Assembly (NCBI GenBank): GCA_039028615.1
Contig: JBCCHT010000008.1
Location: forward strand, 96,001-160,000
Direction: 5' to 3'
From: Myxococcota bacterium
Lineage (GTDB): Bacteria > Myxococcota_A > Polyangia > Nannocystales > Nannocystaceae
Length of the DNA: 64,000 nt
The notes under the pieces are model-generated. The model saw nothing but the letters and a program-made list of their open reading frames with translations. It searched no databases and was not told the origin of the DNA. The position numbers were made by a program, and so were the translations under genes. Within the stretch, counting starts at the first letter, position 1, and each line of letters begins with the position of its first letter. Below, piece by piece: positions 1 to 64,000 of the stretch.

Positions 1-1136
1 TCGCCCGTGCGACTGACCGGCAAGGTCCGCCCCAGCGCGATGAAGTCGCCCGACTCGCACACGGGACCGACCACGTCGACCTCCTCGGTGGGGTCGCCCG
101 GCTGCGGCCACCGAAGCGGCGCGATGACGTGATAGGCCTGGTAGAGCGCAGGGCGAATCAGGTCGTTCATCGCCGCGTCGACCACCACGAAGCCCTTGGT
201 CTCTCCCGTCTTGCGACCGAGCACCCGCGTGAGCAGCACGCCCGCGTTGCCCACCAGCCAGCGACCGGGCTCGAACACCAGCTCGAGGTCGAGCCCCTCG
301 GTGGCCTCCTGCACCGCCTTGCCCCACGCCTCGAGATCGAGGGCGGGGTCGTCGGGGCGATAGCCGATGCCGAAGCCGCCGCCCAGGTCGAGCTGGGTGA
401 GCGTGATGCCTTCGCTGGCCAGCGTGTCCACCAAGGCCCGCACCCGCGCGATGCTGTCGACGAAGGGGCGCACCTGGGTGATCTGCGAGCCGATGTGGCA
501 GCCCACGCCCACCAACCGCAGCGAAGGATCGGCATGCGCTCGGCGAGCGACCGGCAGCGCGTTGGTCATGGAGATGCCGAACTTGGACTCCTGCAGGCCG
601 GTCGCGAGATAAGGATGGGTCTTGGGATCGATGTCCGGGTTGACCCGCAACGACACCGCCGCGACCTTGCCCAGCGCGCGGGCTCGCGCCGCGACCTGCT
701 CGAGCTCTTCCGCCGACTCGAGGTTGATGGAGCGGATCTGGGCTTCGATCGCGGCATCGATCTCGACGTCGGTCTTGCCGACCCCGGAGAACACGATGCG
801 CGATGCCGGTACGCCAGCGGTGAGCGCTCGCTTCAGCTCGCCGCCCGAGACGATGTCGGCTCCGGCGCCCCGACGCGCCAAAAGACGCAGCACGGCGAGC
901 GAGCTGTTGGCCTTGACCGCGTAACAGAAAGTGGTGGGACGTTGTCCTACCGCGGCCGTAAGTGCGTCGAAACGCGATTCAATGACCGACGCCGCATACG
1001 CGTAGGTGGGTGTACCCAGCTGCTCGGCAATCTTCGATAGGGCCACGCCCTCCATGCACAGCTCACCGTCGTGCAGGCGGAGGCCGAAGCGCCCGGGGTT
1101 CTCGGCGAGACCGATGTGATCTGGGCGTTGCGTCAC
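1..1136 (-). CDS. lysA: Diaminopimelate decarboxylase (3' end runs off the window)
   Basis: Translated by hand because it is absent from the ORF track. GTG at 1136 with GGAG upstream. Motifs: GTPTYAY, CYAVKAN (PLP Lys), DIVSGGEL, FSGVGKT, SLRVNPD, SKFG, HIGSQI, LDLGGGFG, EPGR, DAAMNDLIRPALY, VVGPVCESGD. Confidence 0.96.
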   Translation of the reverse strand, partial: MTQRPDHIGLAENPGRFGLRLHDGELCMEGVALSKIAEQLGTPTYAYAASVIESRFDALTAAVGQRPTTFCYAVKANSSLAVLRLLARRGAGADIVSGGELKRALTAGVPASRIVFSGVGKTDVEIDAAIEAQIRSINLESAEELEQVAARARALGKVAAVSLRVNPDIDPKTHPYLATGLQESKFGISMTNALPVARRAHADPSLRLVGVGCHIGSQITQVRPFVDSIARVRALVDTLASEGITLTQLDLGGGFGIGYRPDDPALDLEAWGKAVQEATEGLDLELVFEPGRWLVGNAGVLLTRVLGRKTGETKGFVVVDAAMNDLIRPALYQAYHVIAPLRWPQPGDPTEEVDVVGPVCESGDFIALGRTLPVSRTG

Positions 1137-1199
1137 CGACTCCGGCCTGCCACGACCGAAGGTCTTCCGTCAATCCAGGGAAGATTCGCGGTCGAGATT

Positions 1200-1208
1200 T
1201 GCTACGAT
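1200..1208 (+). promoter_or_regulatory. Putative extended -10 promoter (TGcTACGAT) for the intergenic transcript
   Basis: TGn-TACGAT lies 6 nt before the 5' arm of the long-range stem at 1215. No good -35 box. Confidence 0.4.
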
Positions 1209-1214
1209 CGCAAA

Positions 1215-1590
1215 GTCATCTCAGGTCACCGGCAAGGAGGTCGCCTATGCAGCAAACCCATCAGAACACCCTGATTCGTACAACCCGCAGCCAAGGAGGA
1301 GCCTCCTAGCCGGTTCGCGGCGGGCATCTCGGCGTCCTTTAACCGGCGCACGGGGTGCAAATCCGGTCCCGACCGGATCGTCGCGAACCGACATGTTCGG
1401 TCGACAGGAGTCGTCCGAACACGACGCCGCCGGGCGGCGTCAGGTGAGATTGACAGAGAAGACACTCCAAAATCACTCGTCACCGTAGTGGTGACTCGTT
1501 CCAAAAAACCCTGACGAGCGCACAGTCGCTCGCAACACGGAACCGGAACGACCCGAGATGACCCGCGACGGGGCTCCACGGAGCCCCGTC
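1215..1590 (+). ncRNA. Candidate structured small RNA (~350 nt) of unknown family
   Basis: GTCATCTCAGGTC (1215-1227) pairs with GACCCGAGATGAC (1550-1562) at 12/13 positions. There are several internal hairpins and a perfect 10-bp hairpin at 1567-1590. Confidence 0.5.
1247..1309 (+). CDS. Putative 20-aa peptide MQQTHQNTLIRTTRSQGGAS
   Basis: Perfect SD AAGGAGG (1234-1240) 6 nt before ATG. No recognisable homology. Confidence 0.3.
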   Translation: MQQTHQNTLIRTTRSQGGAS

Positions 1591-1612
1591 GGCGTATCCG
1601 GCGGCGGATCGA

Positions 1613-2746
1613 TCACGACCGGGGGCGGGGAAGTGACCACGCGAAGCCGAACTCCAGACCCATGTTGAGCTCGAGGCCGCCCACCCGCGCGAGGACCGAA
1701 GGCGTCTGGTCCTCGAACACCACCAGCCGAGCCACGGCGCCGGCCTGAGCCAGAGCGCTCCCGGAGAGCTCGAAGCGCGGACCGATGCGCAGCGCGAGAT
1801 CGGGGCTCAACACGAATCGCCAGGAGGGCACCACCCGCAGGTGCGCGCCGAGCTGGAGCCCTCGGTTGCGGGTCTGCCCGTCGGGGTAGTCCACGAGCTG
1901 GAGCGCGCCGTTTTGCCGTACACCCCACGGCTCGAGGTCGAGGGCCACGACGGTGCGCACGGCGAGGCGACCCCGGCGCCATTCGTAGCCACCACCGATC
2001 GAGATCCGAGAGCGTCCCACCGTCAGTGGCTCGGGGCGATGCCAGTGGGTTCGGACGGCCACCGAGGCGATGGGTCCCCGAGGCCAACGCAGCTCCATGC
2101 CGGCCAGGCCTCCGCCGCCGACGAAACCCGCGGGATCGGGAGGCCCGAAGCCCACGCCCACCGTGCCCGCCGCGATCGCCTCGAGCTCGAAGGGCGGGCG
2201 TCCCGGTGGCTTCGGTGCCGGCTCGGGTTCGGGTTCGGGTTCTGACGCGGGTTCGGGCTCTGGCTCCGGCTCGGGTTCGGGCTCCGGTTCCTCTTCGGCG
2301 GGCAGCGGCACGTCGCGTTCATCGGGCGCGAGCTCGTCGTCCTCGATCGCCGCCAGCAGGTTGGCCACCGTGCTCGCGGCCAGGCGGGGGGCATCGTCGC
2401 GATCGCTGTCGAGGCTGCGGTAGTACGCCCGACCATCGGAGAGCACCACGGTGATCTCCAACGAAGCGTCGCGGTGCCGCACCGTCGCCACGGCGAACAG
2501 CTCGAAGCTCTGGGCGGGCACCGCCGGCCACGGCGGCACATGCAATGAACGCTGAGGGCTACGAAGCTGGAGCGCGTCGAGCACGGGCGCGGCCTCGAGC
2601 CCATCGGGGCGAAGCAGCACACCTTCGATCGGCCGAGCGTGGGTCGCCGCCGCGGGCTCGACCACCGCGGCCGCGGCCGAGGCCGAGGCGAGCAGGAGCC
2701 CGCCGGCCAAGAGCACGGGGCACGACGCTGTCGCCAACCCTGCCAT
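1613..2746 (-). CDS. Exported protein with Pro-Glu linker and probable C-terminal outer-membrane beta-barrel
   Basis: Signal peptide, (EP)n linker, amphipathic beta strands ending GLEFGFAW. Last gene of the ECF cassette. Confidence 0.7.
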   Translation of the reverse strand: MAGLATASCPVLLAGGLLLASASAAAAVVEPAAATHARPIEGVLLRPDGLEAAPVLDALQLRSPQRSLHVPPWPAVPAQSFELFAVATVRHRDASLEITVVLSDGRAYYRSLDSDRDDAPRLAASTVANLLAAIEDDELAPDERDVPLPAEEEPEPEPEPEPEPEPASEPEPEPEPAPKPPGRPPFELEAIAAGTVGVGFGPPDPAGFVGGGGLAGMELRWPRGPIASVAVRTHWHRPEPLTVGRSRISIGGGYEWRRGRLAVRTVVALDLEPWGVRQNGALQLVDYPDGQTRNRGLQLGAHLRVVPSWRFVLSPDLALRIGPRFELSGSALAQAGAVARLVVFEDQTPSVLARVGGLELNMGLEFGFAWSLPRPRS

Positions 2747-2785
2747 CGACCTCAGAATACGGCACGACCGAGCGAGGCCGCACGC

Positions 2786-3385
2786 TCAGGCCTGGACGCA
2801 GGCTTCCTTGCCCTCGATCCACATGCAGTCTGCGACCTCTTCGCACTGCGCGGGCTGGAGGACTTCACAGGGCACGCAGAACATCGAGCCGCACTCGCCC
2901 AGCTTCGGCTCGCCCACCCAGGCGCAGGTGGGCGTCTCGAGGCAGAACTCGAAGTCCAGCTCCAGACACTCGTTCATGGGATCGACGCAGGGGTTGAGCA
3001 CGCAGACGCCCAGCTCGGGATCGCCATCCCACAGGCACTGGCGCAGGCCACTACAGTCGCGAAAGCCCAGGCCCTCGCAGTCGGAGCCTTCCCCGGTGGT
3101 CGTGCCCTCTTCCCCGACGGGGTCGGTGGTGGTGCCCCCCGTCGTGCCCGTACCCGGCTCGCCCATGCCCGTGCTCGTCGCCGGTGCATCGGTGCCCGTG
3201 GACGAGCCGCGGCTGGACGCGCTCGTGTCTTCGGCGGGCGAGGCCGGGTCGGTCGTATCTTCGGGCGCTCCCGTGACCTCGGCCGCTCCCGTCGAGGCCT
3301 CGGGCGTGCCCCCGACGATCAAATCGACGCCGCAGCCGGCCCCGAACACCAACGCGATGCCACCGACGAGGCCGCGCGCCTTCAC
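2786..3385 (-). CDS. Cys-rich lipoprotein with Ser/Thr/Gly stalk
   Basis: Lipobox GAGC, three C-x(4-5)-C-x-W modules, GTGA overlap with the upstream gene. Confidence 0.75.
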   Translation of the reverse strand: MKARGLVGGIALVFGAGCGVDLIVGGTPEASTGAAEVTGAPEDTTDPASPAEDTSASSRGSSTGTDAPATSTGMGEPGTGTTGGTTTDPVGEEGTTTGEGSDCEGLGFRDCSGLRQCLWDGDPELGVCVLNPCVDPMNECLELDFEFCLETPTCAWVGEPKLGECGSMFCVPCEVLQPAQCEEVADCMWIEGKEACVQA

Positions 3386-4452
3386 GGGGCCTGCCCCTCG
3401 TCATCGCGGTCGAGCGCAGCCTTGGCCCGCGCCCGATGAGTTCCGTCGGGCATGGTCTCGAGATAGCGCTGCCAGCACTGGCGCTGCGCGTCACCGCTGG
3501 CTCGACGGCACAGGCCCGCCCGCGCATCGTCGGCAAAGCGTCCGTGGGGGAAGCGCTCGAGGTACTCCCGCCACAGCGCGGTCTCGGTGCCTCGGGCCTT
3601 GCGTTGCCGCGCCAAGGTGAACAGGTCGCCGTAGGCCAGATCGCCCAGGCGCCCCTTGCCCGCCCGCTTGGTCAGGATTCGAAACAGCCGCTCCGCCTTC
3701 GAAAGGTCGCCGGCTCGCCACGCGGCGTGGGCCATCGCGTCGAGCTCTTCCAGGGTGCGGGTCGACGCCCGCGGCTCGGGCTGCGCCCTGGGCCGACGCG
3801 CCCGACGGCGGGCCGGCTCGGCCGGGGCATCGTCGAGGGGCGCGACCGCAGCCGCGGCCTCGGTCTCACCGACCGGCGCTGGCTCGACCTCGGGCTCGAC
3901 GACCGCGGCGGGAGCGGGGGTCTGCACCTCGGCTCCCGGCACCGCGGCGTCCACCGACGGCGAAGGCACACGGGTCGGCACCACGTGCGCGGCCTCGCTG
4001 CGCGACGGATCACCCGAGAGCAATCGTCCGCGACCCGACTCGATCACGCCCCAGCCGATCAACAACAGCACGGCCGCCGCCGCGAACACGGCCGCCCAGA
4101 TCCGGCGCGCCGCGGGCTCTCGATGCGGTGGCTCGAACGCCACGGGCGGCGGCGTTCCCAGGCTCTGGGCGACGTCTTGCTCGACCTCCGCCCGCACGCC
4201 TTCGATCACCGCGAGCAGCTCCACGTCTTCGCGAGTCTGTCGCCGACGGTGCGCGTGCTTGATCGACACCACGGGTGCCCAATGATTGACCTCGGCCACC
4301 GTCTCGGCCGAGATCCGACTGGGATCGAGCTCGTGCGCGCGAGCGATCACGGCCGCAAAGTCGCGATACCCGGGGTCGGCCCCCAGCTCGGCGTCCACCG
4401 TCTCGACCACGCCGTCGAGCAGCGCCCTCAGCTCGAGATCGGCCATCATCAC
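3382..4452 (-). CDS. Putative anti-sigma membrane protein with C-terminal TPR-like helices
   Basis: One TM helix (IWAAVFAAAAVLLLIGWGVI), Pro/Ala linker, repeated YLERFPHGR/YLETMPDGT motifs. GTGA overlap with the sigma gene stop. Confidence 0.7.
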   Translation of the reverse strand: MMMADLELRALLDGVVETVDAELGADPGYRDFAAVIARAHELDPSRISAETVAEVNHWAPVVSIKHAHRRRQTREDVELLAVIEGVRAEVEQDVAQSLGTPPPVAFEPPHREPAARRIWAAVFAAAAVLLLIGWGVIESGRGRLLSGDPSRSEAAHVVPTRVPSPSVDAAVPGAEVQTPAPAAVVEPEVEPAPVGETEAAAAVAPLDDAPAEPARRRARRPRAQPEPRASTRTLEELDAMAHAAWRAGDLSKAERLFRILTKRAGKGRLGDLAYGDLFTLARQRKARGTETALWREYLERFPHGRFADDARAGLCRRASGDAQRQCWQRYLETMPDGTHRARAKAALDRDDEGQAP

Positions 4453-5093
4453 GACGACTCCTCCGAGCGCGGGCTGAGCCACCCGAGCGACTCGAGCTCC
4501 TTGCGAATGCGCTCACGCGCCCGACTGGCCCGTACCGAGAGGTTGCCCGAGGAGATACCGAGCTGCGCCGCGGCCTCGGCCGGCGAAAAGCCCTCGAGGT
4601 CGCGGAGCACGAACGCCTCGCGCAGGTGTGGAGGCAGCTGCCGCAAGATGACGTAGACCGCCTCGGCCCGTCGCTTGTGCATGTGCACCCGGTCGACCAC
4701 GTTGCTGTTGGTCGCCCGATGCACCGCGTTGATGTCTTGAAAGCGCTGGTGCGCGGTCTCGGTGCTGTGTTGGGCCCGCCAATAGTTGCGGACCACGTTG
4801 ACCGCCACCCCGTGCAGCCACGTGGAGATCGGCGCGCGGCCATCGAAACCGGGCAGCGCGACCAGAGCCCGGGCAAAAACTTCCTGCACCAGATCCTCGA
4901 TCGGGGCCGCCGATCCCGCGAGGTAGCGGACGTGGCGATAGATCGCCGCATAGTGGGCTTGATACAGCTCCGACCAGCCCTCCATCTGCCCCGCCTTGGC
5001 TCGCGCAACGCGCTCATCATCCTCCGAAACGCTGTTCGGGGCGTGTTCCGCGGACAGCGGAACGACGGACGGATCTGTGCTCTGGCGTGGCAC
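4449..5093 (-). CDS. ECF RNA polymerase sigma-70 factor
   Basis: Region 2 motifs EDLVQEVF and STWLHGVAVN. Region 4 LPPHLREAFVLRDLEGFSPAEAAAQLGIS...RASRAR. Confidence 0.93.
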   Translation of the reverse strand: MPRQSTDPSVVPLSAEHAPNSVSEDDERVARAKAGQMEGWSELYQAHYAAIYRHVRYLAGSAAPIEDLVQEVFARALVALPGFDGRAPISTWLHGVAVNVVRNYWRAQHSTETAHQRFQDINAVHRATNSNVVDRVHMHKRRAEAVYVILRQLPPHLREAFVLRDLEGFSPAEAAAQLGISSGNLSVRASRARERIRKELESLGWLSPRSEESS

Positions 5094-5320
5094 GGCGGCG
5101 TGGCCCTGGGCTCAATCGTTGAGTAACGCGACCAACCAAACGATTACAGCCGGGTCGCGCATCGAGACCCTCGCCCAGCTCACTGCGGCCCAAACCAATC
5201 CGCCCGAGGTCCATCGCCCCCGAATCTGCAACCGGGGTCGTGAATGGGCGTCGTTTCGATGAGCCGGGTGATCCGATCGCCGACCACCGGACTCTACTAC
5301 CCCCGAACCTCGGAGCACGG

Positions 5321-7135
5321 ATGACTCACCCCAAGTCCCCTTCTTGGCCCCACGCGCCGCAGCAACCCGGTCATCCCTCTCCCTATGGGGCTCAGCCTCA
5401 GCCCGGCCAACCCGGACCCGCCGCCCCGCAGCCGGGGGCCTACGGTGCTCAGCCCCATGCCGCCCCCCAACCCGGGGCCTACGGTGCACCGCAGGCGGGC
5501 CAACGAGCTCCGCAACAACCCGGGCACTACGGTGCGCCGCAACCGGGCCACCACGCGCCACAACCCGGGCCTTACGGTGCGCCGCAGCCCGGCCCGCACG
5601 CACCACAACCCGGTCAATACCCGCCGCCGCAGCCCGGCCAACACGCGCCGCAACCGGGCCAGTACCCGCCGCAACAACCCGGCTTCTACGGTGCGGCATC
5701 CCACGGCGTGCCCAACCCCGGGCAGTACGGCGCGCCTCATCCGGGCGGCTTCCCTCCGCCCGGCCAACCCGGCAGCCCCTGGGGTCAGGGCGCACCTCAT
5801 GTCGCGCCCCAGCGCCCCGCATCCAGCGGCCGCGGCAAGCTCATCGGAGGTGCGTTCCTGGCCCTCATCTGCGGCATCGCGCTGGTCCAGAATTCCCACG
5901 AGGCGTTCGACTCGGGTGAAGGCCTCGCCACCACCATCATCTTCGCGCTGTTCTTCGGAGGCTCGCTGCTGCTGGCGCTGACCGGGCTGTTCTCGGCCGC
6001 GGGCAAGCCCGCCCCCAAGGGCGTGGTGATCGGCGTACCCCTGGCCGCCGCCCTGCTCGGCGTAGGGGTCGGCCCCTTTGCGAGCACCGCCTACTGCGAG
6101 GCCGACGAGGCCACCCGCTACGAAGAGCTCACCGCGGCCATGGACCAGGGCGGCCTGTTCCTCGCCAGCCGCTGGACCACCGAGTACGAGCTCCAGGTCG
6201 ACGAAAAATTCCGCCGCAAGGAATGGCGCGCCCAGTGGATGGTCGCCCGCACCCGCGAGAGCATCGAGTACAAGGACGCCTCCGCCCTCCGACAGATCCT
6301 CGTGGAGATCGCCGAGTCGGGTGACCTCGAGCTCTACGCCGAGGCCGAGACCGCCGCGTCGCAGGCCTTTGGGCGCTACTACGAAGAGGCCAAGGCCAAG
6401 ATGTACGCGCCGCTGGCCGCCGGAGCCAGCCGCGAGTTCCCCGTCGACGAGAACCTGCGCGAGGCCTTCGGCACCATCCTCGAGCAGCTCACCCACGCCC
6501 CCGAGGCCAACGTCTACGTCGCGTTCACCAACGGCGTGCACCTCGAGCCGCCCGAAGGCACCGAGGAGCTGCTGGCGCTGTACCGCGACGACCCCAAGGC
6601 CAAGTCCGCGTTCCCCAAGGGCGCGCCCGTCATCGAGGCCAAGGACGCCTTCGGCTCCGCCTACGACTCCCGCCGCCGTCGCACCTTCATGACCGCGATG
6701 TCCGAGTCCTTCGGCCAGGTCTTCGACGCCAACCTCCTCACCCTGGTGCCCTTGGAAGAGGGAGCCTCGCGCGAGGGCAAGATCGTCATCGAGGTGTCGT
6801 CGAACATCGTGCGGCTACCGACCTTCTTCTTCTGGGAGCGCGAGCTCGCCGAGGCGCCGGGCACCACGAAGGTGGCCGGCCTGCTCTTCGGCATCGCCGT
6901 CGACTGGGAGCTGAAGGTCTACGGCCCCGAGGGCAAGCAGCTCTACGCCCAGCCCCCCGTGCGCAGCGAGCCCGCGGGCAACGTCAGCGTCTCGACCCAG
7001 CCCGGCGATCCCGACTGGGGCATGTACAGCGTGCTGATGGACTCCGCCTACTACAACTACAGCCGCCAGGTGACCGGCATGTTCGGCCTCACCCCGCCGC
7101 CCGAGCGCACCGTCTTTGCCTACAGCGGGGTCTAG
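5321..7135 (+). CDS. Membrane protein with long Pro/Gln/Gly/Tyr low-complexity N-terminus, 3 TM helices and a large soluble domain
   Basis: ATG at 5321 with GGAG upstream, PQPG repeats, three hydrophobic segments, GC3-rich codons. Confidence 0.8.
   Translation: MTHPKSPSWPHAPQQPGHPSPYGAQPQPGQPGPAAPQPGAYGAQPHAAPQPGAYGAPQAGQRAPQQPGHYGAPQPGHHAPQPGPYGAPQPGPHAPQPGQYPPPQPGQHAPQPGQYPPQQPGFYGAASHGVPNPGQYGAPHPGGFPPPGQPGSPWGQGAPHVAPQRPASSGRGKLIGGAFLALICGIALVQNSHEAFDSGEGLATTIIFALFFGGSLLLALTGLFSAAGKPAPKGVVIGVPLAAALLGVGVGPFASTAYCEADEATRYEELTAAMDQGGLFLASRWTTEYELQVDEKFRRKEWRAQWMVARTRESIEYKDASALRQILVEIAESGDLELYAEAETAASQAFGRYYEEAKAKMYAPLAAGASREFPVDENLREAFGTILEQLTHAPEANVYVAFTNGVHLEPPEGTEELLALYRDDPKAKSAFPKGAPVIEAKDAFGSAYDSRRRRTFMTAMSESFGQVFDANLLTLVPLEEGASREGKIVIEVSSNIVRLPTFFFWERELAEAPGTTKVAGLLFGIAVDWELKVYGPEGKQLYAQPPVRSEPAGNVSVSTQPGDPDWGMYSVLMDSAYYNYSRQVTGMFGLTPPPERTVFAYSGV
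5360..5790 (+). repeat. Degenerate coding repeats (PQPG-x-YGA / PQPG-x-H)
   Basis: About 15 ccgcaa/gcc(c/g)gg units within the CDS. Confidence 0.8.
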
Positions 7136-7170
7136 TCCCCGCGTCTTTGCCCCCTCACGGAAAGTCCCCC

Positions 7171-7659
7171 ATGTTCCGCCCCCGTTCACTCGCCCTGTTG
7201 TTGCCGGCTCTCGCCCTGAGCCTCGGCGCCTGCAAACCCGACATCCCCGAGGGCTTCGACAGCCTCGTACCCGCCGAGCACCGCGACGAGCTCGAGAAGG
7301 TCCTCGAAGAGAGCGAAGACCTCAAAAAGCCCGGTCGCGACCTGCTCATCCTCTGGTACGAAAAAGACGCGGTGAAGAAGTCCGAGCTCTATGCGGCCTA
7401 CAAAAAGCAGGTCGAGGGCCAGGGCTACAAACTGATGATCGAGTGTGAGGTCGACGATCCCGACTCGATGTCACTGGCCAAGGCGCCCAACGAGGCCATC
7501 AGCGTGTCCTTCCGCGACCTCGCCAGCGTGTGGCATACCGACGTCGAGCGCGTGCAGGTGGACTCCATCGGCCTGCCGCTGGACGTCGAGTGCAAGTTCA
7601 CCGAGCACGCCCAGTCGCTGTGCAAGAGCATCTCCGGCGACACCTGCTTCATGAAGTAG
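7171..7659 (+). CDS. Hypothetical lipoprotein
   Basis: MFRPRSLALLLPALALSLGAC lipobox, followed by a terminator. Confidence 0.75.
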   Translation: MFRPRSLALLLPALALSLGACKPDIPEGFDSLVPAEHRDELEKVLEESEDLKKPGRDLLILWYEKDAVKKSELYAAYKKQVEGQGYKLMIECEVDDPDSMSLAKAPNEAISVSFRDLASVWHTDVERVQVDSIGLPLDVECKFTEHAQSLCKSISGDTCFMK

Positions 7660-7683
7660 GAGCCGCGACGGCCCGGCCCCCAC

Positions 7684-7718
7684 GGACCCCTCGGTGCCCC
7701 CGAGGGGTTCGTTCGTTT
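7684..7718 (+). terminator. Intrinsic terminator-like hairpin
   Basis: GGACCCCTCGG-tgccc-CCGAGGGGTTC followed by GTTCGTTT. Confidence 0.6.
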
Positions 7719-7769
7719 CGAGGGGCTCGCGCGCCGAAACGACAACGCGCAGCTCCGCCGCCACTCGAA

Positions 7770-9470
7770 CTAGTTCGATTCCTCGGAATCCGCCAGTTGC
7801 TCGCGGACCTCTTGCATGCTGACGAGATTGAAATCGTGACCGAAGATCTCTTTGTAAGCCTGATGAAACCCAGGATCACGTCGCAGTCCCTCGCAAATAG
7901 GCCAACTCCTATACGCAAGTTCCATCCTGGGATCTTCTCCTAGCCTCCGCACCCAGTGAACAGCATCCTTAAAATCATCTCTCAAAAGAGCTCGGGCAAG
8001 CTGGTACCTGTCAGCCAGGCAATCCCACTCGATCTCCGTCACAATGCGATCACAACGCTCTTGCCGGCCTGCCATCTTATTCGCAAGCGCGATGTTAATT
8101 CGAAACATGTGAGAATCTGACGTTCGTGTAAGCCTGGGCTGCTTCGTCACAGATGGGAACTCAAGGAGGCTGATTGCGAGTTCGTAGTCGCCTCGCCGAA
8201 CAATTTCCACCGCGAGATTGTTGAGATAGGAATCAGCCTCAGTGCCTTGATGCGGGAAGAATTTCTTCCAAAGGACATAGGCAAGCTTCACACCTGTCTC
8301 GAAAATCGCGTGATACGCCTCAACAAGGTACTCCGGGCTAGCATCAAGACGAGTTCCGATGCGAGACTCAACATCAGCGACGCCGGCCTTTCTGCAGTTC
8401 TCCACATATTGAATGGAAACACAGCCATCGGAGTGCACGAACAAGTTCCGGCGCTGAGTCACCTCCACGAACGGCGCCCAAAGCCGGGGAGGCGGAACGA
8501 GCACCAGCCCTGTCTTGCGCTCGAGCCATTTTATCTGCTCGACATGGCTCTTTCGCAAAACATCGTCAACAGTCGATGAAACAATATGTTCTCTCGCGTC
8601 ATCAAGACTGCTAAAAGACATCAACTCTGAGACACTAACTGTCCGCTCCGAGCTATTTAGAAGCTCGGGAGCAGCCCTGAACAACGCGCGAATAAGCTCA
8701 GATATCAAAACATCAAACTGACTCACCATTCCGACAACCAACATTCGAGGCATCACTCGAACTGCCGATCGAAGCTTACGATTCTGTCTTGTCCGACGAC
8801 GATACTCAATCAACCCCCCAGAAGTTAGAAAAAATTTCGCATTTGGTTGCAACTCGGTCTCTGCTTCAGACGTTGCCGATTCGTCCGCACCTTCGTTACT
8901 GAATATCCTTAGGAAGGTGTCCCCCCAGTCGGTGCCAGCGGTGAGCTTCGCCCCTATGATGCTGGCAATGAGGGCATCCAGTCGTTGTTTCAGATGCTCC
9001 GTCTCATCGCTGTCGCCCGTCTGCCTTACTCCGTCTTCAACATTTGACACGGGTCTGGTGCGCCGTGTCTGTCCCGCTTGCAAACCACTGGAAGCTTCCG
9101 ATTTCTCGGACGGAGCGCCTGGGCGTTCGAGCTCTGAGCTTGGGCCTGCTTCGTGATCATTCTGGGTGTCCGGTTTGGAAATCGACCCTGAGACCGCTCC
9201 TTCATCCGCTTTTTCTTCATCGGTAGCTCCATCCTCCTCGAACGCCTCGTCGTCTCCCGCATCGACGCCATGCGAGACCAAGAAATCGAACTGGGAGGAC
9301 TCGGCCAGGGCTCGGAGCAACGAGGCAAGGACCGTGAACATCGTCATCGAGTCAAACGTTCCGTCCAGACTCGTGGCGAAGTACTCAAGTGCCTGTTTGA
9401 TGTTCAAATCGGTCGATTGTGTCTCTTGTTCTGTAGATTGGTTCACGGCGGCTAGCTGTCCTCTCGGCAT
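7770..9470 (-). CDS. Low-GC HEPN-motif protein (putative RNase / defence effector)
   Basis: RRNLFVH (Rx4H) at 8433-8453, preceded by MVSQFD...ELIRALF and DDVLRKSH. TPR-like C-terminus. GC about 50-55% by eye against about 70% in the flanks. GGAG precedes ATG 9470. Confidence 0.7.
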   Translation of the reverse strand: MPRGQLAAVNQSTEQETQSTDLNIKQALEYFATSLDGTFDSMTMFTVLASLLRALAESSQFDFLVSHGVDAGDDEAFEEDGATDEEKADEGAVSGSISKPDTQNDHEAGPSSELERPGAPSEKSEASSGLQAGQTRRTRPVSNVEDGVRQTGDSDETEHLKQRLDALIASIIGAKLTAGTDWGDTFLRIFSNEGADESATSEAETELQPNAKFFLTSGGLIEYRRRTRQNRKLRSAVRVMPRMLVVGMVSQFDVLISELIRALFRAAPELLNSSERTVSVSELMSFSSLDDAREHIVSSTVDDVLRKSHVEQIKWLERKTGLVLVPPPRLWAPFVEVTQRRNLFVHSDGCVSIQYVENCRKAGVADVESRIGTRLDASPEYLVEAYHAIFETGVKLAYVLWKKFFPHQGTEADSYLNNLAVEIVRRGDYELAISLLEFPSVTKQPRLTRTSDSHMFRINIALANKMAGRQERCDRIVTEIEWDCLADRYQLARALLRDDFKDAVHWVRRLGEDPRMELAYRSWPICEGLRRDPGFHQAYKEIFGHDFNLVSMQEVREQLADSEESN

Positions 9471-9727
9471 TGTCACTCCAAGCGAGCGAACGGCCTAGAG
9501 TGGAGTTCTGCACACTGACGTGGTTTAGCCAGAAAACGGACATACTGGAACGAACGTGCCATTCAAGAAAACAGAAGCGAGATCTTGAACACGGGTCATC
9601 ACCTAGGCTCCAATAGTCGGGACTTGGCTCATAGACGCTCTCACTTCATCACGAGCAAGAGGGGGAACGGCTTGAGTTCGGTATTCCCGCGCCGCCCTCT
9701 CTCGACCCGCAAGGATCGAATGCGCGC

Positions 9728-10648
9728 TCAGTCGTAGAGCCGACCGAAGTAGTAGCCGACGCCGATGCCCATGAAGAGGCCGGCGTGGTTACCCAGCTCG
9801 AAGCCCTGCCCGGGGCCGTTGGTGGCACCGAGGCGCTCGGCGATCCCGGTGCCCGGGTTGGCGTCGGACTCACCGTTTTGATCGGGCTCACGGTTGCCCG
9901 GGATGGCCCGAAACACCAGGCCGAACTCGGGATTGATCGACACGCGCCGACCGATGAAGATCTGCACCGCCGCCGGGATCTCGATGTCGACCTCGAGCGG
10001 GGTGTTGAAGGTCCGCTCGTTCTCCTCGAGCTCGCGGAAACCGACGTAGGTCAGGATGCGCAGGCCGATGCCGAAGTCGGCGTGCACCTGCTGATCGCGG
10101 GGGCCCTGGGCCGCCCAGAAGAACACGGAGGGGCCCACCGCCAGCGCGCCCACCGTGTTGGTGCGCCGAAACTCGCCCACGTCGTCGGACTCCCGATGGC
10201 CGAAGGTGGCAAAGCCGCCCGCGAGGCCGAGCGTAAAGCGGTGCCCGACATAGTAGCGAACGAACAGACCGTTGAGACCGGACAGCGAGCGCATCGCCCC
10301 GAAGCCCACCCGGTGTCGCATCAGCGCCATGCGGTCGCGGTCGTCCGCGATGGGCTCTTGGCGGGCCTCGGGCTCGTCGTCTTCTCCGCCGTCGCCATCC
10401 CCGTCGAGATCGATCCCGAGTTCGTCCTCCGCCGGGCTGGTCTTGGGCTCCGGCTCGGCCTCTTCGTTCTTGCCGCGGCGCCGCTTCGACTTCGGGGCGT
10501 CGACGCTGGTGTCGCCCTCGGACGCGCTGGCCACCTGCGGGAGCGACAACGATGCGACCAGGGTTGCCGCGCCGAGTCCGAGGCCGAGCCGCGAGCGCAG
10601 AGACGAGCCTGCGCTCGTCCGCCTCGCGCATGTCGAGGGCCGGTCCAC
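9728..10648 (-). CDS. Exported probable outer-membrane beta-barrel protein (paralog A)
   Basis: Signal peptide ending VASA, charged linker, amphipathic strands, C-terminal GLFMGIGVGYYFG. Confidence 0.75.
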   Translation of the reverse strand: MDRPSTCARRTSAGSSLRSRLGLGLGAATLVASLSLPQVASASEGDTSVDAPKSKRRRGKNEEAEPEPKTSPAEDELGIDLDGDGDGGEDDEPEARQEPIADDRDRMALMRHRVGFGAMRSLSGLNGLFVRYYVGHRFTLGLAGGFATFGHRESDDVGEFRRTNTVGALAVGPSVFFWAAQGPRDQQVHADFGIGLRILTYVGFRELEENERTFNTPLEVDIEIPAAVQIFIGRRVSINPEFGLVFRAIPGNREPDQNGESDANPGTGIAERLGATNGPGQGFELGNHAGLFMGIGVGYYFGRLYD

Positions 10649-10654
10649 GACCGG

Positions 10655-11608
10655 TTAGTCGCGGAGCTTGCCGAAGTAGTAGCCGACGCCGATGCCCATG
10701 AAGAGCCCGGCGTGGTTGCCCAGCTCGAAGCCCAAGCCCGGGCCATTGGTCGTACCCAAGCGCTCACCCACGCCCGTGCCCGGGTTCGCGTCCGACTCGC
10801 CGTTGCCGTCGGGCTCACGGTTGCCGGGGATGATGCGGAAGGCCACGCCGAACTCGGGGTTGATCGAGACGCGGCGACCGATGAACAGCTGGATCGCGGC
10901 CGGAATCTCGACGTCGATCTCGATGGGCGTGTCGAGGGTGTCGGTCTGCTCGTTCTCCGACAGACCCAAGAAGCCGACGAAGCTCAGCACGCGCAGGCCG
11001 ACGCCGAAGTCGGCGTGCACCTGCTGGTTGCGGGGACCCTGCACGGGCCAGAAGAACATCTCCGGACCCACCGCCACCGCGCCCACCGTGCGGGTGCGGC
11101 CGAACTCTCCCATGTCGTCGGTGTCGCGGTGCGAGAAGGTGGCAACCCCGGTGGTCAGACCCAGGGTGAACCGGTTGGCGAGGTAGTAGCGCACGAACAG
11201 ACCGTTGAGCCCGGACACCGTACGCATGCCGCCGACGCCGACGCGCTTTTTCATGTTCGCGACCCGCTTGCCGCCGCCGTCACTGCTGCTGCTCGTGCTG
11301 ACGCTGACCGTGGGCTCGCCGTCGTCCTCGTCGACGTCGGCCGCGGTTTCTTCCTCGGTCACGCTTTCCTCGACCTCGGGCTCCGGCTCGGGCTCGGGTG
11401 CGGCCTCTTGTTTCTTCTTGCCGCCCTTGCCCTTCTTGGACTTCTTTTTCTTCTTCGACGGAGCCTCGACGTTCATCTCCATCCGCTTGCTGCCCTCGCC
11501 ATCGCTCGTCGCCGCCGAGGCCGCCTGAGGAAGTGCCAACAAAGCGGCGAGGGTTGCACCTCGCAACGCGAGACCGAGCAAGGGGGGAAGGGGCGAGCGC
11601 GTGCTCAT
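10655..11608 (-). CDS. Exported probable outer-membrane beta-barrel protein (paralog B)
   Basis: Signal peptide ending AASA, poly-Lys then acidic linker. C-terminal ~200 aa closely match paralog A. Confidence 0.78.
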   Translation of the reverse strand: MSTRSPLPPLLGLALRGATLAALLALPQAASAATSDGEGSKRMEMNVEAPSKKKKKSKKGKGGKKKQEAAPEPEPEPEVEESVTEEETAADVDEDDGEPTVSVSTSSSSDGGGKRVANMKKRVGVGGMRTVSGLNGLFVRYYLANRFTLGLTTGVATFSHRDTDDMGEFGRTRTVGAVAVGPEMFFWPVQGPRNQQVHADFGVGLRVLSFVGFLGLSENEQTDTLDTPIEIDVEIPAAIQLFIGRRVSINPEFGVAFRIIPGNREPDGNGESDANPGTGVGERLGTTNGPGLGFELGNHAGLFMGIGVGYYFGKLRD

Positions 11609-11830
11609 CGGCCGCGAGTATACCGATGGCCGCGTCGGTGTCTGGCCCGCGTGTTGGTTCGGTGATCGAGATCGCGTACGTGCTCGAAATGTGGTCACGC
11701 GACGCACTGAAACCTGCACGAAATCACCCCTAGATGCCGTTTTATGGGGCTCCCAGACCCCGAGACCGGGGCCCCTCGATGCCTTTTTTTGACCCCTCGT
11801 TCGAGCTACGCTGGTCATTGGGTGAAATCG

Positions 11831-13675
11831 ATGCGACGAGCTCGAAAACGACGGACGGTATCCGGCGCGGCCCTACCCATGAGCCTCGGAGTCGCGGCGA
11901 CTCTGCTGCTCGCCGGGTGCGGCAACGTGGAGGGCATGGATCCCAGCGATCCAGCCCGTGGGCCTGGGCAACTGGTTGGCAACGGCGACCCGGTCTCGGC
12001 GGGTGACTTTGCCGGAGGCAACGACGCCATGCCGGCTCCGCGAGAGACCACGCTGCCCGCCGATGGCAGCCTGGCCGATTGCGAAGCCGACTGCCGCAGC
12101 TACTGCGACGGCCTCGACCTGGACAACCCGGTCAACCGCGGCATGTGTGCCTCGGCCTGGGGCGTGGGCCTGGCGTTGCGCCCGGTCGATCGCGCCGAAG
12201 CCTGCCGCCGCATCTACGCCGACTTCATCGGTCGCTTCCCCACCCCCACCGAGGTCGCCGAGGTCTGCAGCAGCGATCGCACCTGGGGCGAGGTCGTGAA
12301 CGCGGTGCTCGACATGGACGAGTACGTCCTCGTCAACCAGCGTCGCTGGGCCGACAAGCTGCTCTACAACAACCGCGCCGTGAACTTCGAGCGCGCCTTC
12401 GACATGGACGAGCTGGTGGGCAAGGCCTACCGCGGTCGCGTGTCGTGGGACCAGTTCGCCGCCGTCACCTCGGCTCACCCCATCATCATGCGGCGCATGG
12501 ACACCGCGGGTGACCGCGCCGAGTTCGTGTTCCGTCTGTTCCTCGGCCGCCCGCCCTACGAGCACGAGCGCTCCGACCTCGGCCGCCTGTATCGCCTGTG
12601 GAACAACGGGTACTGGGATCACCCGCACATCGGCACCGTCCCCGATGCGTTCGTCGAGTTCGCCTGTGTCGACAGCGCGGGCAACGTGGACCCGGGCACC
12701 ATCGGCGAGTGCACCAGCACCCAGTGGGGCTACCAAGAGCTCACCCTCGCCCCCGACCCCAAGCGCGCCGAAAAGAGCGGCGAGCAAGAGGGCCTTTTAT
12801 GGGCGGGCAAGCTGGAGGCCAGCGAGTGGGAGGCCCTGCAGCTGCCCGGTCGCATCATCTCCCAGCAGCCGGCCTTCTGGGAGACCGCGGTCGACGAGAC
12901 CCTCGAGCAATACCTCGGCTACGACCTGGCCACGCTGGTCCCCGAGGTGCGCAACGAGATGGTGCGCTACATCCTCGACTACAACGGGGACATCCGCTCC
13001 TTGCACTTCGCGGTGGCCACCTCGTTCGCGTACTTGCAGTCGGCCGAGGGTGCCTCGGCCACCGACCTGCGCTGGACCTACGGCCCGCTCAAGCAGATCC
13101 AGGTCGAAGGCTGGCTCGACACCATCAAGCACCACGGCGGCGTCCCCCTGGCGCAGTGTGACCATCGCCTGCCGCACCCCGAGGACTACGTCGGCGACAA
13201 CGCCGTCGAGGAAGCCCGCGGCTGGGCCTACTCGATGATCAACCACACCAACTGGGACGTCACCGAAGACCGCGACGTCATCAACAACTATCGCAACCTG
13301 GCCCGCACCCTGGGCGGCTGCCCCTCCAACGAGGTCGGCGGTCGCTTCACCACCGTCTCGGTGCTCAACACCGCGGTCCAAGAGGCGTTCATCGCCGACG
13401 TGTGCGGGCTCGGTACCCCGAACTTCCGCACCATGGAGCTTTCACGGTTGCTCCCCGACGGGGTCTCGGACAACCAAGCCCTCGACACGGCCACGGCCGA
13501 GGCCATCCTCGGTCACCAACAGCGGCTCTTCCTCGGGCGCGGCCTCAACGAGTCCGAGCTCGGGCTGGCCGCCGCCGCGGCCGAGACCTGCACCCCAGCC
13601 CCCTGTGACGCGGAGACCTTCGCCCGGCCCGCCTGCTTTGCCCTGCTCTCCAGCGCGGAGATGCTCTTCTACTAG
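11831..13675 (+). CDS. Lipoprotein with DUF1549/DUF1553-like motifs
   Basis: Lipobox LAGC. RRIYADFIGRFPT and RLFLGRPP resemble PSCyt2/PSD1 motifs. Ends ALLSSAEMLFY and sits directly upstream of a DUF1501 gene. Confidence 0.65.
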   Translation: MRRARKRRTVSGAALPMSLGVAATLLLAGCGNVEGMDPSDPARGPGQLVGNGDPVSAGDFAGGNDAMPAPRETTLPADGSLADCEADCRSYCDGLDLDNPVNRGMCASAWGVGLALRPVDRAEACRRIYADFIGRFPTPTEVAEVCSSDRTWGEVVNAVLDMDEYVLVNQRRWADKLLYNNRAVNFERAFDMDELVGKAYRGRVSWDQFAAVTSAHPIIMRRMDTAGDRAEFVFRLFLGRPPYEHERSDLGRLYRLWNNGYWDHPHIGTVPDAFVEFACVDSAGNVDPGTIGECTSTQWGYQELTLAPDPKRAEKSGEQEGLLWAGKLEASEWEALQLPGRIISQQPAFWETAVDETLEQYLGYDLATLVPEVRNEMVRYILDYNGDIRSLHFAVATSFAYLQSAEGASATDLRWTYGPLKQIQVEGWLDTIKHHGGVPLAQCDHRLPHPEDYVGDNAVEEARGWAYSMINHTNWDVTEDRDVINNYRNLARTLGGCPSNEVGGRFTTVSVLNTAVQEAFIADVCGLGTPNFRTMELSRLLPDGVSDNQALDTATAEAILGHQQRLFLGRGLNESELGLAAAAAETCTPAPCDAETFARPACFALLSSAEMLFY

Positions 13676-13690
13676 GAAGGGAGAACAACG

Positions 13691-15076
13691 ATGACCACGT
13701 CGAACAAACGCCTCCCTCGCCTCACCCGCCGGCGCCTGCTCAAGGGCGCCGGAGTGGCCGCGGCCGCAGCCGCGTTCCCGCATGTCTGGGTCCCGCGCGA
13801 AGCCAAGGCCACCGTCGGCTTCGGCACCGCCAAGCACATCGTCTACATCCGCCTCAGCGCGGGCTTCCGCTTCCCCGTGGCCTTCAACGGGGCGATGGGC
13901 TCCGAGTTCAACCCCTTCGGTACCGCCAGCTCTGTGGCCAGCGGCACCGAGTGGGGCGTGGGCCGCATGCTCCAGCAGGACGCCTGGCTCACCGAGGAAC
14001 TCACCGACCTGGGCCTGCGCTCGGTCACGCAGTTCACCAACGACATGGCCGTGCTGCCGTGTGTCGATCACGAGCCGCTGTCCGGCAGCGCCGACGGCAA
14101 CCATCAAACCGGGCTCGAGCGCTTCCTGACCGGCTACGTGGGCGGCGACCTCGGTCTGTTCACCATGCTCAACTACGGCTTGCGCGACGTCGTGGCCGAG
14201 GCCGCGTCGATGGGCGACATCCGGCTGCCCGCGGTCATCATGGGCGAGTCGGGCATGGGTCGCGGCAGCGGCATCTACGGCGCCTATCGTCCGCCCGTGC
14301 TGCGCGGTGACGACCTCGCGCTGTTCGAGTCCAACGCCAGCTCGCAGCTCCCCGAGTGGGCCCGCAACCTTTCGTCTGGCTACGACCTGCAGCGCCGCGC
14401 CGAGGTCAACCCAGCGCACTTTTCCACCGTCGACGCCTACTTGCAGTCGCGCGAGGCGACCTTGGCCTACGCCGAGATCTTCGCCAGCGACATGCTCAAG
14501 ATCCGCGAGCCCTCCACCGAGCTGTACGACGGGGTCTCCAACAACGACCTGCGGCTCGCCTTCGGCGAGAGCGGGGCCGGGCGCAACGCTCACCTCGCCA
14601 TGCGCCTGTTCCACTTCGGCTGCCCCGCCGTCTATATCGACGAGGGCGGCTACGACTTCCACTCCGACGAGGAAGAGGCGCTGCCCGAGCGCATCCAGGG
14701 CTTCAACCGCCTGATGTCCGCGCTCGAGTGGGCGCTCAAAACCATGGAGCACCCCGACGGCGGCAGCTACTGGGATCACACCATCGTGGTCGCGGGCAGC
14801 GAGTTCTCCCGCAGCGGTCGCGGGGCGCCCTTCAACTCGGCGCGCGGCAGCGACCACGGCGGCGACTATGCGACCCGCTGGATGTCGATGCCCTTCATGG
14901 GCGGCCCCGTCGTCGCCCGCGGGCGGCAGATCGGTGCCACCAACCCCGACGACCTCAGCCCCGAGGGCGCGGTGTTCTCCTACCGCGGCATGTGGAAGAC
15001 CATGATGGACGCGGTCGGTGCCGACCACGAAGAGTTCTTCCCCGCCGACGAAGCCTTCGACGACCTGTTCGTCTGA
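13691..15076 (+). CDS. Tat-exported DUF1501-family protein
   Basis: LTRRRLLK Tat signal. GGYDFHSD, TIVVAGSEFSR, GSDHG and GGPV motifs. GGAG SD. Confidence 0.85.
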   Translation: MTTSNKRLPRLTRRRLLKGAGVAAAAAAFPHVWVPREAKATVGFGTAKHIVYIRLSAGFRFPVAFNGAMGSEFNPFGTASSVASGTEWGVGRMLQQDAWLTEELTDLGLRSVTQFTNDMAVLPCVDHEPLSGSADGNHQTGLERFLTGYVGGDLGLFTMLNYGLRDVVAEAASMGDIRLPAVIMGESGMGRGSGIYGAYRPPVLRGDDLALFESNASSQLPEWARNLSSGYDLQRRAEVNPAHFSTVDAYLQSREATLAYAEIFASDMLKIREPSTELYDGVSNNDLRLAFGESGAGRNAHLAMRLFHFGCPAVYIDEGGYDFHSDEEEALPERIQGFNRLMSALEWALKTMEHPDGGSYWDHTIVVAGSEFSRSGRGAPFNSARGSDHGGDYATRWMSMPFMGGPVVARGRQIGATNPDDLSPEGAVFSYRGMWKTMMDAVGADHEEFFPADEAFDDLFV

Positions 15077-15096
15077 TCGCGCCGCAGAGCCATCCC

Positions 15097-16485
15097 ATGA
15101 CGCGACGCATGCAATCACGCCTCGACCTCCGCCCGGGCTTCGGCCTGGGCCTGGTGCTGGCCGCCGGCCTCGCCCTGCCCGGGTGCCGAGACTTCGTCGA
15201 CTACAACTCCGGTCGCATCGACTTCGAGCCCGAGCGGCCCGAGCTCGAAGACAACCCCGAGGTCGAGCCCTATAGCGGCGACGATGCCATCGTGCTCACC
15301 GCCCAAGAGCGCTTCCCCACCGGGCTCGACGTCCATAAAAAGGTCATCTGGCGCACGTGCACGCCCAACGGCGGCGTGTGCCACAACCGCAAGGAGTACC
15401 CGGACCTCCGCACCCCGGCCAGCTTCGCCAGCGCCTTCTCGGCGCCGTGCAACGTGCAGCCGGGCGAGGCCGCGTCGGTCTTCGACGGCTGCGAGCGCCC
15501 CGGCGATCGCCTGCGCTTCGGCAACGACGGCGAGGAGATCGAGATCGGGTGGGTCGAGTTCGTCGGCGGCGACTGGCCGGGCCTGCAGGGCAACCAGATG
15601 GCCGAGCCCGACACCCCGGGCCTGCACATCCACCTCTCCACCCCGCTATCCGGCGACAACAACGGGTTCTTCGGCAACGCCAACTTCATCCGTTCCTTCG
15701 TCGACGGGCAGGGTGAGGTGCAAGCGAGCACCTACGAGCGCTTCGCCACCAACTGGTGGCGCGTGGGCGACAGCACGCACCTGGTCGGCCGGGTGCCCGA
15801 CTTCCAGATCCAAGAGGTCCAGAACCTGCTCGAGGTCGGCATCGTCATGGGCGACGCCAACCGCAACGGGGTCTACGGCGCCCAGCAGGGCCCCCCCGTC
15901 AGCATGCTCGAGCCCGGCGATCCCGTCGGCAGCTACCTCATCGGGCGCCTGCGGGGCGAGCTGCACGGCGAGTCCGTGCCCGGCTCCCGCATGCCGCTGG
16001 CCAACGCCCCGCTGTCCATCGACGAGATGCTCGCGTTGTTCTGCCTCGTCGAGGGCTTCCCCGAGGGCGGCGACGACTCCACCCTCACCGGGCCCATCGA
16101 CTACAACGCCTGCTCCTTCGCCGAGAACCCCGAGGACCTCAACCTCCTGGGCGACGGCGTCACCTGGGAGCGACGCATCAAGCTCATCCTCGAGTTCAAC
16201 TGCGGCGGCTGCCACAACGAGACGAGCCCCCAGGGCGGCCTCACCCTGCTGGGCGATGGCGTCTACGAGCGCCTGCTCGGGCCGAGCTCGCAGGTCCCCG
16301 ACATCCCCTTCATCACGCCGGGCGAGCCCGAGAACAGCTACCTGTATCTCAAGCTCATCGGCGACGATCGGGCGGTCGGGCTCCAGATGCCCTACAACCC
16401 GCTCACGGGCGAGGGGTCGCTGGGTACAGCCGAGCTGGCCGACATCGAGACCTGGATCGTCAACGGCGCCATCGAAGACGAGTAG
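15097..16485 (+). CDS. Lipoprotein c-type cytochrome with two planctomycete-cytochrome-C-like domains
   Basis: Lipobox LPGC. CTPNGGVCH and CGGCH. Paired PGDPVGSYL...RMPL and PGEPENSYL...QMPY, ending IETWIVNGA. Confidence 0.75.
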   Translation: MTRRMQSRLDLRPGFGLGLVLAAGLALPGCRDFVDYNSGRIDFEPERPELEDNPEVEPYSGDDAIVLTAQERFPTGLDVHKKVIWRTCTPNGGVCHNRKEYPDLRTPASFASAFSAPCNVQPGEAASVFDGCERPGDRLRFGNDGEEIEIGWVEFVGGDWPGLQGNQMAEPDTPGLHIHLSTPLSGDNNGFFGNANFIRSFVDGQGEVQASTYERFATNWWRVGDSTHLVGRVPDFQIQEVQNLLEVGIVMGDANRNGVYGAQQGPPVSMLEPGDPVGSYLIGRLRGELHGESVPGSRMPLANAPLSIDEMLALFCLVEGFPEGGDDSTLTGPIDYNACSFAENPEDLNLLGDGVTWERRIKLILEFNCGGCHNETSPQGGLTLLGDGVYERLLGPSSQVPDIPFITPGEPENSYLYLKLIGDDRAVGLQMPYNPLTGEGSLGTAELADIETWIVNGAIEDE

Positions 16486-16572
16486 GCCCGACACCCACGT
16501 CGTGAGCTGACGCGCCCGCCCCCGCCGGACGGGTGCGGTGATCGTTTCGGCCGACGGGGGCACTACCCAGGC

Positions 16573-17058
16573 ATGAAGCTTGGACTCTTCGGTCTCTTGG
16601 CCACCACGGCGGTTCTCAGCACGGGCTGCGAGCCCTACGCCTGCACCCTCATCGGGTGCGACTCCACCCTCATCGTCAACGTGGCCGGACCCGGCGGCGC
16701 CGACCTGGCCGACGGCACCTTCGAGGTGGCCTTCGATCTCGACGGCGAGACCTACGGCACCACCTGCGCCTACGGGCCCGACAACGAGTTCTCCTGCGAG
16801 GAGGTCGAGGGCGAAGGACGCTTCGACGTCTGGACGAGCACCCGCGGCGGCACCTTCGATCTTCAGGTCTACTCGACCAGCGAAGAGGCGCCCACGACCT
16901 ACGACATCGAGATCTTCTCCGGCGACGCGCTGGTCCTCGAGCACAGCGCCACGCCCGACTACGAGGTCAGCGAGCCCAACGGTGAGGGCTGCGGCACCTG
17001 TCAGTTCGCGCGCGAGGAGCTGACCATCGACCTCACGCCGGAACACGAAGAGGACTGA
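16573..17058 (+). CDS. Hypothetical lipoprotein
   Basis: Lipobox STGC, ACTLIGC and PNGEGCGTC motifs. Confidence 0.75.
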   Translation: MKLGLFGLLATTAVLSTGCEPYACTLIGCDSTLIVNVAGPGGADLADGTFEVAFDLDGETYGTTCAYGPDNEFSCEEVEGEGRFDVWTSTRGGTFDLQVYSTSEEAPTTYDIEIFSGDALVLEHSATPDYEVSEPNGEGCGTCQFAREELTIDLTPEHEED

Positions 17059-17076
17059 CGCCGTCGGTCACGAACG

Positions 17077-17113
17077 AAAAGGGGCTCCGCGATGCGTCGC
17101 GCGAGCCCCTTTT
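17077..17113. terminator. Bidirectional intrinsic terminator
   Basis: AAAAGGGGCTC...GAGCCCCTTTT between convergent genes. Confidence 0.75.
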
Positions 17114-17118
17114 GCGTC

Positions 17119-17820
17119 TCAGCCGAACACGTCGCGGCACACGTCGGCGAGGCGACTGGTCGGGAACTCGGCCTGCGTGTGGCCGTAGCCCGACATCACC
17201 GTCAACGATGCCTGGGGGAAGGTGCGCAGCGCGGTCACCGAAAGCTCCACGGGCACGTTGGCGTCCGCGTCACCGTGGACCAGGCGCACCGGGATCTTCA
17301 CCCCCTGCATCTGGGTCGCCAAAATCGGCGGGTTCGTGCCCATGTCCACCGTCAGCCCGATCACGTCCTCGAGCACGTCCTTCCACGGGCGCCCGGTCTG
17401 GCGCTGCTTCAGCGCGGTGACCATGGCCGGGAGCTTCTGCTCGATGGTCGAGGGATCGAGCGGCGCGATCTCGTCGGAGGCGATCTGTGGGTCGTAGATC
17501 CAGCGCGTGGCCAGGGTGCACAGGCGTGCGACTCGATCGGCGTGGTGGATGGCCAGGTAGCCCCCGATCATCCCGCCGAGGCTGTAGCCGAAGATGTTGC
17601 CCGCCTCGATCCCGTTGGCGTCCATGACGTCGAGCACGTCCTTGGCGAAGCCGGGAAAGTTGAAGGCGCCGTCGCGCTTGGGCCTCGCGCCGTATCCGTT
17701 GAGGTCGAAGGTCAGGCAGTCGAAGTCATCGGCCAGCGCGTCCGCCAGCGGCTGCATGGTCTGGGCATTGCTGAGCCCGCCGTGCACGAGCACGAGCTTG
17801 GATTTCGCCTTGGTGTTCAT
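17119..17820 (-). CDS. Alpha/beta-fold hydrolase
   Basis: LVHGG, FDLNGYG, GYSLGG nucleophile elbow, VHGDADANV, GYGH. ATGA overlap with the upstream gene. Confidence 0.9.
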   Translation of the reverse strand: MNTKAKSKLVLVHGGLSNAQTMQPLADALADDFDCLTFDLNGYGARPKRDGAFNFPGFAKDVLDVMDANGIEAGNIFGYSLGGMIGGYLAIHHADRVARLCTLATRWIYDPQIASDEIAPLDPSTIEQKLPAMVTALKQRQTGRPWKDVLEDVIGLTVDMGTNPPILATQMQGVKIPVRLVHGDADANVPVELSVTALRTFPQASLTVMSGYGHTQAEFPTSRLADVCRDVFG

Positions 17821-18623
17821 GTCGCGTCCCCTTGGGTCATCGCCCCGAATCGGAAGAGTTTGAGCGCCGTGCCGCCCAGCACCCACTGGCGCTGCTGCTC
17901 GTCGAGCCCCGGGTACTCGGCCACGCCCTTCAGCACGTTGTGGTAGCCCTCGCGGCCGCTGCTCACGGGAGAGTCGCTGCCCCACACCATGCGCTCCGCC
18001 CCGAACGCGTCCCGGGCCATCTCGATGTACGGCGGAGGCGTGGGCGGCTCGTAGTGCTCACCGAGGGTCGCGGGCCGAGCCGCGATCTCCCCCAGCCCAC
18101 CGACCTTGATGTACGTGTTCGGGTACTCGGCGAGCTTCATCGCCTGCTTGAAGTCGTCGTAGGGCGGCGTGCCCGTCTGCCCGATCCCCGCGAGGTGCTC
18201 GATGAACACGGGCGCCTTGGGGACCGCCTTCACGCCCTCGGCGAAGGCCGGATCGAGGAAGTCCTTCAGCTGCCCCACGCAGCTGATGACCAGCCCCAGC
18301 GATTCGGCCTTTCGCCACATCGCGAGCGGGTCGTCGCCCGCCATCCGAGCCGTAGCCACGAAGCGCACCCCCACCGCCCCCTGCCCCGCGAGCTGCTCGA
18401 GCGTGTCGGGGGCCTTGTCGTCGGTGAGATCGACCATCACCACCGCACGAAGTCGATCGGGATGTCGGCGTGCGCACTCGAGGATGTAGTCGTTGTAGTA
18501 CATCCCGAGGAACTGATGCAGCACCGCATGCTGCACCCCGCTGCCGTCCATATGGTTGAGCAGGACCTCGACCGGTTCGAACCAGCTTTGTCCCGCATGG
18601 CAATGCATGTCGACCACCACCAT
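17817..18623 (-). CDS. Amidohydrolase_2-family metallohydrolase (lactonase-like)
   Basis: VDMHCH, IEHLA, PNTYIKVGG, FGAERMVWGSDSP, GGTALKLF. Confidence 0.9.
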   Translation of the reverse strand: MVVVDMHCHAGQSWFEPVEVLLNHMDGSGVQHAVLHQFLGMYYNDYILECARRHPDRLRAVVMVDLTDDKAPDTLEQLAGQGAVGVRFVATARMAGDDPLAMWRKAESLGLVISCVGQLKDFLDPAFAEGVKAVPKAPVFIEHLAGIGQTGTPPYDDFKQAMKLAEYPNTYIKVGGLGEIAARPATLGEHYEPPTPPPYIEMARDAFGAERMVWGSDSPVSSGREGYHNVLKGVAEYPGLDEQQRQWVLGGTALKLFRFGAMTQGDAT

Positions 18624-18807
18624 CGTGCGTTCACCTTAGATCGACGCGCGGTTCGAATGTGCACACGACCCAAATTGAACACTTCACTCGATTGTGGCGA
18701 TGAACAACGAACCGAAGGAACGAACGTAGTTTGCTCGAATTCGGTGAAATCAGACGAAAGAGACGCTCTTCGGCGACGTCCCCTACCGTCACGCGAGGGA
18801 GCCTCAC

Positions 18808-20220
18808 ATGACCGCCGCACCGTCGTACTCGTACCAATGCCCCAAGGAATTCATGGCCCTGTTCCTCGACTTCACGGGACGTGCCCCCAGCGGGTACCCG
18901 GGAGGGACCTTGAGCAAGCCGATCGGCAGCATGCTGACGCAGATCATCTCGGGTTCGGAGACCGAGACCGTGCTGATCGTGGGCACCAACTCTCATGTCG
19001 TGGCCTACGACGCCAAGCCCGATGCGCAGGACGGACACGCCCGCCGCCTGCTCACCGACTACCGCACGAGCATCTACAACGGCTTCTACGAGATCACCGC
19101 GATCTCGCATATCGGCCCCGCGCTCATGTACCTGTCGCAGATCAAGGCCAAGCAACCCGACACCTCGCTCGCCACCGAGATTTCCGCCCTGCACGACCAC
19201 ATCACCGCCGCCCAAGCGCTGAACGACAAGCCCCTCGACGACCAGCACTGGCTGATGCAGCTCAATGCCTCGCTGAAGGCGGCGGGGGACCCCGTGACCT
19301 GGCAGGGTAAGGACTCGGCCGGGGTCGACATCCCCACCCAGATCCGCGACCTCGTGCGCTACGGCTGTGCGCTCGCGCTGGCCTATATCGCGTGGGTCCA
19401 GGAAGACGAGTCGCGCCTCGCCGACATGGACTCGCTCAACTCTCGCTTCCTCAAGGCCACCGACACCACCGCCAACATCGGCTACGACAGCGTGATGGTG
19501 GGGACCTTCGTGCTCGACGGTCTGGCCTCGACCGTCGCGGTGAGCGAGGCACTGTCCGTGCTGTCCGCGGACGACTGGACGCACGCCAAGATCGTGCTGC
19601 AGAACCTCCCGGGGGCGACCGATGCCAGCGGGCTCAACCGCGGCAACCTCTCGGCTGGCCTCAACCCCTACACCAACTGGTTCCACCCGCTCTTCGTGGC
19701 GCTTGCGGGCAAAGCCGGGGCCGATCCGACGACGGTCGCTTCGCGGATCGTCATCGCCCCCTACGCCACGCTGATGAACGACACGCCCGACACCTTGAGC
19801 AAGGATCTGTGGGCCTACTACTCGGGGGCGGCGTGGGGGCAGCTTTACTACTCGGGGCTGGTCGCGGCCGCCTCGATGCCCGACGCGGTCATGTCGATGG
19901 CGTTCCCCGACAGCTACACGGTGACCAAGCAGGGCGTGGCCACCATCGACGACCTGTCGTCCAAAGATCCCACGCTCGTCACCGGGGCCGACGCCCACTG
20001 GCCGGGGGACTACTTCGCCGATTCGCCTCCGCACTACGGCGGCACCGTCGATGCGTTCATGGCCCGCATGAAGCACTCGTTTTCCCAGTCGACCGAGATG
20101 CTCTCCAACGCGGTGGCCTACTGGGCCGGCCCCGCCTACGTCGCCAACGGTGGGGTCGATGGCCTGTACCTGCCGGGCCTGACCGGAATCGACTACGCCA
20201 ACGCCAGCCTGCCCTCGTAG
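18808..20220 (+). CDS. Hypothetical protein, DUF5624-like
   Basis: 470-aa ORF with GGGAG SD. EFMALFLDFTG and GFYEITAISHIGPAL resemble DUF5624 proteins (from memory). Confidence 0.55.
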   Translation: MTAAPSYSYQCPKEFMALFLDFTGRAPSGYPGGTLSKPIGSMLTQIISGSETETVLIVGTNSHVVAYDAKPDAQDGHARRLLTDYRTSIYNGFYEITAISHIGPALMYLSQIKAKQPDTSLATEISALHDHITAAQALNDKPLDDQHWLMQLNASLKAAGDPVTWQGKDSAGVDIPTQIRDLVRYGCALALAYIAWVQEDESRLADMDSLNSRFLKATDTTANIGYDSVMVGTFVLDGLASTVAVSEALSVLSADDWTHAKIVLQNLPGATDASGLNRGNLSAGLNPYTNWFHPLFVALAGKAGADPTTVASRIVIAPYATLMNDTPDTLSKDLWAYYSGAAWGQLYYSGLVAAASMPDAVMSMAFPDSYTVTKQGVATIDDLSSKDPTLVTGADAHWPGDYFADSPPHYGGTVDAFMARMKHSFSQSTEMLSNAVAYWAGPAYVANGGVDGLYLPGLTGIDYANASLPS

Positions 20221-20223
20221 CGC

Positions 20224-20961
20224 TCAGCTCTCGGCCGGAGGCTCGATGAACCCGAGCAGGGCGCCAAAAGGATCCGAGACGATGGCGAGCCGACCAATGC
20301 CCTCGATGGTGGTCGGCTCGCTGACCATCGTCGCGCCGCGTTGCCGGGCCCGGTCCACCGCCGCGTCGCAGTCCCCGAGCCTGACGTAGGGCAACCATTG
20401 CGGCGGCAGCGTAGCCTCGGGTGAAGTCATCACTCCGCCTTGCCCCCCGCGTGCGTTCTTCAGCACGTAGTAGGCCCCCGACGGCATCTGCATGGGCTGG
20501 ACCTCGAAGCCGAAGGCTCGCTGATAGAAGGGCAGCACCTGCTCCGCGTCGCGGGCCCATAGCTCGTTCCAGTGAAAATCGGTGCTGCCACCCTGCTCGT
20601 CGAGCCCACGAAAGAGGTTGAAGCGCGCCCCCTGGGGATCGGCGACGAGGGCAAAGCGTCCCACGCCCGAGATGTCGACCGGCCCGAGCAAGACTCGCCC
20701 GCCCGCGGCTTCGACCCCGGCTGCCCGCGCATCGACGTCGTCGACCCACAAGTACGAGCTCCAGTGGCCGGGCCCTTCGTCGCGCGGAGACACGATTCCT
20801 GCCTGCGGTGCTCCGCTCGCCTCGAGCATGGGATAGCCCACCCCACCGACGTCGATCCGGGTCGCCGTCCACCCCAGGGTCTGCGTATGGAAGGTCCGGG
20901 CGGCCTCGGGCTCGGCGCAAACCAACTCGAACCAGGTGAAGGTGCCGTGCAAGCTGCTCAT
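20224..20961 (-). CDS. Two-domain VOC/glyoxalase family protein
   Basis: GTFTWFEL...GRFALVADPQGARF and FHWNEL...GRLAIVSDPFGA. Confidence 0.92.
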   Translation of the reverse strand: MSSLHGTFTWFELVCAEPEAARTFHTQTLGWTATRIDVGGVGYPMLEASGAPQAGIVSPRDEGPGHWSSYLWVDDVDARAAGVEAAGGRVLLGPVDISGVGRFALVADPQGARFNLFRGLDEQGGSTDFHWNELWARDAEQVLPFYQRAFGFEVQPMQMPSGAYYVLKNARGGQGGVMTSPEATLPPQWLPYVRLGDCDAAVDRARQRGATMVSEPTTIEGIGRLAIVSDPFGALLGFIEPPAES

Positions 20962-21095
20962 CGTCCTCGCCTTCACGACGGATGAGTCGAGCCGTTATCG
21001 ACATCGTGCTCGTTTTTTTTCAATCGGTCCCTTTGGCGAGTCGCCGTGGCGCAACGCTGTAAGTCGGGCGGTGTGAACGGCATTGGCACCAGCAA

Positions 21096-21851
21096 ATGCA
21101 CCGTGGATTCGTTCCCCCGCGTATTCCTTTCCTCTTTGTGCTCGCCCTGCCCCTGGTCACCGGGTGCCCCGACGACTCGCCACCACCCGCGGGAAGCGGG
21201 GAAGGTTCGACTTCGGCCGCAGGCGGCACCACTGGCCTCTCCGAGTCCCCGCAGACGACCGCCGGGTCGAGCAGTTCCGGGAATGCAGAGGGCAGCGGCA
21301 CCACGCAAGCAACCCTCGACGGTGGCAGCTCGGACGACACCACGGGCACACCTGGCACGATCTGCGAATCGACCTGCGAAAACTTGGCGAAGTGCAAGGA
21401 CGCCCCGTTCGCAGGGTGTGTGTTGGAGTGTGAGGAGTACTTCGAGCAAATCGCCGGGTTCGAGGACTGCGAGCAGGCGGCGTTGGACCTGTACGCGTGC
21501 TTCGGACAGGCCGAATGCGACGAGATCTACGGCGGGTGCCAACCGGAAATCGACGCGGAGTTTCTCGCCTGCGAAGAAGGCCTCGGCTGCACACAGTTCG
21601 TGAGCGGAGCCAACGACGGCAGCAACTGCCTCATCGAGCAGACCTGCGGCGACGGTCTCGAGCGATACCTCGAGTGCGAGGCGGGCACCTGCACCTGCTT
21701 CGACCAAGGGATGGACGTCGGCACCTGCCCGCAACAAGAGCTTTGCCTCGACCTCGCCGACGCGCAGTTCCCCGAGAGCCAGGCGCTGGTCGACGACTTC
21801 TTGATGGAGTGTTGTGGCTGGAAGCCACCCGTAGCCCCGATCGACCAGTGA
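21096..21851 (+). CDS. Cys-rich lipoprotein with Ser/Thr/Gly stalk
   Basis: Lipobox VTGC, about 20 Cys in the C-terminal part. Confidence 0.75.
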   Translation: MHRGFVPPRIPFLFVLALPLVTGCPDDSPPPAGSGEGSTSAAGGTTGLSESPQTTAGSSSSGNAEGSGTTQATLDGGSSDDTTGTPGTICESTCENLAKCKDAPFAGCVLECEEYFEQIAGFEDCEQAALDLYACFGQAECDEIYGGCQPEIDAEFLACEEGLGCTQFVSGANDGSNCLIEQTCGDGLERYLECEAGTCTCFDQGMDVGTCPQQELCLDLADAQFPESQALVDDFLMECCGWKPPVAPIDQ

Positions 21852-22158
21852 GACCCGGCTCCAGGTGTGCTCGGCCTCTCGTTCGCGCAGCGCGCGGCTT
21901 GCCGAGCCACCGCCCTGCCCCTAAGCTTCAGTTCGTCGGAGCCGCGGGGCGCCTGTGTTACCGCCCGACTCGTTTTCTCGACTCTCACGGTTTTTCGCAC
22001 GAGCCCACGCTTGTCGGACGCGACCATGAACGGTTGGACTTCGAGTCGGCGCACGCCCACCTCGCGTGGTGCGCACGGCCGACACTGCCTGCCTCTGCAT
22101 CCCCGATGCAGCCCTCGCGACCGCTGAGCGCTCGTGCGTTGGCCTACGAAGCCTCCGC

Positions 22159-22944
22159 ATGAATTCACGAGCGCCTCTTTCCCTTCTCGCCCTCCTGTCT
22201 CTCGCCGCCTGTCGCATCGACGCGGGCAACGTCGAGCCCACCAGCGGCAGCGCCGATAGCGGTACCGCGGGCACCACCGACGACGCCGCGACGGATGCCA
22301 CCGAACCCCCGGGCCCCGGCTCCAGCGAGGGCGGCGTCCAGACCTCCGACGGCAGCACCAGCACCGACCCCGACTCGGGCAGCAGCGGCGAGCCGCCTCC
22401 CGCCCCGCTCGAGTGCGAGGGCTACGACGAAGCCGACTACCCCGAAGAACCGGTCACGTTCACCATCGAGGGCGATCGGGCGATCATGGCCGGCTTCGTC
22501 GATGGCTCCACCCCCGGCCGCGTGCAGGACCTGCTCAGCGACCACCCCAACGTCCACACCATCATCATGCCCTTCGTGCCGGGCTCCGCCGACGACGAGT
22601 CCAACCTCGAGGCGGCGCTGGCGATCCACGCCGCGGGCCTGGACACCTGCGTTCCGAGCACGGGCCTCATCGCCTCGGGCGGCGTCGACTTCTTCCTCGC
22701 GGGAGCCCGGCGCTCGGCGGCCGAAGGGGCCCTGCTCGGCGTACATTCGTGGGCGGATGGCAACGGGACCGAGGGCGGCGACCTGCCCATGGACCACCCG
22801 GATCACCAGTTCTTCCTCGACTACTACGAGGAGATCGAGATCCCGGCCGAGTTCTACTGGTTCACGCTCGAAGCAGCTCCGGCCGCCGACATCCACTGGA
22901 TGACGGCGAAGGAGATGGCGACCTACTCCGTGCTCACGAAGTAG
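22159..22944 (+). CDS. Lipoprotein with ClpP/crotonase-like (COG3904-like) domain
   Basis: Lipobox LAAC. PGSADDESNL, IASGGVDFFLAG, GVHSW, IHWMT. Confidence 0.7.
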   Translation: MNSRAPLSLLALLSLAACRIDAGNVEPTSGSADSGTAGTTDDAATDATEPPGPGSSEGGVQTSDGSTSTDPDSGSSGEPPPAPLECEGYDEADYPEEPVTFTIEGDRAIMAGFVDGSTPGRVQDLLSDHPNVHTIIMPFVPGSADDESNLEAALAIHAAGLDTCVPSTGLIASGGVDFFLAGARRSAAEGALLGVHSWADGNGTEGGDLPMDHPDHQFFLDYYEEIEIPAEFYWFTLEAAPAADIHWMTAKEMATYSVLTK

Positions 22945-24199
22945 CGCCCGAGCCATTCGCCCCGCCGGCCGGCGGCGTCTCGTCGTCGCTGGCTGCCGAC
23001 TTGCTCGGGCCCTTCGTCGCCACGAAGGTTCCAGAGCTCACGGTCATCAGCGAGAGCATGGTCGCGCTGAACTCGGGCATCGCCAGCTCGGTGTAGGTCG
23101 TCCAGATGAACACACCGCCCAGGATGATCGTCCAGGCGAACATCTGGATGCGGCCGAGGCTCGGACCGTTCGCGTCGTAGAGGATGTCGTGAAAGAAGCC
23201 GCGGGTCACGTCGCGTAGCCGGGGCACGGCCGCGAGCTTGCGACGCACGCGTTCGAGTTCGCCTTCCTTGATCGCCCGACTCACCCCCACCGCGGACGAG
23301 CTCCCGTCGGTGTTCTCCGTGGTGGTGAGCGCGGCGATCTCGGTCTCGAGGTTGGCTTGCGCTTTCCCGAGATCGTCTCGGTCGCGATTTCTGGCATCCC
23401 GGCGGCTGTTGTCGAGCAAGTTCGACCCGAGGCTGGTGCCGGAGCTGACGGCCAACACCGCCAGGATTTTCTCGTTCAACGAGTTGTACTCGCCGAGCAT
23501 GGTCCACAAGAACACATAGGCCACGCTGACGATGTACAGCCAAAAAGCCATTTGGAAGCGGGAGAGACTATAGGGTCGCCGCTTCTGTGGGTCCTGAGAC
23601 GAACGCCCGTCGTTCCCGGGCTCCGCTGGATCGGCCGGGTCCAGCAACAAGCCGGTCTTTTTGATCGCGTACGCGAACAGCCCGGTGATGAAGACCCAGA
23701 ACGCGAGGAAGAGGAACCACTCGGTGCGGGGCAAGATCACCAGATCGAGCCTGACCCCCAGCAGTACGACTTCGCTCTTGCCGGTACCGAGCCCGACCGA
23801 GACGTTCCGCGATCGCGACGTCGGGCTACCCAGCAGCCCTTGCCACTGTTTCGCGTCGTTCTCGCCCCGCTCGAGCCTGAAATTGACGAGGCCGGTCTCC
23901 CGGTTGCACGACAGCGGCTTCACCCCAGACAACGGGAAGTGCTCGAGGACCAGCACGATCTTGCTGCAGTCGTCGTCGGCCCCGACGAGCGCCTTGCCGA
24001 GCGCCGTCTTCGCTCGAATCGAGACCACATCGCCCATCTTGGCCGCCTTCGGCGAGATTTGTTCCGTGGGCTCTTCGTCCGAGGGCGCATCGGCCGGCTC
24101 GGCGAATGCCGTGGTGCTCGGCCACCCGAGGGTGACCGCGGCCAGGACGATCAGCCAACCGAGGAGCATGCGGGGACGATGAAGCTTCGAGCGCGCCAT
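22934..24199 (-). CDS. Exported/membrane protein with duplicated TM hairpin motif
   Basis: Signal peptide. SLSRFQMAFW and SLGRIQMFAW repeats separated by a coiled-coil. Confidence 0.75.
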   Translation of the reverse strand: MARSKLHRPRMLLGWLIVLAAVTLGWPSTTAFAEPADAPSDEEPTEQISPKAAKMGDVVSIRAKTALGKALVGADDDCSKIVLVLEHFPLSGVKPLSCNRETGLVNFRLERGENDAKQWQGLLGSPTSRSRNVSVGLGTGKSEVVLLGVRLDLVILPRTEWFLFLAFWVFITGLFAYAIKKTGLLLDPADPAEPGNDGRSSQDPQKRRPYSLSRFQMAFWLYIVSVAYVFLWTMLGEYNSLNEKILAVLAVSSGTSLGSNLLDNSRRDARNRDRDDLGKAQANLETEIAALTTTENTDGSSSAVGVSRAIKEGELERVRRKLAAVPRLRDVTRGFFHDILYDANGPSLGRIQMFAWTIILGGVFIWTTYTELAMPEFSATMLSLMTVSSGTFVATKGPSKSAASDDETPPAGGANGSGATS

Positions 24200-24391
24200 A
24201 CCAGAGCCGACGCGATGCACGATCGCGTCGACACGAGCATACGCCGATCGCCGATGAACCAACTACACGCCGCGCGGCTTCGATCGCGCCAATTCGAGTC
24301 CAAACGAGCGCTCCACCGGCTGCTTTCGCGCCTGCCTGCCGACTCCGTTCCGTAACGGGGCAACGCCCCGCTCATCGAGACCGTCGATGCT

Positions 24392-25027
24392 TCAGCGTCG
24401 CGCGCCCGGACCGAAGCGCTGCAGCAAGTCGCGCAGGATCCCCTCGGCCCAGCGCAGGCGAACGGCCTCGATCTCCGGGCTCTGCTGCACGGCCACGGTG
24501 ACCGCCTCCGAGTCGAACATGTGAAGCAGTGACAGCACGGTGGTGCCCACCTCCAGGCGGTCGGCCTCGGCGACATCGAACATCTGGTTCACGACGTCGA
24601 TGATCGAGGTCTCCAAGCGGAGCACTGCCCCTTCGGCCGCGACCCCGAGATCGGGGTGCGTGCGCGCGGCGGCGATGACCTCTCGCCACGCGGCCTGCAG
24701 CTCGGAGCGACTCAGCGCCCGCATCAAGGCCACGATGCGACCGAGCTGCCCGTCGATGTTGTCGGGGGAGACGCTCAGGGCGAACTGCCGAAAGGTGTCC
24801 ACGTTGCGCTGGCCGATGACGTCGACGGTCGCGACCAACAGCTCGATGCGGGTGTCGAAGTGCCGAAACAAGGCACCTTGGCTGAGGCCGGCGCGATCGC
24901 AGATCGCCTTGACCCCCGCCCCCGCGTAGCCGGACTCGGCCAGCACGTCGATGCAGGCGTTGATGAGGCGCTCGATGGTCGCGGCGCGGCGCTGCGCCTG
25001 CGTGCGTCGAGGAGTGGCGACGGGCAT
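24392..25027 (-). CDS. TetR/AcrR family transcriptional regulator
   Basis: RRTQAQRRAAT...ICDRAGLSQGALFRHF HTH. Confidence 0.93.
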   Translation of the reverse strand: MPVATPRRTQAQRRAATIERLINACIDVLAESGYAGAGVKAICDRAGLSQGALFRHFDTRIELLVATVDVIGQRNVDTFRQFALSVSPDNIDGQLGRIVALMRALSRSELQAAWREVIAAARTHPDLGVAAEGAVLRLETSIIDVVNQMFDVAEADRLEVGTTVLSLLHMFDSEAVTVAVQQSPEIEAVRLRWAEGILRDLLQRFGPGARR

Positions 25028-25032
25028 GGGGC

Positions 25033-26832
25033 TCAGACCGCCTGACGCAGAGAGGAGCCGACGCGGCTTCGGGTGGCGCGGGCGGGGATCTTCTCTCCGC
25101 GGCGCAGGAACTGGCCGTAGGCCCGCTCGCGACCCAAGCCGGGCACGTGGTGCCCCTCGGTGTAGATCAGCTCGCCGCCGACCAGGGTGGCCGTGACCGC
25201 GGCGTCGTTGCGCCGCACCATGCGACGCAGGCCGCCGTACACGTCGACGGGGGCCTCGTGATAGTCGTCGAGCGAGTCGTCCAGCCCGGCGGGATTGATG
25301 ATCGCGAGGTCGGCCCGATCGCCCACGCGGATGTGCCCGGCATCGATGCCGAGCCAGTCGCCGATCTCCCCCGTGACGCGGTGCACCGCCTGCCCCATGG
25401 GCAGCAGGGGCTTGCCGGCTTGCTCCGCCCGCAACATGGTGCGCAGGAAGTAGAGCGGGAAGTTGTAAAACGCCATGTTGCGCAGGTGCGCCCCCGAGTC
25501 GGCGAAGCCCACCTGAACCGCGGGGTGCGTGATGATGTCGTTGAGCGTGTCGGGCCGATGATTGGCGATGGTGGTCTTCCACCGCAGCGCCCGGCCGTGC
25601 TCCATCACCAGATCGAGGAAGGTGTCGACGGGATGCTCGCCGCGAGCATCGGCCAGCTCACCGAAGGACTTGCCCGCCAGCGCCGGATCGGGGGCGGACA
25701 CGATCTCGGCGTCGTGGAAGTCGCGCTGCCACACCCGGGGGCCAAAGCGCTTGTCGTAGTCCTTGCGGAAGCGGCGACGATACGCGGGATCGCGGAACAG
25801 GGTGTTGCGCTCGACCTGGTCGACCAGGTGCAGGGCCTCCTCGCCCGCCCCGAACTCCTCGAAGATCACCAGGTCGATGCCGTCGGCGTAGACCTCGAAG
25901 GGCATGGGCACGCTCTGCCAGCGTAGGTCGCCGCCGAAGAGCCGATTGAAGACCCCCGTCCCGCCGAGCACCGTGGCCGAGAGCATGGGGTTGGCCTTGG
26001 TGTCGGCCACCGTGATCAACGTGGACTTGAGCGGCTTACGGAAGCCGAAGCCTGCGCTCTCGATGAGGTAGAGGATCGCGTTGACCTTGGTGGTGATGTT
26101 GGGCGCCGACTGCAAGATGGCCTCGCGGCGCCGCAAGATCCGATGCAGGCGTCGATACTCGCCCCAGGTCGCGAAGGTGGAGGGCAAGGGCCGCGAGCGC
26201 ACCCGGTCGCCGCCGATCTTGTCCCAGGGGTTGGTCATGCACGACAGGCCCAAGAAGCCCGCGTCCAAGGCCTGCTCGAGCGCGCTCTCCATGGCCGCGA
26301 GCTGCTCACGAGTGGGGCGCACGCTCTTTTCGGTGGCCGCCTCGAGCCCCATCACCGCGGTGCGTAGATCGGAGTGGCCGATGAAGGCCATGACGTTGGG
26401 GCCGAGCGCGAGGGCGTCGAGACGCTGCGCGTAGTCGGCCGCGGTGTTCCACGCCTTGTCGGCCAAGGCCTCGAGCACGTGCTCGCGCGGGACCGCTTCG
26501 ACGCGAGAGAACAGATCGGCACAGTCCTCGGTCGACGAGTAGATGGTGCTCAGCGAGCACGACCCCACGCAGACGGTCGTGACCCCGTGCCGCACCGACT
26601 CCCCCAGCCCGGGCGCGAGCAACAGCTCGGCATCGTAGTGGGTGTGGTTGTCGATAAAGCCGGGCATCACCCAGCGCTCGGACGCGTCGATGACCGTGCC
26701 GGCCGACGAACGATCGAGCTGTGGCGCGACCTCGACGACATGCCCATCGACGATGCCGACGTCCGCTTGCCGCGGCTCGGCCCCGGTGCCATCGAAGTAG
26801 GTTCCCGAGTGAATGACGACGTCGTAGCTCAT
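25033..26832 (-). CDS. N-acyl-D-amino-acid deacylase family amidohydrolase
   Basis: YFDGTG, MPGFIDNHTHYD, HGVTTVCVGSCS, DSGAH, GDRADL. Confidence 0.88.
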   Translation of the reverse strand: MSYDVVIHSGTYFDGTGAEPRQADVGIVDGHVVEVAPQLDRSSAGTVIDASERWVMPGFIDNHTHYDAELLLAPGLGESVRHGVTTVCVGSCSLSTIYSSTEDCADLFSRVEAVPREHVLEALADKAWNTAADYAQRLDALALGPNVMAFIGHSDLRTAVMGLEAATEKSVRPTREQLAAMESALEQALDAGFLGLSCMTNPWDKIGGDRVRSRPLPSTFATWGEYRRLHRILRRREAILQSAPNITTKVNAILYLIESAGFGFRKPLKSTLITVADTKANPMLSATVLGGTGVFNRLFGGDLRWQSVPMPFEVYADGIDLVIFEEFGAGEEALHLVDQVERNTLFRDPAYRRRFRKDYDKRFGPRVWQRDFHDAEIVSAPDPALAGKSFGELADARGEHPVDTFLDLVMEHGRALRWKTTIANHRPDTLNDIITHPAVQVGFADSGAHLRNMAFYNFPLYFLRTMLRAEQAGKPLLPMGQAVHRVTGEIGDWLGIDAGHIRVGDRADLAIINPAGLDDSLDDYHEAPVDVYGGLRRMVRRNDAAVTATLVGGELIYTEGHHVPGLGRERAYGQFLRRGEKIPARATRSRVGSSLRQAV

Positions 26833-26850
26833 CGATCGCGACCTCGAAAG

Positions 26851-26876
26851 AAAGATAGCAATCACTCTCTATCTTT
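26851..26876. promoter_or_regulatory. Palindromic operator, probably bound by the TetR protein of this operon
   Basis: AAAGATAG-N10-CTATCTTT, AT-rich, 18 nt upstream of the deacylase ATG. Confidence 0.6.
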
Positions 26877-26969
26877 TCAAACCAACGCTCAATGAGCGAC
26901 CAGCGACGAATAACAACGTTTTAGACCCCGTCAGCCGGAGCCCGGCGCCGTCCACGTAAAGTGGTCTGT

Positions 26970-27572
26970 ATGCGTAGCTGTCCCGAGTGCCACGGGTTCG
27001 TGCCCTCTGCCCAACGCGCGTGCCCCCACTGCGACCACACGTTGCCCACGGCACCAGCCGGCGAAGGCGGTTTCCTGAGTCGGGTGGGCGTGGGGCTCAT
27101 GGCCAGCTCGACCGCGATGACCTTGATGGCGTGCTACGGCGCCCCCTGCCCCGACGAAGATTCGTGCGGCGACGGAGGCAGCGCGGGGCCCCTCGAGGAG
27201 ACTTGCGACTTGATGACGCCGACCGAGGACCTCGGCGTCGACGCGCCCGTCAACGTCTCGGGCACGCTGACCACCGAGGGCAGCAACGTCGGCAGCTGCG
27301 GGGGTGCGGGCGGCGAGATGGTCTACACCTGGACGCCCCCCAGCGCGGGCACGTACACCATCTCGACCGAAGGCCAGCTCGACACCGTGCTCTACGTGCG
27401 CGACGCGGTGGCGGATGCCTGCGGCGTCGAGCTGGCGTGCAACGACGACGAGCCGGGCGCGACCACGTCGTCGCTCACCCTCGACCTGACCGGGGAACCC
27501 ATCGCCATCGTGGTCGACGGGTTCTCGGACGGGACCGCCGGCGACTTCACGCTCTCCATCCAGGGCTCGTAG
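26970..27572 (+). CDS. Zinc-ribbon lipoprotein with C-YGAP motif and PPC-like domain; putative radical SAM substrate
   Basis: CPEC-x10-CPHC, hydrophobic segment, LMAC-YGAP, then YTWTPPSAGTYTIST...DTVLYVRD...ELACNDD. Confidence 0.75.
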   Translation: MRSCPECHGFVPSAQRACPHCDHTLPTAPAGEGGFLSRVGVGLMASSTAMTLMACYGAPCPDEDSCGDGGSAGPLEETCDLMTPTEDLGVDAPVNVSGTLTTEGSNVGSCGGAGGEMVYTWTPPSAGTYTISTEGQLDTVLYVRDAVADACGVELACNDDEPGATTSSLTLDLTGEPIAIVVDGFSDGTAGDFTLSIQGS

Positions 27573-27582
27573 GCGCGCCACG

Positions 27583-28821
27583 GTGGCCGGTCGTCGCCTC
27601 GACGTCGTGGGGCAGGACTTCTTCCCCGCCTACGTGGTGTGGGAGCTGACCCTGCGCTGCGACCTGGCGTGCCGTCACTGCGGCTCGCGAGCGGGGGTTG
27701 CTCGACCCGACGAGCTCGACACCACCGAAGCGCTGGAGGTGGTGCAGCAGCTCGCCGAGCTGGGTGCACGCGAGGTGGTGGTGATCGGCGGCGAGGCCTA
27801 CCTGCACGATGGCTTCCTCGAGATCGTGGCCGCGCTCGCGAAGGCGGGGATCACCCCGGTGATGACCACGGGCGGACGCGGGGTCACGGCGCAGCTGGCC
27901 GCCGATATGAAGGCAGCGGGGCTCCAGCGGGTCAGCGTGAGCATCGATGGCCTCGAGCCGACGCACGACCGCATGCGCGCGTATCGGGGCAGCTTTGCCG
28001 CGGCCACGGCCGCCCTCGACCACTGCCGCGCCGCGGGCCTGGACATCACCGCCAACACCAACGTCAACCGGCTCAATCGCCACGACCTCGAGGGGCTCTA
28101 CGAGCACCTGCGGGACCACCACATCCGGGCGTGGCAGATCCAGCTGACCACCCCGCTGGGGCGCGCGGCCGACCGCACCGAGATGACCGTGCAGCCGTGG
28201 GACCTGCTGACGCTCGTGCCCACCATCGCCGCGCTCAAGGAGCGGGCCTTTGCCGACGGCATCGTCGTCATGCCGGGCAACAACCTGGGGTACTTCGGTC
28301 CCGAAGAAGCGCTGCTGCGATCGCCCTCGCGAGGCGGCCGCGACCACTGGCAGGGCTGTCAGGCGGGGCGCTTCGTGCTCGGCATCGAGTCGGATGGCGC
28401 GGTCAAGGGCTGCCCCTCGCTCCAGACCACCGCGTACGTCGGCGGCAACCTGCGAAGCCAGTCGCTCCGCGAGGTCTGGGACACCACGCCCGAGCTGGGC
28501 TTCACCCGTTCGCGCACGGTCGACGACCTGTGGGGCTACTGCCGCGAGTGCGTCTTCGCCGAGTCCTGCCTGGGCGGGTGCAGCTTCACCGCCCACGCGA
28601 TCTCGGGTCGACCCGGCAACAACCCCTATTGTCATTTTCGGGCGCGCGACTTTGCCAAGCGCGGACTCCGGGAGCGCTTGGTGCCCAGAGAGCCGGCCCC
28701 GGGACGCCCCTTCGACTACGGCGTGTTCGACATCGTGGTGGAAGCGATGGGCAGCGACGAGCCCAGCCTCGACGACGGAGCCCTGGTGCAGATCACCCGA
28801 CGGGCCCAACGACAGCGGTGA
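27583..28821 (+). CDS. Radical SAM/SPASM peptide maturase (splicease-like)
   Basis: VVWELTLRCDLACRHCGSRAG (CxxxCxxC), GGEAYL, GNNLGYFG, WQGCQAG...DGAVKGCPSL, CRECVFAESCLGGC, GNNPYC. Confidence 0.9.
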   Translation: MAGRRLDVVGQDFFPAYVVWELTLRCDLACRHCGSRAGVARPDELDTTEALEVVQQLAELGAREVVVIGGEAYLHDGFLEIVAALAKAGITPVMTTGGRGVTAQLAADMKAAGLQRVSVSIDGLEPTHDRMRAYRGSFAAATAALDHCRAAGLDITANTNVNRLNRHDLEGLYEHLRDHHIRAWQIQLTTPLGRAADRTEMTVQPWDLLTLVPTIAALKERAFADGIVVMPGNNLGYFGPEEALLRSPSRGGRDHWQGCQAGRFVLGIESDGAVKGCPSLQTTAYVGGNLRSQSLREVWDTTPELGFTRSRTVDDLWGYCRECVFAESCLGGCSFTAHAISGRPGNNPYCHFRARDFAKRGLRERLVPREPAPGRPFDYGVFDIVVEAMGSDEPSLDDGALVQITRRAQRQR

Positions 28822-28871
28822 GTTCCCCCCTTCGCTTGCGCGCGCCGTTGCCCCCGCGTCACACTGATCCG

Positions 28872-30248
28872 ATGAGACGGGTCCTGGTGGTCGGCTTCAC
28901 GGCCAGCCTCGGTGTCGGCTGTGGCTCCGATGCACCGACCACGGCCGGAGGGACCGGCGACACGGGCGAGGACACCACCGCGAGCGAGCCGGCCGAATGT
29001 GCCGAGGACCTCGATTGCCCCGACGAGCGGCCCCAGTGCAGCGAAGGCGTGTGCCTGGCCTGCGCCGATCTCGAGTCGTGCGAGGCCCACGACCCGGCCA
29101 CCCCCGCCTGTCACGAGCCCTCCGGTCGCTGCTTGCCCTGCCTCCCCGACGGCGACACCTGCTCCGGCGACATGCCCCACTGCACGGGCGCGGGCCAGTG
29201 CGTCCAATGCCTCGATTCCACGCACTGCCCCGACAGCGCCTGCAACCGCTTCACGGGGACGTGCATGCCCACCGACTCCGTCTACTGGGTCTTCAACTCC
29301 ACCCAGGACGAGTGGCCCGATCCCGACGGCACCGTCAACGCCCCCTTCGGCAGCATCCAGGAGGTCCTGCAGACGGTGGGCGACGAGCAGGTAACGATCT
29401 GGATCGCCGGGTCCGCGTACATCGAGGCGATGGGGATGACCATCGAGGGGCCTCGCACCGTCGCGATCCGGGAGTTCGTCGAGCCGACCTTCGGGGACGA
29501 TGAGCTCGATCCGCTGTTCGGGGGTGGATTGGCGGCGATGACCGTGACCGGTGGTGCCCGGGTCATCGTCGAGGAGGTCGACGTCACCGAACACGAGGAC
29601 GTGGCCATCGACTGCTTCGGCGCCGACCTGTGGCTGGTGAACCTGGGACTCATGGGAGGCACGGGCACGGGTCTGCGTGCCGTCGACTGCGACGTGCACC
29701 TGTCGGGGGTGCATGTCGGCGGCAACGACCGCGGGGCGATCACGACCTCGGGCAACACCACCCTGTCGATCGTCAACTCGGTGATCGGGCTCAACGGCGT
29801 GCCGCTGGCCACCGAGGGCACGGCCCTCGAGCTGCGCGGAGGGACGGCCGAGATCGTCCACTCCACCATCGCCGCCAACTACGGCGAGCCCGATCGCGCG
29901 TCGGTGCTCTGCAGCGGGGCCGCGCTGCGCATCCACAACAGCATCGTGACCAGCTTCGATGCGTCCATCGACTGCCCGCAGGCCCAGGTCGATCACAGCG
30001 TGGTCGATACCCCCTCGCTGTCGGGCGACGGGGTGTTCATCGCCGACTTCAACCCGCAGTGGTTCAACAGCTTCGGAGCCGGCCGCACGCGAGTCCGGTG
30101 GCCGACCCTGGCCGACCCCGAGTCCTCGCCGATGGCCGGGGTCGCGCAGTGGGCCCTGGGCGATCCCCTGACCGACATCGACGGCGACCCCCGCCCCGCC
30201 GTAGATGGCTCGGAGGACTACGCCGGCTGTGAGCGGCCGCCTCTGTGA
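28872..30248 (+). CDS. Lipoprotein with Cys-rich repeats and right-handed beta-helix domain
   Basis: Lipobox GVGC, Cys-rich block, PDGTVNAPFGSIQE, IVNSVI/IVHSTI/IHNSIV repeats, TDIDGDPRP...AGCE. Confidence 0.78.
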   Translation: MRRVLVVGFTASLGVGCGSDAPTTAGGTGDTGEDTTASEPAECAEDLDCPDERPQCSEGVCLACADLESCEAHDPATPACHEPSGRCLPCLPDGDTCSGDMPHCTGAGQCVQCLDSTHCPDSACNRFTGTCMPTDSVYWVFNSTQDEWPDPDGTVNAPFGSIQEVLQTVGDEQVTIWIAGSAYIEAMGMTIEGPRTVAIREFVEPTFGDDELDPLFGGGLAAMTVTGGARVIVEEVDVTEHEDVAIDCFGADLWLVNLGLMGGTGTGLRAVDCDVHLSGVHVGGNDRGAITTSGNTTLSIVNSVIGLNGVPLATEGTALELRGGTAEIVHSTIAANYGEPDRASVLCSGAALRIHNSIVTSFDASIDCPQAQVDHSVVDTPSLSGDGVFIADFNPQWFNSFGAGRTRVRWPTLADPESSPMAGVAQWALGDPLTDIDGDPRPAVDGSEDYAGCERPPL

Positions 30249-30341
30249 GCCTGGCTTGGTACGACAAAAAACTCCGTTTTCGTGATCCGCTCGGTGCGGA
30301 TTGGGAACAGGACCATCGACCCCCAACGACGGACCCTTCCC

Positions 30342-31541
30342 ATGAAGCACCAATCCCTATTCCTGCGCTCCTCCACCGCAATCCTCGGCATGTCGCTCCT
30401 GCTCGGAGCCTGCGGCGAGGAGCCCAACGACGATGCAGCGGGACTGCAGGCCGACGAAGAGATCATCTACGAACTCCTCCCTGGTGATTACCCCTACCGC
30501 GACGGCGACCGCACCATCTGCGCCGTCTACGAGGCCGACCTGGGCGATGAGATCGACCAGCGCACCGAGCACTACCTCATCGAGCGCATGAACGAGGAGC
30601 TCCAGGACGACGAAGAGTGGGCCGCCTTCTCCGGTTTCGACACCGTGGAGACCTGCGACGACGCCCGCGAATATCAGGCGCTGCGGCTCGAGTATGAGCA
30701 GACGCTTCCGATCGTCTTCAACCCGGAGCGCGGGATGTACCCCGAGGAGCCGGGGGCCGACCTCGGCGACGGCGTCGACAAGATCGGCGAAGCCACGGGC
30801 GAGTCCAACAACGACGCAGTCGTGCGGATCAAGCTGTCCGCCGCCTCGTCCGGCGCCTGCTCGGGCACCATGATCAACAACCGCACCGTGCTCACCGCCG
30901 CGCACTGCTTCCCCGCCGGGCAGCGCCCCATCGCCCTGCGACGCGAGGAAAACGGCAGCCTGCAGAACTTCGTGACCAAGGACGCCACCGTCTACAACCA
31001 CATCGACTACACCGGCGTGGGCGACCCGGGCGACGACATCGGCCTCATCGTGTTCGACACCCCCATCGCCGGGGTGGACAACGGAGCCGACACGCTGCGG
31101 GTGCTGACGTCGGGGATCGACGCGGGTGACAACATCATCTTCCTCGGCTGGGGCATCGCCGATCACCAGGGCACGGGCGCGGGCATCCTCCGCTACGGCC
31201 ACGCCGTCGTGGACTGGGCCAGCTCCCGCCACTTCACCGACACCGTGCTTCAGGGCGGGCCGCGGGCGTGCAAGCAGGACTCGGGCGGACCGGCTCGACT
31301 CAACCGCGGCTCCCATGGCGTGAGCTACGACCTCGTCGGCGGCATGGTCTCCGAGGGTGAGCTGGGCAGCCCCTTCTGCGGCTACCCCGGGCACAAGGTG
31401 CGCTGGGCCGCGACCGAGAGCAAGATCGAGTGGATCGAGACCCGCTTGCTCATCCACGGCATGAACCTGACCCCGCAAGATGCCGGCACCGCGTGCCACC
31501 GTTTCTCGCAGAACGGCCACACCTACATGCGTTGCTGGTAA
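30342..31541 (+). CDS. Trypsin-like (S1) serine protease lipoprotein
   Basis: Lipobox LGAC. Triad motifs CSGT...VLTAAHC, DDIGLI, DSGGP. Confidence 0.9.
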   Translation: MKHQSLFLRSSTAILGMSLLLGACGEEPNDDAAGLQADEEIIYELLPGDYPYRDGDRTICAVYEADLGDEIDQRTEHYLIERMNEELQDDEEWAAFSGFDTVETCDDAREYQALRLEYEQTLPIVFNPERGMYPEEPGADLGDGVDKIGEATGESNNDAVVRIKLSAASSGACSGTMINNRTVLTAAHCFPAGQRPIALRREENGSLQNFVTKDATVYNHIDYTGVGDPGDDIGLIVFDTPIAGVDNGADTLRVLTSGIDAGDNIIFLGWGIADHQGTGAGILRYGHAVVDWASSRHFTDTVLQGGPRACKQDSGGPARLNRGSHGVSYDLVGGMVSEGELGSPFCGYPGHKVRWAATESKIEWIETRLLIHGMNLTPQDAGTACHRFSQNGHTYMRCW

Positions 31542-31548
31542 AGATGTC

Positions 31549-31589
31549 GATGTCCCCTCGCCGACCGAGGCGAGGGGACATCCCCTTTT
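31549..31589 (+). terminator. Intrinsic terminator
   Basis: 14-bp stem GATGTCCCCTCGCC/GGCGAGGGGACATC followed by CCCTTTT. Confidence 0.75.
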
Positions 31590-31621
31590 CGAATCGCCTC
31601 GACTGAAGAAAAGAACGACTC

Positions 31622-32152
31622 GTGCTTCGACCTCGCCTCGACCCTTGGATTTTCTCTGCCTGCTTGCTGTGGAACGTCGGCTGCGGCGACGACGGTAGTG
31701 ACGACGCGGCATCGACCGCGGCCGGATCCACCTCGATGTCCGCGGCCGAGGGTGGCAGCGGAGGTACCGGAGCGTCGGACCCGACCGGTGGCAACCAGGC
31801 CACCAGCGACGCGATGACCAGCGATGGCGGGGCGACGGGCAATGCCAGCGACGCGACGGGCAACCCGGGCGACGAGACCGGCACCGAGCTCGACTGCTCG
31901 GAGTGCGGCCTCCCCGGCTGCTTCAGCCAGCTCACGGGCGGCCAGTGCGTCTGCGAAGCGGGCTACGAGTGGGCCGACCCCACCGACCCCATGAACTTCC
32001 AGTGCGTGCCGATCTCGAACGGGAGCGGTGGCGACGAGTGTCCCGGGCGCAACAGTCACCTGGAGGGCGAGGTCTGCGTCTGCGACGACGGCTTCGAGTG
32101 GTGTGACCCCAGCGACATCAACAACCAGTCGTGCTGCTTGCCGCCCCGCTGA
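31622..32152 (+). CDS. Small Cys-rich (EGF-like) lipoprotein
   Basis: Stalk followed by two CVCEAGYEW / CVCDDGFEW modules. Confidence 0.7.
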   Translation: MLRPRLDPWIFSACLLWNVGCGDDGSDDAASTAAGSTSMSAAEGGSGGTGASDPTGGNQATSDAMTSDGGATGNASDATGNPGDETGTELDCSECGLPGCFSQLTGGQCVCEAGYEWADPTDPMNFQCVPISNGSGGDECPGRNSHLEGEVCVCDDGFEWCDPSDINNQSCCLPPR

Positions 32153-32220
32153 ACACCAGCGAAAGGCGGGCCCGGCGAGGCCGCCCTTGGCCCGCCTCGC
32201 CGCATTGATTACTTTTGGCC

Positions 32221-33903
32221 ATGCTCCGCCGTCGACGATTCGTGGGCCTGGGTCTGGGAATGCTGGCCAGCGCGTGTGCCAAACAGGGCACCGCCACGCC
32301 GCAGGGCGCCACGGGGCCCGCCTCCCTCATCGTGCAGGGGCGCGTGCTGACCCTCGATCCCGCGCGACCCTCGGCCGAGGCGGTCGCGGTGGCGGGCGGT
32401 CGCATCCTCGCGGTGGGCAGCCTCGACGAGATTGCCGGGCATCGCGGGCCTCAGACCGAGATCGTCGACGTCGGCGATGGCCTGATCACCCCCGGGCTGG
32501 TCGATGCCCATGCCCACCTCGCCGGGCTGGGGCGCGGCCTCGAAGAGGTCGACCTGCGGGGCTCCGCGTCCGTCGAAGAAGTGGTCAAGCGCCTGCACGA
32601 GCACGACCGCGGCCAGCCTTGGCTCACCGGACGCGGCTGGGACCAGAACCTGTGGCCGGGCGGCGCCATGCCGACCCACGACGTCCTGAGCGCGGCGTTC
32701 CCCGATCGCCCGGTATGGCTGCGCCGAGTCGACGGTCATGCGGGTTGGGCCAATGCCGCCGCGATGAAGGCCTCGGGGATCGAGCCCGGCCGCAAGTCCC
32801 CCGAAGGCGGGGAGATCCTGGTCAGCGTCGATGGCCAACCAACCGGCGTGCTCATCGATGCGGCCATGGCGTTGATGAACCCGCCCACGCCGACCGAAGC
32901 GGACCTCCGTCGCCAGCTGGATGCCGCGCAGCAGCACGTGCTCGAGCGCGGCCTGACCGGCGTGCACGACATGGGCGTCGGCCCCATGCTCGATGCGATC
33001 TACCGCGAGACCGCGACCCGAAGCGACGTCGAGCAGCGGCTTCGGCTGCGCGTGTGGGGCTATGCCGACTCGAGCTGGCTCCCCGAGCTCGCGCCGCAGC
33101 GACGCGCCGACCGGCCGGGACCCGAGGATCTGTACGCATTGGTCGGGGTCAAGGTCTACGCCGATGGTGCGCTGGGCAGCCGGGGCGCGGCATTGTTGGC
33201 GCCCTACCACGACCGACCCGACCACACCGGGCTCATGCAGCGCGATCCCGAGGCCCTTCGGGCGCTGTACGAGCTGGCGGTGGAGCACGGCTACCAGATC
33301 GCGACCCATGCCATCGGCGACGCAGCCAACCGAGCCGTGCTCGATGGCTACCAGGCCGTCATCGAGGCCAACGGGCTGCAGGACGCCCGCCTTCGAGTCG
33401 AGCACGCGCAGATCCTCCACCCCGACGACATCCCCCGCTTCGCCGAGCTCGGGGTGATCGCCAGCATGCAGCCCACCCACGCCACCAGCGACATGGCCTG
33501 GGTGCCCGATCGCGTCGGCCCCGAGCGCGTGTCCGGGGCCTACGCCTGGCGGAGGATCCTCGATGCCAAGGGCCACCTGTGCTTCGGCAGCGACTTCCCC
33601 GTCGAGCTGGTCGACGTGACGCACGGGCTCTACTCCGCCATCACCCGCGCGGACCCGAAGGGGCAGCCCGCCGGAGGGTGGACCCCGGATCAGCTGCTCT
33701 CGCTCGAAGAGGCGATTGCCGCGTTCAGCCGGGATGCCGCCTACGCCGGGTTCTCCGAGGGCTATCTGGGTACGATCGTCGAAGGGGCGCGCGCCGACTT
33801 CAGCTGCTTCCGCGACGATCTGCGCACCCTCGATCCCGCCGGAGTTCGCGATGCCGTCGTCGCGGCCACCATCGTCGACGGGCTCGTTCGCTATCGAGCC
33901 TGA
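32221..33903 (+). CDS. Amidohydrolase_3 (YtcJ-like) protein, probable Tat lipoprotein
   Basis: RRRRF...ASAC. PGLVDAHAH, RVDGHAGWAN, KVYADGALGSRGA, HAIGD, RVEHAQ, SMQPTH, GSDFPV. Confidence 0.92.
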   Translation: MLRRRRFVGLGLGMLASACAKQGTATPQGATGPASLIVQGRVLTLDPARPSAEAVAVAGGRILAVGSLDEIAGHRGPQTEIVDVGDGLITPGLVDAHAHLAGLGRGLEEVDLRGSASVEEVVKRLHEHDRGQPWLTGRGWDQNLWPGGAMPTHDVLSAAFPDRPVWLRRVDGHAGWANAAAMKASGIEPGRKSPEGGEILVSVDGQPTGVLIDAAMALMNPPTPTEADLRRQLDAAQQHVLERGLTGVHDMGVGPMLDAIYRETATRSDVEQRLRLRVWGYADSSWLPELAPQRRADRPGPEDLYALVGVKVYADGALGSRGAALLAPYHDRPDHTGLMQRDPEALRALYELAVEHGYQIATHAIGDAANRAVLDGYQAVIEANGLQDARLRVEHAQILHPDDIPRFAELGVIASMQPTHATSDMAWVPDRVGPERVSGAYAWRRILDAKGHLCFGSDFPVELVDVTHGLYSAITRADPKGQPAGGWTPDQLLSLEEAIAAFSRDAAYAGFSEGYLGTIVEGARADFSCFRDDLRTLDPAGVRDAVVAATIVDGLVRYRA

Positions 33904-34038
33904 GCTTCCACTTCGACGAGGACACGGCCTCTTCGCCCCCGACCATAGTGCCGAGGACGAAGAGCGGCCGCTCCCCGCCGGGCCTGCTCCGCGAGATCAT
34001 GAAGCGAGAGCAGGCCCCATATCGTCAGCCCTCCCTCC

Positions 34039-34452
34039 TCAGGCCGTGTGCACGGGCGCGAAGACGGGGCAGGCCTTGATGTCGTTGCCGGTCTCCGTGC
34101 TGGTACAGCCGCATCCGACCTCGTCGATCGCGATGCAGACATCACCGCTGCAGCTGACCGTGCTCCCATCCTCGCAGGTTGCGGTGGACCCGGCTCGAAA
34201 GCGGATGTCCCCGTCCACGAGGTCGAGCTCTTCCAGGCTCTCCACCAAGCCCTCCTGCTCTTCGACACACTCGTCGGCCGACTCGGAGACGCACACGGCA
34301 TAGTCCTCGAGCGCCTCGCGGGCCTCTTCTTCGGCTTCCCACAGCGATTCGCGGCCATCTTCGGGGACAGGCTCGTCGACGGCGGAGCACCCGAAGGCAG
34401 CCAGGCCCGCGATCACGATCGAAACGAAAATCGAACTCGTCTTCATCTTCAT
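34039..34452 (-). CDS. Small Cys-containing lipoprotein
   Basis: Lipobox AFGC, C-terminal Cys cluster, SD-like sequence upstream. Confidence 0.65.
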   Translation of the reverse strand: MKMKTSSIFVSIVIAGLAAFGCSAVDEPVPEDGRESLWEAEEEAREALEDYAVCVSESADECVEEQEGLVESLEELDLVDGDIRFRAGSTATCEDGSTVSCSGDVCIAIDEVGCGCTSTETGNDIKACPVFAPVHTA

Positions 34453-34689
34453 CCTTCATTTCCTCGCCGGTACGCCGGCGCATACGAACGAACACCCGGC
34501 CGCGAAACTACGGCGGCCGCTTCCTCGAACCGTCACAACGACTACCCGAGGTTCAATCCCACTATGAAGTTGGCCCCATCAACGTCAAGCGATTTGCTGA
34601 CACTAAAAAACTACAAGGAAAACGAAAATTAGTTCGGCCCTTTTTCGTTCGCCGGCAGGTCGACCGGTCTGAAGACGCCGACATGTTTC

Positions 34690-35235
34690 CTACTCGGGCG
34701 GCATGCCGTTGAGCCGCCGTAGCTCTCGTCGCAGCGAAGCCTCGGTCACCATCACCTCGAGCGGGCGCTCATTGTGGGCACGCAACCAAAGCGGCTCGAA
34801 ACGCCGATACATCCAGCGACGCCCGTAGCGAAGACCCACGTACGCGTGGATCGCCACGGCGAGGAACACCAAGAAGACTCCGCCTTCGACCGCTTTTAGC
34901 CACGCACTGCCCCCCATGGCCATGGGGATCCAGATGAAGATCGACGCGATGAGAGCCACCCGAAACAGGACCTCGCGCCACAGGTGCGCCCGGCGATGCG
35001 GGCCGCACATGGGGAGGTCGATGCTCTGTCCGCCAGAGGCTCCGACCCCGCCCAGGGAGAACGCGGCCGCGTCGCTGAAGCGGGCGGTGGCAGTGGCCGG
35101 ACTCCCGCAAGTGATGCATTTCCCGGATACGGCCAAACCCGTGATCGGGACGGGTATCGGGCTGACGTTTTTCACTGGCACGTCGAGTATACGAGGGATT
35201 CGGCGCGGCCTGGCGCGAACGGCGAAGCCCAGCAT
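34690..35235 (-). CDS. Hypothetical membrane protein with possible Zn site (start uncertain)
   Basis: CITCG...LPMCGPH and two TM helices. Confidence 0.5.
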   Translation of the reverse strand: MLGFAVRARPRRIPRILDVPVKNVSPIPVPITGLAVSGKCITCGSPATATARFSDAAAFSLGGVGASGGQSIDLPMCGPHRRAHLWREVLFRVALIASIFIWIPMAMGGSAWLKAVEGGVFLVFLAVAIHAYVGLRYGRRWMYRRFEPLWLRAHNERPLEVMVTEASLRRELRRLNGMPPE

Positions 35236-35536
35236 TCGGCCCTGAAACCCCGTCCTTCGCCCTCGATACGGGTTTCTTCGGAAAAATTGGTCGGGGCTGA
35301 AGAATCCCGGGGCCGGTCGACTCTCCACCCCTGAAACGCAGCGACCCATCCGCTGCGATAGCGACAGCAACCGGCGGACCACTGCTCATGATCATGTCTT
35401 TCATCCGCGCGCTCCGTGGAGCCGTGAAGGCCGTCCTGCACGGCGCCGAGTCTTGGGCGTCTGTCCTTTGAACGGGTGAGCAACCCGAGCATCGAGAACT
35501 TCATTGACCACCGCAGTACTGACCGGGAGCCTCCCG

Positions 35537-36313
35537 ATGGCTCACAGGGAGAGCACGCGTGCCCACGTCTACAAGTGGGTCTTCGGCCTGAACTTCCTGA
35601 TGATCTTGTTCATCTTCGCCGAGCCGACCGCGAAACGGATCCTCGAGTCGGTCTGGCAGCGCGGCCACTTCGTCTACGTCGCGACCGCCTCCCTCGACCT
35701 GCACGCGTTCTTCGGCTTCGGCTTCCTGGGCCTGTTCGCGGCTCAGATCGCCCTGGGCTTTCGCGCTCGAGCCAAGGGCGGCCGCCCCAAGAGCGGGACG
35801 CGACATCGCCGACTGGGCCGAACCTTCGCCTACGTCATCTTGCCGCTGTTCATCCTCGGCGGCGCCTGGGTGATCATCGACCGGGCCTTCCTGCTCGGCA
35901 CGGCCCGCTCCACCCTCTTTCATCAGCATCGGGCCTTCGTGGTCATCGAGATGCTCCACGTCCTGGGCCTCATCGCCTACTTCGCCGTCCGGGGCGTCCG
36001 CACCATCCGGCGCAAGGACATCGAGGGCCACGTCGACAGCATGCTCGGGCTGTTCCTCTCCGCCGGGCTGCTCGCGACCATTCGCCTGCTCTACGCCATC
36101 ATCTGGGCCACCATCGGGGAGAACCCGCTGTCGATCTCCGGCACCTATCTGCTCGCCGTGGCGGTGACCTTCGTGGAGCTGGTGGTCGTGTTCGGCCTCG
36201 CCGGTCGCCTGACGAACAACCGCACGCCGCTGTGGGTGTTCGCAGGCAGCACCATCGTCATGGCCGTGCTCGGCCTGCCCCTCTACTCCGTCTGGGACAC
36301 CCCGGTCCTCTGA
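35537..36313 (+). CDS. Polytopic membrane protein with conserved-looking His residues (DUF2306-like)
   Basis: About 7 TM helices. LHAFFG, RHRRLGR, GHVDSM. GGGAG SD. Confidence 0.65.
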   Translation: MAHRESTRAHVYKWVFGLNFLMILFIFAEPTAKRILESVWQRGHFVYVATASLDLHAFFGFGFLGLFAAQIALGFRARAKGGRPKSGTRHRRLGRTFAYVILPLFILGGAWVIIDRAFLLGTARSTLFHQHRAFVVIEMLHVLGLIAYFAVRGVRTIRRKDIEGHVDSMLGLFLSAGLLATIRLLYAIIWATIGENPLSISGTYLLAVAVTFVELVVVFGLAGRLTNNRTPLWVFAGSTIVMAVLGLPLYSVWDTPVL

Positions 36314-36326
36314 GAGCGAATCGATC

Positions 36327-36998
36327 ATGAACCACGCACCCAACCACCATCGGGCGCCCCACTGGGGGGTGAGGCTCGGCGTCTTCGTCCTCGCCGCATG
36401 CCACTGGTTTTGGAGTCAGGGCGAGCTGTCCTCCCGCCCCGAGGCGCTGGAGATCCTCGACTTCGTCCTGCAGGCCTTGGACCCGATTCACGGCTTCTTC
36501 GTCGAGAACACGGCCGCCACCAACGGCTTGCTGATCGCCAGCTCGCTGGGCATCGACGCCCTCGTCCTGTTCCTGCTCTTTCGCAGCATCTTCGGCCCCA
36601 GCTTCAAGCCCTTCTTGGGCCTGATGATCCTCATCGGGCTGCGCCAGTGTTGCCAGAGCATGGTCGCTCTGCCGCCGCCCGATGGTTTGCTCTGGCATGA
36701 CCCGGGCTTCCCTTCGCTGTTCGTGACCTACGGGGTGAGCAACGATCTGTTCTTCTCCGGCCACACCGCGCTGGCCGTGTACGGGGCCATGGAGCTGTGG
36801 CGACTGGGTCGCCTGCCCTTCAAGGTGCTCGCCGTCGCGCTGGCCGTGTTCGAGATCGGCGCGGTGCTCGTGCTGCACGCCCACTGGACCATGGATGTCT
36901 ATGCCGGAGCCGTGACCGCGTTGCTGGTCGGCATCACCGTGCAGCACATCGGACCGCCCGTCGATCGCTGGCTGGCGAAGATCGAGACCAACGGCTGA
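36327..36998 (+). CDS. PAP2-superfamily, sphingomyelin/IPC-synthase-like membrane enzyme
   Basis: LR...LPPP, NDLFFSGHT and HAHWTMDV match the SMS/Aur1-type catalytic motifs. Confidence 0.8.
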   Translation: MNHAPNHHRAPHWGVRLGVFVLAACHWFWSQGELSSRPEALEILDFVLQALDPIHGFFVENTAATNGLLIASSLGIDALVLFLLFRSIFGPSFKPFLGLMILIGLRQCCQSMVALPPPDGLLWHDPGFPSLFVTYGVSNDLFFSGHTALAVYGAMELWRLGRLPFKVLAVALAVFEIGAVLVLHAHWTMDVYAGAVTALLVGITVQHIGPPVDRWLAKIETNG

Positions 36999-37011
36999 GA
37001 GGCGAACCATC

Positions 37012-37803
37012 ATGGACACCACATTCATCTTCGCCGCCCTGAGCTTCTTTGCCGTCGTCACGGCCGTGACCGCCGCCATGGTGCGGTACCGCGGAGCGAC
37101 CCTCGTGCTCCTCGTCCTGGCCGCGCTGTCGTTCCCGGCCTTGGCCGATACCTCCGACTGGACCTCCTGGTTCGACTGGGCCAAGCGCTACAGCGTGATG
37201 TTCCCGTGCTGTCTGTGGGCCTGGCTGATGTGGCGGGCGGAGTCCGGCCACGAACACCGAGGCGCGCTCCACCGCGGGGTCACCAAGCTCGTCCCGCTGC
37301 TGCTCGCGCTCAACGTGCTCGAGGTCGCCGTGCTCCAATTCGGCGCGGGCCAGCACCTCAACGCGGGGTGTTTGGTGGTGCTCGGGCTCACCACGCCCCT
37401 GACCTTCACGACCGACCCGAGCAGCCGCGTGGTGGGGTTCCGGGATGCCGCGTGGATCACCGCGTTCACCACCAGCCTCACCCTGGTCTACCTGCTCGAT
37501 CCGGTGATCTTGAACACGGCCTTCGGCGCCATCGCGATCCTGCTGATCGCGGGCGGAGCGGCCCTGTTCGTCCGCGACAGCCAAGTCTGGATCGCCTGGC
37601 GCTCCTACACGCTCGTACTCCTCATCCTGCAGGATTCCTACAGCAACGCGCTGTCCGACTGGCTTTACCCCGACTTCATGCACCCCGGTGCGCGAGCGGT
37701 GCTCGCCGGGACCCCGGTGGAGTACGGGTTGCTCGCCGTGAGCGTCCTGAGCCTGAGCCTGGTGGTCATGGACCGCGTGCAGCGTTTTCGGAGCCGCCGA
37801 TGA
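37012..37803 (+). CDS. Polytopic membrane protein (DUF5692-like)
   Basis: WFDWAKRYS, LALNVLE, HLNA, WIAWRSYTL. About 8 TM helices. Confidence 0.6.
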   Translation: MDTTFIFAALSFFAVVTAVTAAMVRYRGATLVLLVLAALSFPALADTSDWTSWFDWAKRYSVMFPCCLWAWLMWRAESGHEHRGALHRGVTKLVPLLLALNVLEVAVLQFGAGQHLNAGCLVVLGLTTPLTFTTDPSSRVVGFRDAAWITAFTTSLTLVYLLDPVILNTAFGAIAILLIAGGAALFVRDSQVWIAWRSYTLVLLILQDSYSNALSDWLYPDFMHPGARAVLAGTPVEYGLLAVSVLSLSLVVMDRVQRFRSRR

Positions 37804-38921
37804 CCATCGAAGACCGCTCCACCCTCATCGGCCTGCTCCGGCCGCGCCGTCGGACCCTCGAGGCGGGCGACATCTTGCTCCGCGAGGGCGAGACCACCCA
37901 GCGCATGTACCTGCTGCAGAGCGGCCAGCTCGAGATCCTGCGCTCGATCCAGGGCGGTACCGAGGCCTTCGTGGGCACCATGGAGGAGGGCCAGCTCGTG
38001 GGCGAGGACTCGCTGCTCGAGGGCAAGCCGCACCTGGCCACCCTGCGGGCCAGCCAGCGTTGTGTGCTGCTCGAGGTGGGCCGTGAGGTGCTCGATGGCT
38101 TCGATCCGCAGCGCTCCACCCCGCTGGAGTATCTGCTCGTGGAGGTGGCCCGCAGCCTCGGCAGCCACCTTCGCGTCAGCCGGGACAACGCCTGTGCCGC
38201 GGTGCGCCAGCGCCTCGACCTGTCGGCGATGCGCAACACCATGGCCAGCTTCTTGGTGCACATGCTGCTGGGCTTCGCCGCCTATGCGGTGGCCATGAAG
38301 TACGTCTCGGCGCAGCAGCTGACGCTGCACAACTCCACCTTGCTCACCGGCCCCATGATGGTGGTGATGCTCGCCATCGCGGTGGCCTTCGCTCGCCGCA
38401 GCGAGCTGCCCGCGGGGATCTTCGGCGTCACCCTGCGAGGCGCGGGGCGGAACATTCAGGAGGCCCTGCTGTGGTCGGTGCCCGTCCTGCTCGCGCTGCT
38501 CGGCGCCAAGTGGGCGCTGGTCGAGTTCCACCCCGCGTACGCCCACGAGCCCATCGCTCCCTTGCTGCATCGCCCCTTCGCCTGGGGCCCCGCGTGCGCG
38601 TGCCTGGCCTACGCGGTGCTGGTGCCCGTGCAGGAGTTCCTGTCGCGCGGCGCCATCCAGGGCCCGCTCTACGAGTTCCTCACCGGGTCGGAGCGACAGC
38701 GATGGTTCTGGGCGATCGTGGTGTCCAACACCCTGTTCGGGGTCACCCACCTGCACCTGACCCTCACCTACGGCGCGGCGGCCTTCGTGGGCGGGATCGT
38801 GTGGGGCGTGCTCTATGCCCGACAGCGCTCGCTGGTCGGCCCCGTGGTCTCCCACGTGGTGATCGGCGTGTTCGCGCTTTATGGTCTGGGCTTCGCCGAG
38901 CTCCTCAATGGCGCGCACTGA
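37800..38921 (+). CDS. Cyclic-nucleotide-binding domain fused to CPBP (CAAX/Abi) intramembrane protease domain
   Basis: GDILLREGE...MYLLQSGQLEI...GEDSLL...ATLRA (cNMP). QEFLSRG, FGVTH, SHVVIG (CPBP). ATGA overlap with the upstream gene. Confidence 0.85.
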   Translation: MTIEDRSTLIGLLRPRRRTLEAGDILLREGETTQRMYLLQSGQLEILRSIQGGTEAFVGTMEEGQLVGEDSLLEGKPHLATLRASQRCVLLEVGREVLDGFDPQRSTPLEYLLVEVARSLGSHLRVSRDNACAAVRQRLDLSAMRNTMASFLVHMLLGFAAYAVAMKYVSAQQLTLHNSTLLTGPMMVVMLAIAVAFARRSELPAGIFGVTLRGAGRNIQEALLWSVPVLLALLGAKWALVEFHPAYAHEPIAPLLHRPFAWGPACACLAYAVLVPVQEFLSRGAIQGPLYEFLTGSERQRWFWAIVVSNTLFGVTHLHLTLTYGAAAFVGGIVWGVLYARQRSLVGPVVSHVVIGVFALYGLGFAELLNGAH

Positions 38922-38942
38922 GGAGCCCCCGAAGAGGCGGGC

Positions 38943-40301
38943 CTAGGGCGTCTCGCCCGGCTCGGTACAGCCCCACGCCTCCATGCGCAGCTCCCAGTGC
39001 CAGTCCTTGAGCATGAAGGTGCCCGTGCGCTGCACCGACCACCAGCCGCCGTGGGTGAGGTCGAGCTGGAGCTCGGCGGGGATCACCTGCGAGGCGTTGA
39101 ACAAGTGGTCGTCGTTCTCGAGCGCCAGGGCAGCCGCGATGATGTCCGCCGCCGCTCCGATGACGGGCAGGATCCAGCCGTAGGTGCCCGGCAGCGCCCC
39201 GACCCCCGCCGCCGCGTCGGCGATGGCCATGAGGAAGGCCTCGAACGCCCCGGTGTCGTCGCCCTCGAGGCAGTTGTAGGTCATGGCCAGGTTGCCCTGG
39301 GGCGCGACCGGCTCGCCGAGCTGGCCCCACACCACGCCCTCGGCGAGCGCGTAGGTGTACTCGTCGCCGTTGTCGAGCGCGAAGGTCTTGGGCGTGACCC
39401 GAATCTCCGCGCCCGGCGTGGCCTCGGCGATGATGGCACAGTAGATCTGGTCCTTGAAGATGAGGTCGGCCTCATCGTGCACCATGATGCTGGCCAGCCG
39501 AATGCGGAGCAGCGGATCGTTGCAATCGCCGGGCGCGGCCACGGGCGAGTCGACGATCCCCGGCTCGAACGCGGCCGAGTGCCGAGGATCGGGGAAGCGG
39601 GTGCGGTACTGCGCGGCGGTCCCCATGCCCGCGTCGGCGAGCCGATGTCGAACCGCACTCGCGGCCTCGGGGTGTGCAGCGAAGACCTCGCGCAGCTTGG
39701 GGACGAAGGGGTGCTCCCCTGCCATCGGCGTGGAGTCGAGTGCCGCGGCCACGATGCGCATGCCGACGTCCCCCGCCTCGGCCTTGGCCGCGAGCTGCTG
39801 GGCAAGCGGACCGGGGCCGACCGACTCCTTCTCGGGCAGGATGTCGAGCGTCTCGAAGTGCGCGTCGATCTTGCCGGGGATCGTGGCCGTGTCGCAGCTC
39901 GGCGCGTCCGCGCACTGCATGCACTCGCCACAGTCCTCGACGCACGACTCGCAGTCCTCACCCGAGCCCGGGTCGCAGACGTTGTCGCCACAGGTGGGCA
40001 TGGGGCACTGCTCGCAGGCCCCGAACTCGCCGGTCGCGGGATCGCAGAACTGCAGGCCCTGCCCGCCGTCGGGGCAGTCGCAGTCCTGCACGAAGTCGTC
40101 GCAGCTGGGGGCCGCGGTGGAGTCGGCACCATCGCTGCCGTCGGCCGCGGTGCCGCCCGAAGTTCCTCCACCGCTGCCACCCACGACGTCGTCTCCACCG
40201 CAGGCCGAGCCCATCACCCCGGCCATCAACAGGGCCGCAGGTGCGCTCAGGCGCCCTCGCAGGGGAGAAGTGATGGCCATCACTTTACTGAGAAACCGCA
40301 T
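38943..40301 (-). CDS. Cys-rich lipoprotein with C-terminal beta-sandwich-like domain
   Basis: Lipobox GSAC, CGDNVCD...EDCESCVEDCG module. Confidence 0.7.
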   Translation of the reverse strand: MRFLSKVMAITSPLRGRLSAPAALLMAGVMGSACGGDDVVGGSGGGTSGGTAADGSDGADSTAAPSCDDFVQDCDCPDGGQGLQFCDPATGEFGACEQCPMPTCGDNVCDPGSGEDCESCVEDCGECMQCADAPSCDTATIPGKIDAHFETLDILPEKESVGPGPLAQQLAAKAEAGDVGMRIVAAALDSTPMAGEHPFVPKLREVFAAHPEAASAVRHRLADAGMGTAAQYRTRFPDPRHSAAFEPGIVDSPVAAPGDCNDPLLRIRLASIMVHDEADLIFKDQIYCAIIAEATPGAEIRVTPKTFALDNGDEYTYALAEGVVWGQLGEPVAPQGNLAMTYNCLEGDDTGAFEAFLMAIADAAAGVGALPGTYGWILPVIGAAADIIAAALALENDDHLFNASQVIPAELQLDLTHGGWWSVQRTGTFMLKDWHWELRMEAWGCTEPGETP

Positions 40302-40438
40302 CGTGGCCGCGTTATACCCGGACTTCGACCCGCGGCGGTAGCGCATTCGCGCAAGGCCGTGTCGGTTCCGTGAACGCGAGTTCAACGGCCGTGCTCGATG
40401 GCGAGCGACCGCGACGCCACGCTCCGACTCGGGCGTAC

Positions 40439-41248
40439 CTAGGGCAGGCCGTCGTAGCAGACGCCGTACTCTTGCCCGCCTGCATAAACGGCAGGATCGA
40501 GCGGCACGCAGCTGTCGAGCAGCGCGGGGCAGTCGAGGATCGAGGTGCACCACGCCATGCAGTACACCGTGCCCTGCCCCGTATTGACGCAGACGAAGCC
40601 CTGACCGCACTCGGCGTCGGTCGTGCACGCGGAGTACTGCCCCCCGAGCCCGGTCGGCCCCTGGCACAGCGTGTCACCCGTGGGGCTCGGAATGCAGTGC
40701 TGCCCCGCCCCGCATACCGCCGCCGGGTTCATGGGATCGCACAGGCAGCCTTCGTCGGCCGCCCCGTTGCAGTCGTTGTCTTGCCCGTCGCAGATCTCGA
40801 TGCCCGGGCCGACCTCGCCGAGACAGGCACCCCAGGTCTCGTCGGCTCCGCAGGTCTGCATGCCGCCGACGCAGATGCCCACGTTTTGGGTCCCCGCCGG
40901 GCCGCCGTAGCAGGCCTGCGTGGCCCCGACCATGCATTCGCCGGGCATCGGAGGGTCGGGCGGAGGCTCGTCGGAATCGGACGAGTCGGTCGCGGGGTCG
41001 TCGGGGCCCGCGGTGGTGTCCATCTCGGGCATCGAGTCGGCCTGACCCGTCATCACGTCGGTATCGGCCGGAGATTCGCTCGTGCCAGTGTCCGTTCCCG
41101 CACCGTCATCGTCGTCGTCGACCGGAGGTTGGCCGGGGGGCGGACCAAAGGTCAGACCTACGCCACCGCCGTCGACGCCTTGGCTACAGGCGACCAGGCC
41201 TCCGGCGAGCAGCACCATCGGCAACGTTCTGTACGCAATCCAACCCAC
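40439..41248 (-). CDS. Cys-rich lipoprotein with MopE-like putative metal-binding repeat
   Basis: Lipobox LVAC, EICDGQDNDCNGAADEG. Confidence 0.78.
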   Translation of the reverse strand: MGWIAYRTLPMVLLAGGLVACSQGVDGGGVGLTFGPPPGQPPVDDDDDGAGTDTGTSESPADTDVMTGQADSMPEMDTTAGPDDPATDSSDSDEPPPDPPMPGECMVGATQACYGGPAGTQNVGICVGGMQTCGADETWGACLGEVGPGIEICDGQDNDCNGAADEGCLCDPMNPAAVCGAGQHCIPSPTGDTLCQGPTGLGGQYSACTTDAECGQGFVCVNTGQGTVYCMAWCTSILDCPALLDSCVPLDPAVYAGGQEYGVCYDGLP

Positions 41249-41426
41249 GCAAATTCAGCATAGCCGCGTTCCCGGGTCGGCACCAATCTCCGACGACGAT
41301 GGAGTTCGATTCAGGCCGATCCGGGGTCTATAGACCTCCGATCGCGCGGCGGATCCATCCGACCCGCCAAAGAAAAGCGCCCGTCGTTGCCGACGAGCGC
41401 TCTTGGGCGACGAAGGAAGGCGGCGC

Positions 41427-44400
41427 CTAGACGTTGTCCCAAGGATTCGCCGCGGGCGTGGCCAGCAGGTCCTCGATGTCTTCCATGGTGAGCTTCTTGG
41501 TGCCCGACACGTCGCGGCCCAGCGCTCCTTCGGCGATGGCCCGCTTGCGGCGACCGAGCTCGACCATCTTCTGCTCGACCGTGTCCTCGACGACGAGTCG
41601 ATAGACCATGACCGGCTTCTCCTGACCGATACGATGCGCACGGTCGGTGGCCTGATCCTCGACCGCGGGGTTCCACCAGGGGTCGTAGTGAATGACGGTG
41701 TCGGCCTCGGTCAGCGTCAGACCGCTGCCGCCCGCCTTGAGGCTGATGAGGAACACGGGCGGACCGCTGGGCTGCTGGAACTTGGAGACCAGCTCCTCAC
41801 GGTTCTTGGTGCTGCCGTGCAGCCACAGGTACTCGATGCCGAGATCGTCGAGCGTGGCGCCGAGGAGCTTCTGCATCTCGACGAACTGGGAGAACACCAG
41901 CACCTTGCGACCGGAGCCCACGCAGTCGGCGATGAGCTCTCGGAAGGCGTCGAGCTTGGCCGAAGGCGGCACGGCGGAGCCCTCGGGCAGACCGAGCAGC
42001 TTGGGATCGCAGGCGACCTGCCGCAGCCGGGTGAGCGCGGCCAAGATGGTCATCTGCGACTTCTCGATGCCCATCTCCTCGATGCGGCCGTTGATCTCGT
42101 TCTTGGCCGCCTTGAGGATGCGGTTGTACAGGCCGAGCTGGCTGCGCCCGAAGTGGACGAAGAGCGTCTGCTCGGTCTTGGGCGGCAGCTCGGAGGCGAC
42201 GTCCTCTTTCTTGCGCCGCATGACGAAGGGCCGCACGCGGACCTGCAGCGTCTCGAGCACGCGATCGTCACCGTCCTCGATGGGCTTGACGTAGTTCTTC
42301 TGGAACTCGGTGAGCTTGCCGAGGAAGCCGGGCGCCAGGAAGTCGAAGATCGCCCACAGGTCGAGCAGGTGGTTTTCCACCGGGGTACCCGACAGCGCCA
42401 GGCGATGGTCGCACTTGAGCTTCTTGGCGCTCTTGGCGGTGGAGGTGGTCCAGTTCTTGATGTACTGGGCCTCGTCGAGGATGACGTAGCGGAAGCGGAT
42501 CTTGCTCAGCTCGTCGATGTCGCGGCGCAAGATCGAGTAGCTGGTGACGACGACGTCGGTCTTCTTGAGCAGGCGGCGGTTCTCCGCCCGATCGGCGCCG
42601 TGCCAGACCAGCACCGAGAGCGTGGGCGCCCACTTTTGCACCTCTTGCTTCCACACCGAGAGCACCGAGGTCGGGCACACGATGAGCGAGGGGGCCTGCT
42701 TCTCCTCTTCTTTGGCCTTGGTCAGCAGCGCCAGCGCCTGGACCGTCTTACCGAGACCCATGTCGTCGGCGAGGATTCCGGTCATGCGGTTTTGGTGCAG
42801 CTGCCACAGCCAGGCGTAGCCGGAGCGCTGGTACTCGCGCAGCTTGGCGGTGAGCGCCTTGGCCTTGCGAGGAGCACGACCCGACTTCTCGCCGGTCATG
42901 CTCTGCATGAGCTTCTTGACCTCCTTGGCCACCTTGGGGCTGGGGACCTCGGAGAGCAGGCGGGAGAGGTTGCCCAGCTCGAGCGTGCTGATCTCGGCGT
43001 GGCCGTGCTTGTCGAACTGGATGTCGCCCGCGGCGTCGGCCACCGGCTCGAGGATCTTGGGGTCGAGCTTGACCACGCTGCCGTCGGCCAGGGTGATCCA
43101 GCGGCGCCCCTCGTGGAGCCAGCGCAGCAGGTCGCGGAAGGAGATGAGGTCTTTTTCGCCCTCGACGTCGACGATCGCCTCGACGTCGAGCACCGAGCCG
43201 TCGCCGCTGCTCACCGACACGCGCGGCGAGGGGGACTTGCTGCGGATCTTGGGCAGCTTGGGGATGCGTTTTTCCCAGGCCTCGGGCAGCAGCGGAATGC
43301 CGGTAATCAGGAACTCGATGGCCGCGTCGTCGCGCGCGGTGAAGCCCTGCTCGTTGACGTCGAATTCGAGCCCGCGACCCAGCAGGGTCTTGCGGGCGGC
43401 CGACTCGGCGTCGAGATCGCGATAAAACGAGATGGGCTGGCCGTCGATGTCGACCATGTAGCGGGGCGACTCGGGGTCTTCACCGCCGATGCCCAGCGTC
43501 ACGTTGCCGTAGGCCGCGGCGAGCGTGACCTTGATGCGTCGGGCGTCGCCCTCGATGGTGGCGACGATCTTCTCGACCTCGCGGGCATCGGAGGCGAGCG
43601 CGAACAGGTCCTGGCGGGGTACGCCGACCGTCTGGAGTCGCTCGGACAGCGAGTCCATCTGCTCCGCCCCCATCCGGCTGTCCATGACGATGCGCGGCTG
43701 CTTGGACACCGCCTCGAGCACCCACGGCGGGGTGTCGAGGATGGGGAAGATCTCGCAGGTCTTGGTCTCGATGTACCAGGTGGGCGCGCCGAGGACGATG
43801 CGCCCCTGGTCCGTCTCGAAGGTCCGACCGCTGTCGACGTGCTCGAGGAAGCCGTGCAGCTCGACCGCGCCGTCTTTGCGGGTCTCGGCCTGCACGCGCA
43901 TCACCAGCGGCTCGCTGGAGAACTTGAGCTTACCGACGCCCTTGAAGCTGACCTGCGCGTGGCGAGCGAAGTACAGCAAGCTCGCCATGGTGGGCTCTTC
44001 GAGCTCGTACGCGCCGTCGTCGGTGCGATCGACTTCCTGCTCGAGACAGTGCTGGATCATGCGGTCGGCGGGGCCGAGGCCCTCGCGACCCCGACGGCGA
44101 CCGCTGGCCGATGACCCGGCCTGAAACACGGTGACGTACCAGGAGCCCGCCCGCTGCACGATCTGATAGCGGCGCTTGCTGGCCCCGGTCGCTTGCTCGA
44201 CGTCGACGACCCAGGGGTTTTGCGTCGTCGTGATCTCGGCCCCTTGCTGGTACTGCTGACGCAGCGTCATGCCGAGAGCCACCGCGTGGTGGCAGATCTT
44301 CTCCCACCCGTCGTTGAACGTGGGGCAGGTACAGTGAGCCTCCAGCGACTTACCCACCAGCTTCAGCGAAGTGGAGTGCGGGACGGGGTGGCTGCCCTTG

Positions 44401-44552
44401 ACCTTGCCTCGAATGCAATCGCCGTCGATGACGAGATCCGAGACCGCTTTGGCCTTGTGCAACTCCTGCCCGGCCTTGACCGCCTTGGGGCTGGCGATAC
44501 GCACGAGCACCTGAGGCTCCACCAAAGGGAGAAAGCTTTCGATCTTCGACAC
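41427..44552 (-). CDS. SWIM zinc finger + SNF2-family helicase/ATPase
   Basis: CTCP...CHH (SWIM). LREYQ, LADDMGLGKT, DEAQYIKN, LSGTPVEN, LISLKAGGSGL, DPWWNPAVEDQATDRAHRIGQ. Confidence 0.95.
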   Translation of the reverse strand: MSKIESFLPLVEPQVLVRIASPKAVKAGQELHKAKAVSDLVIDGDCIRGKVKGSHPVPHSTSLKLVGKSLEAHCTCPTFNDGWEKICHHAVALGMTLRQQYQQGAEITTTQNPWVVDVEQATGASKRRYQIVQRAGSWYVTVFQAGSSASGRRRGREGLGPADRMIQHCLEQEVDRTDDGAYELEEPTMASLLYFARHAQVSFKGVGKLKFSSEPLVMRVQAETRKDGAVELHGFLEHVDSGRTFETDQGRIVLGAPTWYIETKTCEIFPILDTPPWVLEAVSKQPRIVMDSRMGAEQMDSLSERLQTVGVPRQDLFALASDAREVEKIVATIEGDARRIKVTLAAAYGNVTLGIGGEDPESPRYMVDIDGQPISFYRDLDAESAARKTLLGRGLEFDVNEQGFTARDDAAIEFLITGIPLLPEAWEKRIPKLPKIRSKSPSPRVSVSSGDGSVLDVEAIVDVEGEKDLISFRDLLRWLHEGRRWITLADGSVVKLDPKILEPVADAAGDIQFDKHGHAEISTLELGNLSRLLSEVPSPKVAKEVKKLMQSMTGEKSGRAPRKAKALTAKLREYQRSGYAWLWQLHQNRMTGILADDMGLGKTVQALALLTKAKEEEKQAPSLIVCPTSVLSVWKQEVQKWAPTLSVLVWHGADRAENRRLLKKTDVVVTSYSILRRDIDELSKIRFRYVILDEAQYIKNWTTSTAKSAKKLKCDHRLALSGTPVENHLLDLWAIFDFLAPGFLGKLTEFQKNYVKPIEDGDDRVLETLQVRVRPFVMRRKKEDVASELPPKTEQTLFVHFGRSQLGLYNRILKAAKNEINGRIEEMGIEKSQMTILAALTRLRQVACDPKLLGLPEGSAVPPSAKLDAFRELIADCVGSGRKVLVFSQFVEMQKLLGATLDDLGIEYLWLHGSTKNREELVSKFQQPSGPPVFLISLKAGGSGLTLTEADTVIHYDPWWNPAVEDQATDRAHRIGQEKPVMVYRLVVEDTVEQKMVELGRRKRAIAEGALGRDVSGTKKLTMEDIEDLLATPAANPWDNV

Positions 44553-44808
44553 TGTCGATCGTGATCCTGTCGATGTTGATTCGGCCGCCGTTGCGGCCTA
44601 CTGCCAGCGGACTGGGCCGCCAAAACTGTGGCTCTGCCCTCGCGAGCGGCGGTTCGAGGTCGCTGATTCGACCGGGCGGGACCGCCAGTGACGCATCCGC
44701 TGCTGCACCCACGATGATCTTCCAGAGATCACCCGCGAGCTGCGCGCAACGAACGGGGTCTAGCATGGCCGCGCACGGGGGTCTAGCCTGCCGCCCAAGG
44801 CCGCTCCG

Positions 44809-45900
44809 ATGACCCAGCAGGACACCACCAGCGCCCACGTGGATGGGCTCAACCCGAGTGACCCCGGCGTCACGATGCTCGCCCAGGCCGTCGCGGGGCA
44901 GCCAGCACGTGAGATTCTGCTCGTCTGCGGGGGCGACGTGCCCGGCGTGGGTGCGGAGGCGACCCGCTTGGTGCTCGATCTTCGCGAGCTCTCCGAAAGC
45001 CGCGCACAGGCCATTGCGGTCGGGCTCGATCCCTCCCGTGGTCTGGACCACGACTTCGGCCACGCCATCGTGTGGCCGCGATCCCACCTTGGCAAGGACT
45101 TCAGTGTCGGTTGTCTCGCCCGCGGGGCGCTCGCCCTGCGACCGGGGGGCGTGCTGTGGTGCGCCGTCCGCAAGAACAAGGGCGCCCAGAGCCTCGCCAA
45201 GGAGATCGGCGCGCTCATGGGCGAAGTCGACGTGGTGGACCGGAGTCGTGGCTACCGGCTGCTGCAGGCGCGGCGCACCGACGCCTTCGACGAGGCCAAG
45301 GCACGGCAGCTGCTCGACCAACGCTACGTCATCGAGGACCCCGCGCTGCCCGGGCTGTCACTGCAATCGGCGCCCGGCGTGTTCTCGCGTCGCGAGCTCG
45401 ATGCCGGAACGCGCGTGCTCATCGAGCATGCCGCCCGCTACGACGGGGTGCCCACGCGAGTGCTCGACCTCGGCTGCGGCGTGGGCCCGCTGGCGCTGTG
45501 GGCTGCGACGCGCTTTGGCGATGCCCGGGTGCTCGCGGTGGACAGCAACCTGCTGGCCGTGGACCTGGCGCGGGACAATGCCACTCGACACGACTTGGGC
45601 GACCGCGTGACGGTGATCGCCAGCGATGGCCTGCCCGCCGATCCGTCGGGCGCCGTGCTGGGCATGCGCGGCCGCGTAGAGCTGGCGCTGGTCAATCCGC
45701 CGACGCACGCCGAACCGGAAACGCTCGGACACTTCTCCCGGCAACTGGGACAGTGGCTCGCCCCGGGGGCGGTGGCGATGCTCGTGGTCAGCCGCGCGGG
45801 TCGAATGACCGAGCAGCTGCAGGGGGCCGGAGCCCGAGTGAAGGCCACCCCCTACGAGCGCTACACGGTGCTCGAGGCTCGGTGGACCGCGTCGACCTGA
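44809..45900 (+). CDS. Class I SAM methyltransferase, RsmC/MTS-like
   Basis: KNKGAQS, PGVFSRRELDAGT, VLDLGCGVG, SDG, NPP. Confidence 0.85.
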   Translation: MTQQDTTSAHVDGLNPSDPGVTMLAQAVAGQPAREILLVCGGDVPGVGAEATRLVLDLRELSESRAQAIAVGLDPSRGLDHDFGHAIVWPRSHLGKDFSVGCLARGALALRPGGVLWCAVRKNKGAQSLAKEIGALMGEVDVVDRSRGYRLLQARRTDAFDEAKARQLLDQRYVIEDPALPGLSLQSAPGVFSRRELDAGTRVLIEHAARYDGVPTRVLDLGCGVGPLALWAATRFGDARVLAVDSNLLAVDLARDNATRHDLGDRVTVIASDGLPADPSGAVLGMRGRVELALVNPPTHAEPETLGHFSRQLGQWLAPGAVAMLVVSRAGRMTEQLQGAGARVKATPYERYTVLEARWTAST

Positions 45901-46084
45901 GCGACCGCGAGCAGGAACGTTCGGCCCCGCCCCCGCAACGCCGCGGCCGCTCGCGACCCGGTGGCTCGAATTCGGGCCACTGGCTCCCGGCGTGGGTCGA
46001 ACGCCGTTTGTCTTGGGGCGCGCGCGCCTCGACGGGGTCAGGGATTCTTGGATCGAACAAGGGTAGATATGTTATTTAAGTTAC

Positions 46085-47893
46085 GTGTGGTCGCTTAGAT
46101 TTCTCAGTAGTTTGGGCATCCCCCTCGGCCTCGCTGCTGCTGCCTACGGGCTCCCCAGCACTGCGGACGCCTGCGGCGGAACGTTCTGCGACGGGGGCAA
46201 TCCCAATATGCCAGTCGACCAGACGGGCGAGGTCATCCTGTTCGCGTCGGACGGTGACTTCATCGAGGCCCACGTCCAGATCGACTACGACGGCGGAGAC
46301 GCGGAGCAGTTCGCGTGGCTGGTGCCCGTGCCCGAGGTCCCCGAGATCGAGGTCGGCTCGTGGCGCCTGGTCCAGGCCGCGCTCGACGGCACGGTGCCCG
46401 TCTACGGGTTCCAGAACAACTTCGTCTGCGACGGAGAGACCGGCGGGATCGGCTTCATCCAAGACCCCGACGGCGGAGGCGTGAGCGGCGAGGGCGAGGT
46501 CGGACCGACGGTCGTGGCCCAAGACGTGGTGGGGGCGTTCGAGTTCGCGATCTTGCAGGGCGGCAGCTCGGACACGGTCAACACCTGGCTGCTCGACAAC
46601 GGCTACGCCACCGACGACGAAGCGCCCGAGATCCTCGACACCTATATCGCCGAAGGCTCGGTGTTCGTGGCGTTTCGACTGCGGCACGGCGCGGAGGTCG
46701 AAGACATCCACCCGGTGGTGATCCGCTATCAGGGCACGGAGCCCTGCATCCCGCTGCGACTGACCCGGGTCGCGGCCCAAGAAGACATGGACATTCGCGC
46801 GCTGTTCCTCGGCGACACGCGGGTGGTGCCCACCAACTACCGACACGTGCGGCTCAACCGGGTGCGCCTGGACTGGGTGCAGCGCGGCGCCAACTACCAA
46901 GACCTGGTGAGCATGGCCGTCGACACGCCGGGCGCGGACGGGCGCGCCTTCGTCACCGAGTACGCGGGAACCTCGGACATGATCGACACCAGCGTGCTGG
47001 CGACCGATACCTACGTCAGCGGGGTGTTCGTGGACATGGCTCCGGTGAACGTCGTCACCACGCTGCAGAACCAAGGCCTCGCGTCGTGTACGACCGAGGG
47101 CTGCGAGTACCAGCACGAGCTGGTGCCGTCGTTGTTGCACGAGTTCCTGCCCGTGCCCGCGGGGGTCGCCGAGGCCGACTTCTATAGCTGCCTGAGCTGC
47201 TACGCGATGCTCATCGACCAAGAGGCATGGGACGGCGATGCCTTCGCCGCCGCCTACGACGAGCGCATCGTGGCGCCGCTGGTGCACGGCCAGGAGCTGC
47301 TGGACCTGTGGCCCTACGTGACGCGGCTTTATACCCGCATCTCGCCGCACGAGATGATCACCGACCCGATGTTCGCCGAGGTCGAAGGACTGGACGACGT
47401 GGCCAGCCGCCACGGCGCGAGCCGAGAGATCGACTGCTGCGGTGACATCATGCGACTGCCCGGCGGACGCGAGGTGACCCTGGTCGACTCGTTCACGTGG
47501 CCGACGTGGTCGAGCGAGATGCCGTGGGCGGAGCGCGTCGAAGAGTTCCCGCCCGCGGGTGGGCCCCCGATCACGCTGGTCGACGAGACGGCGAACATCG
47601 ACGCCCAGCTCGCCGCGTGGAACGCCAAGGGACCCTGCGGCGAAGAGGGCGGCACCGAAGGCGGCGTGGATACGACCGCGGGTGACGACGGCTCCGATGG
47701 CGGCGTGAGCACGACCAGCCCCAGCGGCCAGACCTCCGGCCTCGGCAGCGAAGGCAGCTCGGGACCGGGTCAGAGCGACGGCGGCGGCGACTCGGGTTGT
47801 GCCTGCACCACGAGCTCCGAGTCCGGCTCCACCCCGTGGCTGCTGGCCTTGTTCGGCCTCGGCCTGGGTGCCCTGCGTCGGAGGCGGAATTGA
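46085..47893 (+). CDS. DUF2330-domain protein with MYXO-CTERM sorting signal
   Basis: ADA-CGGTFCD, AHVQIDY, FAWLVPVP, IPLRLT, AFVTEYAG, TRLYTRISP. Tail GCAC...WLLALFGLGLGALRRRRN. Confidence 0.88.
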   Translation: MWSLRFLSSLGIPLGLAAAAYGLPSTADACGGTFCDGGNPNMPVDQTGEVILFASDGDFIEAHVQIDYDGGDAEQFAWLVPVPEVPEIEVGSWRLVQAALDGTVPVYGFQNNFVCDGETGGIGFIQDPDGGGVSGEGEVGPTVVAQDVVGAFEFAILQGGSSDTVNTWLLDNGYATDDEAPEILDTYIAEGSVFVAFRLRHGAEVEDIHPVVIRYQGTEPCIPLRLTRVAAQEDMDIRALFLGDTRVVPTNYRHVRLNRVRLDWVQRGANYQDLVSMAVDTPGADGRAFVTEYAGTSDMIDTSVLATDTYVSGVFVDMAPVNVVTTLQNQGLASCTTEGCEYQHELVPSLLHEFLPVPAGVAEADFYSCLSCYAMLIDQEAWDGDAFAAAYDERIVAPLVHGQELLDLWPYVTRLYTRISPHEMITDPMFAEVEGLDDVASRHGASREIDCCGDIMRLPGGREVTLVDSFTWPTWSSEMPWAERVEEFPPAGGPPITLVDETANIDAQLAAWNAKGPCGEEGGTEGGVDTTAGDDGSDGGVSTTSPSGQTSGLGSEGSSGPGQSDGGGDSGCACTTSSESGSTPWLLALFGLGLGALRRRRN

Positions 47894-48852
47894 TGCGGCG
47901 CCCCTTCGAAGGCCTGGTCGCGCTCGGGGCCTTGGTCCTGGCCGCGTGCGGGCCCACCACCACGCTCGACGACCCGGGTGGCGCATCGTCTTCGGGTGAC
48001 GTCGCCGACTCGGGGAGCACCAGCAACGGCTCCGTCCCGCAGCCCACCACCGCGGCCACGACGTCGACGCCCGGCACCTCGAGCATGACCACCACCGGGG
48101 CCGACAGCGGTCCTCCCGGAGGCGATGGCTACGAAGACGACGACGGCGGCACCGGTTGCACCTTCACCTGCCCGCCGCAGCCTCCACCGTCGACCACGGG
48201 CGGCGGCGGCGGGTTTTGTAACCTGGTCGATCAGAACTGCCCCGAGGGTGAAAAGTGCATGCCCTGGGCCAATGACGGGGGCATGATCTGGAACTCGATC
48301 CGCTGCTCTCCGGTCGCCGACAACCCCGGCCAACCCGGCGATCCCTGTACGGTCGAGGGCAGTCAGTGGAGCGGCATCGACGACTGTGACGTCGGCATGA
48401 TGTGCTTCGGCGTCGACCCCAAGACCAACGAGGGCTACTGCGTGTCGCTGTGTCCCGGCGGCGGCGGTGCCCAATGCGAGACCGCGCAAGAGTGCGAGAT
48501 CCAGCCGGGCGACCTCGGGCTCCCGATCTGCGTGCCCTCGTGCGATCCGACCGCGCCCGACTGCGGCGAGGGCGAAGGCTGCTTCCCGGGCGGCTCCTCG
48601 TTCACCTGCCAGCCCGCAGCCAAGATGCGCCTGGCCGTGGGCACGCCCTGCGCCGACCCGAACACGTGCGAGGCGGGCTCGATGTGTGCGTTCGCCGGGC
48701 TCGATTGCGGGCAAGCGGCGGGCGAGGGCTGCTGCGCACAGGTCTGCGATATTGGTCAGCCCGATCCTTGCCCCGATGCCCAGGCCTGCCTGCCATGGTT
48801 CGGCGGCGCCGGGGCACCGCAATGGGCCCACGTCGGCTACTGCGAGCCCTAG
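47893..48852 (+). CDS. Cys-rich lipoprotein of an expanded Nannocystaceae-type family
   Basis: Lipobox LAAC. QNCPEGEKCMPWANDGG, SGIDDCDVGMMC, C-terminal VGYC. TGATG overlap. Confidence 0.8.
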   Translation: MRRPFEGLVALGALVLAACGPTTTLDDPGGASSSGDVADSGSTSNGSVPQPTTAATTSTPGTSSMTTTGADSGPPGGDGYEDDDGGTGCTFTCPPQPPPSTTGGGGGFCNLVDQNCPEGEKCMPWANDGGMIWNSIRCSPVADNPGQPGDPCTVEGSQWSGIDDCDVGMMCFGVDPKTNEGYCVSLCPGGGGAQCETAQECEIQPGDLGLPICVPSCDPTAPDCGEGEGCFPGGSSFTCQPAAKMRLAVGTPCADPNTCEAGSMCAFAGLDCGQAAGEGCCAQVCDIGQPDPCPDAQACLPWFGGAGAPQWAHVGYCEP

Positions 48853-48962
48853 TGGGCTTTCCATAGCCGCTGGCGCAAACCCACGAACGCGTGTGTACGG
48901 GCCGCCTTGGGGCTCGTGCATCCGCCGTGGAACCTTTGTCGCCCGCGGGTGTCCTGCCCCCC

Positions 48963-51900
48963 ATGCATCGTTGGCCCGGAGTCCTTCCGTGCTGGCTGGT
49001 TGGGTGTGTCCTGTGGGTGGTCGGCTGTGCCGCGCCCTCGCCGGATGACGTCGTCGACCGAGCTGAGCCGCCTGCACCGACGCCCGCCCCCGTGCAGGCG
49101 GCTGTTTATACCCGTCAGCAAGTGAGCCCCGTGCTGACCTGGCGCGACAACCCTTCGGCCACCGTGCCCATGTCGCTCACCGCCAGCGACGGCAGCGGCC
49201 TCGACTTGGTCGCGATGAAGGCCCGGGTCGTGGTTCAAGACCCGCTGGCGCTCACCGAGCTGCACCTGACCTTCGACAACCCCGAAGCGCGTCGTCGCGA
49301 AGGTCGGTTCGAGATCGAACTGCCGCCGGGGGCCGTGCTCTCGCGGCTGGCGATGCGCATCCGCGGCGAGTGGCAAGAGGGCGAGGTCGTCGAGCGAGGC
49401 AAGGCGCGCCGCACCTACGAAACCTTCATGCACACCCGCCCCAAGGTCGATCCGGCCCTGCTCGAGCACGACACGGGCAACCGGGTGCGGGCGCGCGTGT
49501 TCCCCATCGCGCCGAACGAGCGCAAGGAGATCATCGTCTCGTTCTCGCAGCAGCTGGGCAGTGCGCCCTACCAGCTGCCGCTGCAGGGGCTGTCGACCAT
49601 CGAGGACTTCGACGCCCGGGTCGTGGTGCATACCCACGATCCCGCCGCCGACAGCAGCTCGCTGTCCGGCACGCACTCGGCCCGGCGGGTCGTCGAGCTG
49701 CGACGCAGCCACTTCACCCCCGAAAAAGACCTGGTGGTCGAGCTCGAGGGGGCGTCCGCCGCCGCGGGGCTGCACGCCGGGCCCCTGGCGGTGCTGCGGG
49801 TGCGCCCCGAAGCCGAGCGCCCCGATGCACGCCCCGGCTCGATGCTCGTGCTCTTCGACACCAGCGCCTCCGCCCAGGCCGGGTTCGAGGATCGAGCCGA
49901 GCACCTCGGTGACGCCTTGCGAGCCATGGTCACCGACGAGCCCATGCAGCTCGAGATCATGAGCTTCGACCAGGAGATCCGCACCGTCTATCGCGGCCTG
50001 GCCTCGGAGCTGCGCATCGATGCACTGGCCGACCTGATCGAAGGCCGGGCCATGGGCGCGTCGAACCTCGAAGCCGCCCTGGTCCAGGCCGCCGCCAGCA
50101 CCGATCACTGGGATCGCGTGCTGCTGGTATCCGACGGCACGCCCACCGCGGGCGAGACCGATCGCCAGGCGCTGCGTTCGGTCGCCCGCACGCTCGAGTC
50201 GGTCGGGGTGCGTCGCCTCGACGTGCTCGCCCCGGGCAGCCGCATGGATCGCGAGCGCCTCACCGACCTCAGCACCGCCCTGCCGGAGGCCGGCGTGATC
50301 CTCGACGATCGCATCGGCCCCGAGCAGGTCGCCGAGCGCTTGGTCGGCAGCCCCTTCGGCGACGTGGCCATCGAGGTCCCCGGCGCCACCTGGAGCTGGC
50401 CGCAGTCGCTCGCGGGCATCGAGCCCGGCGAAGACCTGCTCGTGTTCGCTCGCTACGAGGGCTCCACGCCGTCCCAGGTGCGCATCGACTTCGACGACCC
50501 CTCCATCGCACCGCAGCAGGTCGAGACGCTCGAGGTCGAGCGCCCCTTGGTCCAGCGCGCCTGGGCGGGGGCTCGCATCGATCGCATCGAGCACGAGATG
50601 GCCCGGCTCGCACCCGAAGACCACGCCGTGGCCGAGGCCCTGGGCGCCCGCATCGTGGAGCTGTCGACCCACTACCGGGTGCTCACCGACCGCACCGCGC
50701 TGCTGGTGCTCGAGACCGAGGCCGACTACCGCCGCTTCGGCATCGATCGCCGCGCGCGGGCCGACATCCTCACCATCGACGGCGGCTCGATCCGCGTGAA
50801 CGCGCGCGCGACCATCGAGCGGCCCGAGCCCTCCGTCGACGACGACCCCGAGCGCATCGCGATGGCGACCCGGCTCGACGGGGCTGAGTCCGATGCCATT
50901 CCCCAGCTGGCCCGCGACTTCGATCCCGAGCTGGCCGCCCGAGCCTCGGGGATCTTGAGTCAGATGCAGCAGCAGAGCGGGCACTTCATCGCTTCGCCCT
51001 ACGGCGGATCCTTCGCCGTCGGCAACGACGACGAAGACGTCTGGGGTGGCGCGCCGCCGGAGAGCCTCGGCCTCGTCGGCACCGGTCGCGGAGGCGGAGG
51101 CGTCGGCGAAGGCACCATCGGCCTGGGCAACACCGGGCTCATCGGCAAGGGCGGCGGAGGCGGCACGGGAGCGGGCTATGGCATGGCCTCGCCGGGAAAC
51201 TGGGACGACGATCCCTGGAACAACCTCGGCATCATCGGTCCCGCGCACGGCATTGGCGGCCTCGGCCCGGGCTATGGCCGAGGCTCGGGCGCGGGCTTCG
51301 GCGGCCGCGGTCGCCCCGTGCCCCAGGTGCGTCAAGGCAAGATCAAGGTCCAGGGGGCGCTCGAGCGCGACATCGTGCGAAGGATCGTCCGGCATCGGCT
51401 CAACGAGGTACGCAGCTGCTACAACAACGCCCTTCGACGCAACTCATCGGCCAAGGGCCGTGCCGATTTTCAGTTCATGATCGGGCCCGACGGTCGCGTG
51501 GTGAACTCGTTGACGGCGAGCTCGACCATCGGAGAGGACCGGATGACCAAGTGCATCAACCGGGCCATCAAGCGCTGGAAGTTCCCCAAGCTCGCCGGCG
51601 CCAACGCGCTGGTGACCATCCCCTTGACCTTCGACCCCGGCCGTCCTTCTCGGGCCCGCGCAGGGTGGGGCTGGCATCCACGGCCCCGTCGACGACGACG
51701 TCCGGCAGTGGCCGCCCACGACGGGCGCTTCGCCGAAGTCCAAAAGCACCTCACCGCCGGTCGCGTCGAGCAGGCCTATGAAATGGCGTGGAACTGGGTG
51801 GAGACCCAGCCCACCGATACGCTGGGCCTGCTGGCCTTGGGCGAGACGCTGGAGCGTCGTGGCCGACCTCGGCTCGCCGCCCGCGTGTACGGGTCGATCA

Positions 51901-52634
51901 TCGATCTACACCCGTCTCGGCCCGACATGCGCCGCACCGCAGGCGGTCGACTCGAAAAACTCGGGGACGAGCGCGCGCTCGCTCTGGCCATCGACAGCTA
52001 CGACAAGGCCGCCGCGGCGCGCCCCGACCATCCCTCCGGGCCCCGACTCCACGCCTGGGCGCTCGTGCGGCAGGGGAACCACGAAGAGGCGTTCGAGGTG
52101 CTGCGCCAGGCCTTCGATCGTCGCTATCCCGCCGGTCGCTTCGCGGGCGTTCGCGCCCTGCTCCGCCAAGACTTGCGCCTCGTCGCGGCGGCATGGCTGG
52201 CCCAGACCCAGGGTGACGCGCATGCCCTCGCCCTGGCACGGATCAACGAAGCGCGGGTCGTGCCTGCCCACGACGCCTCGGCTCGCTTCGTGGTCACCTG
52301 GGAGACCGACACCACCGATGTCGACGTGCTGCCTCGCCAAAACGGCAAGGGGCGCCTGCTCGGCCGTCGCATCGCCGACGTGCGGACCGGCTACGGACCG
52401 GAGGCGCGGGTGCTCTCGGGCGGGCAGATCCCCGAGCGCCTCCACGCCGCCGTGCGCTACTTCGATCGGGGCGCCATGGGGCACGCCATGGGCACGCTCC
52501 AGGTCATCACCCACGACGGCGCGGGGGCCTTGCACATCGAGTCGCGCCCCTTCGTGCTCATGAACCAGCGGGGCGTGCTCGACATGGGGACCTTCGAGCT
52601 CCCCCTACACCGCGACCCGGCGCCGCGGATCTGA
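48963..52634 (+). CDS. Lipoprotein with VIT, vWA-like, Gly-rich, AgmX/PglI (TonB-C-like) and TPR domains
   Basis: Lipobox VVGC. LALTELHLTFDNP...DPALLE (VIT). LFDTSAS and LVSDG (MIDAS-like). IVRRIVR...VRSCY...RWKFP. TPR helices. WETDTTDVD...GYGPE. Confidence 0.85.
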   Translation: MHRWPGVLPCWLVGCVLWVVGCAAPSPDDVVDRAEPPAPTPAPVQAAVYTRQQVSPVLTWRDNPSATVPMSLTASDGSGLDLVAMKARVVVQDPLALTELHLTFDNPEARRREGRFEIELPPGAVLSRLAMRIRGEWQEGEVVERGKARRTYETFMHTRPKVDPALLEHDTGNRVRARVFPIAPNERKEIIVSFSQQLGSAPYQLPLQGLSTIEDFDARVVVHTHDPAADSSSLSGTHSARRVVELRRSHFTPEKDLVVELEGASAAAGLHAGPLAVLRVRPEAERPDARPGSMLVLFDTSASAQAGFEDRAEHLGDALRAMVTDEPMQLEIMSFDQEIRTVYRGLASELRIDALADLIEGRAMGASNLEAALVQAAASTDHWDRVLLVSDGTPTAGETDRQALRSVARTLESVGVRRLDVLAPGSRMDRERLTDLSTALPEAGVILDDRIGPEQVAERLVGSPFGDVAIEVPGATWSWPQSLAGIEPGEDLLVFARYEGSTPSQVRIDFDDPSIAPQQVETLEVERPLVQRAWAGARIDRIEHEMARLAPEDHAVAEALGARIVELSTHYRVLTDRTALLVLETEADYRRFGIDRRARADILTIDGGSIRVNARATIERPEPSVDDDPERIAMATRLDGAESDAIPQLARDFDPELAARASGILSQMQQQSGHFIASPYGGSFAVGNDDEDVWGGAPPESLGLVGTGRGGGGVGEGTIGLGNTGLIGKGGGGGTGAGYGMASPGNWDDDPWNNLGIIGPAHGIGGLGPGYGRGSGAGFGGRGRPVPQVRQGKIKVQGALERDIVRRIVRHRLNEVRSCYNNALRRNSSAKGRADFQFMIGPDGRVVNSLTASSTIGEDRMTKCINRAIKRWKFPKLAGANALVTIPLTFDPGRPSRARAGWGWHPRPRRRRRPAVAAHDGRFAEVQKHLTAGRVEQAYEMAWNWVETQPTDTLGLLALGETLERRGRPRLAARVYGSIIDLHPSRPDMRRTAGGRLEKLGDERALALAIDSYDKAAAARPDHPSGPRLHAWALVRQGNHEEAFEVLRQAFDRRYPAGRFAGVRALLRQDLRLVAAAWLAQTQGDAHALALARINEARVVPAHDASARFVVTWETDTTDVDVLPRQNGKGRLLGRRIADVRTGYGPEARVLSGGQIPERLHAAVRYFDRGAMGHAMGTLQVITHDGAGALHIESRPFVLMNQRGVLDMGTFELPLHRDPAPRI

Positions 52635-52646
52635 CCCCGGGGCGGC

Positions 52647-53564
52647 TCAGGCCTGCTCGAGTATGTCGAGCACGTGCAGGATCTTCCGGCAGTCGTCCTG
52701 GAAGCGCGCCCAGGTGTACTCCGCGCGGAAGGGGTGGTGCCGGAAGTCGTCGAAGCCGCGGGCGATCTCGTCGAGATAGGTGCCCGGCTCGAGCAGGTCG
52801 TCGGCCGGCCTCGCGTCGTGCTGGGTGGGCAGCACGCAGAACTTGCGGGTGTCCTCGAAGACCTGGGCGCGGTTCCACTCGCTCTTCTGGATCCGGTTTT
52901 CCTGGTCGATGATGTCGGTCAGCGCCTGCGAGACGGGGTCGCGCTCGTGCGGCTGCCCGGACAGCAGCGCGACGTCGAACACGTGCTTGAGCCGCTGGCC
53001 TTCCTTCTTCTTGCCCAGCGGAATGCCCAGCGTGGAGGGGCCGATGCACAGCAGCTTGTCGGCGATGAGGCCGCTGATCGACGGCACCTCGACGTCCACC
53101 GACGACTGATACAGCGCCCCGCACTCCACCGTGCGTCGCTGTCCCGGGTAGGGCGCGGGCTCGAGCACCGCGTCGAGCATCACGAAGGCGTCCTCGGGCG
53201 GCTGGTACACCGACTCGAAGAACAGCTTGTAGCTGATCATCGGAAGCCAGGGCTTGGTCTTGTGGGGCCGGACCTCGCAGCGGGTGAACGCCTCGCAGCT
53301 GGCCGTGAGCCCCTCGACCGCCGCGCTGAGCTCCTCCTTGGTCACCGTGGTGACGATGTCGACGTCGATGGAGAAGCGCTCGGGCTGCTCGAGCAGGATG
53401 AGCTGCGAGTTGCCGCCCTTGAAGCGGAAGGGCACGTCGGTGGAGGCCAGCTGCGCCACCAGCTCGAGGCAGTGCACGACCAGCTCGCATAGCTGGGCCG
53501 GCGCCACGCCCCGCTGGGCTTCGTAGTGCTCGCGAGTGAAGAGGGAAGCGTCACCGTGAAGCAT
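52647..53564 (-). CDS. AbiEii/AbiGii (MenT-like) nucleotidyltransferase family protein
   Basis: FKGGNS...RFSIDVD, IADKL, KHVFDV. ATG 53564 is preceded by AGGTG overlapping the orn stop. An in-frame GTG at 53573 abuts the orn stop. Confidence 0.78.
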   Translation of the reverse strand: MLHGDASLFTREHYEAQRGVAPAQLCELVVHCLELVAQLASTDVPFRFKGGNSQLILLEQPERFSIDVDIVTTVTKEELSAAVEGLTASCEAFTRCEVRPHKTKPWLPMISYKLFFESVYQPPEDAFVMLDAVLEPAPYPGQRRTVECGALYQSSVDVEVPSISGLIADKLLCIGPSTLGIPLGKKKEGQRLKHVFDVALLSGQPHERDPVSQALTDIIDQENRIQKSEWNRAQVFEDTRKFCVLPTQHDARPADDLLEPGTYLDEIARGFDDFRHHPFRAEYTWARFQDDCRKILHVLDILEQA

Positions 53565-53573
53565 GGTCTGCAC

Positions 53574-54158
53574 CTACTTTTGCGTGGTTGAAGCGGCCGG
53601 CGCCGCGTCGATCCGGGGGATGAACAGGTGATCGCGGTAGTAGCGAAGCTCCGCGATCGACTCGAGGATGTCGTCGAGGGCCCGGTGGGTGTTGGCCTTC
53701 TTGGGCGCCTTGGACTCGGGATACCAGCGCTTGGCGAGCTCTTTGATGGTGGTGACGTCGATGAGCTGCCAGTGCAGGTACGCGTCGAGCGTGGGCATGT
53801 GGCGCTGGATGAAGCGACGGTCGAGATCGACCGAGTTGCCGCACACGGGAGACACGCCCTCGGTGGTGTGCTGGCGCAGGAACTCCACCGTCTGCGCCTC
53901 GGCCTCCTCCACCGACACGGTGGACGCCTTCACCGCCGCCGTCAGGCCGCTCGAGGCGTGATGCTCCGTGCACCACGGCCCCATCGCCGCCATGATCTCG
54001 TCGGGCTGGTGCACGATGAGGCTGGGGCCCTCGGCGATGACCTCGAGCTCGGCGTCGGTGACGACCGTCGCGATCTCGAGCACGTGGCAGGTGCGGGGAT
54101 CGAGCCCCGTCATCTCCATGTCGATCCATACCAGGGGAGCCGAGTGACGATTGAGCAT
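53574..54158 (-). CDS. orn: Oligoribonuclease
   Basis: LVWIDMEMTGLDP, EIATVVTD, HHASSGL, CGNSV..DRRF, IDVTTIKELAKRW, HRALDDILESIAELRYYR. Confidence 0.96.
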   Translation of the reverse strand: MLNRHSAPLVWIDMEMTGLDPRTCHVLEIATVVTDAELEVIAEGPSLIVHQPDEIMAAMGPWCTEHHASSGLTAAVKASTVSVEEAEAQTVEFLRQHTTEGVSPVCGNSVDLDRRFIQRHMPTLDAYLHWQLIDVTTIKELAKRWYPESKAPKKANTHRALDDILESIAELRYYRDHLFIPRIDAAPAASTTQK

Positions 54159-54240
54159 GGTCGCGGCCCGAGTGTATCCGATCCCCCTGGAATTGGGGGT
54201 CGACGTGCGCCCTCGGCTGGCAAAGGCTGGATGGGAGACC

Positions 54241-55794
54241 ATGGCCGCCACCAGCATCGAGTTGAAAGCCGAAGATGACGGGGACCCCAGTCCCTACGTT
54301 CCGCTGAACGGAGAGGTGGTGCTGAAGGCCGTCCCCAACGACGACGTCGAGAGCTACAAGTGGCAGGTCACGGGCGGCCTGGGGATCATCGGGAGCAGCA
54401 CGGGTGCCTCCGTGCGCCTGGCGGGCGATCGCCTCGATGCCGACATCGACGACTCCACCGTCTCGGTCACCGTCGACGGCGGCATCCTCACCAAGACGAT
54501 GAAGCTGACGGTGGTCTCCGTCGAGGCCATCGTGGCCGAGGTCACCTCGACCCCCGCGACCTCGAGCAACACGGCGCGCGCGGCCATGCAGCTGCCCGCC
54601 CCCGACCCGACCGTCTTTCGCTCGACCAACAACCGCGGCGACTTTTCGCGGGGCGAGAGCCTCATCATGGTGAGCGGCAAGTTCCCCGCCGTGACGCTGA
54701 AGGCCGAGGTGAAGCCAGCCGGCGTGCCCCTGGTCTGGTCCTCGAGTCGCAACCCCGAGGATGGTGAAGGCAGCGACGGGCTCGCGCTGAGCAGCACCAG
54801 CGGCACGGAGATCACCATCCCGACCACCGCCGTCGGTGCCTACTTCGTCCGAGCCCAGGTGAAGGTGCGAGAGGGCATCTCGACCGACGCGGACGGGATG
54901 TTCAAGGCCTTGCCCGTGGTGCTCATCGGGGTCACCGCGGTGGCCGACTCGAGCAAGTTCAACAACGCGTTCAAGGTCGACAGCGCGATCGAGCGCCTGC
55001 GCTTCGCCAGCGAGTCCTTCGAGCCGCCTCGAGAAGCGCGGTCCTTCATGTACGCCAGCGGGATCGAGGACTTCGCCGAGCTCGAAGCGCAGGTCGAGGT
55101 GGTGAGCGGCGGCGCCGACGGTCGGCTCTTCCTCGACGACCTGAAAATTGCGTGGATCCAGACCGAGCGCGGCTCGTCCAGCGGCGGCGCCGAGATGGTG
55201 GGGACCTACGAAAACGGCAAGAAGATCGAGCCCGCCCTCGTCTCGTCGAGGTTCATGCGCGGCTTCAACTACATGTTCGACCTGGCGATCCAGGACGGCC
55301 TGAAGTTCCCCCTGCCCGATGCCGAGGACGATCAGACCCCACCCACCGTGGTGAACCGCTCGGGATCCCAACGAACCAACAACGAGGGCAAGGGCGAGAC
55401 CTGGACGATCCGAGGCCAAGACCTCCCCAACGTGACGCTGCCGCTGGCCTTCGAAGGCGGAGACCCCATCTATGAGGCGCAGCCGGGCGACGAAGTGCTC
55501 ACCAAGGTGGTGCTCGACATGCAGTTCTCCGCCTACGTCTGCCTGTGGACCCGCACCGTGCCCCAGACCTTCGGCGTCGCCTATCGGCTCGACTGGGGCC
55601 TCACCGGGCAATGGACGGTGACGGTCGAGCCCGACAAGCCGATGAAGGCCACGGCCGACCAGCAGCCCAAGGTCACCAGCAAGGGCACCCCGCCCAACCC
55701 GATGCAGGCCGAGGCAGCCGATACCCAAGGGGCCGAGGTGCTGGGCCCGGGCAATGTGGAGCACATCGTGCTGTCGATGTCGCCGCCCAACTGA
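54241..55794 (+). CDS. Hypothetical beta-rich protein without signal peptide
   Basis: Long ORF with GC3 bias, GGGAG SD before ATG 54241, Ig-like N-terminal strands. Confidence 0.7.
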   Translation: MAATSIELKAEDDGDPSPYVPLNGEVVLKAVPNDDVESYKWQVTGGLGIIGSSTGASVRLAGDRLDADIDDSTVSVTVDGGILTKTMKLTVVSVEAIVAEVTSTPATSSNTARAAMQLPAPDPTVFRSTNNRGDFSRGESLIMVSGKFPAVTLKAEVKPAGVPLVWSSSRNPEDGEGSDGLALSSTSGTEITIPTTAVGAYFVRAQVKVREGISTDADGMFKALPVVLIGVTAVADSSKFNNAFKVDSAIERLRFASESFEPPREARSFMYASGIEDFAELEAQVEVVSGGADGRLFLDDLKIAWIQTERGSSSGGAEMVGTYENGKKIEPALVSSRFMRGFNYMFDLAIQDGLKFPLPDAEDDQTPPTVVNRSGSQRTNNEGKGETWTIRGQDLPNVTLPLAFEGGDPIYEAQPGDEVLTKVVLDMQFSAYVCLWTRTVPQTFGVAYRLDWGLTGQWTVTVEPDKPMKATADQQPKVTSKGTPPNPMQAEAADTQGAEVLGPGNVEHIVLSMSPPN

Positions 55795-55825
55795 GGCCGC
55801 GACGCGCACCCGGACACAGCTCCCA

Positions 55826-56305
55826 TCAGTCGGTGCCGGGGCCCATCGCGTGCACTTCGGCCAGCGCCGCCATGACGGCTGCCTTGTCGCACTCGACGTC
55901 CTTGGATGCCATCTGCTCGGCGACCCAGTCCACCCCCAGGTCCTCCTTGTCGAAGACCTTGGTCAGCTGCTTGCTGCGGCCGAGCAGGAGCATGGTGGCG
56001 AGGAACGCCCGCACGGCCGTGCCCGCCAGGCCGCGCATGAGCATGATGTGGGCGAGGCCGAAGTCGAGCAGCGCGTCCTCGGTGAGCTTCGCCGACTCGG
56101 CCCGCACGTCGGCGGGGAAGGTCGGGGTCCCGCCCACCACGGTGTTGATGCCCCCGATCCCCTCGGGGTGCCGCTCGCGAAGCAGCATGAGCACCTTGCG
56201 ATAGTGCTGCATCTGCAGGACGCGAGGCGCGTCCCACCAGACCGCGAGGACGACGTTGCGATAGCTGGCCAGGCGCACTCGTGCGTCCGCGTAGTGCGAC
56301 TCCAT
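55826..56305 (-). CDS. Small hypothetical protein (STAS/SEC14-like myxobacterial family)
   Basis: 159-aa ORF with GAGG SD. NVVLAVWW, GLAGTAVRAFL, KVF..DLGVDW. Confidence 0.6.
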   Translation of the reverse strand: MESHYADARVRLASYRNVVLAVWWDAPRVLQMQHYRKVLMLLRERHPEGIGGINTVVGGTPTFPADVRAESAKLTEDALLDFGLAHIMLMRGLAGTAVRAFLATMLLLGRSKQLTKVFDKEDLGVDWVAEQMASKDVECDKAAVMAALAEVHAMGPGTD

Positions 56306-56350
56306 GCCTCGCTACCGTACCGCACGACGCATGCAGGGTCGAATACGCCC

Positions 56351-56394
56351 AACGAAACAACCCCCGCGGCCCGAAGGCAGCGGGGGTCGTTCGT
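56351..56394 (-). terminator. Intrinsic terminator-like hairpin
   Basis: ACCCCCGC...GCGGGGGT with a T-rich tail on the minus strand, just after the 56423 stop. Confidence 0.55.
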
Positions 56395-56422
56395 CCGGTG
56401 AACGTCGTGTTCAGGCTCGGGC

Positions 56423-59400
56423 TCAGGTGCCCGGGAAGGGCACGCACTCGAGCGGCGCCGGGCTGGGCTCGGCCAACCAGGTCAGGTCCGCCTGCATGCG
56501 GATCGAGCTGCCCGAAGCCACGTCACCGACGTTGACGGGGGCCACGCCTCCGGTCTCGTCGATGAGGCCGCTGTCGTTCGCGTCGCCGTAGATGACGGCG
56601 TCGATGGGCACGGTCCCCGCCCCCACGGAGGCCACGGGCACGCTGAACAGCGCGATGCCGTCGGCCGTCGCGCCCGAGTTCTGCATGTCCTGGTCGAGAT
56701 CCTCGGCCTGGTCGTAGGCCGGGCCCGCCGGGAAGCCGTTGTCGGCGTTGCCGCTGGGGCCACCCACCACGAAGCACGCGCCGTCGGGGATGACCCCGAC
56801 CAGATCGATGCCGCCGTAGGTGTAGTCGGTGCCGCCCCAGCCGAGGCTGTGACCGGTCAGGTCCACCGCGGCACCCGTGCCGTTGTAGAGCTTGACCCAC
56901 TCGAAGCCGTCGTCACCACCGGGGTGGTCGTAGTAGGCCTCGACGATGATGAGGTCGGTGAAGGCCGGCGCATCGATCACCGACACGGTGGCGTCACCGC
57001 TCTCGGCTCCGATGGAGGCAATCACCACCTCGTCGCCCGTGCAGGCGAGCGAGGTCACCGTGAACGGAGCGCTGAGCGCCCCCGCGGGCACGGTCACGTT
57101 GGGCGGCACGGTCACGCAGGTGCCCGGCGCCACCGCCAAGTCGACGAGCTGACCGCCGACCGGAGCCGGAAGGTTGAGCTGGACCGTCAAGTTGGCCATC
57201 TCCATCAACTGCATGTTGATGGCGGTGGGGTCGATGCTGGGGAAGCGCGTGTCCGCATCGTCGTAGACGACGACCGAGGTCACCAGCTGCACGCCGTTGA
57301 GCTCGGCGGTCACGTCGGCCGTGCCCACCGCGACGCCCGTGAGGACGACCGGGGTGGAGAGGGTGCCGTCGGCGATGGTGACGAACGCTGGTCCGGTCAC
57401 GATGCCCGGATCGGCGTAGGTCAGGTTGACCATCACGTCGCCCTGGGCGGGCGCGCTCAGCTCGGCCGCCAAGCCCGGGGTGGGCTCGGCCATGATGCCT
57501 TGCAGCAGGTAGCTCTCGGGCTGCCCGAAGCCCACCAGGCTGGCGGGGTAGTCCGCGATGCTGCGCGGCTCGAGCTTGGTGTACTGGTTGGCCCAGCGGG
57601 CGATGCCGATGATCTGGGAGTAGGTCTGGCCGTTCATGGGGAACGGGTCGGCCGCGTAGAACAGGTCGTTGACCCGCAGCCCGCCCATCACCTCGAACTC
57701 GTTCGTGCCGTCGTCACCGGGCCCCGGCGCGGGGTTGGTGTCGGTGACGGTGGCGCCGTTGACGACCACCAGCACGCCCTCGAGCTCGGCCTGGAGCGGG
57801 CCCATCTCGATGATGTCGGCGGGGGTGGTCACCTCGGGCACGGGCAGCTCGTTGCCCATCGACAGCAGGGTGGGCGCGGGCTCACCCGCGGCGTCGAGCT
57901 GGATCTGGCCGAAGAAGTCGTTGACCGTACCGCTCACGGTGAGGCGGTCGCCGACGTTCGGGACGAAGGCCCCCGCGGTGTAGATGTACATACCGCTGAA
58001 GTCGACGCCCATGTAGCCGGGGTCGTCGGGGTGGACCTGGACGAAGTAGCCGGGCGCATCCAGGGAGGAGGCGGTCACCAGCACGTCTTCGACGATCACC
58101 GCCTGGCCCGGCATGATGGTCCCGTCCTTGATCTCGTACAGCGACACGGGGCAGGCCCCGCCGCCGGGGTTCGGGACCATCGGGCAGGCGTCGCACGCAT
58201 CGCCCTGGCCGTCCTCGTCGGCGTCGTTCTGGTCGGCGTTCTCGTCGAGCAGGCAGTTGTCGGCGGGGTCTTCCACGCCGTCTCCGTCCTGGTCGAAGAT
58301 GTCCGGGACCTCGCAGTCTTCGCCCGGATCGAGCGGGCACAGGTCACATACGTCGCCGAGCCCGTCCGCGTCGTTGTCCCCCTGGATGTCGCCGTCGAGC
58401 GGCCGGATGGGGTTGAACACGGAGGGGCAGTTGTCGTCCGCATCGGCCACGCCGTCGCCGTCGGCATCGTCGGGTCCGCCGCGCTGGGGGAACTCGTCGG
58501 GCCGGGCCGGGTCGCAGCTCGGCTCGTCGTCGGGCGTGTCGCAAAAGAACAGCGGGTAGGCGGCGGCGTTGACCTCGGCCTGGATCTGACCGATCTGCAG
58601 GCCGGCGTCGCGCTCGGAGCACATGCGCTTGTCGACGCCGCACACGTCGAGGGTCTCGCACTGCTCGACCTCGGCCGGGTCGATCAGCGCCTCGATGACC
58701 GAAGCGTCGCCGTGCAGGGGCTGACCGCCGCGAAGCACGAGCGCCACGTCGCTGGGGTGGCCGTCGATGATCGCGCGATGGTCGGTGTTCTCCGAGCCGT
58801 CGAAGATCGCGATGTCGGCGATGTGCCCCTCCCGGAGCAGGCCGATCTGGTCGTCGGCGCCCTGCGACACCGCGGCCCAGTAGGTGGTCATGAGCCACAG
58901 CTCGGCGTCGGAGAACGCGTTGTCGAGGTGGTTGGCGTTGAACTCGGCCGCGCAGGCGAGCTCGCGCAGCACGTTCATCGAGCCGCTCGCCGTCCAGTCC
59001 GTGCCCAGGGCGATGCGCACGCCCAGGTTGCGGTAGGCGGTGATGTCGGCCGAGATGCCGTACAGGTCGATGTTGGAGCGTGGCGACCACACCAGCATGG
59101 CGCCCTCTTGGGCCATGACGTTGATGTCGGTCGGCCGCATGCCGATGCCGTGGATCACCGAGGTGTTGCCGGCGATGAGGTCCGTGCCGCCCGGGGCTCC
59201 CGACAGGCACGCGAACTCGTTGCGCGCCTCGTCGTTGATGCCCTCGGCGACGTGCGGCATGTACACGTCGTCGTTGAGGTTGAAGTCCCCGTCGATGAAG
59301 GGGTAGTCGCAGCCCATGGCGATCAGGTCGCCGCCCGCATCACCCAGGGGGAAGGTGCGGTAGTTGACGTCGACGCCCTCGAGGCCCTCGGTGACGTCGG

Positions 59401-60175
59401 CCCGGTCGAGGTTGCGCACCAGGCCAGAGGCGTTGGCCCCACCCACCGAACCGGTGAGGCTGGTGGCGCCGCCGAGCAGCATCCGCAGCTCGCCGTAGAG
59501 CACGCCCTCGCGGGAGCTGTCGGAGCCGGGGAAGGTGTTCAGCTCGGTGTGACCGTCGAGGCCGAGCCGCCAGTCGTGGCGGTGATCGTAGCGCTCGTCG
59601 GCGTGCCCCTGCGGCTGCGAGAGAGTGAAGGTGATGTGGTCGTGCGGGTTGATGAGCCCGGGCGAGATGACGCCCTGGTCGCAGGCCACGACGGTGGCGA
59701 CCCGGCCCTCGTCGGTGGCCGCACAGTCACAACCGACGCAGGTGATGCGCCCGTTGGGATCGGTGGTGTCGACCAGCACGCTGCCGTTTTCGTAGACGTC
59801 GAAGCCGGCCAGCACCGTGCCCTGCAGCAGCAGCGACGCGCTGCCCGGGGTGACCGCACAGACCTCGCCCTCGGGCGCCTTGGCCACCTCTTCGTCGCAG
59901 ACGATGTGTCGTCCGGGAGGCGGCGGGGGATCGGTATCGGACTCGGTCTCGGACTCCGTCTCGCCGTCGGTCGCCGTCGTGTCGACGGTCGTGTCCACGG
60001 TCGTGTCCAGCGACGTCGAGCCGTCGGTGGCGCTGCCCATCGGATCCGTGCCGGAGCCTGCCGTGGTCCCCGTGCCTTCGTCGACCGGAACCGGATCGGG
60101 GTCGGGACACCCGGTGAGGAGTAATAGACCAGTGATTGGCGCGAGCGCCCTGCGTAGGAAAGTCTCTGGTGGCAC
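56423..60175 (-). CDS. Large lipoprotein: deaminase-like amidohydrolase + thrombospondin type-3 repeats + OB-fold + Ig-like + lamin-tail domain
   Basis: Lipobox LTGC. PGLINPHDH, PHVAEG, IHG, ALGTDW. DADGDGVADADDNCP repeats. GYFVQ...VGDRLTVSGTVNDFFG. IIVEAYYD...EWVKLYN...VDL. Start uncertain. Confidence 0.85.
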   Translation of the reverse strand: MPPETFLRRALAPITGLLLLTGCPDPDPVPVDEGTGTTAGSGTDPMGSATDGSTSLDTTVDTTVDTTATDGETESETESDTDPPPPPGRHIVCDEEVAKAPEGEVCAVTPGSASLLLQGTVLAGFDVYENGSVLVDTTDPNGRITCVGCDCAATDEGRVATVVACDQGVISPGLINPHDHITFTLSQPQGHADERYDHRHDWRLGLDGHTELNTFPGSDSSREGVLYGELRMLLGGATSLTGSVGGANASGLVRNLDRADVTEGLEGVDVNYRTFPLGDAGGDLIAMGCDYPFIDGDFNLNDDVYMPHVAEGINDEARNEFACLSGAPGGTDLIAGNTSVIHGIGMRPTDINVMAQEGAMLVWSPRSNIDLYGISADITAYRNLGVRIALGTDWTASGSMNVLRELACAAEFNANHLDNAFSDAELWLMTTYWAAVSQGADDQIGLLREGHIADIAIFDGSENTDHRAIIDGHPSDVALVLRGGQPLHGDASVIEALIDPAEVEQCETLDVCGVDKRMCSERDAGLQIGQIQAEVNAAAYPLFFCDTPDDEPSCDPARPDEFPQRGGPDDADGDGVADADDNCPSVFNPIRPLDGDIQGDNDADGLGDVCDLCPLDPGEDCEVPDIFDQDGDGVEDPADNCLLDENADQNDADEDGQGDACDACPMVPNPGGGACPVSLYEIKDGTIMPGQAVIVEDVLVTASSLDAPGYFVQVHPDDPGYMGVDFSGMYIYTAGAFVPNVGDRLTVSGTVNDFFGQIQLDAAGEPAPTLLSMGNELPVPEVTTPADIIEMGPLQAELEGVLVVVNGATVTDTNPAPGPGDDGTNEFEVMGGLRVNDLFYAADPFPMNGQTYSQIIGIARWANQYTKLEPRSIADYPASLVGFGQPESYLLQGIMAEPTPGLAAELSAPAQGDVMVNLTYADPGIVTGPAFVTIADGTLSTPVVLTGVAVGTADVTAELNGVQLVTSVVVYDDADTRFPSIDPTAINMQLMEMANLTVQLNLPAPVGGQLVDLAVAPGTCVTVPPNVTVPAGALSAPFTVTSLACTGDEVVIASIGAESGDATVSVIDAPAFTDLIIVEAYYDHPGGDDGFEWVKLYNGTGAAVDLTGHSLGWGGTDYTYGGIDLVGVIPDGACFVVGGPSGNADNGFPAGPAYDQAEDLDQDMQNSGATADGIALFSVPVASVGAGTVPIDAVIYGDANDSGLIDETGGVAPVNVGDVASGSSIRMQADLTWLAEPSPAPLECVPFPGT

Positions 60176-60360
60176 GGCAACCCTTCGAAAAGTGCGGGCA
60201 CTAAAGGCCGGAGCTTGCCGGGCTGTCAAGGAGCGGAGGCACGGCGGGTCCAACGCGTGCGTGGACGCTCGTGCAAAGACCGAGATCGGGCCAGGTCACA
60301 CTCGGGTAACGCCGGCCAATCGTTGTCTAGAACCCCCACAAGGCCGTTACCATCGCTTCG

Positions 60361-61152
60361 ATGATGCAATCGCGTTGCGCCAGCACCTCGCCCGTCGGTC
60401 GACTTCGACTCGTTGCGCTCGTGGTGGGACTGCTGTCGTCCGCTGCGGCATGCGAACGATCGTCGAGTTCCGCTCCCGCCACCGTCCCGACCCTCGCCGA
60501 GCTCGACGCGGACGGAGACGTCAAGGCCTTGGGCAAGCGACTCATGGCGATCACCCCGGGCACCCACCGCCTCGATCGTCAGTCTCCAGATCCAACCAAA
60601 GTGATCATCGGCGTGCATGGTCACGGTAGCGAGGGCTACGAGTGGATCTATCCCTTGGAGCGGCTGGGCGAGACCAAGGCGCAGATCCATTTCCACCGTT
60701 GGGACTACGAACAGTGTCCCGGCCCGATGGCCGCAACCCTGGACACCAGCGTGGACTCACTGCTGAAGGCACAGCCCTCGATCGAGAGCCTGCAGATCGT
60801 CGCGCACAGTTATGGAGGTGTGGTCGCGGGGTTGGTCGCCGCCGACTATGACGGCCGCGTACCGCTCACGGTGGACATCGTCGCCTCGCCCTTGGCCGGG
60901 ATCCCGCAGCTCAATGCCCGCTGCGACTACGACGGCCCCAAGCCGCCCGCCGAGGGGGTGACCCTGCGGCAGTGGCGAATCCGGCAAGAGCTGGACGGGG
61001 CATTCCGCGACATGGATCCCGACCCACAGCTCGTCGATCTACCCGGCGAGGTCACCGAGCTTCCCGAGAGCTATCGCGGTCATCGACTCGGCCACAACTG
61101 GGCGATCTCGTGGGTCGCCGACCGAATCGGGGGCGACGACCCGCCGCCGTGA
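60361..61152 (+). CDS. Alpha/beta hydrolase lipoprotein
   Basis: AAAC lipobox, GVHG, VAHSYGG elbow, ASPLAG, LGHN. Confidence 0.75.
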   Translation: MMQSRCASTSPVGRLRLVALVVGLLSSAAACERSSSSAPATVPTLAELDADGDVKALGKRLMAITPGTHRLDRQSPDPTKVIIGVHGHGSEGYEWIYPLERLGETKAQIHFHRWDYEQCPGPMAATLDTSVDSLLKAQPSIESLQIVAHSYGGVVAGLVAADYDGRVPLTVDIVASPLAGIPQLNARCDYDGPKPPAEGVTLRQWRIRQELDGAFRDMDPDPQLVDLPGEVTELPESYRGHRLGHNWAISWVADRIGGDDPPP

Positions 61153-61318
61153 TCGACGGCAGCGGAACTTCGTGATCCCGGGCTCATGCTCGCGACGCGA
61201 ACCGTCGTGCAATCCCACACGTGGGCCCACGCCTCCCCACGTGCCCCGTTTCGACGCCTCATTGTCGCTTGCCCGGCGCCTGCGACCGCGCGATAAGCAG
61301 TGCGTCCAGAGGTTTAGG

Positions 61319-63622
61319 ATGCATCGTTCGACCAAGCTTTCCTTCTTGCTCTATGTGTGCCCGCTCGTCGCCTGCGGCGATGATGTCCCCGAAGTCCCGG
61401 ATGAATCCGGCACCACCGGCGACACGACGACCACCACCAACACCACGGTCACCGTCCCCACCACGGTGACGGACACCGACACCACCGAGGGCGCCACCGA
61501 CAGCATGGCGGACTCGACGGGCACCGCGGGGACCACCGAGGACGACGGCACCACCGACGGCACCACCGAGGACGACGGCACCACCGACGGCACCACCGAG
61601 GACGACGGCACCACCGACGGCACCACCGACAGGACGACCGAAGACAGCGGCACCACCGACGGCACCAGCACCACGAGCGGGACCACCAGCGGCACGACCA
61701 GCACCACCAGTGGCTCGAGCGGCGACACGTGTGGCGATGGCGTCGCCGACATGAGCGAGGACTGCGACGACACCGACCTGGCCGGTGCCACCTGCGGCAG
61801 CGAGGGCTTCGACGGCGGCACGCTCGGCTGCAACGCCGACTGCACCTTCGACACCTCCGCCTGCACCACCTGCGGCGACGACGTGGCCGAGGGCACCGAG
61901 ATCTGCGACGGCGCGGACCTGGCCGGCGCCACCTGTGCCAGCGAGGGCTTCGACGGGGGCGCCATCGATTGCGCCCCCGACTGCACGCTCGACACCTCCG
62001 CCTGCACCACCTGCGGTAACGGAATCGCCGAGGGCACCGAGGAGTGCGACGGCGCCGACGTGGGCATCAACACCTGCGCCGACCTCGGCATGGGCTTCAC
62101 GGGCGGCACGCTCGGCTGCGACGCCAGCTGCAACTTCGATCCTGGCGCCTGCACCTCGGTCCCCTGGCCCGGCATCGGCGAGGTCGTGATCACCGAGATC
62201 ATGCAGAACCCGTTCACCCTGGGCGACACCGACGGCGAGTTCTTCGAGCTGTACAACCCAACCATGGCGACCTACCAGCTCGCCAACTGCCTGTTCGAAG
62301 GCAGCACCGACACCGGCTTCTCCATCCCCGACGACCTGCAGATCGGCCCCCTGTCGTACCTCACGCTGGCCACCGACTCCATGGTCGACCAGGGCTTCGT
62401 GGCCGACTACCAGTGGGACGGCAGCGTCTTCGGGCTCAACAACGGCAACGACATCGTCCGCATCCTCTGCGGCGGCCTGCCGGTCGACATCGTCGAGTAC
62501 GACGACGGAGCCACGTTCCCCGACCCCAACGGGGCGAGCATGAACCTGAGCTTCGACATGTACGACGCGATGCTCAACGACATCGGCACCAACTGGTGTG
62601 AGAGCAACACCAGCTACAACGGCGACTTCGGCACCCCCGGTGCCGACAACATCATCTGTATGGCGCCGGTCACCTACAACATCGACTTCTGTCGGCTGCA
62701 GTTCCCCAACGTCGTCGACGACACCGAGGGCACCAGCGTCGACGCCTTCGGCCGGCTCTTCATCGCCGGGCTCACCGACATCAGCGGCGTCAACGATCCC
62801 GCGCCCGAGGTCTTCGGCTCGATCGGCTACGGCCCCGACGGCAGCGACCCCGCCGTGGACCCGGGCTGGGTGTGGAGCCCGACCACCCCGAACGCGTCCT
62901 ACGGCCCCGCCTCGCCCGGCTACGAGGCCAACAACGACGAGTATACGGGTACCTTCAACATCCCGAGCCCTCCGGGCAACTACGACTTCGCCTTCCGCTT
63001 CAGCGGCGACAGCGGGGCCACCTTCACCTACTGCGACGGTCAGCCCGAGGGTAGCTCCAACGGCTACGCCGCCGCCGATGCGGGCCAGATGACCTCGCAG
63101 CCGGGTGCTGCGCCCGCGAACCTGTACTTCAGCGAGTACATCGAGGGCAGCTCCAACAACAAGGCGCTCGAGATCTACAACGCCGATGCCGGCGACGCCG
63201 ACCTCACCGCGTGCGAGGTTCGGATCTACTTCGGTGCCAACATGGCCGCGGGCAACACGATCCCGCTGTCCGGGACGCTCGCCGCCGGCGATACCTTCCT
63301 AATCTGCGAGAACAACCTCGACGCCGGGCTCTTCGACCCCGCCAACTGCGACATCGCCGACAACGGTAGCTTCTATAACGGCGACGACAGCATCGAGCTG
63401 GTCTGCAGCAGCACCACCCTCGACGTCATCGGCCAGATCGGCACCGACCCCGGATCCGCATACACGGGCGGAGGCGTCAGCACCCAAAACCAGACCCTGC
63501 GACGCGACTGCTCGGTCACCACGGGTGACTCCAACGGCAGCGACATGTTCGATCCCTCGGTGGAGTGGAACGGCTTCATGACCGACGACTTCGCCGACTT
63601 CGGCACCTACGTCTGCCCGTAG
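61319..63622 (+). CDS. Lipoprotein with Thr-rich stalk, three Cys-rich repeats and two lamin-tail domains
   Basis: Lipobox LVAC. VVITEIMQNP...GEFFELYN...GTPGADN. FCRLQFP...NNDEY...YDFAFRFS. LYFSEYIEGSSNNKALEIYN. Confidence 0.88.
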   Translation: MHRSTKLSFLLYVCPLVACGDDVPEVPDESGTTGDTTTTTNTTVTVPTTVTDTDTTEGATDSMADSTGTAGTTEDDGTTDGTTEDDGTTDGTTEDDGTTDGTTDRTTEDSGTTDGTSTTSGTTSGTTSTTSGSSGDTCGDGVADMSEDCDDTDLAGATCGSEGFDGGTLGCNADCTFDTSACTTCGDDVAEGTEICDGADLAGATCASEGFDGGAIDCAPDCTLDTSACTTCGNGIAEGTEECDGADVGINTCADLGMGFTGGTLGCDASCNFDPGACTSVPWPGIGEVVITEIMQNPFTLGDTDGEFFELYNPTMATYQLANCLFEGSTDTGFSIPDDLQIGPLSYLTLATDSMVDQGFVADYQWDGSVFGLNNGNDIVRILCGGLPVDIVEYDDGATFPDPNGASMNLSFDMYDAMLNDIGTNWCESNTSYNGDFGTPGADNIICMAPVTYNIDFCRLQFPNVVDDTEGTSVDAFGRLFIAGLTDISGVNDPAPEVFGSIGYGPDGSDPAVDPGWVWSPTTPNASYGPASPGYEANNDEYTGTFNIPSPPGNYDFAFRFSGDSGATFTYCDGQPEGSSNGYAAADAGQMTSQPGAAPANLYFSEYIEGSSNNKALEIYNADAGDADLTACEVRIYFGANMAAGNTIPLSGTLAAGDTFLICENNLDAGLFDPANCDIADNGSFYNGDDSIELVCSSTTLDVIGQIGTDPGSAYTGGGVSTQNQTLRRDCSVTTGDSNGSDMFDPSVEWNGFMTDDFADFGTYVCP
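61532..61629 (+). repeat. Perfect 30-bp tandem repeat x3 (TTEDDGTTDG)
   Basis: ACCACCGAGGACGACGGCACCACCGACGGC at 61532, 61562 and 61592, followed by a degenerate copy. Confidence 0.92.
61729..62155 (+). repeat. Three ~47-aa Cys-rich coding repeats
   Basis: CG(D/N)..A.G.E.CD..DLAGATC.SEGFDGG...C..DC..DTSAC, three copies. Confidence 0.85.
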
Positions 63623-63649
63623 CCCCGCTCACCCTCGGGTGAATTCAGT

Positions 63650-63690
63650 CGGCCCGCATCGCGCTTCGCGATGCGGGCCGTCGTACGTTT
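63650..63690 (+). terminator. Terminator-like hairpin
   Basis: 14-bp perfect stem CGGCCCGCATCGCG-ctt-CGCGATGCGGGCCG with a weak T tail. Confidence 0.65.
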
Positions 63691-63863
63691 CAGCCCATGC
63701 GAATCCTGCGCGGATTCGGCTTCGACCCACCTCGCAACAATTGACCATGGGCCCCGAAACCGCCACGCACGGCCACGGGCGGTTCTCTCGGCCCAATCAG
63801 CGCCGTACATCCGACCCGAGGCCCACGCTCGACTCACCCGCCTCGATCGCCTACCTTCCGCAT

Positions 63864-64000
63864 ATGGATTGGTTTGATACTAGGTTGAGTATTCTGTGCA
63901 CGGCCGCCCTATTGGCCCTAGCGTGCGCCGGAGATGACAGTGCCGCCGATGCTGGAGCAGACGACGGTGCCACCACCCAGGGCGCCACCACCGAGCCCAC
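63864..64000 (+). CDS. Probable lipoprotein, 5' part only
   Basis: Translated by hand: MDWFDTRLSILCTAALLALAC-AGDDSAADAGADDGATTQG, open to the window edge. Confidence 0.55.
   Translation, partial: MDWFDTRLSILCTAALLALACAGDDSAADAGADDGATTQGATTEP

Follow-up and report, generated by a model that had tools for sequence, protein, structure and literature searches.

We found that the 64,000-nucleotide window (the whole stretch of Myxococcota DNA that was analysed) encodes a radical SAM/SPASM enzyme that belongs to the splicease group next to a small CYG-containing protein, and that this 200-aa protein is likely the cognate substrate of the enzyme. The predicted splice site, X-Y-G, starts at the cysteine of a lipobox-like motif. 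Splicing at this C-Y-G is probable, and the cysteine probably marks a true lipoprotein. We propose, with more reserve, that the pair forms a binary spliceotide system (no PlpY) acting on a lipoprotein in which the lipobox Cys is the first residue of the splice site, both modifications being made on one molecule; this is a plausible reading to which we give slightly less than even weight. Should one Cys undergo both splicing and lipidation, it would form a lipoprotein N-terminus of a new kind, and the keto-amide would be both lipidated and genetically encoded; mutually exclusive modifications would amount to an enzyme-controlled protein-sorting switch. Either outcome would be new biology where two well-studied pathways join.

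The gene pair and the enzyme family

The putative substrate gene (positions 26970..27572, + strand) encodes a zinc ribbon, a signal-like segment, the LMA-CYG motif, a short Cys/acidic linker and a PPC-fold domain. It ends 10 bp before the enzyme gene (27583..28821, + strand), which has a GTG start and encodes 412 aa without an N-terminal RRE. Both open reading frames and their spacing were confirmed as described in the initial annotation. Pfam Radical_SAM and SPASM were found over cut-off in the enzyme. The CxxxCxxC radical SAM cluster motif (C26, C30, C33) lies at 27658..27681 (+ strand), and the SPASM domain (28357..28632, + strand) contains seven Cys (259, 277, 320, 323, 329, 333, 350) that were kept in 24/24 enzymes of the CYG-associated sub-clade, 31/31 of the sister clades and 3/3 reference enzymes. 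All ten cluster Cys are common to the enzyme and the TIGR04103/TIGR03913-type references.

The initial annotation had assigned the enzyme to the splicease group from four motifs, WELTLxCxLxCxHCGSRAG, GNNLGYFG, KGCPSL and GNNPYC, which we located at residues 20, 232, 275 and 345, respectively. Profile searches and trees agreed with that assignment. The enzyme scored 469 bits with TIGR04103 (the NCBIfam family to which we take PlpX to be linked) and 409 bits with TIGR03913, both under the curated cut-offs (725 and 592, respectively), and 152 bits at most with any other family; for TIGR04133 the score was 140 bits against a cut-off of 425. On TIGR04103, the Nostoc reference enzyme reached 853 and two GDL-type enzymes 435 and 461. 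The enzyme was 48% identical to the Nostoc TIGR04103 enzyme and 41-43% to the DUF1843-associated references; with further radical SAM enzymes from the same genome it shared 22-27% identity. In two trees it grouped with annotated TIGR04103 and TIGR03913 members (the references being annotated family members, none of them a biochemically proven splicease), and by scores and trees it was closer to PlpX-type enzymes than to the NirJ, Ahb, PqqE and MftC families. Judged from these comparisons, the enzyme is a member of the splicease group. No solved splicease structure was found in the PDB, where SkfB and PqqE were the best matches, and the ESM Atlas returned only Myxococcota clusters without names (0.89).

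The CYG partner and its conservation

We detected a zinc-ribbon CYG partner within 3 kb at 70 of the 80 closest orthologous loci in Myxococcota (GTDB). The other ten comprised one locus with an IYG partner and nine without a partner in that range, seven of which had a TLMACYG protein elsewhere in the genome. The partner was also present at 12/12 of the closest ortholog loci in relatives, a set that overlaps in part with the 80 loci. The YG site singled out in the initial annotation is thus conserved beside orthologs, and CYG goes beyond chance, since none of the 381 regex-predicted ordinary lipoproteins of the same genome contained it. Among 61 related genomes, CYG-type partners were found in only 13, the ones carrying the enzyme sub-clade, and were absent from all 48 without it, 31 of which hold other paralogs. 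The partner gene occurred in every orientation (n=76: 34 divergent, 26 upstream, 10 downstream and 6 convergent). On these genomic patterns, the partner is genetically coupled to the enzyme.

No conserved third gene (a PlpY-type candidate) or nearby regulator was found among the 80 ortholog loci. The secreted proteins and the trypsin-like protease that the initial annotation had pointed to downstream do exist (the protein at 30282 matched Pfam Trypsin with E 4e-15), but the proteins at 28872, 30282, 31622 and 32215, as well as an upstream amidohydrolase, had no tblastn match at the 80 loci (flanks up to 3 kb), and the downstream genes were dismissed as parts of the system because they are not conserved neighbours. 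A neighbour cluster from 27 loci turned out to be an antisense frame of the enzyme itself, and the remaining clusters covered six loci at most. RNA-library contigs related to the Sorangium cellulosum So ce56 locus were set aside as evidence of expression, because one of them extends across the two divergent genes and carried-over DNA is a possible source.

The 200-aa protein begins with the zinc ribbon C4xxC7-x10-C18PxC21 (26979..27032, + strand), which is predicted to be cytoplasmic and may serve as a recognition handle for the enzyme. Its four Cys were invariant in 90/90 aligned relatives, its pLDDT in the AlphaFold model was about 90, and its Pfam matches (UPF0547 and Zn_ribbon_3) were weak and below cut-off. 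Arg38 and an uncharged h-region (residues 39-54, ending in T-L-M-A) follow at 27081..27131 (+ strand), with a 16-residue uncharged run and a mean hydropathy of 1.27 over the last 15 residues. Across the partner family the layout is Arg/Lys, about 17 uncharged residues (median 17, bounded by Arg/Lys in 139/140), L-[MA]-A-C and an acidic mature part; the median hydropathy was 1.55, versus 1.57 in ordinary lipoproteins that had been pre-filtered at a hydropathy of at least 1.0. A lipoprotein signal layout is therefore present (positive n-region, uncharged h-region, terminal Cys), with an n-region extended by the zinc ribbon. The family hydropathy and charge data do not support an unusually weak h-region that would delay export. 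Tat export was also unsupported, as RR occurred in just 45/140 n-regions and the 200-aa protein has a single Arg.

The lipobox-like L-M-A-C (27123..27134, + strand; Cys55 = +1) agrees, by inspection, with three of the four positions of the textbook consensus [LV][ASTVI][GAS]C (PMC8689077), Met at -2 being outside it. Met at this position was found in 6/335 predicted ordinary lipoproteins of the same genome. Natural variants of the partner family (LAAC, present in 6/76 partners, LIAC and LSAC) conform to the textbook lipobox. T-4, L-3 and M-2 are kept beyond what a lipobox needs, and GGA[VI]A[MV]TLMA shows a degree of conservation that is unusual in a signal peptide. The predicted splice site C-Y-G-A-P (27132..27146, + strand), with Cys55 as X, contains the sole YG among the four Tyr of the protein (C55-Y56-G57). 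The Cys beside the target Tyr, the Gly after it and A-C-Y-G as a whole are invariant in the partner family. All the features read by the initial annotation (the CxxC-x10-CxxC ribbon, the signal-like stretch, LMA-C-Y-G-A-P and the single YG) are therefore present, and its placing of X at a lipobox-like Cys agrees with the family signal layout and with the lipoboxes of the sister clades.

The C-terminal cargo (27249..27566, + strand; about residues 94-199) was modelled by AlphaFold as a beta-sandwich over residues 94-199, and its best Foldseek match was the PPC domain 5sv5 (E 2.2e-6), in agreement with the PPC-like domain noted initially; Pfam PPC had no match in the 200-aa protein and matched 1/90 relatives. 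This domain is variable and lies outside the family core: similar C-terminal domains occurred at only 4/80 orthologous loci, and we dismissed it as a core part of the system. Cu-binding_MopE repeats were found in 28/90 relatives. By sequence and fold prediction, the partner cargo domains are of an extracytoplasmic type.

Sister systems in Myxococcota share the zinc ribbon-signal-lipobox layout, and their enzymes are 45-53% identical to the enzyme studied here. Their partners mostly have a textbook lipobox Cys with no Tyr nearby, and the YG[AVG]P sites, often repeated and with K, D or E as the main X, lie a median of 80 residues past this Cys. The CYG system, in contrast, usually has one site at +2 and a separate enzyme sub-clade, and its zinc-ribbon signature is GF[VL]P instead of RH[VI]. 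The association of motif and clade is not strict, since CYG partners also occur at three sister-clade loci (L017, L021 and L118).

Fate of the predicted spliced product

In the proposed mechanism, the enzyme would bind the unexported precursor in the cytoplasm by way of the zinc ribbon, the conserved TLMA segment or both. Following the chemistry of the splicease family (PMC11414181, PMC11626197 and PMC9811515), tyramine (C8H9NO, about 135 Da) would be excised from Tyr56, and Cys55 would become an alpha-keto-beta-homocysteine joined to Gly57. The spliced precursor would insert N-in via Sec, Lgt would put diacylglyceryl on the Cys55 thiol, LspA would cut off the signal peptide together with the zinc ribbon, and the amine would be acylated by Lnt; the ordinary lipoprotein pathway would act as leader peptidase and exporter. 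This route predicts an exact mature structure, for which So ce56, Plesiocystis pacifica SIR-1, Corallococcus and Archangium are culturable candidate strains. The predicted protein would be anchored in the membrane by its lipid, with a keto-amide beside this anchor and variable cargo after it. By analogy with other spliceotides, its likeliest role would be to trap a hydrolase of the serine or cysteine type at the surface of the membrane. Lgt-, LspA- and Lnt-like genes were found in the same genome, the five Lgt-like matches all being under the family cut-off.

More tentatively still, we suggest that a Myxococcota-wide splicease sub-clade rewrites the +1 Cys, giving N-acyl-S-diacylglyceryl-alpha-keto-beta-homocysteine as a new N-terminus with a perhaps releasable anchor. 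The former alpha-carbon of keto-amides enolises (PMC10533398), and elimination of the thioether, which lies beta to the ketone, is therefore chemically conceivable; it would make the lipid anchor releasable and produce a vinyl keto-amide electrophile. The keto-amide or vinyl keto-amide could be a membrane-surface warhead that traps membrane hydrolases; rhomboid proteases are inhibited by peptidyl keto-amides (PMC5746060).

The initial annotation had described splicing and lipidation as possibly competing and acting as a switch. Radical SAM enzymes act in the cytoplasm, whereas Lgt works on the outer side of the inner membrane; the two steps would thus be sequential and not competing, and the switch is possible only if Lgt or LspA refuses the spliced form. 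Splicing would then spoil the Lgt/LspA site, leaving the spliced form as an uncleaved inner-membrane protein (with the zinc ribbon on its inner and the keto-amide on its outer side) and the unspliced form as an ordinary lipoprotein. We consider such either-or fates unlikely, though still worth weighing. The backbone change falls directly after the +1 Cys used by Lgt and LspA (PMC8689077), splicease conversion is often moderate (PMC11626197), and the excess conservation of T-4, L-3 and M-2 would fit; against this, no conserved regulator lies nearby, and the sister clades keep zinc ribbon and lipobox with a distant YG, so the basic family product seems to be both lipidated and spliced.

The CYG sub-clade, moderately supported in the two trees (0.836; SH-aLRT 74.9), departs from its sisters at positions that are invariant in them and mostly kept in the references (H75 in place of R, G77 in place of D and N160 in place of Q), and these changes may reflect an altered chemistry. 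With E241 and Q281 as further clade-specific residues, an invariant Cys next to the target, and thioether-forming SPASM enzymes being well known, the sub-clade could instead make, for example, a Cys-Tyr thioether or another cross-link, which would block lipidation too. This is improbable, as the clade is nested among enzymes with X-Y-G partners (X = K, D, E, A, L, T, F or V), a Gly invariably follows the Tyr, and the partner of one ortholog (L105) has its YG at +6, with Ile as X and apart from the Cys.

Equally improbable is that the protein is not a lipoprotein, that its hydrophobic segment instead works as an activating leader helix, comparable to PlpY or the RhaA leader, and that the likeness to a lipobox is coincidental; the spliced form would then be released by another protease, or be cytoplasmic or signal-anchored. 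A leader helix does activate binary spliceases (PMC11414181), and the conservation of GGA[VI]A[MV]TLMA, the rarity of Met at -2 and the n-region made long by the zinc ribbon all point that way. The conforming LAAC, LIAC and LSAC variants, the charge pattern and filtered-control hydropathy comparison, the mostly canonical lipoboxes of sister partners and the extracytoplasmic type of the cargo argue for a lipoprotein. Finally, that the two genes are chance neighbours is largely refuted and very improbable: gene order and orientation vary and 9/80 loci have no partner within 3 kb, but adjacency holds in all four orientations, co-occurrence is exact in the 61 genomes and CYG is missing from the control lipoproteins.

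Comparison with known systems

As in the Bacteroidota pair TIGR04133 and TIGR04134, a radical SAM/SPASM enzyme is found here with a putative lipoprotein. The TIGR04134 lipoproteins have a YG a few residues past the lipobox and, to our knowledge, no zinc ribbon. Neither the substrate nor any other protein of the genome matched TIGR04134 over cut-off. We found no myxobacterial CYG or lipobox splicease substrate in a literature search whose coverage did not extend to Scott et al. 2022 (Chem) and Haft and Basu 2011, and no report of Cys as X in the available passages of the splicease literature.

The pair resembles the type I systems PlpA/PlpX/PlpY and PcpAXY of Pleurocapsa in the ten cluster Cys of its radical SAM/SPASM enzyme and in the adjacent X-Y-G precursor; PlpX is placed in IPR026482 by PMC11002830. 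Unlike type I, the substrate has no Nif11/NHLP leader (no Nif11 match was found) and there is no conserved third gene. The precursor instead combines a zinc ribbon with an export signal and folded cargo, and has Cys as X, where type I systems natively have Met or Leu (PMC10533398 and PMC9811515).

The binary type II systems of Rheinheimera (RhaX/RhaA, RcsX and RasX) share with our pair the two components and a helical segment upstream of the YG. We infer that RhaX-type spliceases correspond to the GDL/DUF1843-associated TIGR03913 group; Pfam found no DUF1843 match in the partner. The products of the binary spliceases are described as short peptides, whereas the helix here resembles a lipoprotein signal peptide and the splice site lies at its predicted cleavage point.

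Gene pair and enzyme family

We found the gene pair of the initial annotation as two open reading frames on the forward strand: a putative substrate of 200 aa (26970-27572) and, 10 bp after it, a radical SAM/SPASM enzyme of 412 aa (27583-28821). The substrate carries the zinc ribbon noticed earlier (C4xxC7-x10-C18xxC21), 16 uncharged residues directly after Arg38, and the stretch L52-M-A-C55-Y56-G57-A-P (CYGAP at nt 27132-27146), whose YG is indeed the only one among 4 Tyr. In its AlphaFold model the zinc ribbon was confident, the middle of low confidence, and residues 94-199 formed a beta-sandwich whose best solved match (5sv5, collagenase PPC domain, E 2.2e-6) bears out by fold the PPC-like domain that had been proposed. 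Downstream of the enzyme, the secreted genes described earlier and one further gene are present on the same strand (28872-30248, 30282-31541, 31622-32152 and 32215-33903; Cys-rich, trypsin-like protease, Cys-rich predicted lipoproteins and an Amidohydro_3 protein), but were conserved beside orthologs at none of the best 80 of 490 loci.

Both the Radical_SAM and SPASM Pfam domains were detected in the enzyme, which scored 469 bits on TIGR04103 (cut-off 725) and 409 bits on TIGR03913 (cut-off 592), followed by AhbD, TIGR04133 and PqqE (152, 140 and 93 bits, respectively); two DUF1843-associated reference enzymes reach 435 and 461 bits on TIGR04103. Its identity was 48% with an annotated Nostoc TIGR04103 protein and 41-43% with the DUF1843-associated references, whereas two further radical SAM proteins from the source genome reached only 22-27%. 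All ten cluster Cys were common to the reference enzymes. Trees built with FastTree (97 sequences; support 0.899) and IQ-TREE (47 of those; 83.1) both placed it in a group with these references, which are annotated family members and not proven enzymes. The assignment to the splicease group was upheld by HMM search and phylogeny: the enzyme groups with splicease-type references, far above AhbD and PqqE, but lies below the TIGR04103 and TIGR03913 cut-offs. No N-terminal RRE domain was seen in its model, where the first strand starts at residue 17.

Conservation of the CYG partner

A homolog of the enzyme was present in 43 of 60 related genomes (E 1e-60) and a close ortholog (63-73% identity) in 12; all 12 close-ortholog loci had a zinc-ribbon partner with a hydrophobic stretch ending in [LM]MACYG. 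A GTDB scan, in which the closest named orthologs belonged to Myxococcota, confirmed 490 loci, and we analysed the best 80 (63-74% identity; several genomes overlap with the 12), from Sorangium, Polyangium, Archangium, Corallococcus, Pyxidicoccus, Plesiocystis, Nannocystis and many MAGs. The initial annotation had allowed that YG might not be conserved beside orthologs; a CYG partner lay within 3 kb at 70 of these 80 loci (69 matched a first pattern, and L080 another), although related genomes in such counts are not independent samples. At one further locus of the 80, L105, the partner has its YG apart from the Cys. No partner was found within 3 kb at 9 of the 80, whose genomes had a TLMACYG protein elsewhere (7), a profile match (1) or neither (1). 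The first pattern yielded 76 partners, in all four orientations relative to the enzyme (TLMAC 64, TLAAC 4, SLMAC 3, TMMAC 3, LLAAC 2). Seven loci (L034, L039, L042, L044, L056, L065 and L082) had two CYG-type partners per enzyme, flanking or in tandem, with differing cargo.

Matches to the partner profile occurred in exactly 13 of 61 genomes, those with the enzyme sub-clade, and in none of the 48 without it, 31 of which have other paralogs; only these 48 negatives count, because the profile was built from the 13 positives. Among 381 ordinary lipoproteins of the source genome, predicted by our own pattern as a control, none had CYG, and within their first 140 residues YGxP held 2 of 850 Tyr. 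When 1.84 billion representatives were searched with a profile, 369 proteins matched at E 1e-10; among 150 of these, after removal of 10 multi-repeat zinc-ribbon proteins, 137 of 140 had C-Y-G, a motif that the profile favours by construction. Since 18 of 301 genomes in a spread sample of the phylum had a match, the sub-type is patchy. The feature noted initially is real, and it is both conserved and specific.

The source genome (12.3 Mb) contained six full-length enzyme paralogs and one split remnant (C80:11294-12836), whose two pieces enclose a gene for a secreted Cys-rich protein (11973-12509). Five of the six, including that of the window, adjoin a zinc-ribbon protein with a hydrophobic stretch and lipobox-like Cys; one of these five partners carries YA instead of YG. 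The suggested genome-wide search recovered four more proteins of this layout away from the paralogs. One of the four is an orphan of CYG type (C26:121475-121879; L001:8476-8880, +) that combines a zinc ribbon and a helix with MMACYGAPP and a tail rich in Ala and Glu; it lies away from any enzyme gene and is likely a substrate in trans of the window enzyme.

Predicted lipobox and splice site

Several features favour a lipoprotein reading of the CYG family: an uncharged stretch (median 17 residues) that has Arg or Lys just before it in 139 of 140 members; a net charge averaging +2.8 before it and -4.0 after; hydropathy of 1.55 against 1.57 in control lipoproteins, themselves pre-filtered at 1.0; and variable cargo of extracytoplasmic type (PPC in the window protein, low-complexity tails elsewhere). 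Cu-binding_MopE repeats were the cargo in 28 of 90 relatives. Against it, the n-region includes a folded zinc ribbon, and Met at -2, outside the textbook lipobox [LV][ASTVI][GAS]C (PMC8689077), was seen in no more than 6 of the 335 control proteins. T-L-M before Ala-Cys is 94-97% conserved, suggesting a second constraint, which would most simply be recognition by the enzyme.

Around more distant paralogs we found 36 partners at 57 loci, with a different zinc-ribbon signature and mostly textbook lipoboxes (LAAC, LAGC, LSAC, LVGC). Their 74 YG sites lay at a median of 80 residues past the Cys (X: K 25, D 16, E 8, A 5, L 5, T 5, F 4, C 3, V 3). The Cys retained without a following Tyr supports its lipobox role, and the YG retained far from the Cys supports its splice-site role; judged from these sequences, the CYG sub-type fuses the predicted lipobox Cys and YG splice site. 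L105 (1986-2924) offers a natural control for this fusion: there the partner of a CYG-clade enzyme has Cys and YG apart (YG at +6, X = Ile). Three sister-clade partners (L017, L021, L118) have LAAC/LTAC-YG at a textbook lipobox plus distal sites including KYG[AG]P; CYG possibly arose independently there, and the clade-motif link is not exclusive.

Enzymes with CYG-only partners grouped in a single, moderately supported clade (0.836; SH-aLRT 74.9), an outcome partly built in, since its members were picked by similarity. They differ from the sister clades at H75 (R in 31/31), G77 (D in 31/31), N160 (Q in 31/31), E241 and Q281. Some sister-clade partners have Tyr-Ala (YAG, YAV) in place of Tyr-Gly (source genome C1:6677-7858, C1:671923-672618 and C30:88140-88715; L024, L030, L147), which may reflect a splice motif that has been relaxed or changed. 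At L153 (3697-4002), a small lipoprotein-like gene without zinc ribbon, ending in repeated YG motifs, follows an enzyme of ~40% identity. Finally, on a Tropicibacter oceani plasmid (L115, 2180-3802), a splicease-like radical SAM protein of greater length shares an operon with a phosphotransferase and two peptidases, one trypsin-like and one of the M23 type; no obvious YG precursor was annotated there.

Possible processing and relation to known systems

Spliceases cut tyramine out at X-Y-G, linking the Tyr carbonyl to X, and several spliceotide products inhibit serine and cysteine proteases (PMC11414181, PMC11626197, PMC9811515); in binary systems a leader helix acts as activator (PMC11414181). 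Lgt, LspA and Lnt work in this order at the outer face of the inner membrane (PMC8689077). Because splicing must come before export, we tentatively favour an order in which the enzyme would splice the substrate, the spliced precursor would be inserted into the membrane, and lipidation, cleavage and acylation would follow, leaving a keto-amide immediately after the lipid-bearing carbon. The lack of a conserved peptidase, transporter or third gene at the best 80 of 490 loci is consistent with export by housekeeping machinery.

A less probable course is that Lgt or LspA rejects the spliced form, which would remain signal-anchored. The source genome has five lgt-like genes, all below cut-off (C3, C59, C38, C2, C37), four lspA-like genes (C62, C59, C52), three of them over cut-off, and two lnt-like genes over cut-off; specialised Lgt/LspA paralogs might process unusual lipoboxes. 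An lspA-lgt-lspA cluster lies at C59:20186-22298. It is improbable that another radical reaction takes place at CYG, and equally so that lipidation is absent altogether and the helix a pure leader. Adjacency of enzyme and partner by chance is hardly credible.

Neither the enzyme family nor its pairing with a lipoprotein is new. A survey (Scott et al. 2022, via PMC10533398 and PMC10849128) counted 27 characterised systems and 939 predicted ones across 189 genera; it may include these myxobacterial enzymes, and Cys may have been among the X residues it tested. Literature searches turned up no account of a splicease substrate with CYG or a lipobox at its target site. What stands out is that an entire enzyme sub-clade appears, from sequence, directed at the lipid-anchor cysteine. 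A variant spliceotide system, the pair in the window falls outside TIGR04103, TIGR03913 and TIGR04133/TIGR04134 by the cut-offs of those families.
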